From Carcharhinus longimanus (lineage: Eukaryota): a stretch of 64,000 bases of DNA. Shown one piece after another: positions 1 through 64,000 of this stretch. The notes under the pieces were generated by a model that made no database searches, had not been told where the DNA came from, and was given only the letters and a program-made list of their open reading frames with translations. Each line of letters begins with the position of its first letter. Position 1 is the stretch's first letter. The DNA is taken from NCBI GenBank assembly GCA_030264375.1, contig JASCQW010000112.1, positions 23,854,162 to 23,918,161 on the forward strand. Reading direction: 5' to 3'. A program made the position numbers and the translations under genes.

Positions 1-96
1 ACCTGCTGCACCTGCAGGCTGGGTTTTTGTGACTCATGCACAAGGACCCCGAGGTCCCTCTGCACCGTAGCATGCTGTGGTTTTTCGCCATGTAAG
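1..96 (-). mobile_element. CR1 LINE fragment
   Basis: Reverse strand reads as the CR1 ORF2 'RDLGVLVHES' region. Confidence 0.6.
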
Positions 97-1044
97 AAGT
101 AGTAGTAGTAGTAGGAGAAAAAGAAATGAGCAATAGCTTGTCAGACATGTTGGAGCTGAGGATAGCCTGAGCTGCTTCAAGAACAAGTGGCTGAAATTTT
201 ACGATTAGAGCAAAAAACATATTCAATAAACTCCTATTGGCCCACATGAGCTGACCTCAGAACTACAGCAGTGGCTTTGCAACTTTTGTTTGTGGTGACA
301 GGACTTTGCAAAACCACATGAGGTCTCTTCTGACATCTTAAGGGTGTTATGTTGCTTTACAAAACAAAGAGTACTTTTCATTTAATAAAAGGTGAGTACA
401 TCAACAAATACAAAAACCTTACTCCCCATCCCTCCAGCATCTAAGCATCATTTTTGAAGACTAAAATGACCTTTCCCAATGCCCCATGTTGGAATATGGA
501 ATGGTGTGCAAAGTCTGTTTGCTTGTTTTCCTCTTCCCAAGGTCAGACAGATTCTTGAATGGTCCTATCAGTTCCCAGAGTGAGAGAAGCTCTGGGTTTC
601 CTTCTTTTGGTCTAATTTGCTGCCAATGTGTGGCTAGCTAACGTTTCTATTTTGGGGTACATTAACCTCACTGCAGATAGCTGTTCCTTCACTCTTCTCT
701 GTTTATTTTGCCACACTGAGTCATCGCTGATTACAGAAAAAGGATCATTGGAGGTTTTTTGAGTGCTGTTTATTAAACCAGTAACTCTCTGGCACTTTTG
801 TAGGAGTGATGCCATTTACTGTACTTTTTTTTTATTCATGCCTTTTGCCAGTTGACAAATGTCAACACAAATGGGTATGACAAACTGAAGCACACATTCA
901 CATGTACTTTCTGCTTCCACTGAACTCTGCCAAGTTTCATGTATCAGATCTTCTCAATGCCTTTTGCCTCTCACTGGAAGTTATTGGCATATAGAGATTG
1001 TTCTTTAGGGGATGGGAATAAGTGTGAATTTGTGAGGATTATTT

Positions 1045-1334
1045 GGGGTGGTACAGAGAGGTTGGCGCATCACTGCATCTCAACACCAGGGACCCAGGTT
1101 CGATTCCTGGCTTGGATCACTGTCTGTGTGGAGTCTGCATGTTCTCCCCGTGTCCTCCAGATGCTCTGGTTTTCTCCCACAGTCCAAAAGACATGCTGGT
1201 TAGGTGCATTGGCCATGCTAAATTCTCCCTCAGTGTACCCAAACAGGTGCTGGAATGTGGTGACTGCAGATTTTCACAATAACTTCATTGCAGTGTTAAT
1301 GTAGGTATACTTGTGACATTAATAAATAAACTTT
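1045..1334 (+). mobile_element. HE1-type V-SINE, tail type B
   Basis: tRNA-like head (box B GGTTCGATTCC), central CTGTCTGTGTGGAGT..CTCCCACAGTCCAAA domain, tail ending AATAAATAAACTTT. Confidence 0.9.
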
Positions 1335-2870
1335 AGAACTTTCCAAGCTGCAAGCAGATAATGAAGCCATGATTACAGAATTGAAACCAGTTAAAACTTG
1401 ATCAAAGACAAACATGCCCAACAGAGGAACAAAAATTGAGGACAAGGACAAAGCTCTGCTGCTGATGGAAAAAGAAAAAACACAAATCCAATGTTGAAGA
1501 TCAATGAAATAGAAGAAAAAGCACTGGGTGCCTCAGATTTACTAAGAGCCATTAAATTGTCAAAAAATGACATAGTTGAAATGAAAGTCAAGAACCTATG
1601 TCAAGAAAAAATTGAACGGTTGCAAGAAAAGATAGAAGTTGTCACAAAGAAGCGTCTCAGAAATAATTAGTAGATGTAAATTTACACAGTATGAACCTGA
1701 AGGTTAGCACATAGGAATTAGTTTCTGCCAAGGAAAAGCTACTCAGTGCAGAGAACCAGCTTTCAAGTACGGAAGATAATGAAAAGTTAGAACTTGATGA
1801 ACTTCTAGTATCATAAGTTTTGATTAAGTATTGCAAAAAAATGCCTGGAACAAGGAAAAGGTTGCTGTTGGTTGAACATAAAATTAACAATCAAAACTGA
1901 AGAAATGTTGAAACATCTTGAAATTCTTAAATATCGATGTAAGCTGAAGACCATGAATGATACAATGTTCAGCATGGAAATGTAAAGCCAAATTTGAGGA
2001 TCAAACAATTGAATTGAAAGAGTCTAAGGAGTAGTCAATGAACATGGAAGAAAAGCTCCAAAAGAAACAAGGCCCAGGTAAAGTTGTTAAGCTTGTATCA
2101 GGGTTCCACAAATAGCTTTGGGGAGTTCAGTTGTCTTTGTTTCAGAGTGGTGGCTAAGCTGAATGAAAAGATTAATCAACTTGGAAAAGGACTGGAAAAT
2201 AAGAGAGTGAACAAACATTTGGTGAAAATTGTGAAACAAGTGGAATGAATTAAAAAAACATCAGTTTCCAGAAAGAACATGGGGAACCATGGGTGGATAG
2301 GATAGAGGTAGAGAGGCTTTTCCCGCTCAAAGGACAGTAGGACTAGGGGGCACAGCCTCAAGATAAAGGGGGGGTGGTTTAGAACAGAGTTGAGGAGGAA
2401 CTTCTNNNNNNNNNNNNNNNNNNNNNNNNNNNNNNNNNNNNNNNNNNNNNNNNNNNNNNNNNNNNNNNNNNNNNNNNNNNNNNNNNNNNNNNNNNNNNNN
2501 NNNNNCTTATTGAATGGCGGGGCAGGCTCGAAGGGCTGGATGGCCTACTCCTGCTCCTATTTCTTATGTTCTTATGAACCCACACAAAAAGAAAACCTGA
2601 ATCCACTCTGTGAATAAATGGAGCAAACATTCCCTCCTGATGGAACAGGATAAGCTTATGTTATCCAATCAAAGTTGACCAATCATCAGCAAAGAAAAGC
2701 ATAACACTAAACAGTGCAGGAAGCAAAACAGATGTTGAAACCTGAATGTTTCAAACATGAAGTACTACAGTTTCAACTCCAAACCAACAAAGTCCACCTG
2801 AAACAACTAAGACTACTACTCCCCAAATGGGAAGAGAATCAGATCTGGAAATCAAAGACTTTTTAAGGCC
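1335..2870 (+). pseudogene. Heavily decayed, intronless coiled-coil retrocopy resembling SYCP1, interrupted by a CR1 3' end
   Basis: A-rich E/K/L/Q-coding texture with stops and frameshifts. Collinear peptide remnants IEDKDKALLLMEKEK, KINEIEEKA, LLSAENQLSSTED, KTEEMLKHLEIL, KINQLG, TQKE...LMEQDK parallel recalled SYCP1 segments INDKEKQVSLLL, KVNQLEEKT, LLRTEQQRLEKNED, KQEERMLKQIENL, KVNKLE, LQKE...LMEKHK. Confidence 0.5.
2277..2576 (+). mobile_element. CR1 LINE 3' end (gapped), inserted in the retrocopy
   Basis: ...RTRGHSLKI.. end of ORF2; tail GGCCTACTCCTGCTCCTATTTCTTATGTTCTTATG. Confidence 0.85.
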
Positions 2871-4089
2871 GTCTGAATTTGTAAAGTCAATGATTTGGGT
2901 GGAAAATGGGTAGACATGGAAATGTTATGTTGCAAGTATGTTTGGGTAACAATTTGGGGGAGGTACTGTATAAGGATGTTTGGGTTATTAAGGGACTGGG
3001 GAAACAGTACCACCCACATTATGAAGCAGAGTCTAATGATGGTAAACTGTGTGTAGACAGAAGTCAGCACAAAGATAGCAACTAAATGGGGCTTATACCT
3101 TGGAGATATGTATATAGTTGTATGTTGGCAACAGTTTATGTTCAACCAACAAGTCTCCAGACCACTTCGTGAGACACTAAACAACCTTACATATTCTTTG
3201 AATTTCAAGTGCTACATATTGTATTTAGAAAGTTTTTGTCAGCACACTTGTGTGATGTATATGTGCTGAAAATACTGCTGAAAATCCAGCAAGCTATTTC
3301 CCATACAAAGTAATCTTCCAAACCTATGTGTGAAGTGTTCTACTTTCCTCATGTATAGAACTTAAATATCATTGCAACTCTCCATAGAGAATGGTGCGAC
3401 CTTGGGGCTCTCATATTTGGGTCATTTTTCTTTAAAGTTAGATTACCTGTTACAAAATTGAGTGAATAATAACTTGACCTAACTAAAAATAAGCAAGGTG
3501 ACAAAGGTCTTCTAAAATATCATTGCACGTAGTTGGTTATTTTCAGTCAGTTAAAGGTAGTTTTTACTTGGTTAAGTACCAGTAGGTGCTGCACATCTGA
3601 ATACAACAAGTACAGCACTCAAGTAATCTTGAAATTCAAGATTATTTTAATTTGTACAAATGATGAAGATATTGAGGTAATTTTCAACTGCCATCCTGCT
3701 CCCTTGACTCTCTCCTGGAAGATCAGTGAGCTGAAAATGAGATGGACGGCACACCTCAGACACTGTTTGAACTTCCAAGACCAGTTTGATGCAATTTTCA
3801 GGGCCTGTGCATGCTCTGTACCAGGTACTGAATGTCCTAATCAGCAGTTCATGACTCTGTTCTTTTACATTTGTGGCACTTTATCTCCAAATAAATGCTG
3901 CAGCCTGCCAACAGTTTGTAGTCAATCTAGAAAGAACAAAGAGAATTACAGCACAGGAACAGGCCCTTTGGCCCTCCAAACCCTGTCCAATGTTGACTAT
4001 CCTCCATGTCCCCGCCACCCTGCCAATAGAAGTCTCCACTCCCACACCCTGTGAGCTGCAGCAGATTGCTGTTTCTTTGGTGTCCACAG

Positions 4090-5195
4090 CTTAGGAACAT
4101 ACACAGATTCACTGCACAGAAGGAGGCCATTTAGTTCTTTGTATCCACACTGGCCATAAATATGCGATCCAGTTTAATACCTCCTTCCTGTTTTGATCCA
4201 TAGCTGTGTCGGTTACAATACATTAAATGCATATCCAATTGTTTTTTTAATGGAATGAGAGCTTCTGGCTCTCCCACCTTTTCATGCAGCATGTTCCAGA
4301 CCTTGATCACTTGTTGAGTGGAAAAAAGCTCTTCTCTAATTTAAAGTAATTGCTAGAAAAACTAATGCTCCCAGGCTGTTGACGGTCTCTGATAATTGAG
4401 GGCCTTTGTCATTTCATTCACTTCAATTAAATTTCTCCCCTTTTCAAAAGAAAACGGTCAATCTTTTTCGTAGTTAAGATTCTCCAATCCTGGCACCATT
4501 TTCATAAATCTCCACTGTATCTTCTAAAGTATAATCATATCCTTCCTGAAATGTGGAGACCTGAACTGTGTGGAATGGTCCAGATGTGGCCTAACTACTG
4601 TTTTATATAGTTTTCACATAACCTCCTTGCTCTTATACTCTAACATTGGTCAGTTAAAGAAAGTATCCTGTATGCCTTTTAGATCATCACATCTGTCTGT
4701 CCTACTACCTTCAGGACATGCACTCCAAGATCTCTCTGTTCTTCTGCAGGCCTCAGAATCCTATCATTTATTGTATATACCCTTGCCTTGTTTGCTTCTT
4801 CAAATGCCCTTGCACTTCTCCAGGTTATGTACCATTTGCCACTTTTCTGTCCACCTGATCAGTCATTAGTATCTTTCTGTAGCTTTCTTCCTTGTTATCA
4901 ATCATATAGCCAATTTCCTTAACAACTGCAAACATCTTAATCATGCCCCTGAACTTCAGTGTTAATCATTAGTAATATGAAAAGCGAGGGGTCCTGTATT
5001 GAGCCTTGCAGAACCTCACTGCAAACAGTATTCCAGCCACAAAAAAAATTACAATCATTTACTACATGCCACTGAGCCAATTTTTGATCCAACTTGGCAC
5101 TTTTCTCTTGGATCCCATGACTTTTAAATGTTTTTGGTCACTCTACCATGCAAGATTTTGCCAAAAGCCTTAGTAAAATACAGTATTACAGTTCA
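4090..5195 (-). mobile_element. Decayed CR1 LINE 3' region
   Basis: CAGAAGGAGGCCATT tail and degenerate RT/C-terminal CR1 sequence on the reverse strand. Confidence 0.7.
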
Positions 5196-6090
5196 CTNNN
5201 NNNNNNNNNNNNNNNNNNNNNNNNNNNNNNNNNNNNNNNNNNNNNNNNNNNNNNNNNNNNNNNNNNNNNNNNNNNNNNNNNNNNNNNNNNNNNNNNNAGT
5301 ATTACAGTTCACTTGGGGAGTCTGAGTTGCTGTGGCAACTTGGCACTTTATATGTGCATGTTGTAGTTTGGAACGATGGACAGTGATGGCAGAGGAACCA
5401 ACTGTCTTTCGATCACGTGACTGACCAGGAATCTCTCCCTGCTCTTACCAACTGCCATTCATTTATTTTGGAAGAATTTGTAGGTTGATACTGAAATTGC
5501 GTGGTGCCCCTTTTTTGACCATCAAGTCCTGAGGTGAACCTCAAATTCAGAGTTTCTGGCTCAGAGGCAGAGTTGCATCACAAGACCTCATAAAATCCAT
5601 GTAGACTGTGGTGATATGTGCCTGCATGTATTTGTNNNNNNNNNNAGTGCGGAGATTAAAGTGGAATTGGAGGATGGCACAGTCCATAGCACAGTACACA
5701 CAATCACATGACAATTGTCTCTCTGAGAACAATCTAGTTCTAAATGACAATGTATCATTTCTTACTTACGTTTTCTAAAACTATCTCATCAAAAGAATCC
5801 AAAATTAAAGAGTGCAATGTCTTTGATGTTACAAATGCAACATTTCACCCACAACTACCTTTTGTTACCTTCTTGTAATGGGTTGATCCTACAGTGATTC
5901 TCTTAATTTACTTTATCAAGACCCATCATTATTTTGAACAACTCTGTCAAATCCCCCCTTAACTTGCTTGCTTTAACAACAGCAACCCCAGTTTCCCTAG
6001 TCTCTCCACATCGGTGAAGTATTTTGTTCGTGGAACCATTCTAGTAATTCTCCCTGGACCCTCCAACTTGATGTAAAAGTAAAAAAAAGT

Positions 6091-6391
6091 AAAGTTTATT
6101 TATTAGTGTCACAAGTAGGCTTATATTAACACTGCAATGAAGTTACTGTGAAAATACCCTGGTTGCCACACTACAGCGCCTGTCTGGGGACACTGAGGGA
6201 GAATTTAGGCCAGTGCACCTAACCGGCACATCTTTCAGACTGTGGGAGAAAACCTGAGCACCCAGAGGAAACCAATCAGATACGGGGAGAACGTGCAGTC
6301 TCTGCACAGACAGTGACCCAAGCTGGGAATCAAACCCAGATCTCTGGCACTGTGAGGCAGCAGTACTAACCAATGTGCCACTGTGCCGTCC
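6091..6391 (-). mobile_element. HE1-type V-SINE, tail type B, inside a decayed CR1 (~5905-6560)
   Basis: Reverse complement of the same head, central domain and B tail. Confidence 0.9.
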
Positions 6392-6777
6392 TTATGTTCT
6401 TCCTAAGGTCTGGTGCCTAGATTTATCCATAACACCCTAGTTGGGGCCTATTCAGTGTTTTAGAGAGATTTTGCATTTAATTTCATGGCTTGCAAATAGA
6501 GGCATAGAATGAAAAAGCAAAGAATCTGCTTGTCTTTTTAACAGCCTTCTCAACCTTGTCCTGCCNNNNNNNNNNNNNNNNNNNTGTATATAACCACCAC
6601 CCGCACCCGCCCGCCACACTATTTCTGTGTTCCTCCATTCCTTTTAAATTTGTGTCACGTTTTCTCAATTATTTTGCCTCGTTCCATTTCCCTACCAAAG
6701 TCATTCATTTTCATCTGCCACATGTGTGCCTGTATCAAGAGTCTGTGCCCTCCAACTCCTCTCCATTTCGTATCGAC

Positions 6778-6872
6778 ATTTGGCCATGCTAAATTCTCGC
6801 TCAGTGTATCTGAACAGGAGATTTTCACAGTAACTTCACGTAAGCCTACTTGTGACACTAACAAACAAACTT
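6778..6872 (+). mobile_element. HE1 type-B tail fragment
   Basis: GGCCATGCTAAATTCTC...GCCTACTTGTGACACTAA. Confidence 0.8.
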
Positions 6873-7537
6873 TAAAAAGTTTCAAACTATGACCTGTGTG
6901 CCCAATTACAGGTTATTAATATTTCTCAAAAATGACATGGAAAAGAAGGGGATGACCGGAAGGGATGGCTAGACTTCCTAAAATGTATTTTTTTTGTAAG
7001 CGAGAAATCACTTTGCCAGGAAAAAGGAATCTGTTAGATCTGTGCACTAATCACTGCTGTATTTAAAGGGAGAAATTCATTTGAAAATGTTGCCATTGGG
7101 TACATCAGCACTTTTGGAGGTACTAATTATGGAACCAATCATTAAAAAATTGAACGGGTACAAGAACAGCATTGAACTGAATGTAAACTTCCCAATTAAT
7201 ACTACATGCAGCAACTGTTACAGCTAGCATTTGCAATGCTAAAACATTCAAGGTTCCTCATTAAACCTAGGTTTTAAGTATTCCATAATGTCATATACTT
7301 AAAATAAAATTAGCTTAGAGCCAATCATTTAGTTGTAAAATCTCGAGTATGTGATGCATTGTATTGATACAGGATCACCTTCATAAATAGCATGGAAAAT
7401 TATTTTTCTGCCATCTAGAAGTCTACAGACTTTGGGTGAGATTTTCCAGCCACTGTCGCCCCAAGACCGGAAAATCCCGCCCAAGGTCAACAGACCTTTG
7501 CATGGTCCAGGCCCCGCCTGCTACAATGCACCGGGGC

Positions 7538-7713
7538 TCCTAGTCGCCACACTCTGGCACCTGTTCGGGTACACTGAAGGAGAATTTAGCATGGCCAATG
7601 CACCTTACCAGCACATCTTTGGAGTGTGGGAGGAAATCGGAGCACCCAGAGGAAACCCACGCAGCCACAGGGAGAATGTGCAAACTCCACACAGACAGCA
7701 ACCCAAGCCAGGG
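7538..7713 (-). mobile_element. Truncated HE1 type B nested in a short MITE (7434-7730)
   Basis: Reverse-strand central domain and partial tail. Confidence 0.85.
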
Positions 7714-7772
7714 ACAGCAAAATTCCACCCTTTCAGTTGTGACTTAAACACTGAAATATGCATGTCTTGAGC

Positions 7773-8067
7773 GGGCAGCATGGTGGCACATTGATCAGCA
7801 TTGCTGCCTCACAGCGCCAGGGACCCAGGTTCAATTCCTGGCTTGGCTTGCTGCCTGTGTGGAGTTTGTACATTCTCCCTGTGGCTGCGTGGGTTNNNNN
7901 NNNNNCTCCCACACTCCAAAGATATGCTGGTTAGGTGCATTGGCCATGCTAAATTCTCCCTCAGTGTACCCGAACAGGTGCCACAGTGTGGCGACTAGGA
8001 GATTTTCACAGTAACTTCATTGCACTGTTGATGTAAGCGCTCTTATGAGACTGTTAAATAAACTTTA
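7773..8067 (+). mobile_element. HE1-type V-SINE, tail type B
   Basis: GGGCAGCATGGTGGCACA head, box B, B tail. Confidence 0.92.
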
Positions 8068-8729
8068 AACACACAAATGAGGGACAGAAATGACAACTGA
8101 AAAATATTGGTAGATGAAGTAAAGATATTTTAGTGTGTTGGTTGATTTTGAGGCACAAAGCCAACTTGGGATGCATGCTTGTCTATTTTCACTAAGCTGC
8201 TAAATTAAGGTCATCTCATCAAAAGAAGCCAAAATTGAAGAGTCAATGTTTCTAGTGTTACAAATGCAGTACTTCCCCAGAACTGCCTTTTGTTACCTCC
8301 TTGCTACAGGTCGATCCTAGCATGATTATTTCGAAATGTTGGACTGTTGTTTTGATGTCAAGTGCAGAACATAATTGTGTTTGGGGTTGACCTAATTTTA
8401 GCAAATAATTATGCTGTGCCTGACAGTACAGTAATTGAATGAGTTTTCATGCATTCTACTTGGTGCCATAGGTGATGATGTTGTTTTGTTTTCCTTTTAA
8501 TTCATCCTCTCTGTTAGCAACCTATTTCTTGAGGCTGGGTTTAAATTCATGAACCTGTCTTATTATATCATAAGATTTGCGGGACAACATGCTGTGCCAT
8601 CTGCTCCAGTTGTTTTTCATTAGAACACTCAACATATTATAGCAATTTTGTTATTAGCACCTATTTTGTTTAAGGTATGTGAATGGTTTACCCATACAGA
8701 ATGCACAACAAAGGACTAGCTGCCATAAG

Positions 8730-8890
8730 AGCTGAAAATTTTGGAAATACTAGGGTCTAGGTTCTGATGAAAGATGACAGAGTTGAACTTTTCACTTTGT
8801 CTTCTCTCCTACGTATTCTACCTGACTTGCTGAGTACTTCCAGCACTTTCTTTTGCTTTTTTTTTGCAGTATCTACTGTAATTTGTTTTT
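8730..8890 (+). mobile_element. Decayed Penelope-like terminal repeat, family 2
   Basis: TTCTGATGAAAG...CTGACTTGCTGAGTACTTCCAGCAC; related to 18930-19030 and 24855-25225. Confidence 0.5.
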
Positions 8891-8918
8891 ATGTAAATGT
8901 TTAGCTGCTGTCCTCAAA

Positions 8919-9221
8919 GGCGTCACAGTGGTAAAGTGATTAGCACTGCCGCCTCACAGCGCCAGGGATCTGGGTTCGATTCCCGGCTTGGGTCACTGTC
9001 TGTGCAGAGTCTACACGTTCTCCCCTGTGTCTGCGTGAGTTTCCTCTGGGTGCTCCCCACAATCCGAAAGACATGTTGGTTAGATGCACTGGCCATGCTA
9101 AATTCTCCCTCAGTGTACCTGAACAGACACTGGAGTGTGGCGACTAGAGGATTTTCACACTAACTTCATTGTGGTGTTAATGCAAGCCTACTTGTGACAC
9201 TAATAAATAAACTTAAAACTT
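8919..9221 (+). mobile_element. HE1-type V-SINE, tail type B
   Basis: Full head, central domain, tail AATAAATAAACTTAAAACTT. Confidence 0.92.
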
Positions 9222-10105
9222 GTTTCTAAGCTAAAAACCTGAATGCATTTCAATGGTTGCATCTGTCTTCACTGCTTTCTTGTAACTTGCTTGCAATAAA
9301 TCTAGAAAATACCAAGAACAACAAAAGGCCTACTGTTCTCTGACATGGTACAGGAGATGGTGGTGTGCTGTGACTGCAGCATGTGGGAATCTGTGGAGTG
9401 CACAGCAATCCTGGATAACTGTATCTGCAGTACATGTCTGCAGTTTGCACAACTTCCACTCAGAGTCACTGAACCGGAGTCTGAGTTGTGCACATCACAG
9501 GCCATCAATGAGAAGGAGAGTCATCTGTGTATTTTGTTGCGAGGAGGCAGTCACACCCCTCTGGTTAGTCAGAGCTTTGGAGTTGAGCAATGATCAGGGA
9601 CAGGCAGGTGTGACTGCGAGTCAAGCATGTATGGGGAATTAACATGTAGTGATGGGGAAGCTTCAGCCGCTGACTTTGCCCAAAGGATACAAGGTGTTTG
9701 GTGTTCCATGTGGATGAAGAGGACTGCAGGATGGATGCGCCGACTACCCATGGAACCATGGTGAAGGATGCCATTCAAGTTGGAGATGCAGAGTGGGCGG
9801 AATAGATACTGTTCTCTACAGCCATGACCAGGAGCTCTGAAGTTCCCTACCTGGTGCTGGAGTTCATTTCCTTGAACCCGAGAGGAATTTGAGATCTCCA
9901 TGGGAACCACCAACATAGCAAAACATCATTCCCGTTTCTAACTAAGAGAGTTTTAATGGTTATGTTGCAAATTAAAATTCAGAACATCCAAGGTAATCAT
10001 CTCTGGATTGTTTCATTAGCTACATGGCAATTGGCATAGGATGATGCAGATTAGAGAATTAAAGGTATAGCTCAGAGGATGGTGTGGAAAGAATGGGTTT
10101 CAATT

Positions 10106-10414
10106 CATAGAATTAGAATTCCTACAGTGCAGAAGGAGGCCATTCAGCCTATTGAGTCTGCACTGAGCATAATCCCATCCAGGCCCTATTCCCGTGACCC
10201 CTTATATTTACCCTGCTAATCCCCCTGACACGAGGATTAATTTAGCATGGCCATTCAACCTAACCCACACATCTTTGGACTGCAGGAGGAAACTGGAGCA
10301 GCTGGAGGAAACCCACACTGACACGGGTAGAGTGTGCAACTCCAAACAGACAATGGCCTGAGGCCAGGATTGAACCCAGATCCCTGGCATCAGTGCTAGC
10401 CACCGTGCCACCCC
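10106..10414 (-). mobile_element. HE1-type V-SINE, CR1-like tail type A
   Basis: Reverse complement ends GGCCTCCTTCTGCACTGTAGGAATTCTA. Confidence 0.9.
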
Positions 10415-11410
10415 ACTAATGTGCTATTTCGTTGGGATGGGCTCTACTTAAACTGGATTGTGACCACTGTCCTGGCCAATCATTTAATTAGGGCTGTGGA
10501 CAAAGCATTAAATTAATGGGGTGATGTTTGGTTGAAGGGAGATCTAGAAATCCAGAAGAATGTTCAAGACAACAAAACTAAAGACAACTGGCTAAAGTGA
10601 ACAGAGTAGGACAGAAGTGGACAGACTTTAAGTTAAATTGTGCATCAGTGAATTGCAGGAAATAGAAGTAAAAAAAAGAAAATTAAATGTTCCTTATCTG
10701 AATGCGTGAAGCACCTGTAACAACATAGATGAACTAGTGGCACAAAGAGAGGTCAATGGTTAAATGTAATTGCCATTACAGAGACACGTGGTTGCAAGAT
10801 GATCAAGGTTGGGATATAAGTATTCCAGGGTACACAATATTTTGGAAAGACAGGCAATGCCAAAGGAAGAGGGGTAGCCTTAATAGTAAAGGGTGACAAA
10901 AGGGCTTTAGTGAGAAGTGATCTGGCTTCAGAAGATCATGATGTAGGATCATAATGGATGGAAACAAGGAACGGCTAATGTCAGAAAAAGCTGCTGGGAG
11001 TAGTTTATAAGTTGTCTCATGATGGTTTTACTGTTGGACAGATCATTAAACAAGAAATTATTGGAGTTTCTAATAAAAATTGTCATTTGTGGGAAAATTT
11101 AATGTTCATATAGACTGGGATAATCAAATTGGCAAGAGGGGTCTAGAAGATGAATTTGTAGAATAATTTTGTCATGGTCCTTGGAGCAATAGATTGTGGA
11201 ACCACCTAGTGATAAAGCTATCTTAGACCTAGCTCCGTGTAATGATGTAAGGTTAATTAGTAATGTAATTTTAGAAAATCTATTGGAAAATAGTGATCAT
11301 AATACCATTGAATTCCATGTTAAATTTGAAGGTGCCGTACTGTAATAAATAAGAATCTTAAACTTAACCAAAGCCAAATACATAGGTATGAGGGGAGAAC
11401 TGACTAAGAT

Positions 11411-12468
11411 TGGTTCACTCCAGTGGGGTTTACAACTGCTCTCCACTAATGGGGGACTGGCAATCGCCGTTGCTGGAGGGAACAGAGGGCTTAGAGGTCC
11501 CCGTGGGAGGTCAGAGGTAAGGAGAGGAGGGGGGTGGGGGCGGTGTCCTTTGGTTAGTGTCAGCCTGGCACCTTGGCATTGCCAAAGGGAAAACTCGCAC
11601 TGTCCAAGGGTCACCTCGGCACTGGCCACAGGACATCGGGTAGGGCCGGGGTGGGGGGGGGGGGGATCGTTGAGGGTGGGGGTACTCGCTGCCACTCTGC
11701 ACAGGGATCGCAGGCAGAGGGAGGGAGGAGCTGGCCAGCCAGGTGGGGGATGTTGGGGGTGTCNNNNNNNNNNNNNNNNNNNNNNNNNNNNNNNNNNNNN
11801 NNNNNNNNNNNNNNNNNNNNNNNNNNNNNNNNNNNNNNNNNNNNNNNNNNNNNNNNNNNNNNNNNNNNNNNNNNNNNNNNNNNNNNNNNNNNNNNNNNNN
11901 NNNNNNNNNNNNNNNNNNNNNNNNNNNNNNNNNNNNNNNNNNNNNNNNNNNNNNNNNNNNNNNNNNNNNNNNNNNNNNNNNNNNNNGGGGGATGTTGGGG
12001 GTGTCAGGAGTGTTGGGTGGAGGAGGGGGGGAGTGAGATTGGGGGGTAGTGTTGATCAGGTGGGGCTCTGGGAGATCAGGGCTGGTCAGAGGAGGGGAAA
12101 CCGAGGCTTGCCAGGGAGGTCCAGGAGAGTAGCAATTGGGGGTGGGGGGGAGAGGGGGGCTCTGCAAGGCCAGCTATGGGGGTGTGGGGGGAGAGGCCAG
12201 CGATCGGGTGGTCAGCAATGGGCGCCAGTGCACATGCACTAATCTGTGCTCTAACAATCCAACACATGCGCCGTGGCGCTCTCAACGCTATGCTGCCAGC
12301 CTTTCAGGTGGGAATAGGCCCTGCTCCTAGCTTTACAGAGGGAATCCCGCTAGGGCACTCTGCAGTGCTCAGTGTGTGAGAGATCCATTCTGGAAATCAC
12401 GCTGAAAAAAAAAGTGAGAATTAGTCTTATTTTCCTGCAAACTGGGGACTTTTTGGGAGAATCCTGGC
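11411..12468. mobile_element. GC-rich non-autonomous DNA transposon (Harbinger-like MITE family), gapped
   Basis: Shares subterminal blocks (GGGAATAGGCCC, GGCACTCTGCAGTG) with 13025-13980 and 19088-19536; ends GGGAGAATCCTGGC. Confidence 0.6.
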
Positions 12469-13024
12469 TGTTGTGTCTGTCTTCATAATAGAATACACAA
12501 GCTGCATAGAAAAAACTAGGAGCTAAAAAGAATGAAGGTTGGATTGGATTGATTAACAGTCCCATCAGATTGGAAGTTGGCAAACGTAACACCACTTTTC
12601 AGGAAAGGAGGAAAAGAGGAAATTACAGGCAGCTAGACTAATATCAATCATTGGGGAAAATGCTGGAATCCGTTATTAAAGCAGTTTTAACAATGCACTT
12701 AGAACAGAATAGTATGATTAGCACAAGTAAGCACTTTTACAAAAGAGAAATCCTGTTTGACAAATGTATCAGAGCTTGTTTCAGGGAGAAACTATTAGGA
12801 TAGGTAAAGAGGAACCAGTACATATAGTATACCTGGATTTCCAAAAGGCATTCGATTAAGTACCACATGAAAAGATTAATAGGCAAGTTGAATGCTCATG
12901 GAGTCGGGTGTAAAAGGTTAGCACGAATACAGAATTGGTTACCAGACAGTAAACAAAGCGGGCATAAATGGGCCATTTTCAAGTTTGCAGGTTGTGACTC
13001 GGCAGGGGGGGTGCAGGAGGGGTG

Positions 13025-13980
13025 GGGGTGATTCCCCCATCCCACTGCGCTACTTTTGCAGTTCAGCGGACTTGGAGACTTGAGCCGAGGCCATTTCATG
13101 GAGTCCCGCTGGGGACCATGGCCTCCATGATTCTCCAGCATCTGGATTTCCAGAGCCCATCAGCTCCACGCCAAAAATCAGCGTGGAGCCTGAATAATTC
13201 ATGCAAATTCTAATTTACGTACAATTTAAATTCTATTAGCGGGCCCCAAGATTGAAATCCCCAGGCCTACTAGCACTCTTTCCATCACCACCACCAACCC
13301 AGTCCTACCCCAACACCCCCATCCCCATGTATAGTTCATTCCAGCAGGGTTTAGTATTGCTCCCCACTTGCAGGGAGCTGGTGGCTGGTCCCGCTAGAGT
13401 GAAGGGGGGCCATCTAGGCCACCTAAAGGATTGGGCGCCGGGGGAGGGTTACCTCCTGGCAGTGCAAGCCTTGGCCTCTGGCTCTGCCCCAGGGGCAAAG
13501 TGCCAATGCCTAGGGGACACCTTGGCACTGCCGACTGAGTATTGGGCAGTGGTAAGGAGGTAGGACCTGATGGGGTGAGGCTTCTGGGGGCGATTGGTAG
13601 GAGTGGGGGGTCTCACTGCCACTCTGCATCTGAGCTCTGCTGGTGGTTGTGGTGGGTGGGGGCTGGTGGGAACTTGAGGCTGGCCAGGCATGTTCAGGGG
13701 CCCAGTGATCGGGCCTTGGAGGGGGCGGAGGGGTCACATTGGCTGGCAGTGTGGGGTTGGCCAGTGATCAGGAGGCCGGGAGTGTGAGGCCACTCTGCAT
13801 GCGCCGATCTCAGCGCTGACAGAGTGCCACATGCGCCTCTCCAGCGGGAATAGGTCCACTCGCTGAATTTCAGCGTGATTCACGCTGAGGCATTCTGGAG
13901 ATTCATTTTGAAACATGGTCTGAAAAAACCAGCGGAACTTATTCCAGTCTTTATGCAAATTTTTTTGAGAGAGTCACCCC
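13025..13980. mobile_element. GC-rich MITE with imperfect TIRs (Harbinger-like)
   Basis: GGGGTGATTCCCCC ... GAGAGAGTCACCCC (11/14 inverted match); interrupts the CR1 RT just before the GVSQ motif. Confidence 0.65.
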
Positions 13981-15279
13981 CATGGTGTGTCACAAGAATC
14001 AGTGTTGGAGCCTTAGCTATTTACAATTGATGTTTTGATGAAGCGATATATATCTAAGCTTGCTGATAATACAAAGCAAAGAAACTGCAGCGGCGGGTGG
14101 CGGCCCTGATGGCACCTCTCCTGCTGGCCAGATTGATGGGATTCAGTGCCAGATTCTGTGCTTGGAACCTCATTAATTATGCACAAGCAAGTTTCCCTCC
14201 CAATCTCTTGACAGGACGGCAGCTCATTCATCCACCTGTTGCCGTCAACTGGTGGGCTCGAAGGACCCGGTGCCACATTTAAACACTCACATCGCTCTCT
14301 CCAACTCGTGTGTCTTCACCAGACTGTGCAGGATGTCAGCAACCCAGAAGGAAAAGGCAGCAGCCTCAAGAAGTGTGTTCCTTCCTCCCATTCAACCACA
14401 CTCCCTCAAGCCCATCACCTGCAAGATGCTCAACCTCACTTGGACCTATACCCGTCACACCTGGTGCCTTTGTATATCCACTTCTAGTAAACAATGTGGT
14501 AGCCCTTTGACACCCTTGTTTTTTGGCTTATCACGCAGCCTTGTCAGGGTCCAGCTTCCTTTCCCTCTGCCTTCCATTGTTCATTGTCCCCGTTTACCTC
14601 TTTGACCCTCTGCCATCGTGAACCCTTGCCCTCCTCGATCCCCAGTCCACCCTTTGCACATCACTCCTCCTACATTTTCCCCCCTGTGTATGTCAGGCAA
14701 CTCCACAGCTTCACCTCACACTCTAATCCCAGTTGAACTTCGGACCTTTTGTTGTGGTGACTGCAAGAGTCTCACAGTCCAGTGCCTATCTGACCAGATA
14801 GACACTGATTTGTGGCACCAGTGGGAGGAGATCCCTCTACTCCCCAGCCCAAAGTGCTGTGCTGATCTGACTTGGTGACACAGGAGGGTCCATGGCTGCA
14901 GCATGGTGCTGTCAATGAAGACTAGCTCAGTATGGCGATGGAACGCAGGAGCTGGTCTGTCCTGGCAGAGTGGTGGACTGTGCATCAGGAGCAGTACAGG
15001 ACTAGGGCAGAAAGGCTTTGTTGGATGCTCCCTTGAGGTCTCTTGTGAACTGATGACAATCTTGTGGATGTCAGCCTTTTATCAGTTGGGTTTTAGACCA
15101 ACATAATTCCCCTCTGGCGGGAAGCAAGATTGGAAGGCCTGACGGGATTTTGGTTCAGGAGCTGTTTTAATGAATGTTCATGAGATGGAAATGGCATTCA
15201 TGCCACCNNNNNNNNNNNNNNNNNNNNNNNNNNNNNNNNNNNNNNNNNNACTGTGACATAGTTTTACACTGGTGTGTTC

Positions 15280-15600
15280 CTGTTAGATTTTCTGCTCCTG
15301 CTCGCCACCGAGCCAGCGATGGTAATGTCATTGAAAGTCGAGGGACAACAGTTAGATTCTCCCTTGTTAAGATGGTCCTTGCCTGTCACTTATGCTTGTT
15401 ACTTGTCTCTTCACAGCCCAAACCTGAATATTGTCCAGGTCTTGCAGCATATGCACGTCTGCTTCAGTATCTGAGGAGTTGCAAATTGTGCTGAGCACTG
15501 TGCTGTTGTCTTTCTGTATCCTTGCCACTCTCAGTGCTTCTTCCAATTAGTGTTCAATACGGAGGAGTCCTGATTCATCAACTAAGGGAGTGCTCTTTCC
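15280..15600 (-). mobile_element. CR1-clade LINE, second family, fragment
   Basis: Reverse complement of the region seen at 58640-58830 (..QAMTISNKRES.. PLTFNGI). Confidence 0.65.
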
Positions 15601-15649
15601 TTGAGTCAATGTTTGTGAGTACGCCCATGGGAGTTAGACTATATAGAAC

Positions 15650-15968
15650 CTTTTTTTTATTCTTTCATGAGATGTGAACGTCGCTAACAAGACTAGCATT
15701 TGTTGCCCGACACTAATTGCCCTTGAACTGATTGGTTTGCTAGGCTATTTCAGAGCGTCCATTTACGAGTCAACCACATGACTGTGGTTTGGAGTCACAT
15801 GTAGGTCATACTCGGTGAAGTTAACAGAGTTCCTCCCCTAAAGGATGTTGTGAAGCAGGTGAGTTTTTACAACGATTAATAATGGTTTCATGGTCATTTT
15901 AATTCCAAATTTTTACTGAATTCAGATCTACCAATCATGGGATTTGAAACAGGAGCATTACTCTGGAT
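15650..15968 (-). mobile_element. tRNA-derived SINE, SacSINE1-like
   Basis: Reverse strand has TTCAAATCCCA box B, CCTACATGTGACTCCA..ATGTGGTTGACTC core and AAGGGCAATTAG...CATCTCATGAAAGAATAAAAAA tail. Confidence 0.65.
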
Positions 15969-15990
15969 GGATGTGCTTATGGATGGAGCA

Positions 15991-16312
15991 TATAGAATCA
16001 TAGAATCCCTACAGTTCAGAAGGAGGCTATCTGGCTCATCGAGTCAGTGCCGGCCACAATCCCACCCAGGCCCTATCCCCATAACCCCATGAATTTACCC
16101 TAGTTAGTCCCCCTGACACTAAGGGGCAATTTAGCATGGCCAATCCACCTAACCTGCACATCTTTGGACTGTGGGCGGAAACCGGAGCACCCAGAGGAAA
16201 GCCATGCAAGAATGTGCAAATTCTACACAGATAGTGACCCAAGCTGGGAATCGAACCCGGGTCTCTGGAGCTGTCAGGCAGCAATGCTAACCACTGTGCC
16301 ATTGTGCTGCCC
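15991..16312 (-). mobile_element. HE1-type V-SINE, tail type A
   Basis: CATAGAATCCCTACAG... to ...GTGCTGCCC. Confidence 0.92.
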
Positions 16313-16579
16313 TCCTCTCTGCTCTTCTCCAACAAAGGCCTCCTGTGTTGTGACAGAAAATCATGCAACTCACTGTATCGCATGTGATACCATGATAATG
16401 TCCTTTTCCATGTCAAACGAGTTCCATAATCTGCTGCAGCCATAATAGGAGCAGGTTGGCTTTAAGTAATGTGGCTAGGTTGAAAGTATCTCTCAATTTA
16501 GGGCACTCTGCTGAGGCATATAGCTACTCAAAAGCATGGTTAATGTTCACTGCACACTGCGATCATGTTAAATTAGCAA

Positions 16580-16960
16580 GCAGCATGGTTGACAAGCCTA
16601 ACAGATTTTTTAGAATGTAATTAACAAAGTAGATAAAAGGAAATCAGCAAGTATAGTACATCTCATTTTTCAAAGGACATTTGCAAAGTTACTTCTTACA
16701 CAGGTTGAGGGGTTGGGGGTTATATATTAACATGATGAAAGGATTGATTAAAGGCCAAGATCAGAGAGTAGGAATAAAGGGGTCATTTTTCATTTGGCAG
16801 GCTGTTACTGGTAGGGTGTCACAAGGATCAGTGCTGGTGCTTCAGCTGTTTACAATCTGTGTTAATGAATTAGATGAAAGGACCAAGTGCAGTGTATCCA
16901 AGTTTGATACAAAACCAGCTGGGAAAGTAAGCTCTGAGGAGGATGCAAGGCAGGATATCT
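16580..16960 (+). mobile_element. CR1 RT fragment
   Basis: QRVGIKGSF..WQAVTGRVSQGSVL..LFTICVNELD..SKF. Confidence 0.8.
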
Positions 16961-18369
16961 TCTAACCCATAGCATCACTGGAGGTGGTGATTTTACAATG
17001 ACACTCCCGGGGTTGTGTGCTTTGCCATCAGTTGTTTTCATCACGACACGCGTGACAGCATCTTGAGAAAGGGTCACCGAGCTGGTGTTACTGTGATGTC
17101 GCACAGCTCTACCAGCTGGTGTGATGCCCATTTTCCATATCCGGACCATGCAAGTTCAATCAACAGATTCACGCATCACTTGCCAAATATTAATATTCAG
17201 CTGCAAGAGGGCCCAGGACTTGTATCATTTAAAGGTCCAACAACACAACTTCTGGTCAAGTAATTTTGAAGACGCCTGCTGTTATGAAATATTTGAAAGA
17301 ACTCTCGAGTGTTTATGCAGGTGATGGGGTGAGTTCCTGCATTTTTCAGGAAGCGTACTTGCATCCTCACTTGAGAGCAAAGGATTTGGTGACCTGTCCA
17401 CACAAAGGCTGCAACAGGTATGGGGGAATGCAGTGTCAGTGCCTCTGGCTCTGCAACATAAAAGGGAGTTGAAGCAGCCTGCAGAGGGGGCAAACTATGT
17501 GCTATGCCCTCTGCCAGCTTGGAACTGGACTCATTGACCTTTCTTGACGGCAACTCATTGTGATCTGACAGCCAGTCAATGCACCCAGCATTTCTGCATG
17601 CCCATCCACCTTACTATTAAGCGATGGATCAGGCTCGAAAGACCACTTGGCCTATTGGTAACAGAGACATCAATCAAAGGTTTCCTTTCCCTCTGCAGTT
17701 ACGTAAAGTTTGCTTGCTGAGACCTAAGTGGTTTAACCATTCTTGGAACTCAGTCAAGCAGGTATTCATGATGATGCCATCTATTCAGCCAGCTTTATTG
17801 CTGATATAGTTGTCAGATGGCCTCGTCATGAATGCCTGACTGAGTTCCTAGAATGGTTAATCCACTTAAATCTCAGCAAGCGCTGTTTATACAGCTGCAG
17901 AGGGGAGAGAAGGCTTTGTTAGAATGACCTATTTATTGACTAGTATTAGTTTTCTGTTTCTTTAAAGAGCTTTTTTATGTCCATTATGTCCATGGATTTA
18001 TGGTGGGGTGTGAAGTGGAAGAAAACTTTTGACATTGAAACTATGAATGGCTCTGACAGCTTTCTGAGAAGGCAAGGTGGCATTTCAATGGGAATGTTTC
18101 AGTTGATAGTTTGCGGTCCCTCTGAGGCCATGAAACACATCAACTTGCAAAAGGCACCCAACTCTCTCAAAATGGTTGGAGGGGATGGATGTTGTTTCAA
18201 CTGCCCACCCCTACAAGGTGGGGAGTGCTGCATGGTGGCTCAACTTGGCAAATGTTCTATTTCGGCTTTAATTATTATGTGGCTTAATCCTGCGTTGCAA
18301 TCTGTGCATTCAGTTTTTGGAGTCATTGAATTTCATGACCCCCCCCCTCCCTATTTCCTCACGAAAGGT

Positions 18370-18710
18370 GAATGTGGCATGACCAGAGTGGATAGTCAGA
18401 TTCTCTTTCCTGCATTAGAAAAGTCAAGTACTAGGGGACGTAAGTGCGTGGGGAAAAGTTTAAAGGAGAAGTGCGAGGTACTTTTTTTTACACAGAGGGT
18501 GGCGAATATCTGGAACGCGCTGCCCAGGGAGGAGGTGGGAGCAGTTACGATAGCAGCATATAAGGGGCATCTATACAAATACATGAATACAATGGGAATG
18601 GAAGGATACAGCCTCCAAAAGTGCATATGGTTTTAGTTTCGGCAGGTCGGCACAGACTTGGAGGCCAAAGGGCCTGTTTCTGTGCTGCACAGATCTTTGT
18701 TCTTTGTTCA
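18370..18710 (+). mobile_element. CR1 3' end
   Basis: FFTQRVANIWNALP C-terminus; GGCCAAAGGGCCTGTTTCTGTGCTG tail. Confidence 0.85.
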
Positions 18711-18929
18711 TTGTAAGACCTCTCAGCGCAGAAAGACATAGTCACAGGAGGATAATCTACATTTGGGCAATTTGCTGCAATTTCAACTCAATAGACATTA
18801 GCCACATTGCATTTTCACCTGGTTTAGAGTTCCTTCTTGCAGGCCATCCTGATGGGATTATAAAAAATATTCATGTAGACCATAACTATGAACAATATTT
18901 CAAGCAAGATGCAAATGATAAAATATGTT

Positions 18930-19030
18930 GTAAAACAAAAACAGAAAATGCTGGAAAATCTCAGCAGGTCTGACAGCATCTGAGGAGAAGGAATAGAACC
19001 AATGTTTTGAGTCAGGATGACCGTTCATCA
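18930..19030 (-). mobile_element. Penelope-like terminal repeat, family 2
   Basis: AAAACAGAAAATGCTGGAAAATCTCAGCAGGTC...GACCGTTCATCA; reverse strand carries a TGATGA..stem..AAAAC hammerhead remnant. Confidence 0.6.
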
Positions 19031-19087
19031 TATGCTATCCTATTGAAAAAGGTACAACAACATAAGCCAGACATTTGAGGGGGGGAG

Positions 19088-19536
19088 AGGGGGATTCTCC
19101 CGGCCTGCTGCACTGTTCTGGCACCGGATTTCCACCCCACCCCCCAGAGATTGCAATGGGCCAGCGGACAGGGGGTGGAGGAGGGAGTGGGTGTAGGCTG
19201 GCCCGGACACATCTGGGGTGAGGCCATGGGGTGATCGGAAGGCCCAGGTCATGTGCTGGCCAGCGATCAGGAGGCCGTGTGGGGCTACTGCGCATGCGCC
19301 AATCTTGGCACCAGCAGATTGGTGCATGCACAGTGGCGCACTGGGTTTTATGCTGCCGGCCTCTCCAGTGGGAATAGGCCCCGTCCACTGATTTTTAGTG
19401 TGATTCACACTAGGGCACTCTGCAGTGCGCAGGGTGTAGGAGATTCATTTTGAAATTCCCACTGAAACAAACAGTGGGATTTACTCCAGTTTTAACACAA
19501 ATTCGATATTTAGAATTCTTTGGGACAATCCCACCC
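19088..19536. mobile_element. GC-rich MITE, same family as 13025-13980
   Basis: GGGATTCTCCC ... GGGACAATCCCACCC ends; shared subterminal blocks. Confidence 0.6.
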
Positions 19537-19712
19537 TTGGTATTGAAGCAAACATCCTGACATTTTATGAAGTTATAAGCTCAATTTTCAGTGTTTTGCT
19601 AAATCTATTGAAAACTAAATGTAACAAGAGGAAACCTTGGATAAAATTGATGATTTATCAGAAATGATACATTAATTGTTTTACTGACTGTATATCTCTA
19701 TCTTTTTTCCAG

Positions 19713-19751
19713 TTGGACATCCTCCCCTGAATCAGAACCTAAATACAAAAG
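19713..19751 (+). CDS. Candidate 39-nt frame-preserving small exon, possibly of RTN1 (phase 1: xGHPPLNQNLNTK)
   Basis: Branch-point-like TACTGAC at 19682-19688, tract TATCTCTATCTTTTTTCCAG, donor AAG|GTAACC; length 3n; open in phases 1 and 2. No homology evidence. Confidence 0.4.
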
Positions 19752-21825
19752 GTAACCTCCCACTGATGCTACAATATGATTGCAGTTTCCTACATATTAT
19801 TGACTTTAAGTAATTTTTATTTTATAATTTAAAAGAACTACAAAGAACAGCAACATATTTTATAGATAGTAATTTCTCTTTACAAGGCTTAACTCCAACT
19901 ATTTGCCTGTAAATTTATTTTGANNNNNNNNNNTTGAGCAATATAAATTAGATTTGCGTAAACCACAATCATTTACACCTACCATTATAATGAACAACGG
20001 CCTACACTGTACAACAATTCAGTGCCTGCCTTCGTATTCTGTTCTGATCAGACAATTAGATTGCAAGCCAGTCTGATGATAACAGCATAAAATGAAACGG
20101 TGCTTGAGAGTCAGTTTATACCAGCACCTGGCAATATAGTTTATCTCGTTAAACTATGATTGGGTAAATTACTTGAGCTGTGTTGATACTTTGAATTTTG
20201 AAAAAGAATGTTTGTACCTACGTGAATCATCAGATGCTCTAAGTAGGGACTTTATAAATTCTGTGCAATTTTGAGCTTGAGTAATTTTGGATGTACACAA
20301 AGTAACTTTTTTCATCTAATAGTTAATTGAATTCCAGTATGGTNNNNNNNNNNNNNNNNNNNNNNNNCTTTCCTCTCCCAGGCATAATGAGCCACAAGCT
20401 GTAACACAGAGTTCACCTTTCTCAATTCGCATCACTCTTAATCAGAGAAACCTTAACAACATTGAGGAAAAAGCTTCATGAAGTGTGCTTTCCTATGCCA
20501 CTTAAAGCCTGCTTCTGCACATTGAAAGTTATGAAAGATTGAAGTTGCACAAGGACAATGTGAACGCCTTGGCAGGAATTTTCCAGACCATTGCATCCTG
20601 CTGCAGTGAATGGAGATTTGGCTGAGTGCCACATTTTCCATCTTCACTTGCAGTGGCGGCAGGATGTGAACACCCATGGAATTCCAGCCCGTGTGTTTAT
20701 TTTCTGCACCTTCTTTGCTTCCAGCTCTTTTCGCTCTTTGAGGGAAAAATAAATATTTTTAACTATTTTAGCTTAGTTTTGTTTCTTTTTTTCTACCCTT
20801 TCACATTCCCTCACTTTTGCAGAGAAGGAAGAAATCATTTTAAGGTTTTCTTTCAGAGTTACCATTCTTAAAGGATTCTTCTCAATGTAAAGTCTTCTGA
20901 GTCTAGTCACATGTATTACAGTAAGGATAATGTAGAAATATATTCCATTGTGCTTCACCAAAGCCCACTTTTAAAAGATGGAAGCCAATCCGGATATGAT
21001 GGTATTAATAGGGCTGATCAAAAACTTTTGTGCTGATGCTGAAGACATTGGCCTGTAATTTCTGGCACAGTGTTTGTTCGAGTAGGTGGGGGGTGGGGGG
21101 GGGGGTTTCGTCGTGGGCACGGTGGTATCCCAAAGATGAGCTGGGGAATCCCTCATGAAAGTTTTCAGGTAAGCATTTGCACCGCAATTATCCAGAGCGT
21201 TAACTTCCACTGGCCAATTGCACTGTGCTGGAAAACACCTGAGAAAGCAAACTTAGAATGGTTCTGCCTGTGTTACTTGCACTATTAGTTACTCTGAAAA
21301 AGCTAGAAATAAAATGACTTCTAACTTCAGCATACTTATTTTAAACACCCAAGTTGATCCTTGCACAAGATTCCCCCTACACTCCCAGATCCACATAAGC
21401 ATTCCCGCTCCACTGTTTTTCCCACTCCTGACTCCTCCTCCCCCGATTCGCATGGGATTCCCCATCTTTACCCAATCCCCCCGACCCAACACATTCCTCC
21501 CCCATGTCCAACCTTTCCCACCCCCAAATCCCACCCATTCACCATTGACACTTAGCTTCTCCTTGGTCTCTTATTTTCAGTAGAACCTTTATTCTCACCT
21601 GCTTTACAGCAACTAATACTCTAATTACTTTAAACTTCAACGCTGGACCTGGGGACGTGCTGCACTGCCTTGATCTTGTCTGGCGTGAGTCAGGTAGGTC
21701 AGGTGAGACAGGCACAGATGAACTTTAGTGCAAGGAAGTTGGTACAGAATTGCAATCCAAGGCTGACTGCCATTCTGAGGGAGATATGGCCTATTATTTC
21801 ACTTGTGGAAATTGTGATACATCCA

Positions 21826-22520
21826 TCATAGAGTCATAGAAGTTTGCAGCATGAAAACAGGCCCTTCAGCCCAACTTGTTCATGCCGCCCAGTCTTTACC
21901 ATTTAAGCTGGTTCCAATTGTCCCCATTTGGCTCATATTCCTCTATACCCATCTTACCCATGTAACTGTCTAAATGTTTTTTAAAAGACAAAATTGTATC
22001 TATCTCTACTACTACCATCTCAGGCAGCTTGTTCCAGACACTCATCATCCTCTGTGTGAAAAAAATTGCCTCTCTGGACCCCTTTGTATCTCTCCCCTCT
22101 CACCTTAAACTTATGTCTTCTAGTTTTAGACTCCCTTACCTTTGAGAAAAGATGTTATCTAGTTGATCTATGCCCCTCATTATTTTATAGACCTTTATAA
22201 GATCACCCCTAAGCCGCCCACACTTCAGGGAAAAGTCCCGGTCTATCCATCCTCTCCTTTTCACTCAAACCATCATGTCCTGGTAGCACCCTCATAAGCC
22301 TTTTCTGAACTCATTCTAGTTTATTAATATACTTTCTATAATAGGGTGACCAGGACTGTGTACACAGTATTCCAAGTGTGGCCTTACCAATGTCTTGTAC
22401 AAGTTCAATGTTCTGACCAGTGAAACCAAGCATGGCAAATGCCTTCTTCACCATCCTGTCCACCTGTGACTCCATTTTCAAGGAGCTATGAACGTGTACC
22501 CCTAGATCTCTTTGTCCATC
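21826..22520 (-). mobile_element. CR1 3' end
   Basis: CATAGAGTCATAGA microsatellite tail; inverted homolog of ~24100-24785. Confidence 0.9.
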
Positions 22521-23019
22521 ACTGGATATTGGATAAACAGCCTGGCAATGCAGATGTGGTGGAGGGATCGATAGCGTTCATAGAGGTGGAGAGTTGGATC
22601 TTAACAGGAGGGTGAGATGTGCTTTTCCAGGTCATATAAAGAAACCTGTAGACCACCCTTGTCCAGAGCTTCTTCTCCACACTGTGATCATCTTCTGATA
22701 TCTTCCCTTACAACCTATCATTTCTCCTGGATTCCCAGTGGTGACCATCTACTATTCAAAATCACACTCCAGCTTACTAGATAGATTTCTTCCACATATG
22801 CACAGGAGTCAGTCCTTCCCTATTGAAACAAGGCCTGTGAGCTAAAATCTCTCCATACTCTTCATTGCACCAGTACCTGAATTGCTGTTGAAGCAGTTAA
22901 ATTGAAACTGAATACAATTTAAAACAAATAAATTTTACACATTCTATTATGAAATAAGAGATTGATCTGTTCACTATTAACTTGTATTGATGCCCTTGTA
23001 TTCATAAAGGAGAATCCAT

Positions 23020-24785
23020 AGAGCTTCTACAAATACATAAAGCACAAAAGNNNNNNNNNNNNNNNNNNNNNNNNNNNNNNNNNNNNNNNNNNNNNNNNNN
23101 NNNNNNNNNNNNNGATCATAAGTGAATATTTCTCATCAGAATTTACTATTGAGAAAGGCACGGTTGGGGAAATAAATAGTGATGTCTTGAGGACTGTACA
23201 TACTAAAGAGAGGGAGGTGCTGGAAATCTTAAAACACATCAAGGTAGATAAATCCCCAGGATCTAATGAAATGTATTCCAGGACTTTATGGGACGCTAAG
23301 GAGGAAAGTGCGGGTCCCCTAACAGAGGTATTTGAATCATCGACAGCCACAGGTGAGGTGCCTGAAGATTGGAGAGTGACAAATATTGTGCCCTTGATTA
23401 AGAAGGGCTCCTGGGAACTACAGGCCAGTAAGCCTAACATCTGTAGTGGGTAAGTTGTTAGAAGGTATTCTGAGAGACAGAATCTACAGGCATTTGTAGA
23501 GGCAAAGACTGATTAGGGACAGTCAATATGGCTTTGTGAGTGGAAAGTCATATCTCAAGAATTTGATTGAGTTTTTTGAAGGGATAACCAAAAAGGTCGA
23601 TGAGGGCACTGCAGTTGATGTTGTCTCCATGGTCTTTAGCAAGGCCTTTGACAAGGTGTCGCATGATAGATTGTTACATCATTAAATCTCATGGGATCCA
23701 GGGTGAGATGGCCAATTGGATCCAAAATTGGCTTGATGACAGAAGATAGAGGGTGGTTGTAGAGGGTTGTTTCTCAAACTGGAGGCCTGTGACCAGCGAT
23801 GTGCCTCAAGGATCAATACTGGGTTCACTGTTATTTGTCATTTATGTTAATGACTTGGGTGAGAATTTAGGAGGCATGGTTAGCAAGTTTGCAGATGACA
23901 CCAAGGCTGATAGCATAATGGACAGTAAAGAAATTTACCTAGGATTGCAACAGGATCTTGATCAATTGGGCCAGTGGGCTGATGAATGGTAGATGGAGTT
24001 TAATTTAGATAAATGCGAGGTGATGCATTTGAGTGGATCAATTCAGAGTAGGATCTATTCAGTTGATGGTGTGGTGTTGGTGTGAGTTATAGAACAAAGA
24101 GGTCTAGGGGTACTGGTTCATAGCTCCTTGAAAGTTGATTGACAGGTGGACAGAGTGGTGAAGAAGGTATTGGTCTGGACGTTGAATATAGGAGTTAGGA
24201 CATCTTGTTGAAGTTGTTCGAGATGTTAGTAAGACCATACTTGGAATACTGTGTACAGATCTGATCACCTTATTATAGAAAGGATATTAATAAACTGGAA
24301 AGAGTGCAGAAAAGAGTTATGAGGATGCTACCTGGACTTGATGGTTTGAGTTATAAGAAGAGGCTGGATAGACTGGGACTTTTTTCTCTGGAGCGTAGGA
24401 GGCTTAGGGGTAATCTTATAGAGGTCAATAAAATAATGAGGGGCATAGATCAGCTAAATAGTCAACAGCTTTTCTGAAAGGTAGGGGAGTCTAAAACTAG
24501 AGGGTATAAGTTTAAGATGAGAGGGGAGAGATACAAAAGGGCCCAGAGGGGCAATATTTCACACACAGGTTGGTGAATGTCTGGAACAAGCTGCCAGGGG
24601 TAGTAGTAGAGGCGGGTACAGTTTTGTCTTTTAAAAAGCATTTAGATGGTTACATGAGTAAGATGGGGATATGAGCCAAATATGGGCAATTGAAACTGGC
24701 TTAGAGGTTTAAAAAAACGAATGGCATGGACAAGTTGGGCCGAAGGGCCTGTTTCCACGCAGTAAACCTCTATGACTCAATGACT
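23020..24785 (+). mobile_element. CR1 LINE, 3' 1.8 kb of ORF2 (RT) plus 3' UTR, with stops and frameshifts
   Basis: KSPGSNEMY, VPEDWRVTNIVPL, VPQGSILG.LLF, SKFADDTK, tail CTCTATGACTC. Confidence 0.95.
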
Positions 24786-24854
24786 CTATTATTCTGGCCT
24801 CTCCCACAGATTGAAAGAATTTCTCCTTCTCAAACTGCTTCATGATTTTAAGGA

Positions 24855-25225
24855 ATAAAAACAGTAATTGCTGGAAATACTCTGGAGGTCAGGCCACATC
24901 AGTGGAGACAACATAAGAAATGGGAGCAGGGATGGACCACTTGGCCCATTGAGACTGATCCGCCATTCAATATGATCATGGCTGAACTTGGGCTTCAACT
25001 CCACTTTCTCACCTGTTCCCTTTATCCCTTAATTCCAAAAATCTGTTTGCCTCTTCTTAAATGTATTCAATGATGGAGCAGCTACAATCTTAACAGCTCT
25101 GATTAGGGCCACAGATCTGAAATGTTAACTCTGTTTTTCTCTCCACAAATGCAGACTGAACTGTTCAGTATTTACAGCAGTTTCTTTTTCTCCTAATTTC
25201 CAGAAATTACACTATTTTACTTTTG
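24855..25225. mobile_element. Penelope-like family-2 remnant split by a minus-strand CR1 tail (24910-25090)
   Basis: TGCTGGAAATACTC left arm; CTGATTA..CTGAAATGTTAACTCTG right arm; CATAAGAAATGGGAGCAGG CR1 tail between them. Confidence 0.55.
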
Positions 25226-25420
25226 TCATAATCTTAAGAACCTGCCTCTGGTCATCTTCTTTGTTTTTAAAGAAAAGTTTTACTGAACTAAAATTTACTC
25301 CATTCTCTGCATCCTCTCAGTTCTGGTGACTTTTAATGGGATTTCTACTGTGAACATCAGTTTTGTATTCCAAAGATGAGAACTGCACAAAATACCCCAA
25401 GTCTGGCCTAAACCAAGTTT

Positions 25421-25775
25421 GTGGTGCAGCACAGCGGCACAATGGTTAGCACTGCTGCCTCACAGCACCATGAACCCAGGTTCACTTCCAACCTTGGCTG
25501 ATTTTGTGTGAAGTTTGCATATTCTCCTTGTGTCTGTTTGGGTTTCCTCCAGGTGCTCCGGTTTCCTCCCACAGTCCAAAGATGTGTAAGTTAGATGGAT
25601 TGGCCATGCTAAATTGCCACTTAGTGTCCAGGGATGCGTGAGTTGGATGGATTAGCCATGGTAAATGTGTGGGGTTATGGGGATAGAGGGTGGATCTGGG
25701 TAAGATACTCTTTTGGAAAGTCAGTACAGACTTGATGGGCCGAATGGCCCCTTTCAGCACTGTAGGGATTCTATG
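25421..25775 (+). mobile_element. HE1-type V-SINE, tail type A
   Basis: Head, central domain, tail CACTGTAGGGATTCTATG. Confidence 0.92.
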
Positions 25776-26489
25776 AAAAGTTTTATATAATTTATCATTA
25801 CCTTCCTGCTATTATGTTCCATGCCTTGAGAATTGAACCTCATCTAAGGGTCAGGAACAAGAGGGGGCTGCTGAGAGGAGGAAGGGGGGTGGGGAGAGGA
25901 GGAAGTGGGGTGGGTAGCGGAGGCCTCATCCTGTCAATCTGCATGACAGGTTTGNNNNNNNNNNNNNNNNNNNNNNNNNNNNNNNNNNNNNNNNNNNNNN
26001 NNNNNNNNNNNNNNNNNNNNNNNNNNNNNNNNNNNNNNNNNNNNNNNNNNNNNNATTGAATGGCGGGGCAGGCTCGAAGGGCTAGATGGCCTACTCCTGC
26101 TCCTATTTCTTATGTTCTTATGTTCTAAAATATTGTTAAAGTTTTAAAATGTGCAAATAACTTATAACATTTTAGATAGCTGATATGTGTTAATCTCTGG
26201 AGCCATTTAGTCCTGTGATTTTTAAACCTGTTGAGAATGTGTTAAGTTTCAGCCAAGAATTTTTTTTAAGTTCTCTTATTCTTGGTTAACAATAAAAGTT
26301 GAATCAATGTTTCATTTCTATTGACCTACATCCTGATAAATAGGAGACCCTGACGTGAAACTAATTCTAATTTAAGGTTCAATTTAACAGTGTCACTTCT
26401 CTGAAGCCTGTCGCATTGTGTATATTTTAAATCTGGTGGGAATTAAATTGGATAACCTCCAAAAATGGGTTTGGGAATCCATCCATGTG

Positions 26490-29000
26490 GCTAAGGGGGA
26501 AAGTTAAGGATATTATTAGTTTAAATGAATAGTTTTGGAAAGAATAGTAATAAATCTGAGGATTGGGAGTGTTTTAGAAGCTAGCAAAAGGCCACAAAAA
26601 GTTGATTAAAAATGGAAACTAGCTAGACAGATTGTAAGCGTTTCACAAGCATGTAAAAAGGGGAGTAGCTAAAGGAAACTGTGGTAGAGATAGGATAAAT
26701 TATCATGGGAAATCAGGAAACAACAGAGACAGTGAATAAATATTTTGTATCTGTCTTCACAGTAGCAGATGCAAGTTACATACCAGAAATAGAGGGTAAC
26801 TAAGGAACTAATAACAACGAGGGACTTAAAGTAATTAATGTCAAGAGAAAAAAATATTGGAGAAATACGAGGGAAATCTCTGGGACTTGATGGCCTGCAT
26901 CCTTGGGTTCTAAAAGTTGGCTGCAGCGACAGTGGATGTATGAGCAATGATTTTCCAACATTCCCTCAATTCTAGAATGGATTGAGAGTTGACATGTAAG
27001 TCTGCTATTCGAGAAAGGGAGAGAGAGGAAAAACAGGAAATTACAAGTTGGTTAGCCTGTCATCAATTATCAAGAAAATGCTAGAAACTATTATTAAAGC
27101 AGCCTTAATGATGCATTTAGAAAATGATAGTATGATTAGACATGGCTTCATTAAAAGAGAAACCATGTTTGACACATTTATTAGCATTTTTGAGGATATA
27201 ACTAGGTTAGATAAAGGAAAATGAGTGGATGTGGTCTACTGGATTTCCAAAAGGCATTTAATAAGCTTCCGTACAAAGAGTTGCGGTCCTGCCACATCCA
27301 GTTGGGAATGCTGGTGGACAACTAAATAACTCACTGGAGGCAGAGATTTCATAAAAATCCACATCCTCAATGATGGGGGCGTCTAGCACATCAGCGCAAA
27401 ACACAAGGCTGAAGCATTCGCAATGATCTTCATCCAGAAGTGTCAAGTGAATGATCCATCTCTGCCCTGGTGGTTCCAGCATCATGGATGGCAGAGTTCA
27501 GCCAATTCAATTTTCACTCCATAGTTGAAGACATTGGATACTGCAAAAGCTATTGGCTCTGACAATATTCTGGCAATAGCACTGGAGAATTGTGCTGCAG
27601 AACTTGCCGTGCCCCTAGCCAAGCTATTCCTGTACAGCTACAACACTGGCATTTACACTAGTAATGTTCTGTACACAAAAAAGCAGGACAAATCCAACTC
27701 AGCCAATTACTGCCCCATCAGTCTACTCTTGATCATTAGCAAAGTGGTGGAAGAGGTCATCACTGGTACTATCAAGTCATACTCGCTTAGTAATCAACTT
27801 CTCACTTTAGTGAGCACAAAGAACTCAAGCAGTGACCTAACTAATGTTTCATATGGTCCCAGCATAACCTTCCTGTTCTTACAAGCTAAGCCTTGGTTAA
27901 TAAGCAAGATTCCATATGCCTTCTAAACACCTTATTAACTTGTCCTGCTACATTCATGGAGTTGTGGACATTCTCTTACTTCCTCCACTCCTCTCAGAAT
28001 CGTCTCATTTATTGTGTAACTCTTTGCCTTGTCTGACCTTCCAAATGCAACAGCTCACACTTTTCTGGGTTGAATTCCGTTTGCCATTTTATGCCCGCCT
28101 GACCAGTCCATTGATATATCCTGCAGTCTGCTGCTATCCTCCACACTATCTACTAAGTGGCCAATTTTTGCGTCATCTGAAAACTTCTTGATCATTCCCC
28201 CTACATTTACATCGAAATCATTTTTATTGAAGATATACACGTGTGTGTGTGTGTATACACCATACAAGGCAGGGGACCTATTGAACTCTATTGGAAACAG
28301 CCTTTCAGTCACAAAGCATCCATCAACAATTTGTTTCCTGCCTCCTGAGTTAATTTTATACCAAGTGTGCTACTTTCACCTAGGTCCCACAGGCTTTTAT
28401 TTTTTGAACTTGCTTGCCATGTGGGACATTCTCAAAAACACTGTTAACATCCACTTAGACCATATCAATTGTACTATCTTTATCAATCCACCTTGCTACT
28501 CCCTCAAAAAATTTAGTCAGATGCATCCTTCCCTTTATAAATTCCAGCTGATTGCATTTGATTAATTCCTGCATTACAAAGTGACAGTTTATCCTGTTCT
28601 TCAATTTCAGATTCCAAAAATGTTCCCACTACTGAGGTCAAATTGACTGGCCTGTTATTGCTCAGACTATTCCTCGCTCCCTTTTCAAACGAAGGTACAA
28701 AAGTTAGCAGACCTCCAATCCTCTGGCACCACACCTGTGTCCAGTGAGGATTGGCAAATTAACAGTCTGAGGTACATTTCATCCAGCCCTTTGATTTATC
28801 CACTTTCAAGGCTGCTAATCCCCTTATTACTTCCTCTCTCCCTATGTTTATCACATCCAACACTTGACAATCCTCCTCCTTAACTATAATGTCTGCATTG
28901 TCCCCTTCTTTTATGATGATAGATACAAAGTATTCATTAAGAACCATACCCACATTCTTTGCTTCCACAAATAGGTTACCTTGTTGGTCTTTTAATGGCC
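26490..29000. mobile_element. Cluster of decayed CR1-clade fragments (26490-27275 +, 27285-27805 + second family, 27810-29000 -)
   Basis: GLDGLHP, DFQKAF; LDTAKAIGSDNI, ANYCPISLL; reverse-strand FSDDAKIG and RPVNLTSVVG. Confidence 0.8.
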
Positions 29001-29189
29001 CTAATCTTTAAGACCTGTTGTTTTAAATTCATATATTGCATATATATGCCCATATATTGCAAGTAATTATTGTTATTTAAAAGCAGTCTAGGCCTCTTAA
29101 AGGAGAGGTTCAACAAGAAATGGTGGGAGTTTTTGACAAGTGAATCCATGCCGTAATACTGTGAAAAATGGGTGAAAATGTGAGAGAGC

Positions 29190-30260
29190 AAGCATCGAGC
29201 ATTTCTTATAGTGCACTAGAGGTGCAAGTCATGTTCAGAATTAAGTAGTGATATCCTATATCCTGCTGACACAGAAAACCCTCCAGATATAAGCTCAGGA
29301 AGGAGTGGGAAGAATAGCCATGATGTGGAGATGCTGGCGTTGGACTGGGCTAGGCACAATAAAAAATCTCACAACACCAGGTTAAATTCCAACAGGTTTA
29401 TTTAGTAGCACAAGCTTTCAGAGCACTGCTCCTTCATCTGACACTCCTCTGATGAAGAAGCAGTGCTCCGAAAGCTCGTGCTACCAAATAAACCTGTTGG
29501 AATTTAACCTGGTGTTGCGAGACTTCTTACTGGGAAGAATAGCAGCAGAGCTTAACGCCTGGAATGTAGCTCCAAGAACATGGATGCAGTGCAGGAGGAG
29601 ACTTAATAATCCCATTTGTGTTGTCAAGGTGAGTGAGCTCGATCTTCAAATGGCGCATCTATAAGCTGAACCCTGAGCCTCATCCACTGTTAAATTGACT
29701 ACATCCCCATTACCTAACTATCAATCAATACACAAGCCTGCAATTCATATGCTAGACGTCACCTTCACAAACTTAGCATGATTACATACCCTGCACCCAC
29801 AGCTGCTGCACACACTGGCACCTATTTAAATATGACAGCCAAATCACCCAGACATATTTTTGGCCTCTCACTGACACTCTCTTTCTTGCTGGAGAAGATG
29901 GCACGTAGGAGGAGACAGCAGGAAAGATACGAAACACCAGCATGCCTCGGCATGCTCTAATCCCCATGGAGGAGACAGTGCTGGCCATCATGGGAAGGGG
30001 CATCATTCAGACTGTAATCACTGATAGTGGTAGGAAATCTCTGTACCTATTCCACCTTCAGTTTCCCCGTCTCCCCCTCGTCCCACAATTTCTTCTGGCT
30101 CACAAATTGCGCCCCTTGCTTTCTTCACTCCCCGTACCACATCCTGACCCTTGCCCCTTCTTCATTTCAGATACACAAGAACTTTGAACCTTTTCAGTCA
30201 GAGGAGGAAGGAGCAGAAGATAGTGAAAATGAAGCAATACTTATATTCTTACACTGACAT
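29190..30260 (+). pseudogene. Decayed Myb/SANT-like DNA-binding gene of a PIF/Harbinger transposon
   Basis: GRIAAELNAWNVAPRTWMQCRRRLNN followed by donor AAG|GTGAGT (~29628); downstream EKMARRRRQQER and LIPMEETVLAIMG segments typical of Harbinger Myb proteins. Confidence 0.65.
29319..29530. mobile_element. Palindromic Penelope-like terminal-repeat insertion with hammerhead cores and a 13-bp TSD
   Basis: ~75-80-bp inverted arms; CTGATGA at 29449, GAAA at 29470; direct repeat TGGGAAGAATAGC at 29306-29318 and 29531-29543. Confidence 0.8.
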
Positions 30261-32915
30261 TTGCATTGCATCCCGTATTTTAGAAGCTAGAATATAGGAA
30301 GGACTGTCATGTGGTGAGACACTGGACACAGTGGCACAGAAGCCAGACTTGGGAAAAGATAGTGCAGATTGCCAGAGGGTGAAGCTGCACAGTAATTGTT
30401 TTGACTAGAAGTCACATGTGGACTTTTACTGAGCCAGACTGCAGAAGAAAGCTACTGGGTGTATATAATAAAATGCCTGATTGACTGGAAAGTCAGCCAG
30501 AAAACCTACACTCAATTCCAAGCAGCATGGAGGGGGTCCAGTACCAAGTTGGCACAAGGATTTGTGCAGAGCTTATAGCTCAACCCCATTCCAACATAGA
30601 ACAGATGGTCACCTTCATCAGCACAGGTATGGAACCCACCATGCTGTAGCATCTGATCTTATTACAACTCAAACGGCTTTCATTGCAGCGTAAACGGCTT
30701 CTGTCAAAGCTCTGAGTGCTGCAGAGGGAGATACGACTTCAGTCTTTCAAGTTCAGAATTATACTATCATGGCTGTGTTTAAAGGAGCTGCCAGGACATC
30801 ACAGCAATATATTAATCCGTCCTCCAACAGGTCAACATAATTGGTGAGTTGCAGCCCTGGAGAGTGATAGTGACTCCCCAGAACACATACTAGCTCTCCT
30901 CTTTCAGAATGACAGCAGCCCTGCTCCCAGCCCTGCCACTCTACAAATGGATCCTAGATGACTGAAGTCATGGGGTTTAATATGCAGCAATGTGGTTTGA
31001 AGTTCAAACATGACTTCCAGCTGCACAAACAATATTCCATAATCTATCGATTCTTATGCCTACTTAAAATGGCATTCTGGGTTTGGTTCAGTGCTTCAGT
31101 TAAAGGACAATATAATGCAGCACCCCCTCAGTCCTGCAGTAAAGAGTCACCCCAAGAAAGGTGTTTGTTCTGGAGCTGCACCTTGAACCCAGAGCCTTTG
31201 CTCGTATGGTGAGAAAGTGACCAAAATGAGCAAGCTGTTGCAGGTAAATGATTAAATCTCACTGAATGTGTAATGCAGCACTGTATTTTTCCTGTGTAAT
31301 GTATCTCTAGTTAATTAATCCTGGCAACTTCTGGAGCACTGACTGCTGCACCAGTTTTTCTACCATCCCTTTGACATTTTCCACATGATAAATTCTTCCA
31401 GCAAAATGTTTCTGTGGTGTTTCTAAAACCTGGTGGGTTATATTAATATATGTTGTACAAAAGAGAATCAGTGAAGTCCCATTGTTTAAAACTTTTGTGT
31501 CTAAAGGGTTAACAGATAGAGCTTAATGTTGGTTAGATCCTTTCTTAAAATAGCTCTCTCCAGCATGAGAGAACACTTCCATTATGATGCAGCAGAATGT
31601 TTCTTTTGTGTGGCATAGTCGAATGAAATAACGAGTTGAAGATTGAAATAAAGAGTGTAAATCACGTTCGTTGTCAAGTGTAGATGTGTTTCCCTCTGTA
31701 AATGGACTGGGCTTTTAGATAGTTTTTATAGATTAAAAAAATGGATACACAAATCAAATTCTATTGCAACAGTTTTATAGCTTTTATACTCCAGCAGCAT
31801 GAGATCTATGTACAAAATAGAAACCAGCTTGTCTTAGGTGATGTTCTGTAATTAAACATGAGGTTTGGAAACAACAGAAGGAAAATCTGTTTGGTGTTCT
31901 AAAGGTACCAGCCATATTACATCAGCAATTAAATATAATAGCGCCTTGTCTGCAAGAATGTTTTTAAGAATCTGGAGACCATCAGTTGGAATACAGTTGA
32001 TTAGTTTTAGTTTTTCACAAACCTTTGCTTTTCTGAGTACCATAACTGTACATATTATTGGGATAATTAGTATAGAGTAGAATTAGCTATCTATTCAGCT
32101 TCTGTCTTGGTCTTGGAGTGAGGAAACTAATAGGATTCCGAACAGTTTGGGCTTCCAGCATTTGTTTCAAGAATATTTGAATTTTAGAAGTGAAAATTTT
32201 GTGCTTGTAAATGCTAGAACCTTGCCAGCACCATCTCCAACCTGCAAATGAAAAATACAATAGTTTAGACGATAGAAGTAGATAATTGAAAAGGTAAAAC
32301 CAACGTCAGACAGTGACTATCAGTCATTTGCAAATTTGCATTATCTTTAGTTGCGGCTTTACTGTAAGATTAAGACAGTTCTACTCTGAAATATGTATCA
32401 AGTTTGCTTTTCAAATTAGTAACTTATGAGAAGTCATATCTTGCAATTTGTGAAGGTAATTTTTCAGCTGAGATTGATATTCCTCAGTACAAAGTAGCAT
32501 AATGAGGCACAGGCCGAGATCTTCCAGCCGTGCTCACTCCAAAATCAGAAAATCTCACCTGAAGTCCAAGGACCTTTGCATGATCCACGCTCCCCCCCAT
32601 CCCCAACTTGCTACGATTCCTGTGGCAGGTGGGACAGAAAAATTCCCTTCATAATCTTTAAATTAGCACTTACCCCTTTAGGAATGAAATAAGGAAGCAC
32701 TTTTTCACACACAATAATGGAAATTCTCTCTCCCCAGAAGTTATATATTCTGGAGCAATTGAAATTTCCTAAACTGGGATTGATAGGTTTTTTTATCAGC
32801 TAAGGGTATTGATGGACATGGATCAAAGGCAGGTCAGTGGAGGTGAGGTACAGGTCAGATGTCATCTAATTGAAAGATGGAACAAGCTTAGGGCTCTATT
32901 GTTTGGCTTTCCTGT

Positions 32916-33768
32916 GGGCAGAATTCTCCCATTTTGAGACAAAATGCCATGGAGTGGACGAGAATGTGGAATGTTTCTAACTGCAGAGGCTGGCGGGGAA
33001 AAAGGCCAAACCTTCTGGGCCCAACCTCATTCATTATTCACATGGGTGTTTCACACCATATTCTGTGGTGGGGGCAGGCCTATATAGTCACCATTNNNNN
33101 NNNNNNNNNNNNNNNNNNNNNNNNNNNNNNNNNNNNNNNNNNNNNNNNNNNNNNNNNNNNNNNNNNNNNNNNNNNNNNNNNNNNNNNNNNNNNNNGGGCA
33201 GGCCTATATAGTCACCATTATCTCTGGCTACCATATTGAAAAGGTATCAACAATACTGACCTACAACTGAAGAAAGAAGGTGGACCACACCTGCAAATGA
33301 AGATAAATCTCCGGGAGCACACGGAAACAGGAAGATGGACCTCCTGAAAGAAGGTGGATCTCCTGGAACATTCTGAGGCTGGAACATGGACCCTCTCCAC
33401 AACACCTAAACTAGAAAGTCCACCTGCAGATGCACCCCTGACCTACTGCTGTGGTGTCCTGGGGTTCAGGGTTGCAGACAACCTCCATCCCAAACTCCAC
33501 AGGAAGCTCCAGGCATTGTGCTGAGATCTGCACACTGCATTGTTCCAAACGTGTTTCACAGCAGCGTGTTTTCCCACCAACATTGTGGTGATGTGTCCCA
33601 TTAACAGGATGCAAACCCAGTTTTTGGCAGGTTTTCCAACTAGACTTGGTGGGCATCAGCAGAAGATCCTGTTGTAAACTCACGGTAGTCTGAATCTGAT
33701 TTCTAGGCCTCCCATCTTAGTTATTCTTCCCCCATTGCCTGTCGTGGGCGTCAGGAAGAATTCTGCCC
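32916..33768. mobile_element. Non-autonomous DNA transposon with perfect 12-bp TIRs (Harbinger-like)
   Basis: GGGCAGAATTCT (32916-32927) ... AGAATTCTGCCC (33757-33768); no clear TSD. Confidence 0.7.
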
Positions 33769-36700
33769 AATCTTTCTAAGTTAGTTCAGTACTTAGAATT
33801 CAATGCATTGCTTTCCTAATCTTAAAGCCAGAAAGTATTATTGTAAGGTTGATGTTGCTATTCATAAATGCAAGGATGTAAGAAATATCATTCTTGAATT
33901 AAGATCTTTTGAATAAAATGCATGATGTGGCCCAGGCAGCAAGTCTTTGAGGTCTCCAACATGAGAAATAAAGTTTGGATCTTAACTTGTGACCTGAATC
34001 ACGAGATGGAACATTTTATCCACTGTGGCACTTCATTTGTGAGGAACAAAAAAAGCCAATGGGACCATTACAACTTGGTTAAAGCCAAGGCAAATCTCCT
34101 GTGAGCGGATTGAGTCATTGAAATCTGTGGAAGCACGTGATGTTTAGGATATTATGTTGAAACTGAACATTCAAATAGAGCATTGGCATCTTCCAGTCCT
34201 GTGGGGTGAGCAGCCTGAAAATAATTTTCATAGTTGAATGCTTTGCAGATTATCTGCCTGTTTTTATCCTTATTCTTTGCAAATCCTACTCTTAAAAAAA
34301 ATCCTTTCAAAACAAAAATGCGACGAGCATAATAAACAGAACATGCACTTCACGCCCACAAATTAAGATTTTTATTTTCACCCACTAGGTTAACTGACCA
34401 ACTTGTGACTTCACCACTTGTAAATTGTTCATTCAGCATTATTTGTGAGGAACTTGGCTCAGATTTTTGTCAACTGGAGAAATGCCTATTTTCTGTTGCA
34501 CAAGCTAACATTGTTGTTTCTCGAGATGTTTGACTCCTGAGAATATAATTTTATTAGCAGACATGTTTTCTTCAGAAAAAAATCTCAACCGCCATTTAGA
34601 AAATGCCTGCAGCAACACTTCTTAAAAGCTAACAAGTGATTTAAGTAGCATAAATGGTCTAGTTTACTCGTATGGTTACAGAATATGCACATTTATTGAG
34701 AGATATATTAATGTTAAAAGCACAACGCCTATTTTTATAGGTATAAGCTTTTCATACGCTGAGGTAAGAAGATTTTTAGTGGGAAGTGGATTGCACTCAG
34801 TAATGCAAAAGAAGCAATTGACATGTTAGAAAGTGTTAAACAAGGCAACATCATCTAGACTCAGAGAATTACAACAAATCCATTAAAAGTTGCACAAAAG
34901 GAGTACATAGGTAAGACATGAATACTACTTTTAAAAGGGAAAGACACATGATGTGTAGAATATATTGAAAATAGTTGTTGGCATATTATGCAATTCATTC
35001 TGAACTATTTTGGTATGGATGGAATAATCAAGATTTTACAAGGAGCAAATTCCGTTCTTTGAAATATTCTTCTGAACCACAAATGAAGCTTTGATTGAAG
35101 TATTCCAGCAGTGCCTACCTGCCAAGGAGGCAGGGCCTGAGGGGGCAGGGCATGAGGGGGGTCCCATTGGAAAGGTTCCAGTGCCGGTGATCTATGTTCA
35201 AGGCAGGAGGAGAGATCAGGCTGATGAACTATGTTGGGGAGGGAGGGGGGACCATTNNNNNNNNNNNNNNNNNNNNNNNNNNNNNNNNNNNNNNNNNNNN
35301 NNNNNNNNNNNNNNNNNNNNNNNNNNNNNNNNNNNNNNNNNNNNNNNNNNNNNNNNGGGGGGGAGTCCTGGTGTCTGTGGGGAGGATGGAGGAAGTTTTC
35401 AGTTTGTCTTTGAGATCAGAGTGCCCATTAAAAATGGCACCTGATCTCTTTGAAGTTGGGCTTGTTGACATGTTTAGGCCCCACCCCTTTCCAAACTGGG
35501 GCAAAAAATTACCCAAAAATTAGCAAGTGCAGGAAGATCACAATCCTTGTCCTGTACAAATCCGACGTGTTTCTTGTCCAAAATTTAGTCATTTTTTGAG
35601 AAATTCTGCTCCAAGTCTTTTCCCTATAGGTGGCCCCTAGTTGCTAAGTAACAGATCATTCTTTCTGCAAGCTCTTGTTTGCCTTTCACACTGTAAACTC
35701 TCAAATGCAATAGAGAGACATTTTAAAATGAAACCACAAGCCCCCATAAATGCAAATACCTTTGTTTAACATGAATTTAACTAGAGTTTTTCTTTTTCTT
35801 ATACAGAAGCACTGAATTAAATTCACTTAAATCTATACAATATTTCTAACATCCAACAATACAAACATAGATCACTTAAAACTACTTCTGCTTCCTGATT
35901 CAATGGATGCAGAGAAAAACATTTATTTGGAAAGGCTCCTCCAAATGTATTAAATTTATGTAACTGACTATAGAATAGGATGAGTATGGGTACACTTTTT
36001 TAAGAAGTGCTGCAGAAGTAAGATGTTTCATGCTTTCTATGAAATTATGAATTGATTATTTTCGAGTACGCTTCTAAGATTGGGTTGGAGATGCCATTTT
36101 CTTCTTCTTGTTAAAGCTATCAAGATAGCAGCTGAGTGTACTTAGTAGAAACATGACTCGTACATTTTCTCATTTATATTTCAGGAGTTCAGTAGATTAA
36201 CATAATTTATTCAAGAGCCTAGGAGTCTATACTGTTACTATGGTGATATAATGGCATTTAAGGCTGTAGGGTACTGCCATTTCCAGGTCAATTTTGGGTG
36301 TGCATCAAGAAGAATGTTACAATCTAACTTGAGAGAGAGATTCTGATGTAATATCCAATACAAGATTCCTTGATCATGAGTGTTTGTGTTGACATCAATT
36401 TGTGTTCATGCCAGCTGCAATATAACTTCAATCCTGTGCAAACCATGTTTTAAGATTCACTCAGCAATTGCTTTGAAGGTTTTTCCCTTAGAAAATTAAC
36501 TTCCATTTGTGATTTATCCCTCTGATATTAAAAGTTAACACTTAAATGAAATTTACTGATATCTACATATTCTAACTAAAGGAGTGGTTGAAAAAGTAAA
36601 CAAGAATCATTTTTGGTTGCAGTGGTGTTCTCCGATTGGCATCTATGTGGTGTAGTCCATTGGGCCATTCGGAATTTAACACTAAAAGTATTACATTTTT

Positions 36701-38224
36701 TATGAGAAAACATGATACACCGGAATACAAATTTATATTTTTCAACCCTGGCCAATGGCATGCCACAAATGATTACATGGTCTTTACAGCGCTATAACCA
36801 TTCTATATTTTACACCCCCTTCAAGATGGGTTTTGAGGTGGTGGGCATAAAATTGAATGGATGGGATTCCTCCCATAAGCCCACCGGCCCAAACACTGAT
36901 GCCATTTCACCATTGGGCGAGCAGGGCTTTCGCTGGGAAAATTGCCTTTTCACCTGTTAAGGCCCTTGCGAGACCATTTAGTGGCCATTTCCTGCCCAAC
37001 CTCAATTCTTTTGGCTGTTGGAAGTGGGTGCAAGTAGGATGGGAAACTGAGGGAAAAAAATCTTTTCTCCAACTCAGGTAATGGGGTGGGAGGGCGCCTC
37101 AAACTTAAACCTCCTTCAAATTTGCGGTGCCCTCCCCTCTGGGCCCTTGGAGCTCAAGGTCAGTCTTCTCCCATTGGCCAACCCAACATTGAAATCAACC
37201 TCCTCCCAATGCTCTAGAGCATCCCTTGTTCTCCCATTCCAGGGAGTTACTTCTTGGCAACGCACTGCAGTACCACTTCTGGCCACTGCAGTGGTGTGCC
37301 TGGCCAGATTAGACAGCTGTCGGCCAATCTGATTAGCCGACAGCTCTTACAGATGAGATTTCCTTCCAAGGGTAAACACACATCCTGCCCGCTGTCAATC
37401 AAAGCTTAAATGAGCATCAGATGGCAATGGGCTCCCGAGAGCTGTCTTCTTAAAATCCTACCCATAGAGTAGAGGTAGGAATATGCTATTCAGCACCTTG
37501 AGCTCATTACAAGTATTGTCCATGTCTACAAAGAATTCTTATGGTCTGCAAGTTTTCCCCTAATATTAGCTCCAGTGATTTTTATGCTGGAATAAAAGAC
37601 TGCATAATAAATTTCATGGAGAACCCTGTGCCTCATTTTTTTCAAATTACCATATATATGCCTATAAAAGTCTGATTTTTGAGACTAATTTTTTTTCAGA
37701 CAAAAGTCAGCAGAGGGACTGTTAAACAGTCATGCTTGACTAGGGCCCAAAAGAGACTGTCACAATGGAATAAAGTAAAAACTAATAACACCAAAGAATT
37801 CATATTAATTTTCTAATATTTATTTATTATCTAACAGTACAAACCGTATGCATTTCATCAACACAATATAAATCTGTACCATAAAGAATTAACTACAACA
37901 CTTCACATTGAATTCCTTTCACATCACTCTGAACGCCATTTGATTCAACAAATTGTCCTAATTAGCCTGCTTGTATTACATCATTTTATGGATCTTCTCC
38001 ATCATCATCATTCCAACCAATAATTTTCTCCAGCACTATCCTGTGCATTTGATATTCCATGTTGTAGAAATTACTTTTTGACAATATTGGGAAAGTGTTC
38101 CCTGTCACTGGGCTCACTAGCAACACAACGTTGCTAGTGAGAGTTACCGAATGTTCCTTTGCCTTCCAAAATCCAATTGTTTCTCATATTTTGGATAACG
38201 TCCATGAGACGTTTATTTATATTT

Positions 38225-38540
38225 TGCTCCTTAGGCAGTCCCTCAAAGATGACGAGCATCCACTCTGTGCGATGGGGGCTGAGATGGCGAGAAGTTCGGT
38301 GCACGATCTGCAGACTCTACCGCGTGCAGGGCAGGTGGTGCATGAAGGGTCAGGCTGATGAGGTGTTTGGAGATTAGTGTACTCACTCGGAGTTTGCTTC
38401 TGCCAGCCCCCCAGTGTATTTGGTGTCATCCCAAGTAAACCCTCTCTATTTTGGTCAGTCGGAAGCCAGGGATTTCAGAGTCAGCATGAATGTTTAAACT
38501 CTTCAGGGATCCTTTGAGGACATCCCTGAAGTATTTCATG
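38225..38540 (-). mobile_element. Possible RTE-clade LINE 3' end
   Basis: Reverse strand ends GAGTGGATGCTCGTCATCTTTGAGGGACTGCCTAAG, resembling recalled RTE termini. Confidence 0.4.
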
Positions 38541-39084
38541 TAATAACATGATTGTTTTGCCAATGCCTGTTAACTCATAGTGCACATTTTTCTCCAGGTG
38601 AAGGGTCTTGCTAGGCCTTACTGCATTGGCACATTTATTCTTTTCTCATTTATTGACTACCTCTCTTCAATCTATAATTATTTTCTCAGAAGCTTTACGT
38701 CCCTTGGTGCTGCACAGTTATTACTCAGCTTGGCAAATTGTAAATTGAATCAAGCACTTGTTCTTGTTTCTTGAATGCATCATGATAAATCATGAGTTAC
38801 ACATTAATTTTGTTGATTGGCCAGGAGGTTGTCACTAGGATTGGCGGAGGGTAAATCTAAAGATGCCTACAAGTATCTTCAAATTAACAAACCATAGTAA
38901 TGAACTGGTAGGTAATTAATATTCACAGCAAGTTTTGATCCCAGAAAACATTTGGGTCAACTTCTACACGAGGTAGTGAAAAACCCTGTTTTTCCACAAC
39001 CAAAAGTCACGGGATCAACTTTTAAACGAGATTGACTCTCACATGGGTATATACACTCATCTTAAACTGCCTTACAATGTGCAA

Positions 39085-39252
39085 AGAACAAAAGAAAATT
39101 ACAGCTCAGGAACAGGTCCTACAGCCGCCTAAGCTTGCACCAATTATGCTGTCTGACTGAACTAAAGCGCCCCACCCTTCCGGGGACCATATCCTTCCAT
39201 TCCCATCCTATTCATGTATTTGTGAAGCGCCCCTTAAAAGTCACTACCGTTT
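39085..39252 (-). mobile_element. CR1 3' tail
   Basis: AAAGAACAAAAGAAAATTACAGC..GGAACAGG tail type, as at ~3930. Confidence 0.7.
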
Positions 39253-41432
39253 CATCTTCATGAGGATTTACTTCATTGGAATCACTGAAATGAGATACAT
39301 TAAGCATTATGTTTATTTTGTATAGCATTGTACTTCAGCCGAATTCTTCAAACGGCTTTTAGTGAAATTGAGTTGAATTGCATAGTCTAAGTCCAATTTC
39401 ATATTTATTGCATATTGTAAATCATTTTACCTCAAGAAAAAATGTAAGAATACAATTTTCAATATTTTGATCAATAAAGAAACTCCATCACACCTTGGTT
39501 GCCAGCCAAATGATACCTTTTATTGATTTCCATTTCCCACCATGGCAGCGAATTTGTCTTGCTCTCCAATTGTAATGCAGCCATAAATTTATTTTTTAAT
39601 ATTACTGTTTATCATTTCACTATGAATAATAAACAATGATTTTAGAAGATACTAATTTTTTCAATGTTCAATTATTTAATACAGTTCATTAATTATTTTT
39701 GATGAACTGTATTGAATACAAAGACACACATTTTCCACTTCACTAATTTTAGTGCAAGCAAGTGGATAACTGTTGGCAATTCCTACTCTTTTGCTCTTTT
39801 TCATTGCTCCTTCACATTCTGTGTTTGCATTGCTCATGTCAAGTCCACATTTGATGATCTGTTAACATTTCAGTACTTATACTATTTGTTGTCAGCAGTG
39901 ACATTTTTCCACCAATCTCATAACAAAATTTATGCATGATATTCTGTTCCTTGCATCCCCTTTCCTTGCTCATCTGCTGCTTAGAGTCATGTGTTGGATG
40001 AAAGTGACATCGGTATTTCTAATGATTTGCTTCTAATGCTCCCTACAAGGCTATTGTCCAGCAGGCCATTTTTCCCTGTCCTCATCTGATCATTTTGTTA
40101 GTTGCTTTGTTTCTTTGTGCTGAACACCTCCTAACACCTCCCCAGTATCTGACTAGCAAAAATTGTTCAAAACTCATTAAAACTTTACACTACATCTGGC
40201 ACTTAAAATGCCAAGGGTTTTTAGGACCACTGTTTGAACACTGTCTGGGCACTATAGACCAGTACTAAATACAAGTATACTACTGTGAGCATGCTCCATT
40301 TGATTCTAAGTCATAATTCTCAATGGATCATGTCCTGTCGCCATTGTTCAGCAGCAACCTCGTATAATAGCTAGCAAAACACACAGCAGTTGATGGTGTA
40401 TGGAGTTGGAACGTTACCCACACAGTGTTACATTGGCCTAGAATTTCCTCAAAGCGCATCGTCCCTATTTTTAAAAATAACACACCCATCGGTGGCCTGC
40501 CTGTGGTGTTACAAGTGTGCTTTAGCTGCATACAATGGATATAAGTAGCAGGAGAAAGATTGAGAGGATTGAAGGCAGAAGCCCAGATTTCAAGCAGCAG
40601 ATTCCACCAAGGATAGAAGGAAGGCTACTCATTGGATTTTACATGCTTCCCTGCCTTCAAACCCACCAATGAGGGAGCACAAAATCCAGCTCTTTATCTT
40701 TATTTCAGGTACCTGATAACAAGCATTTAGACAGTTGTATGGTTAAGATCGGCACAACCTCAGACTAAAAGGACGATCCTTTAAAACAGAGATGAGGAGG
40801 AATTTCTTCAGCCAGAGAGTGGTGAATCTGTGGAACTCTTTGCTGAAGAAGGCTGTGAGGCCAGGTCATTGAGTATCTTTAAGATTATTAATATTAAATG
40901 GTATTTTTCCAAATAAAGATTAATGTACTTAAATTATAACTTCTAGTTTTAGCATACTAAGACTTTCCTACAACTTTTTTTTTAAAAAAAGATCCTGTTT
41001 GTCCAAGGGGTTTTTCAATAGCAACTCTTGCTGCTCGCATGTATTTCAAAGCTGACATTTTGTTATAACTCATACTCTATATAGGACATGTAACCAAGAA
41101 TGAGCTGTTTCAAGTGAGTATCCAAGGTGGTGGACTTTTTCTGCCAGTAATGACACCAGTTGTATCCTCAATCTCATGTCAGCCACACTTACCATCTCTG
41201 TCCTTTTGTAGATCCCTGTTTTGCCAATTAAATATAGAATTGGAAATATGTAATATTGAACCATCTCTTAATAATCCTAATGATAAAATCAGTGCTTTTG
41301 ATGAGAAACGCCATTCCACTGCGTATGGAGAATGGAGAGCCAGGGAATGGTGGTTGGCAAGAATAAATACAACAGGAGAAACAAAATTACTTCCTTAAGA
41401 ATTGGTGGCATTGAGCAAAAAATAAATATAAT

Positions 41433-41757
41433 GGGCAGCACGGTGGCACAGTGGTTAGTACTGCTGCCCCACAGCACCAGGGACTCGGGTTCAATTCCTG
41501 ACTTGGGTCACTGTCTGTGCAGAGTCTGCATATTCTCCCCATGTCTGCATGGGTTTTCTCCGGGTGCGCCGGTTTCCTCCCACAGTCCAAAGATGTGTGG
41601 GTTAAATGGATTGACCATGATAAATTGCTCTTTAGTGTCAGTGGGATTAGAGGGGTGTATGCATGGGGTTGCGGGGATAGGGCCTGGGTGGGATTATTGT
41701 CGGTGCAGGCTCCATGGCCTAATGGTGGCCTTCTGTACTGTAGGGATCCTATGATTC
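41433..41757 (+). mobile_element. HE1-type V-SINE, tail type A
   Basis: GGGCAGCACGGTGGCACAGTGGTTAG head to GTAGGGATCCTATGATTC. Confidence 0.93.
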
Positions 41758-42572
41758 AAGAGAGAATGAAGAGAAGGCTGGAAGCGGTTGTAAAGATAAA
41801 AGGTATTAAATGACAACATAAAGATTAGACATCAGAAAAAAATCAAAGTTGGAACAAAAGGAAAAATAAATAGAGATGGGGAATATCTGAAATAAAATTG
41901 GAATAACATTCGTGCCTTAGCATTACAGCTAATCATTTAAGAAGGTAAATGATGAGATTTCAGATGGAGGAATATCAGTAGCTAGCTGGTGAAACATCTG
42001 AGGTATCAGAAAGGTCTTTTTGTTTGACAAAGCTAGCTATACAATGAAAATCTCCTGTCTTTAATACACATCACAATTAGCCCTGTATTTTAACAGTTAA
42101 ATATATTCTGCACTACACTGTCTTTTACTGTTTTAACCATCGGTTGGTCTTCTGTAACACAATCATCTTTGTCGCTGTGCTATTTATTTCACGTGTGTGC
42201 TCATTATTCCTAGGTTTTTTTTATGGCAGAATAGTATTCTAACAGCATTTTGTTTAATATGAAGAGGGGTTTTTTTTTAGCTCTGCTTTGAAAACAGTTA
42301 AGAACAAAAATCATCCTTCATCTTAAAGAAACTTTGTTGTATCAATAGTTTCATACGGCCCTGATACATCACTATAAATGCTACTTCTTCAGTTTACTTG
42401 GGTCAATCTTATTTTAAGGGAGAGCCCCTTCAATAAACCTTCAGTACACATATCTACTTTTTAATCTTGCATAAGGAGCCATTGGGACAAAATTTCAATG
42501 TTGGATTAAATGAAGAATTAAGAGCTATAATCACAATAGTCATTGTTCCATGTTTTTTCGTTTTCTTTTTAG

Positions 42573-43250
42573 AAGTTACAGAAGGATCACTTATTAGCTC
42601 AACAGGTTTTGAAGAGTATAGCCCAATGGTTGGAGCAGCAAGACAAGTTCCAAGCTTTGAGTCTCACTGTATGATCAGCTCAGATTCAGGAATAGAGATG
42701 GCACCAGGAGATTCTATTGACTTGGCCAAATCTTTGGTGGACCCCATAGGGTCTGAGAAGGCAGAAGACCAGAACTATATTGACATGTGCCGTTCTGAAG
42801 AATTGAAAGCCGAGGAGTTATCCAAAACATACTGGGAGGAGAAAATGATGTATTTTGTAGATAATACATCAGCTGACACAGTGGCTTCCCCAGAAAGTCT
42901 GAAAAAGTCAGCTGAGGAGATAAAGTTGATAGAAGAAATGAGCCCCTGTCTGAGTCCTGAGGAACCAACAACGGCACCGTATGTGGAAGAGCCTTCAGAT
43001 GAAGACATTTCAGAGAAATGGGAAATGGAGGACCCCCAGCACAATATTCACAAAATGGATACACGTGCATCGCCAACCCACGTTTTACTCACTGAGATAG
43101 AAACCATTGTAGATCCCAATAGCAGGTGCAAGCCTCAGCACGAACAAGAGACTAAACTGAAACAAGGATCCGATGTAGTGCCAACTGTGACTGTATCAGA
43201 ACCTGACGATGACAGCCCAATCTCCCAAACGCCTACTCCCACAAGCTCAG
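42573..43250 (+). CDS. RTN1: Reticulon-1 long-isoform internal exon (equivalent to mammalian exon 2), 678 nt, phase 1-1
   Basis: Pyrimidine tract and TAG acceptor (42570-42572); donor CAG|GTAACA at 43250/43251; open frame. Motifs SSDSGIEM, YIDM, APYVEE, LLTEIE, DVVPTVTVSEPDDDSP match recalled human RTN1 (SSDSGIEMTP, YIDI, APYIDD, TLTEIE, DTVPTVTVSEPEDDSP). Confidence 0.95.
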
Positions 43251-43953
43251 GTAACAATTGTTATGTGAGTTACTCTAATAGGTTGGTTGTCTGTGTACAC
43301 ATCATTTCAAAACCTGTTTTTTATTCATTAAACTACAGTAATTGTTTTGTGTGCGTATATATGTTGACATTTTATTTAACTTGAACATTTGATTCTTTTT
43401 CCCTTTTTTTGGCTTGTTGATCGATCAGATCTTGACTGTTTGTCAGTCTGTGACTTATTTTATACAACTTACAATGGTATTTTTGTTACTTGTGTGTCTA
43501 TCCTGTTGAGATGGCTGGTCAATTTCACCATCAGGAGAGAGAACGAAATGTCACAAAATGGCTACTGATAGCCCAAGTATGAAAGGACACAAATAAAATG
43601 TGAAATGTAAAGGAGAAACTGTGTGACCCTGTGCTTGCTAACATGAGCTCACAGTGATTGATGCATACTTAGTCAATGCAAATAGATTTTTAAAATACAT
43701 GTTATTTATCTCAACCAGTTACCCTTCCTTCCCTTTCTTTAGTCTTTTTTCCTGTTACCCTCACACTTTCTCTTTAAAAAAAATAAAATTGAATAATGAA
43801 AAAAAACTGTCTGTCTTCCTTTCTCTATTGTTATCTCTCTCTGCTTGTCTTATTCTCTTTTCTCTTTGATTCATAAGTGTTAGAAATTAGACGAGGTGAT
43901 GTTAATCTACTAGATGGCTAGTTAAAACCACGTAGGTTATTTAATGTTTTTTA

Positions 43954-44236
43954 AAGCTTATTTATTAGTGTTGCTAACACTGCAATGAAGTTTCTGTAAA
44001 AATCCCCTAATCATCGCACTCCAGCACCTGTTCAGGTACACTGAGGGAGAATTTAGCATGGCCAATGCACCTAATCAGCACGTCTTTTGGACTGTGGGAG
44101 GAAACCGGAGGAAACTCACACAGATACAGGGAGAACATGCAGACTCCACACAGACAGTAACCCAAGCTGGGAATTGAACTCAAGTCCCTGGCGCTGTGAG
44201 GCAGCAGTGCTAACCATTGTGCCACCGTGCTGTCCC
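43954..44236 (-). mobile_element. HE1-type V-SINE, tail type B
   Basis: Reverse complement of a full element. Confidence 0.92.
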
Positions 44237-45640
44237 CAAACAACCTTGACCATAATTTCTATGCAGAGTTTTGGGCAGATTTAGTTTAATCTAGAGGCTT
44301 GTTAGTTAATTACAGCTGAATTAATGTTTAACTCTGTCCGTTGCTGCCACATTCCAGTTAGTTACCGACTCCATTCTTGGATCGCCAGCTATCAGTGATA
44401 CAATTAATTTCTGGACAAGACCCAGCAGGGATAGTGTCTGTTAACGTATCTGAGCAGATAAACATCTTGAGTCAAAGCATTAAAATACAGGCCAGTGATG
44501 ATAGACACACAAATCTAAGAGGGATTTCATCTTGGACACATCGAATCATGTCCAGATTTTCCAGCTTCTCCTTGCATGGATTTGTGTTGCAGACTCTTGT
44601 CGTTCTATTTTTTTTTCGGCAAAGTGCTTTCTCAATTGCTGTGGGTGTTCCTTTATTTTCAGTGCCAATAAAGAGTGCGCAACAAAACTGTGGTTGGACT
44701 TTCACAACTTCAACCAACTAAATAAAACTCCTCATTTGTGTTAGCAAAAACCAAAACCATCTTTCCAACATGTTTGGTTCACGTTCTCTGGAAATTCTCT
44801 GAGCTTATATTTTTACTTAAGTTTACAAAGGAGAGTGTCTCAGAGAAAAATAGCTTTGCTTCATCTTTTACTTAGATACCCATGAGAAACTCTATAACCT
44901 TTTTTCTGGAAAATCCATTTAGACTCACTACTTTTTTATCCCTTCCTCAATGTTCATGACTTCTGCAAGCTTTTACTTTCCTACCCAGCTTTCCTTCTTC
45001 CATCTTCCCTTCCCTTTGTCTCTGCAAGGTATTGATTCTCTCTTGGGGTGCAGTTCTATTATGCTAGTCCCTTTCTTGTACTATGTATGTGTGAGTATTG
45101 ATAGTGGTTGTTGGTAAAAGATTCAACCATGGATAGTACCACAGCAGGGCCATTGTATCACCCTTCCTTGTCCAATCTCCACATATTTGTAATAATCCTA
45201 AACTTTCATAAGTGTGCATGATATATAGTCTATTATTTTGGCCAAAAAACTGGAGGGACACTGCATCTTGCTTTGATGGGAAAAAGCCATCACTCTAGTG
45301 CTACAATTAATCCAGTCTTTTTGAAAGATCTCATTGATGATGCATGTTTGTTCCCAGAATTGTCTAAAGTAATTTCAGTAAATGTAATAGGAAGTCTGAA
45401 TCATTTTTCTTGATACCTTCATGATATTCAAGCTTTATAGTAATTGATTTTAGCTTGTAAACTACCAATATTCCTGATGATTTTTTAAATAGATTGGCAC
45501 TGGTATCCTTCACTCTCTTTAAAAGTTTGTTACAGTGAATTTCTCATTTCCTGTTGTGTGAAATGGGGAGGGGGTGCAATGCACCATGCAGCATGCCTGG
45601 CTGTTCCAGTTTTTTGTTTGCAAAGTAGCTGAAAAGATAC

Positions 45641-45767
45641 GGGGCAGGAGTTTACGGCCTTGCTCTGGTGAGACCGGAAGTTCCTGCCTGAGATCAATGG
45701 AGATTTCCGTTGTCGGACCCACGCCCGTGTTGATGCCATGGCAGGCGAGTTGATAGAGTTCCGGCCA
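45641..45767. mobile_element. ~130-bp MITE; relatives at 7434-7730, 20571-20690 and 32512-32648
   Basis: Shared GACCGGAA..CCCGCC..GTCAA internal motif and GGC..GATTTTCC-like ends. Confidence 0.5.
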
Positions 45768-46348
45768 TGATATTTTTCAAGATTTTTTTTTAATGCTAAT
45801 GCACTACCCCATGTCCATGTCCACAACAGAATAGAAATGTTCAATTGAATGACATTAGCTTGTCTTTCATTTGAAAAACACATCCCACTGCACTACAATA
45901 ATTAGAATGCATGGAGCTCTAAATTCTGCTTCCTTTTTTTTGCTTCCTGAAACATGCAGGAATCTTCAAGTTAAATACAGCGTACAGTTTTTTTTTAATG
46001 GCTCTTTTTAAAGTTCAAATCAGGGCAATATAAAAGAAAGTTCTAAAATTATAATGTGGTGACCAATCTTTGGGGCTGTGGAATCTTGCAGTTAGAAAAC
46101 AATCTATTATTTCCAGCTTGAAAACCCTGCTTCTATTGTTAAAATTAATGAAGAGCTGCTCCTTTTAAATGCTCTTCTATGCCACTGGGCATGAATGTAA
46201 CATTTAGCGAGACTGTACTGGAAAAAGCATCCAGGACAGGTATAAATTAGCCATTGGGTAATGTACTGTCAAGCACTAGAAATGAACATGTGGCAAAACC
46301 AGCAGTTGAATTCCCTGCTGCACTCTGTGTTTCCAAGCAGGAAGGGTT

Positions 46349-46664
46349 GGGGTGGCATGATGGCACAGTGGTTAGCAGTGCTGCCTCACAGCGCCAGGGA
46401 TCCGGGTTCAATTCCGGCCTTGGGTCACTGTCTGTGTGGAGTTTGCATGTTCTCCCTGCTCTGCATGGGTTTCCTCTGGGTTCTCCAGTTTCCTCCCACA
46501 GTCCAAAGATGTGTGGGTTAGGTGGATTGGCCATGCTAAATTGCCCCTTAATGTCAGGGAGAACTAGCTGGGATAAATACGTGGGGTTATGGGGACAGGG
46601 ATTGTGGTTGGTGCAGACTCGATGGGCCAAATGGCCCCCTTTGGCACTGTAGGGATTCTATGAT
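46349..46664 (+). mobile_element. HE1-type V-SINE, tail type A
   Basis: Full element ending GTAGGGATTCTATGATT. Confidence 0.93.
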
Positions 46665-47033
46665 TTTACAATAACACCTCCATGAAAAGAGGGCAGAAAC
46701 ATTGGATAGAAATGCCATTGCTGGCTTGATCTTGCATGCCTCTCTAGAGACCAGTCAAAGGGAGTTTTAGTAAGGTGTGGTTGCAAGAATGCTTGCCGAT
46801 CATCTTGATGGCTGAACGTTGCAAGGCACTTTTGAAAGGAGAATCTGTTTTAACCTGGATGTATCTCAAGTCTAGCTCTTTAATAATACGACTGAGTTTT
46901 AAAAGTGACAAACCTTAGTAGATGTGATGTTGATCATAAATGAGGTATTACTTAATGTACTATTGCAGCAGCAAAAAGGAAATAACTTTGAGTGCTCACT
47001 GAGCATATTTTCTGTCTGCATTTATGATTGCAG

Positions 47034-47837
47034 AAGAATCTGATTCACAGATTGAAGCTGCTTACCACTTCCTGGACGAGGAGCGCCCCGCTGCTGACAA
47101 GGCTTCAGACAAAACTCAATGTTTTCCTTTAAATGCCACAGAGGAGGAGAGGTCCCTAAGTGCTGCCTTAACAAAAATAGATGACTCTGAGCAGAACTTG
47201 CCAAAGCTACCAGCGACAATATTGGACCTTGAGGCCAGCAGTGCCGAATCTGGAGATTCTGAGATAGAGGTAGTGCCGGATGAGTCACTGTCCGTGGAAG
47301 AAGCTGAAGGTTGCAGCTATATGACATTCAGGCAGGTTGGTGGAACTCCACCTTCTTCTGTTTCTTCGGTCCAGTACAGTATCCTGAGGGAGGAACGCGA
47401 AGCTGAACTCGACAGTGAGCTCATCATTGATCCCTATGACGCTTCGTCAGCATCTGAAGAGAGTCTCCAAAGAGAGCAAGACTCCCCACTGAAATCTAAC
47501 AGCATGGGGAGAGAACCTGACGAAAAAGCCTTAACAATGGACAGCCAGCAAGAATTGGACCTTCAGTCAAGTCGATCAACTTCCTCCTATATTGTCAAAG
47601 GTGCAAGTGGAACAGATGCAGCTACAGCTGAGCCTCCCGCCTCTCTGAATCATTCCGAAGCTTTCATTACCCCCGAGGTAGTGGTTGAAGAACCATCTTC
47701 TGAAGAAGTGTCTGAGGAAACAGCTGGAAAAATAAGTGATAGCAAACCTTCAGACGGAGCCAAGACTGGAAAAGACTTGGAGAGCAGCCAGCCCATTTCT
47801 TCTGAGCGGTTTCTGCTGGTACTAAATAAGAAAACAG
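47034..47837 (+). CDS. RTN1: Reticulon-1 long-isoform internal exon (equivalent to mammalian exon 3), 804 nt, phase 1-1
   Basis: CAG acceptor 47031-47033; donor CAG|GTAATT at 47837/47838. Near-identical to recalled RTN1 motifs EASSAESGDSEIE, QYSILREEREAELDSELII, DASSASEES..REQDSP; ends LNKKT, like the human LNKQK just before the RHD exon. Confidence 0.96.
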
Positions 47838-48519
47838 GTAATTTTAGCCATTACTCTGACCATAGTGATTTATTTTAAACCGCCTTCATGTTTCACTAAT
47901 TGAAAATTTTCTAATCCATTTGTTTTCAACTTCCCTTTTTATGTAGAAGTGTTTTAAAAAAATTGCATGTTCGGCTACTTAATGTTATTGTATGTTTATC
48001 TTTGGTTGAGTTCCAGCCAACTGATTTTTCTCCCCTGCACCATCCCCCACCCCAAATCTAGTACCCTGAGAATTGAAATGTGTTGTATAATAACCAGCAG
48101 CCAGACAAGTGAAGCAAGTTCAGTGAAATGTGAACACCTGAATTATTTATGAGGCAGTGCACTTGTTTTTTGACAAATGGCTGTTCCAGCTTGTGAAAAT
48201 GTTTTGAAAGGTGCAGCTCTGGGGCACACTACATTAATGTGTTGTTATCTCTCTTTCCTGCTATATATCCCTGTAGTCAAAGACTTGAAAGTGGCAAGAG
48301 TAAACCATCCGTTCCTGCCATCTACTGTAATTAGTAAAATGACTGTCAGACTAATTGAATACAAGTGGGGCAGGTATCGATTTGGATCATACATTTAAAC
48401 CGGGTTTTCTAATTTTGGAGAATGTGATTATTTAATTAATTGATTATTTTGAGAATGTGTGATTTTTAACCATTATCAAATAAATAAAAAAGACCTCTCT
48501 CCCTGAACTCTTCTACCCT

Positions 48520-49765
48520 AGCTTGAATAGAGGCAGACCACTCAGGTCCTCCAGCCTGTCCCACCACCTTTCAGTGAGATCATGGCTAATTTGTACCTTA
48601 ACTCTAAGTACTAACCTCTGCTCCATTTCATTTTATTCCCTTGTCCAGCAAAAATCTATCAATTTCTGATTTAATATTATTAATTTTTATGGGAGAGAAT
48701 TCCACACTTTTACCATTCTTTGCATGAAGAAATGTTTCATAACCTCTTTCCTGAAAAAATCTGACTAATTTTAAGGTTAAGCCCATTTGCTCATGACTCC
48801 CACATCAGTGGAAATTTTTCTATTTACACTATTAATTTCACAATATTAAGAACCTCAAATCACCCTGAATTTACTATACTCCAAGGAATATAAGGATGGT
48901 TTATGGAATCTCCCCTCATAATATAATCCTTGGAAACATGATCACATTCTAATGAGTTTGCATTGCACTCCTTCCAAGGTCAAAACGAGATGTGTTACTC
49001 TGAACTGTGCATAGTATTCCAAATGGACTTCTTTGCAAATCTTCCCCCCTTTATGTCCCAGTCTTCTAGTTATAATGACTGACATTCTATTAGCCTTTTT
49101 GATTATTCATTGTTCCTAACCACTACAGTTTAGTGGTCTATGTACACAGACCCCTACATCACTTCAGACCTTCACTCTAATCTGCTTTGTTTTGATCCAT
49201 CTACCCCAGTCTTCCACTCACTTAACCTATCAAGGTCTCTATAGTTTTATGCTCTCATCCACACTACTTACTATATCACTGATGTGTATGTGTTATTGGT
49301 AACCTTGAACATATGGTTCTCTATTGTGTCGCTAAGTCATTAATAAATATGATGAAAAGTTGAGGCTTCCCCACAAATCTTTATAGAGCACTTCCTTCTG
49401 ATTGAAGTATATGCCCATTATGCCTATCTATGCTCTGTTTTCTAATAATCAGTTTAATCACGTTAATTATTTGCTTTCCATTCCATGAGCTTTGATTTTA
49501 TTGAGCAGTCTGTTATGAGGTTCCTTAGCAAATGCCTTGTGGAGGTTATATAAATGATATTCATGGATATTCTCCTATCTGCTATTGTAGTTATTTCCTT
49601 AAAAAAAAATTAGGTTCATTAGACGTGACTTACCCTTTCCCAATCTATGTTGGTTTTCTCCAAACAGCTGAAATTTCTCAAAGCCTCATCCACTCTGTCC
49701 TTAATTATAGATTCCAATAACTTGCCACAGCGGATGTTAGATTAGCAAGTCCATAATTTCCGGGT
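48520..49765 (-). mobile_element. Old decayed CR1
   Basis: Degenerate CR1 tail and RT sequence on the reverse strand. Confidence 0.6.
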
Positions 49766-50990
49766 TGAAGTGCACTGTGTCTGTCTAGACCTATACAGGC
49801 AGAGATTTCCTGGCCTCGATGTTATACCCTTGGCAAAGATCTGACGGGGCTTCATCCCTTAGCAGGGTCTTTTGCCAGCAAAAGTGAGAAAAAAGCTGAT
49901 GGTTGTTTTGGAATGAAGAATCTGGTGTGTGTGCTTTATCTTTAGGATCCTCTTTGTCATTGTCTAATCTGAGGCAGCTGAGGATGGCAGGAATTTTCAT
50001 ATGTAAACCTCACACCTACTTCTTGAATTGCCTAAGGGCCAAAGGGACAGGGAAGTGAGGTGAGGAGCGATGATGTGTCACACTTCTCCTGTAAATTGGA
50101 TCTTCATCTTTAGAAGTTGCATATTATGCTCCACCTTTTGTAAAGATTCAGAAATTCTAGGGTGATGTAGAGATCTAGCTGAAACAACTAATTCTGAGGA
50201 TTATACAGTGGAATGAGAATTCCTCAGAAATAAACATCCAGAAAAGGGGCAGCTTGATATTGTGTACAGTGATTCCTCTTAATGTGAAGCAAAACTATTG
50301 CTCCTCTATACCCATGATTTAACTTTGTGGAATTATCAGATATTAGTAATTGAAATCTGATTGAATTAATCTAGCTGCAACAATAATGCAATGAGACAGT
50401 TCAGAAATTACACTGTGTTATAACCATACGACTCTATTTATATACTTCTAAATTATGTATTTGAATTGCTGGGAACCTCTGTTCATAACAGCTTTTTTCC
50501 ATTGGGGGTCTACTCCTGTTGGTTCTTTACTTACAAAATGCATGACTTCATATTTCTTCACAGTAAAAAGATCTTTCTCAATCTGTTAGTGAGCTTTTGT
50601 TTCATCAGGCAGTTTCAATATCATGTTCTCGACGCCCAAGTACAAGTAGTTATCGAGGATAGAATGGACCAAGCACGAACCATTAGGTTACACCATTCCT
50701 AGCCATTCTCCAACACACATATTTATTGTGATGAAACTATTAAGTTACCTGAGTTATGTAGTTATGGCCTTGAAATGTAGTGGACAAAGCAGTTGGATAG
50801 TGATGATGTAAGGTATCATTTTTAGACTATTATCTCATTAAATTTTAAACAAAAGTGAAATCATAGTTGCTGGATAACAATTTATAGTTTTAGTATATCC
50901 AGGATCCTTAGCAAATTTTACATAGTGCAAATTTCTGCTGGCATTTACAGGGCAATAATAATGCTCTTTACATGTGACCTTTCTTCTTGG

Positions 50991-51310
50991 AATCATAGAA
51001 TCCCTACAGTGCAGGAGGAGACCATTTGGCCCATCAAGTCTGCACTGACCACAATCTCACCCAGGCCCTATTCCCATAACCTAACCTATTTACCTTGCTA
51101 ATCCTCTTGACACTAAGGTCAGTTTAGCATGGCCAGTCAACCTAACCCACACATCTTGGGACTATGAGAGGAAATCGAAGCACCTGGAGGAAACCCACGC
51201 AGACACAGGGAGAATGTGCAAACTCCACACAGATAGTGACCCAAGACCAGAATTGAACCTGAGTCCCTGGCACTGTGAGGCAGCAGTGCTAACCACTGTG
51301 CCACCGTGCC
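50991..51310 (-). mobile_element. HE1-type V-SINE, tail type A
   Basis: AATCATAGAATCCCTACAGTGCAG ... CCACCGTGCC. Confidence 0.93.
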
Positions 51311-51334
51311 ATTCAGTAGTTAGCACCGCTTTTT

Positions 51335-52022
51335 TTAAAATTTATTCTTTCATGGGATGTGAACATTGCTGTCTAGGCCAATATTTATTGACCTTCCCTA
51401 ATTGCCCTTGAGAACGTGGTGGTGAGCCACCTTCTTGAACCACTGTAATCAATGTGCTATAGATGCACCGACTGATGCTGGGGCAGTGTGGTGATGGTTC
51501 GTTTAAGAGCAACACAGTAAAATAAGGCCCAATCACCACAGGCGGGAGTTTCAAGATTTTGGTCAGCGACAGTGAAAGAAAGGTGATGTATTTCCAAGGC
51601 AGGAGGTTGTGTGGCTTTGAGGGGAACTTACGGGTCATGGTGTTCCCATACATCAGCTGTTCTTGTCCTCCAAAGTTAGGGGTTTGGAAGATGATGTTGA
51701 AGGAGTCTTGGTGAGTTTCTGCAGTGCATCATGTAGATGGTCAGTGCGTCAGTGGCGGAGGGAGTGAATGTTTGTGGATGGAGTAACAATCAACTGGGCT
51801 GCTTTCTCCTGAATGGTGTTGAGCGTCTTGAATGTTGTTGAAGTTGCACCCATCCAGGCAAGTGCAGTGTATTCCACCAGACTGCTGACATGTGCTTTGT
51901 AGCTAGTGGACAGGCTTTGGGAGTCAGGAAGTGAGTTACTCACTGCAGAATTCCCACCCTCTGAATTGCTCTTGTAGCCATAGTATTTATGGCTAATCCA
52001 GTTCAGTTTCTGGTTAATTGCC
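51335..52022 (-). mobile_element. CR1-clade LINE, second family, 3' end
   Basis: YKAHVSSLVEYTALAWMGA..TLNTIQEKAAQLI on the reverse strand; tail shared with the SINE at 15650. Confidence 0.8.
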
Positions 52023-52856
52023 AATAGAAAGCTTTCTACAAATGTTCAGGAATATAGAAAAAAGTTATCTGTATCTGTTGGTCTTTGTTGTTTAGATAAA
52101 CAGAGTGCGGATTAATGAGAAACTACTTGTACTGTGAAGACTGTGATGTGTTGAAAAGTGTTTAACTAATTCGTGTTAAATACATATATGTCAATAGAAA
52201 TATTCCAAAATATTAATAACTACTTAAAAGAAGGTAAGTATTCGTGAAAGATTTTAAAGTTTGCTAATCAATCTTATAAGAGATTGTTAAATTACATTTT
52301 TATCCTATTCAGATGATTTCTTTTTAGTTGCAATCTATATTTTAACACCAGCTTCACTGCTTTTTATGTACACATGATTGTAAACTATGTATTTTTGTAT
52401 ACAGATTCCTTTTTTGATTCATCCTTGGGTTATGTGGCTGTGAAGTTTGAATGTGAAAAATTAATGTGACTAACAAGAAGAAAGTATAATTTATTTTAAT
52501 GTACTTTTCGGTTATACATGTGAGCACGTATTGATCTATCCATTCCATTACATAGCTTCTGGAAAAGATAATCTTCAATATGACATGTAAATGTACTGCA
52601 GCGCTTTAATTAGCCACAATCAATAATGGAGGTTTTCCCATACCACCAATTATAAGGATGTCCAGTATGTAGAATGGAATTAAAAAAAACACTCTGGAGT
52701 GGGGTGATGCTTGCTCATCAACAATCAGAAATAATCAGAAAATCACTCCTCCCTTTTAGAATGCTGACAGCCCATCTGTAGTCTTCCCACATTGCGCTTT
52801 AGCAGAGTGCTGGTAATAAACACACATCACTGTTTTCACTTTTTCTATTTACTGCT

Positions 52857-53169
52857 ATGATGTGGAAATGTCGACGTTGGTTTGGGATGGGTACAGTAAG
52901 AAGTCTCTCAACACCAGANNNNNNNNNNNNNNNNNNNNNNNNNNNNNNNNNNNNNNNNNNNNNNNNNNNNNNNNNNNNNNNNNNNNNNNNNNNNNNNNNN
53001 NNNNNNNNNNNNNNNNNNTGAAGTCCAACAGGTTTATTTGGTATCACGAGCGTTTGGAGTGCTGCCCCTTCATCAGGTGAGTCACCTGATGAAAGAGCAG
53101 TGCTCCAAAAGCACGTGATACCAAATAAACCTGTTGGACTTTAACCTGGTGCTGTGAGACTTCTTACTG
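52857..53169. mobile_element. Palindromic Penelope-like insertion (gapped) with hammerhead remnants
   Basis: Same family as 29319; centre CATCAGGTGAGTCACCTGATG; imperfect flanking repeat TATTTACTGCT / TATTTACTACT. Confidence 0.8.
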
Positions 53170-55062
53170 TATTTACTACTGTGTCACAGACTTATATGTG
53201 CCCATTTCAAGGAAGCCATTGGGCTTGAGAGGCAGGGAGAAGGATAGCACTTGCAAAGCAAAGTTTTTTTTTCTCTGTCTGCTCTCTGGGAGGCCTAAAG
53301 AAGGGAACATTTAGAAGTCAGAACATGAAAATCGCTCGCCAAGTAAAAACCTAGCTCCGTCTAGTTTGTCTTCATCGTCATGCTGGTAGTCACATGATAA
53401 TGGAATTGTTGACTTAAAGAAATCAATCTTTATCGATTAGTCTGCAACAGGCACAGAAATGAAGCGAGAAAACATCCACTGATAAAAATCTAGGTCCAAA
53501 GTCACCTATTCCTCCCAAGTACTCTATATTTACATATTGGTCATGTACTGTATTATAAAATGTTATTTGTGAAAAAAATCTGTCTGACTTGTACTTGAAT
53601 GAATCAGTACTAATTGGTTCCACTGTCTGCCTGTGGGTCTACTACTCGCACTGAAATAACATTTTCTGCAGCTTAATTTTGAATTCGCACCTCCTCCCCC
53701 ACAATCCCTTTTGAGCGTGGGTTGTATCGTCTATTTCTACTGTTTGTGGCTGACATTATGTAGTCCCATTTTGAATGCTTAAAAAAAAAATACCACTTTT
53801 CGAGCTGCTCTTTTCCATTCATAACATGTCCAATAGCCGCTCATAATCCAAACCGTCAAACCTCTCTATCACTCTGGTCAATCATAACTGTATTCTTCCA
53901 ATGCTTGTAATATTTTATACGGTTGTGGCCAGAAGTATCTAAATGCTACCACATCAGTGATTTATAAGGGGACAGAATCGCTTCACTATTTTGGCTGAAT
54001 ATTTGGGTTCCCATGTCTGATTTGTTTGACTTTGCTGCGTATTATGGCTAGAATTGTAAATCATTTCTCTTGTTCCCTCATTTCATTTTTTTCAAATAAG
54101 TTGCTAGTTTAAGATGAAATATGGGCCCCATTCATACATCGTAAGGATTCTGCCCAAATTAAAACCTTATGCCTAGGTCAGGGTTTCGGCCCCGATATAG
54201 GAGGCTGGGGTGGGATCTGAAATGGGCAAACACATTATTTTTGTCAGCGTGCCTACTTACAAGCACCATTCCAACCCCTGCCTCCCACGGCCACTGTCCT
54301 GTTTGTTGGATTGAGCAGGGAATGACTACACACCAGCCNNNNNNNNNNNNNNNNNNNNNNNNNNNNNNNNNNNNNNNNNNACACTGGCTTTTCTAGTCCA
54401 ATCTGCAGTGGGAATCAGTGTTGGCGGAACAGAAAATAGCTTGGATGCCCATATGAGCCTTGAGCCTGCCTTCACTCACCCACCAAACCTCGGGTCTGAG
54501 TGTCACTCCCTGACCAAACCCTGAGCCTTCACTCCTATTTGGCTGACAGCTGTCCAAGATGGGACTTCCAACCAAGTGAGGATGGAAATCCCGCCTGCTG
54601 CCTTATTGAGTGTAAAATGGTTGGTGAGCCTGTCAGAGTTGATTGAAGTGGTTTGATTTGTTTGTTAAGAATGATACTAGTACATATTGTTGGAAAAAGA
54701 AACAGTTGTCAAAGTTTTTCATCTTGCACTCATCAGGACAGAATTCACAGGAATACCAATTGTAAAAGAAACATTTCTGTTGCTATTCTACCGTGTAATA
54801 TTATCATTTTGCATTAAACGTTATCAAATTTGTGGTGAACAAATTAACGAAAAGCAAGTTAAAATAAGGTCACAGCATTGTGTGGATAATATAAAAGATC
54901 AGAATTAAAATTAGGAAATGTTTTTCTTTTTCCAGTAATAGAGCTGTGAAACCTCTGAGAGCACACTACCCTTCTACCTCTGGTGTTAAAGTGGCTGAAT
55001 AAATTTTTTTACTATCAGTTGAAGTTATCTCATTCCACAATTTTTACTTGGTTAACAGAAAA

Positions 55063-55370
55063 ATAGAAACCCTACGTTGCAGAAGGAGGCCATTCGGCCC
55101 ATCAAGTCTGCACCAACAACAATCCCACCCAGGCCCTATCCCCATAATCCCACATATTTACCCCACTAATTTATGCATCCCAGGACACTAAAGGGTAAAT
55201 TAGCATGGCCAGTGCACCTAACCAACACGTCTTTGGACTGTGGGAGGAAATCTGAGCACCCAGAGACAGGGAGAATGTGCAAACTCCACACACACAGTGA
55301 ACACAAGCCGGAAATTGAACCCAGGTCCCTGGAGATGTGAGGCAGCAGTGCTAACCACTGTGCCACATCC
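55063..55370 (-). mobile_element. HE1-type V-SINE, tail type A
   Basis: Reverse complement of a full element. Confidence 0.9.
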
Positions 55371-55640
55371 ACTGTTGTTGTTTAGCATCTCAAACTGGTT
55401 GTAGTTTGGCACAGGTTTGCTCACATTTTGGTACACTGTTTGGGTATGGAAAATATTTTTTTTAATCTTAACATTCATTCCTTTGAGATTTTGCTATAGT
55501 GTTGGAGTAGAGGGAAATAAACTTTACAGTGAAGCTGGTAATTCTGTAAGTTTTAGCTACATGTTTTGGCTCAAATTAACTCAATTTGAGAAATTAGACT
55601 TGAGGTGAAAGCTATTTTCCTGTTGCTATGTTGCGATATA

Positions 55641-55659
55641 TTGGTGCCACCTAGTGGAC
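55641..55659 (-). promoter_or_regulatory. CTCF-binding motif
   Basis: Reverse strand GTCCACTAGGTGGCACCAA closely matches the CTCF consensus CCAC/GYAGRKGGCRS; lies outside recognisable repeats. Confidence 0.6.
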
Positions 55660-56091
55660 TTGCAGAGGTTTCCTTTAATTCGGAACATATTTTGACATAG
55701 AATCATAGAGGTTTACAGCATGGAAATAGACCCTTCGGCCCAACTTTTTTTTAAACCCTTAAACTAATCCCAATTGCCTGCATTTGGCTCATATCCCTTT
55801 ATAGCCATCTTACTCATATAGGATCTCCAACCAAAACCTTGCTTAAAAGCTTACTAGAGATAATATTCAAAGGGTTGTTCAACTGAGCTTTATCATTTGC
55901 AAATCTAGATTGGATTTCTTCAAACATCCAGTAAGATCGACTGAGTGCAAGAACTAAATGTTCAGGCCATTTCCATATGACACATTAGTGCCCACACTAA
56001 TGCTGCCACCTTCAGCCATTGGTTTAATTTATTCTATGGGGGGAGATGAACAGACATCCACCTGATAATATTGAAGTTTGAGCACACATTG

Positions 56092-56412
56092 GGGCAGCAC
56101 GGTGGCACAGTGATTAACACTGTTGTCTCACAATGCCAGGGACCTGGGTTCAAATCCAGCCTCGAGTCACTGTCTGTGTGGAGTTTGCACGTTCTCCCCG
56201 TGTCTGCATGGGTTTCCTCTGGATTCTCCAGTTTCCTCCTACAGTCCAGAGATGTGCCGGTTAGGTTGATTGGCCGTACTAAATTGACCCAAGTGTCAGA
56301 GGGATTACCAGGGTAAATTTGTGGGGTTACAGGAGTAAGATCTGCGTGGGATTGTGGTCGGTACAGACTCGATGGGCTGAATGGCGGCCTCCTGTCCTGT
56401 AGGGATTCTATG
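56092..56412 (+). mobile_element. HE1-type V-SINE, tail type A
   Basis: GGGCAGCACGGTGGCACAG ... GTAGGGATTCTATG. Confidence 0.92.
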
Positions 56413-56974
56413 CTATGATACCAGAATTCTAGTGGAGTTGATTGATATTCCCCGGAACTAGCACTTTTGTCATGTACAACAAGAGAAAATGGGCTGAATT
56501 GAATGATGACCCTGAGAGTAGAAAGTATGGTGAGTGGGGGGGAGTTCATTATGTTAGAGTCAAAATTTCTAAATTCTGACGGCAGTTTTAGACTGAAATG
56601 TTGTCAGTGGCAGGGTCAGGTCTTTCACTCTAACATGGCAGGTTTGTACTTTGTTTTACGTTTGCATGCCACGAATACTCATTATCTTAAAGCTTTTGTG
56701 AAATTAATTCCTACCTTGTAAGATGAGGTCAGCGCTGCATGGGGACCTTGTGGCACTTGATTCATTTTCATTTAATGGTGGCATGTAGCAGTCGGTTTGG
56801 TGCAGTTGCTTCCGAGGCGAGTGGTTGTCTTTGTGGCATAGGGAAAGGGAACAGGAGAATGGCAGCTTGGATGGAGCATTGGGATTGGCAAGAGCAGATC
56901 AGGGGTGAGGAGGTTTGTTTGAGAAATTGGGCATGGAGGACTGGAAGAGCGTAATTACAGAGGTGGGCTCAGGG

Positions 56975-58570
56975 CATGAAAGTGCAGTTGGAAGGGCCTT
57001 GTATGTGATCGGCATGGTGGGGAAAGTTAGTGAAGATAAATGAAGTGGGGACCCAAAAGGGTGGGCTTAGTATTTCCCGTTGTGGGAGCATCTAGGACCA
57101 GAGGGTATAATCTCGGAGTAAGGGGTCACCCATTGAATACAGTCATAAGTCTCACAACACTTGGTTAAAGTCCAACAGGTTTATTTGGTAGCAAAAGCCA
57201 CTAGCTTTTGGAGCGCTCACTGCTCCTTCATCAGGTGAGTGGGATTTCAGTTCACAAACAGGGTATATATAGACACAAACTCAATTTACAAAATAATGGT
57301 TGGAATATGAGTCTTTACAGATTATCAAATCTTAAAGATACAGACAATATGAGTGGCGAGTGGGTTAAGCACAGGTTAAAGAGATGTGTATTGTCTCCAG
57401 CAGGGACAGTTAGTGAGATTTTGCAAGCTCAGGCAAGTCATAGGGGTTACGTTAACCTGGTGTCGTGACACTTCTTACTAGATGCTCCCACAAGGGGAAA
57501 TACTGACCCCACCCTTTTGGGTCCCCACTTCACTTATCTTCACTAACTTTCCCCACCATGCCAACCACATACAAGGCCCTTCCAACTGCACTTCCATACC
57601 CCAGTCCAATGCCAGCATCTCCACATCATGGTGATCCATCATCAATTTCTTCTCTCAGAGGGTAGTGATTCTGCAGAGGGCTGTAGAAGATGTGTCATTA
57701 AGTATGTTCAAGACTGAGATGGACTGATTTTTAATCAGTAAGGGAATGAAAGGTTAGGAGGATAAAGCAGGAAAGTGGAGTTGAGGATTATTGCTTCAGA
57801 TTAGTCATGATCTCATTGAAAGGGTGAAGCAGATTTGATGAGCCAATTGGACTATTTCTGCTTCCATGTTGTATAGTCTTATGCTCCAAAGTTGGGTCCT
57901 GTGGATCAAATGCATGGTGCTGGCTGGCCAAGGGAATGTTCAGTTGCAGGGCAGAGTTTGATTGGCAGTGGGGATAGTTCTAGTTTGAGGTAGGAACATT
58001 CAGTGGCCACATGGTGCAGGTCACAGGCTCCAATGGAATCATTAAGGATGATGGGTGGAGGGTCTAGGATTTGAGGAAGAATCTTGATGAGAAGGAGGGT
58101 AAAAAGATGGCATGTCCACTTCCACAATGGACTACAGAGGGAATGCTTACTATAATGTTGTGAGAGTCAAGGGTGAAGGGGACAAAGTTGGAGATGATGA
58201 GGGGAGAGAGGGAGGAGAGTCAGGGGTTTCAATATAAGGATCATTTGCGCACTCTTTCCCACCATGTCCAAAAACTAGCTTGTAGATGCCAGGAGTGGAT
58301 GAAGCAAGTATCTCAATAGGACATGGGAGCAGAATAATCCATTTAGCCCATTTGGCCACTCACCTGATGAAGGAGCAGCGAGTGCTCCAAAAGCTAGTAG
58401 CTAGTACCAAATAAACATGTTGGACTTTAACCTAGTGTTGTGAGACTTCTGACTGTGTTCAATGGACAGTTCAAGGGACTGTGTTCCCTTACTCTGAGAC
58501 TATATCCTCTGGTCCTAGATGCTCCCACAAGGGGAAATACTAAGCCCACCCTTTTGGGTCCCCACTTCAT
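56975..58570. repeat. Rearranged Penelope-like insertion in a CR1 3' end, with two inverted duplications of flanking DNA
   Basis: 56975-57094 is inverted at 57479-57600; ~57040-57241 is inverted at ~58358-58570. Confidence 0.8.
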
Positions 58571-58574
58571 GTTT

Positions 58575-59713
58575 TGCATCAATGACTTTCCATTCATCAT
58601 AAGGTCAGCGGTGGGAATGTTTGTTAATGACTGCACAATGTTCAGCACCATTTGTGACGACTCAGATTCTGAAACAGTTCATATCCAAAGGCAGCAAAAC
58701 CTGGTCGGTTTCCAGGCTTGGCCTGACAAGTGGCAAGTAACATTTGCACCACAAAAGTGGCAGGCAATGACTATCTCCAACAAGAGAAGATCTAACCATC
58801 ACTCCTTGACATTCAATGGCATTATCATCACTGAATCCCACACCATCAATATCCTGGGGGTAACCAGAAACTGACCTGGACCAGCCATATAAATACTATG
58901 GTTACCAGAGCAGGTCTAGGACTGGAAACCTGCAGTAAGTAATTCACCTCCTGACTTCCCAATCTACAAGGCACAAGTCATGAGTGTGATGGGGTACTCT
59001 TCACTTGCCTGGAAGAGTGTAGCTCCAATAATACTCAAGAAGCTCAACACCATCCAGGGCAAATCAGCCTGCTTGATTGGAATCCCTTACACAAATGTTC
59101 AAATCCTCCACCACCAACTAACAGTAACAGCAGTGTGTACCATTTATAAAATGCACTGTCTCCTTAGGCAACTTGTTCCAAACTCATAAGAACATAACAT
59201 AAGAACATAAGAAATAGGAGCAGGAGTAGGCCATCTAGCCCTTCGAGCCTGCCCCACCATTNNNNNNNNNNNNNNNNNNNNNNNNNNNNNNNNNNNNNNN
59301 NNNNNNNNNNNNNNNNNNNNNNNNNNNNNNNNNNNNNNNNNNNNNNNNNNNNNNNNNNNNNCACATCCTCATAGAACTCCAGTAAATTTGTCAGACACGA
59401 CTTCCCTTTAACGAAACCGTGCTGCGTCTGCTCTATCATGACCACTAACATCTGGAAATACACGGACAGCAGATACTTGGGAACACCATTATCTGGAGGT
59501 TCCCTTCCAAATCATCCTGACTTGGAAATATCTCACCATTCCTTCACTATTGCTGGATCAAAATGCTGGTATTCCATCTGTAATGCCCACACCTTAAGGA
59601 ATGAGTGGTTAAAGAAGGCAGCTCTCCATCGCCTTCTGAAGGGCAACTAGGGATGGATAATAAATGCTGGACTAGCCAGTGACGCCTAGATCCTATAAAT
59701 GAATTTTTTAAAA
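58575..59713 (+). mobile_element. CR1-clade second-family RT to 3' end, with a nested minus-strand CR1 (59185-59432)
   Basis: CINDFP..MFVNDCTMF, WQVTFAPQKWQAMTISNK, tail AAGGGCAACTAGGGATGG. Confidence 0.85.
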
Positions 59714-61174
59714 AGGAAGCAATCATTAAAGGAAGACTTTGGAGAAAAATGTCACATGCTTGTTTGTGCGTCTTCAGGATGCAGACATATTAGTTCCAGA
59801 TGTTCGAGAGGCAGTGCCAGAGATGCTAGAGGCCATCTCATTGTCCAATTGTCAGGATAGGTTTGCTTCCTCAGGATGCCAGCCTTCCCTCCATCATGAA
59901 CAACCTGCAAAATTGTGCCTTCTACCGCCAAAAATCATAATCATATAAACCTTTGAAACACACACTCGCTACTGAAGATTTACCCAGGATAGCTGATGCA
60001 CCAGTGGACATATGCACAGTAGCCTATCATTGCCGAGATATCAGAACTGCTCCATCATTAGAGATCCTTGATTTAAGTTCTTTACAGTTCAGTTGTCTCT
60101 GTGGAAGATAATCTCAGACAACCTCTTTATGCAGTGTCTATAGAACCTGTGCATTCCTCTAGGTCCCACAGATTGGCAGATATCATGAATAAAGACTAAC
60201 TAGGTAACACACTACACTATCGGCATCTACTTTGTGTAGGAGACTAACACTCCCCTGCAACTTTCAATGAGTGCAAACATGAGACATGCCAGTATAATTA
60301 GGAGTCTGATGAAGCAGCTCATAAAAAAAGATGATGATGCACACTTGAATAAAGTGAGTACAATATTTTGTGCAATACTTACACGTGATGCAGTGAATTT
60401 TGTATAATCAGTCATGCCACCTTTCTGCTGTCATAAATACTGTATTTTCCTACCACTATGTTTTGGTGTAACCCTGTCAGCAGCTGAGGAGGAAGCAGGC
60501 TACTCAGTGCAATGCCACACTACCTCCAATGTCTTTGGCATGCCCAATCCAGAGAGCTGGGGCCTTGAAAGTTCCAGACTCGTGGGGTGCCCTGAATAGG
60601 TGCAGGGGAAATCTCGACCATGCTGACTGGGGACAATGGAGTCATTAACAGATGGGATGAGGAGAGGCCTGAGAGGAAGCTCCCCCCCACCTCAACCCAG
60701 TGAGTTGGCATGTATTCCTCCTCCATCTGGTGCGTACTGGCAAATCCTTGTCTTCCTAAGGAGAAGGAGCCTTGTCTTCCTAAGGTCCAGGTACCTTGTA
60801 CCACGCATCTCCCCCCAAAACCTATCCACTGCTGTATTGAGCTTATGGCTAGAGCCATGTAGTGTAGATCCCAGTGCATTTAGGTCATATAACGAAATAA
60901 ATCTTTCAAGTGGCTTTGATTCATGGTGGCCTTTTGTCCCACAGAGGATAGGGTTTGGTTGGGTGGTTTATGGTCTTCAAACATTTATTTATTAGTTACG
61001 AATAAGACTTACATTAATACTGCAATAAAGTTACAGTGAAATTCTTTGCGAAATTGGATACTGTGAAATACTATTTGTAGCAAAAATTGTAACACCCACT
61101 ACCCGGGCAATTTTTAATCTATTTTAGAAATTGGTTATAAAGGAAACAAAGTTGAACCAAATTTATGAAACATT

Positions 61175-61860
61175 TATCATAAAATCATAGAATAGTTACA
61201 GCAATGAAGGAGGCCATTCAGCCTGTCATATCCATGCCAGCTCACTGCAAGTGCAAGTCACCTGGTCTCACTCTCCCGTCTTTTCCCCACAGCTTTGCAA
61301 TATTTTTCTCTTCAGGTAATTATCCGACTCTCTCCTTGAAGGCCTTGATTCAGTCTACCTCTGGCAGGCAGTACATTACAGCTCGTAACCACTTGCCACT
61401 TATTAAAGATTTTCCTTCTGTTGCCTTCACTCCTTTAGCTTATCACCTTAAATCGGTGTCCTCTGATTCTCAATCCTTCCATTAATGAGAACAGTTTTTC
61501 ATTATGTACTGCCCAGACCCATTATGATTTTGAAATATTAAAAAAAGTGTATTCCATGAATTTTGAGCAGGTTGGTAGGAATGTTGTGCAAAATCACAGC
61601 CTGTTGATTGAATTACAGTGACTCTAGCTCACTGATCTGTGTAGTACTGATCTTCACAATTGGAAATGCATATTGCCTGGGAGTTTGATAATTGTGGCAA
61701 TTTGGCATGTTTGATTTCATTGGTCAGTACATTGAATACAGGAGTTAGGACATATTGTTGAAGTTGTACAAGACATTGGTGAGGCCACACTTGGAGTATT
61801 ATGTACAGTTCCGGTCACCCTATTATAGGAAGGATATTATTAAACTAGAAAGCGCAGAAG
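61175..61860. mobile_element. CR1 fragments (61175-61530 - tail; 61715-61860 +)
   Basis: ATCATAGAATAGTTACAGC tail; LYKTLVRPHLEY motif. Confidence 0.7.
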
Positions 61861-61864
61861 AAGA

Positions 61865-63017
61865 AACTGGGTTCCATTGCATTTACATTTCTTTCTATTG
61901 TTAGGGTACGGATCAGAAACCCCAAAGTATAATACAAAGTCAGACTAGATACCAATCACTCAACATCATCACTCTGTAAAACTGACAGCAAATCTGGCAC
62001 AGTCAAACTCAGAAGTTCAGACATTATAATCAGTGCTACCCTGCTCCTCCACAGGGTACCTCTGGGATCCAGAGACTGACTGGAAAATTCTAGTTGGCCT
62101 CTGACAACAGATCTTAATTGGCTATCCACCATGTATGTAAATTGGTTTGGAGGAGAAATGGAGCTGGTATGCTGGCTGATGGCAAGAACTTATTAATCTA
62201 CCCACCACTGTGCCCAACCCCTTTTTTGGGGCCTTTCAAATTCAGACCTTGGCCTCTGAATTTGAAACAAGAAATCAGCATAGTGCAATGATACTGTGCT
62301 ATTTTGCTATATTTTGTGTTTAAGGTGAGGCTGCTTTAAGAAGTAGTGTTTCTTTACAAGAGTCAAGTTTGTTGGGGAGACATACAATAAATGCTAAGAA
62401 TACAGGGTAATAACTGATTTTAGCTAAGAGTGTGTTACCTTTTAGAATTAATGGACCTTTTGTTTATTTAGGTTCTTGTGTCAAGCCATGGGAATATTGA
62501 TTAGGTTGATTGACAAGGACAGAATCATGTGACTAATAATGGGAGGAGCTAAGCTTGCAGGAGGGGTTGGGCTGCCAGAAGAAAGCAGAGTCTCTCTCCA
62601 AAGGGTCTCTGAAAGCTCCAAGCCGAGTAACTTAAGTCAAAGCAAGTATGCCAGTGTTTTGCTAACTATATTTTTAAAGAGTGGTTTAAGTCTATAAAAG
62701 AAATATTGCTTGATTGGACCTCATAGTGACAGCTTAGTAGTTAAGAATTGTATCTTGTCATGGGTTTAAGTATTGTTCAATTGTTAAAAGTTAAGCTAAT
62801 TCATTTGTTATAGTTAAACTGTATTGTTGAATAGTTTGTTTTGATAAAAGATTCCCAGTTTGTCAGTAGAATTGCACCTGGAGTGAAACATCTTATTCTC
62901 ACAGCAATGCCAAAATAAAAAGTTATTGGTGTCTAATCTGAATTAATATTATACTTTTGGGTTTCTGATCAGTACCCTGACAATAGAAAGAAATATAAAT
63001 GCAATAGAAACCCAGTT
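61865..63017. repeat. ~1.15-kb segment bounded by ~90-bp inverted repeats
   Basis: 61865-61957 is the near-reverse complement of 62925-63017. Confidence 0.8.
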
Positions 63018-64000
63018 CTCTGAGATTTGGTGGTCAGATGCTGAAGGCTGAGGGACAGATGTGGGCTGTAGAATATATATTCTATATCTGTAGTATGAAA
63101 ACCTATTTTGATGCTATACATTATTGAAGTTTGGACGATTGCCTGTTTTGATCTAATCCAGATGCTGAAGCATTTGGTTCAAATCTTTGTACAAATGTTG
63201 TAGAGATGGAACTTCCATAACGTAGCAGTGGCTGATTTCCACAGCTCAGGTCTTCCTATTAGTGTCCTCTGTTCAATGAGGAAGTTGCTGTTCTGATAAA
63301 GAAATTGAATATCAACAAATGGGCTTCTACCTCTGGTAAGTGCAGACAGCTAACTCCTCTCTGTTCACAACTACATCAGGAATTGGCTCTCCCTCGCTGC
63401 AGCCAAGGCAATTAGCTTGAACATTTACTTTGAATGAAGGTACATCCACTATTAGGTGGAGCTGGTGGTTTTAAGCAGTGGGGGAGATGAGAGTACAGGA
63501 ATTGGAGTTAATGGACCTTGGATTATCTCTTAAACCTTGCCTCTGTTGCATTGTATTTTTTCTCCCCCCTCTCCCCACCCCCCCCCCCACACTTTTTAGC
63601 TCTGTCTTCCAAGTATTATTTTGTCTGTTCTGATTGGTCCCCACCTTTTGCATTTTTTTTGTTTGATGTTGTCTCATATTTGCTGCACATCCAGTTACCG
63701 TCTCTGCGTTTTTTCAACCAGAAGGGTAGACATCTGTGAGANNNNNNNNNNNNNNNNNNNNNNNNNNNNNNNNNNNNNNNNNNNNNNNNNNNNNNNNNNN
63801 NNNNNNNNNNNNCACACTTCTGATGATTGAATCTGTCTGGGAATGCATTTTAATATTGTCTGGTTAGCTGCTCCAAGCTTGCTTTCTGCAACAGAATATT
63901 GCCTTTCAATTAGGTGACATCAAAAAAGAAGACAGACAAAGGAGGCAGAAGGTTAATCAGAAGAAGAACAGGAGCCTGAAAATATCGCTGGGAGCAATTT

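Follow-up and report, generated by a model that had tools for sequence, protein, structure and literature searches.

Do inverted repeats around two large coding exons of a shark reticulon gene give rise to circular RNAs with an endless reading frame? The question is raised by a 64-kb window of Carcharhinus longimanus (the window being the whole stretch of DNA analysed), in which an initial annotation had noticed four SINE copies of alternating orientation around the two exons, and had proposed that they could produce circles of 678, 804 or 1482 nt. The locus is one more candidate of a well-known kind: exons situated between inverted SINEs.

The gene is RTN1, as had been annotated. The product of the 678-nt exon (42573-43250, + strand) is 96% identical to reticulon-1a of Mustelus asterias, that of the 804-nt exon (47034-47837, + strand) 97%, and the named top matches of both exons are reticulon-1. 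Splice ends (AG/GT) and frame check agree with the annotation of two stop-free phase 1-1 exons with lengths divisible by three, each open solely in the frame that begins at base 3. A Pfam search of the two exons gave no domain match; protein P0001 matches PF02453, the C-terminal reticulon domain. Downstream exons of 208, 139, 70 and 59 nt follow on the same contig, consistent with splicing to the reticulon domain. The introns are long: 22.8 kb precede the 678-nt exon, and the downstream exons start 63.9 kb after the 804-nt exon.

All three internal N-terminal exons of RTN1a (39, 678 and 804 nt) are in phase 1-1, as is the giant exon of one paralogue, and of 17 cartilaginous-fish proteins, which are isoform models from databases, 5 lack the 678-nt exon without loss of frame. 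The species with annotated skipping are a hexanchiform shark, a carpet shark and two batoids, so that skipping is old and widespread. Judged from these sequences, the symmetric phases are a long-established trait of the gene that goes with cassette splicing; they are found also in other sharks and rays and in the paralogue, and are no property tied to circles. An open rolling frame is given by construction in any circle of a coding exon with a length divisible by three. The candidate circles would contain 226, 268 and 494 open codons, of which 9, 3 and 12, respectively, are AUG, and would encode 22% Asp+Glu; the sequence features of an infinite ORF (3n length, one stop-free frame, in-frame AUG) are all present, and come automatically with a symmetric coding exon. 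The "endless ORF" is thus not the distinctive feature it had been taken for. Every back-splice junction does read G|AA, as predicted, because CAG closes and AAG opens both exons; however, the identical codon is formed when the two exons are joined in linear order, and we rejected the junction as a special feature.

A blastn catalogue of the repeats confirmed their positions and their order across the exons (+,-,+,-). Copy A (41433-41757, +) has a tRNA-type head containing box A and box B and a CR1-like tail; its branch length is 0.11 (rank 27 of 67), and it precedes the 678-nt exon by 815 nt. Copy B (43954-44235, -; rank 10 of 40) lies 703 nt after this exon. Copy B belongs to a second subfamily with a deviating 3' tail, and pairs with the other copies along about 200 nt only. 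Copy C (46349-46665, +) is situated 368 nt before the 804-nt exon and copy D (50990-51311, -) 3152 nt after it. The four copies are each 7.5-11% diverged and pairwise 79-81% alike; of the 67 copies ranked, C (branch length 0.075) has the lowest divergence and D the fifth lowest. Purifying selection could also produce such ranks. A further copy of the family, Z (25426-25776, +), and copy A are the sole family members in the intron before the 678-nt exon, both on the + strand. Two more copies follow beyond D. Copy E (55063-55366, -) could likewise pair with C or A, and is a close partner of copy F (56091-56412, +). Copy F, in turn, competes for D within the intron (316 nt at 79%, at a distance of 4.8 kb).

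The name HE1, under which the repeats had been annotated, fits as far as the tRNA-type head is concerned: the Pol III box A is present in all four copies, and the box B pattern in three. Like HE1 (V-SINE) of sharks and rays, the family is a very abundant tRNA-type SINE of about 320 nt, here in a shark close to Mustelus, and its tail may be shared with LINE-like fragments; it has two tail subfamilies, and HE1 is a provisional label. HE1 is not known from mammals; its partner LINE is HER1 (PMC3747384; PMC2911107). The window contains a decayed ORF of LINE-like character, which had no Pfam match. Where tails occur outside SINEs, they follow sequence similar to this ORF in 8 of 35 cases for the A type and in 1 of 9 for the B type. 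An Rfam search of the window gave no match.

Each exon, and the pair of exons, is indeed enclosed by a complementary SINE pair. The inverted pairs score 172 bits for the 678-nt loop (A:B), 305 bits for the 804-nt loop (C:D) and 286 bits for the 1482-nt loop (A:D), and reverse-complementary repeats are thus found in both flanking introns of all three. Duplex energies are predicted at -354 to -489 kcal/mol, stronger than the family medians of -282 and -334 kcal/mol, and the longest stems without a mismatch measure 21-23 bp. The two middle copies can compete within their intron, as had been noted (B:C, 2.1 kb apart), and so can D and F. The two nestings, A:B with C:D and A:D with B:C, are nearly equal in energy (-843 vs -856 kcal/mol), which is expected because copy similarity is additive; we therefore rejected the idea of a designed switch.

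Is this layout more than chance? The family is dense, with one copy of at least 150 nt per 4.9 kb in 864 kb of sequence after exclusion of N, and neighbouring copies have the same orientation in 80 cases and opposite orientations in 87. Among 43 four-copy runs within 10 kb five alternate, including the run at RTN1a, where 12.5% are expected. Orientation statistics, which the initial annotation had asked for, thus place alternation at chance level, in agreement with its caution that the layout may be accidental. Closeness combined with pairing strength, by contrast, is uncommon per locus: the C:D and A:D scores lie in the top 0.2-2.2% of random placements, while the 172 bits of A:B, the weakest pair, are equalled by 4.5% of 2243 placements. 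The full tight layout, a pattern defined after it had been sighted, was found in 4 of 2193 template placements, and in 25 of 2193 at any distance. This null consists of random positions instead of real exons, and the fetched stretches contain 20% N as compared to 2% in the window, so that a bias in either direction is possible. Twelve of the 18 inverted matches of at least 150 bits in the window bracket no exon, two of them with as much as 627 and 300 bits.

If the circles had a function, selection on the pairing partners would be expected, and with it a similarity beyond that predicted by their individual divergence. No such excess was found: the residuals after accounting for each copy's own divergence are -0.001 for A-D, -0.001 for C-D and -0.006 for the non-pairing direct pair A-C (sd 0.018). 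Inverted neighbours appeared more alike than direct ones by their means (-0.014 vs -0.0025), an effect of a few outliers in one block that disappears in a rank test (p=0.53). On these grounds we rejected both selection on particular pairs and gene conversion among partners. Likewise, mammalian repeat dimers at shared circle loci are reported to degrade like others (PMC8516420). As weak controls, we found no large exon in the 80 kb upstream of the paralogue C61, nor at C180, and no inverted match in the flanks of C187 (29-45% N).

Circles from reticulon genes are known in mammals. For human RTN1, a single-exon circle of 750 nt (chr14:60193637|60194386) is listed in 3 of 7 RNase R-treated brain samples (PMC10231643, Supplementary Table 9). 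It derives from the same gene and from one exon with a length divisible by three, and this length fits the mammalian block of 238-252 residues aligned to the 804-nt shark exon. The latter is thus likely the orthologue of the human exon, as inferred from gene, length and the aligned matches, which came from mammals other than human. In contrast to the human circle, which is seen in reads, the shark circle is a prediction, and the repeats that flank the human exon cannot be of the shark family. The human listing suggests that such a circle would be independent of this SINE family. The exon 2-3 circles of the paralogue RTN4, which the initial annotation had mentioned for mammals, are indeed published: circRtn4/circRTN4 is brain-expressed and measures 2418 nt in mouse and 2457 nt in human (PMC6690939; PMC13714255). 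They share with the shark exons their place in the N-terminal part of a reticulon, a 3n length, a stop-free rolling frame, a phase-1 junction and an acidic product without reticulon domain, but they are validated circles of a paralogue, with translation shown from plasmids, and have other exon sizes and another repeat family. More generally, dimers of reverse-complementary SINEs, among them Alu, B1 and ID, promote the formation of exonic circRNAs (PMC8516420). There too, inverted copies of an abundant SINE occupy both flanking introns and alternative dimers compete, and that study likewise found no selection on dimers; however, its circles are enriched for the youngest elements, unlike the diverged shark copies. 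Other reports comprise one pig-brain RTN1 circle with 3 reads despite high expression of the host gene, an RTN1 circle of 487 nt in one literature table, and circRTN1 sponge studies cited in thyroid-cancer reviews. Our literature searches surfaced no RTN1 circle from a shark or another fish, a point on which circRNA databases may already be informative; the circRNA study of a bamboo shark deals with liver only (PMC7759564), and RTN1 is not among the rows listed from the supplements of PMC8516420 and PMC8819885.

The reading that we favour, and hold to be fairly probable, is that ordinary phase 1-1 coding exons of the long RTN1a isoform lie amid old SINEs that likely landed by chance, with a minor by-product circle as a likely consequence; it calls for neither selection nor translation. 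The four copies, which belong to an abundant tRNA-derived family, would likely have landed independently, and pairing between them across the exons is predicted for the pre-mRNA. A:B would presumably form first during transcription and leave C free for D, therefore favouring the single-exon loops over the 1482-nt loop. Back-splicing between the long introns would then proceed at a low rate, yielding a minor circle most likely from the 804-nt exon. With the human RTN1 listing and circRtn4 as precedents, a circle from RTN1 exons in the shark is plausible. Of the SINE-driven circles originally proposed, the flanking pairs stand, being stronger than at most random places, whereas the frames are not specific to circles and the partners show no extra similarity.

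Alternatively, the SINEs could be inert passengers, and RTN1a would form no detectable circle in the shark. The limited similarity of the copies with their short perfect stems, the competing intronic pairs B:C and D:F and the scarcity of reads in pig brain agree with this, but the predicted duplex energies, the high percentiles of the pairing scores and the human listing speak against it, and we consider it unlikely. The main effect could also be on linear splicing: A:B would loop out the 678-nt cassette and raise its in-frame skipping, B:C would compete, and the isoform ratio would be tuned. A and B are close to this exon, A has no opposite-strand family copy in its own intron, five database isoforms do skip the exon, and in C. 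elegans reverse-complementary matches are reported to promote both skipping and back-splicing (PMC8330042). However, the skipped isoforms are models, skipping is old and widespread, from hexanchiform and carpet sharks to batoids, and A:B is the weakest pair, which makes this explanation rather improbable.

Least credible are the readings in which the circles have a function of their own. Selected shark-specific SINE pairs might yield abundant RTN1 circles, translated in a rolling manner into acidic, disordered tandem multimers without membrane anchor. The long open frames with their AUGs and acidic composition, the near-equal nestings, the unusual intactness of C and D, and the multimers and junction peptide from plasmid-expressed mouse circRtn4 (PMC6690939) would fit; but coding and cassette symmetry account for the open frame, and additive similarity for the equal nesting energies; the partners lack pair-specific similarity, and the evidence for rolling translation of circRtn4 comes from overexpression, a setting flagged for artefacts in a review (PMC11724312). 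We regard this as very improbable, and would give just as little credence to its broadest form: that circles of long N-terminal exons are conserved from sharks to humans in reticulons (RTN1, RTN4) and re-supplied by the abundant SINE of each lineage, the shark circles being translated into soluble acidic tandem repeats, with a switch between A:B/C:D and A:D/B:C choosing among 678, 804 and 1482 nt. A circle that is translated and can be switched would be of greater consequence than a by-product, but nothing here supports such a step.

The locus offers an inexpensive way to learn whether the RTN1 circle listed in human brain also occurs in a cartilaginous fish with unrelated repeats. Sharks and humans separated about 450 million years ago; if the shark circle exists, the same circle would be found across this time span, which bears on whether shared circles are selected or are convergent by-products.

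The shortest of the three symmetric exons had been overlooked by the initial annotation: the alternatively used 39-nt microexon (19713-19751, + strand), phase 1-1 with AG/GT ends, was located by a tblastn search with those shark and ray isoforms in which it is included.

Four SINE copies surround the two RTN1a exons, namely A (41433-41757, +), B (43954-44235, -), C (46349-46665, +) and D (50990-51311, -), which lie 815, 703, 368 and 3152 nt, respectively, from the nearest exon end. Our repeat catalogue bears out this alternating layout, which the initial annotation had described correctly. A tRNA-type box A is found in all four copies and a box B in three, and HE1, which the literature describes as a V-SINE derived from a tRNA in sharks and rays (PMC3747384, PMC2911107), is a candidate name that, judged from that description, fits their tRNA-type heads. 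Copy B represents a second subfamily, which has a different tail, and aligns with A, C and D across only ~200 nt. This subfamily, with head and core as in the first and an AT-rich tail, accounts for 40 of the 122 near-full copies sampled and occurs in the window at 1043-1333, 6081-6391, 7539-8065, 8919-9225 and 43954-44235 (B itself).

The exons of 678 nt (42573-43250, +) and 804 nt (47034-47837, +) have AG/GT ends, lengths divisible by three and a single open frame, and are 96% and 97% identical, respectively, to Mustelus asterias reticulon-1a. Because both start with AAG and end with CAG, any back-splice junction reads G|AA; bounds, lengths, frame and junction are all as first annotated. The endless reading frame is no special feature, since every symmetric coding exon has an open rolling frame when circularised. 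Exon 1 of RTN1a ends in phase 1, 30.6 kb upstream of the window start on the same contig, and a 39-nt microexon and both larger exons are phase 1-1; none of the four reticulon-domain exons measured (208, 139, 70 and 59 nt), which start 63.9 kb downstream of the 804-nt exon, is a multiple of three. Mouse Rtn1 shares this organisation, its introns at the 5' end being long and its domain encoded by exons 4-9, and is expressed chiefly in neurons (PMC5522448). The 678-nt block is absent in five of 120 matched proteins (P0007, P0008, P0009, P0011, P0013), all belonging to the 17 cartilaginous-fish proteins, and in these isoforms, which are database models, the upstream exon joins the 804-nt block in frame. 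A reticulon paralogue in the shark genome (G000:C187, ~4003600-4006750, -; stretches L023-L024) likewise possesses a giant phase 1-1 N-terminal exon of ~3.1 kb, a length that spans an N run. Given these phases, the skipping and the paralogue, the frame symmetry is therefore an old trait permitting in-frame skipping. The 3' part of the giant exon consists of tandem copies of a 10-residue unit rich in Pro, Ala and Glu, and a domain exon follows 8 kb downstream. The microexon (19713-19751, +), missed by the initial annotation, is carried by only part of the shark and ray isoforms, and the aligned tetrapod and coelacanth RTN1 proteins show nothing corresponding to it at that place in the alignment; it is likewise flanked by inverted SINEs (15995-16312, -; 25426-25776, +; 202 bits).

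The caveat that dense HE1 copies might produce the layout by chance appears justified. Ten blocks (1,064,000 bases, 863,916 non-N) contained 227 SINE copies, 177 of them at least 150 nt long, or one per 4.9 kb. Neighbours were on the same strand 80 times and on opposite strands 87 times, and alternating four-copy runs occurred at about the expected 12.5% (15/147 overall; 5/43 within 10 kb, including this locus). A template of 678-3783-804 nt was slid over the sample in 100-nt steps, and 2193 of ~7,800 non-independent placements were kept, those overlapping a copy or N, or without a flanking copy, being dropped. In 58% of these, the closest outer copies lay in opposite orientation; 25 placements showed the full layout, and four showed it with close outer copies. 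With flanks of 3.5 kb, the 305 bits of C:D, enclosing the 804-nt exon, were reached in 0.2% of 2233 placements and the 286 bits of A:D, enclosing both exons (1482 nt), in 0.2% of 2087; with flanks of 10 kb the shares were 0.7% of 1692 and 2.2% of 1594, respectively. The 172 bits of A:B, enclosing the 678-nt exon, were reached in 4.5% of 2243. This null is only approximate, because N makes up 20% of the fetched stretches (against 2% of the window) and 34 of the 212 copies touch N. Inverted matches of at least 100 bits occurred in 12-15% (3.5-kb flanks) and 55-59% (10-kb flanks) of placements, and a coarser run agrees. These scores favour the initial annotation and make the locus, on sequence grounds, a strong candidate for cross-exon pairing. 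The pattern is nevertheless one picked after the fact, and a genome with an assumed ~200,000 exons would contain hundreds to thousands of such loci at these rates. Inverted matches of at least 150 bits and less than 12 kb apart number 18 in the window; six enclose an exon, and the remaining 12, none of which does, include a SINE pair of 300 bits and a 705-nt pair of 627 bits. This strongest pair (21826-22515/24094-24783; 80%, 1.6 kb apart) is wholly intronic, with no known exon between its arms.

Partners among A-D share 79-81% identity, compared with family medians of 75-76%, and their alignments score in the 96th-99th percentile. The energies predicted for the duplexes are -354 (A:B), -489 (C:D), -485 (A:D) and -371 kcal/mol (intronic B:C), the medians of 60 sampled pairs each being -282 and -334. 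These values are explained by how intact the individual copies are (among 67 A-type copies C is first, D fifth and A 27th; B is tenth of 40), and in C and D this intactness could reflect younger age or constraint. With one branch length fitted per copy and the cross-subfamily B pairs left out, residuals were -0.001 for A-D and C-D and -0.006 for same-strand A-C (sd 0.018), and among neighbours at most 10 kb apart 22 inverted pairs did not differ from 26 direct ones (p=0.53). Selected SINE control finds no support in these values. The longest perfect stems measure 21-23 bp, and the two nestings, A:B/C:D and A:D/B:C, total -843 and -856 kcal/mol, which is what additivity would give. Since transcription reaches B 2.2 kb beyond A but before C, the A:B duplex would be the first to form, with C then free for D, and single-exon loops would be favoured; a downstream intronic copy, F (56091-56412, +), may compete for D.

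Circles of this kind are already known. The RTN4 exon 2-3 circle named in the initial annotation is indeed published (PMC6690939, PMC13714255), with a mouse form of 2418 nt and a human one of 2457 nt (PMC13714255). Among 11,873 circles tabulated for human entorhinal cortex (seven samples treated with RNase R), three rows are RTN1: one of 750 nt (chr14:60193637|60194386) in 3/7 samples and two in the domain-exon region, in one sample each; none is a two-exon or upstream-exon circle (PMC10231643). The block aligned to the shark 804-nt exon comprises 238-252 residues in three placental-mammal proteins, with matching boundaries, and the human 750-nt exon is therefore likely its orthologue. A pig cortex table lists a single RTN1 circle, of unspecified exons, with three reads (PMC4635978), and 4,558 circles in bamboo-shark liver indicate that sharks make them (PMC7759564). 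In our literature search no RTN1 circle from a shark or another fish came up, and the listed RNA runs are assembled contigs, a form that drops rare transcripts.

Taken together, a chance SINE layout that likely yields a minor by-product circle of RTN1a exons is the probable explanation, and the locus is a good candidate for a circle of known kind with a likely human counterpart. In five mammals, circles at shared loci accompany young species-specific repeats, and selection has left no trace in the dimers of these repeats (PMC8516420). That the SINEs are inert seems unlikely given the predicted pairing. Control of exon skipping by the SINE pairs is more doubtful still; in its favour, inverted matches can promote skipping besides back-splicing (PMC8330042). 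Functional rolling translation is very improbable. Mouse circRtn4 has a stop-free circular frame, and its plasmid expression gave monomers, multimers and a junction peptide (PMC6690939); a review including it cautions on overexpression artefacts (PMC11724312). For RTN1a, neither selected control nor an endless protein is supported.

Elsewhere in the window, inverted arms of 124 nt (56972-57095/57478-57601; 94% complementary, with 382 nt and part of another repeat between them) look like a recent local inversion or duplication, and a further short dispersed repeat family, at most 90% alike, occurs at 29449-29532, 53086-53169 and 58372-58455. In the block G000:C180:10900001-11000000 (L032-L041) SINE density is twice the average, and a few neighbouring copies resemble each other far more closely than expected (residuals -0.08 to -0.12), which suggests local duplication or a separate subfamily.
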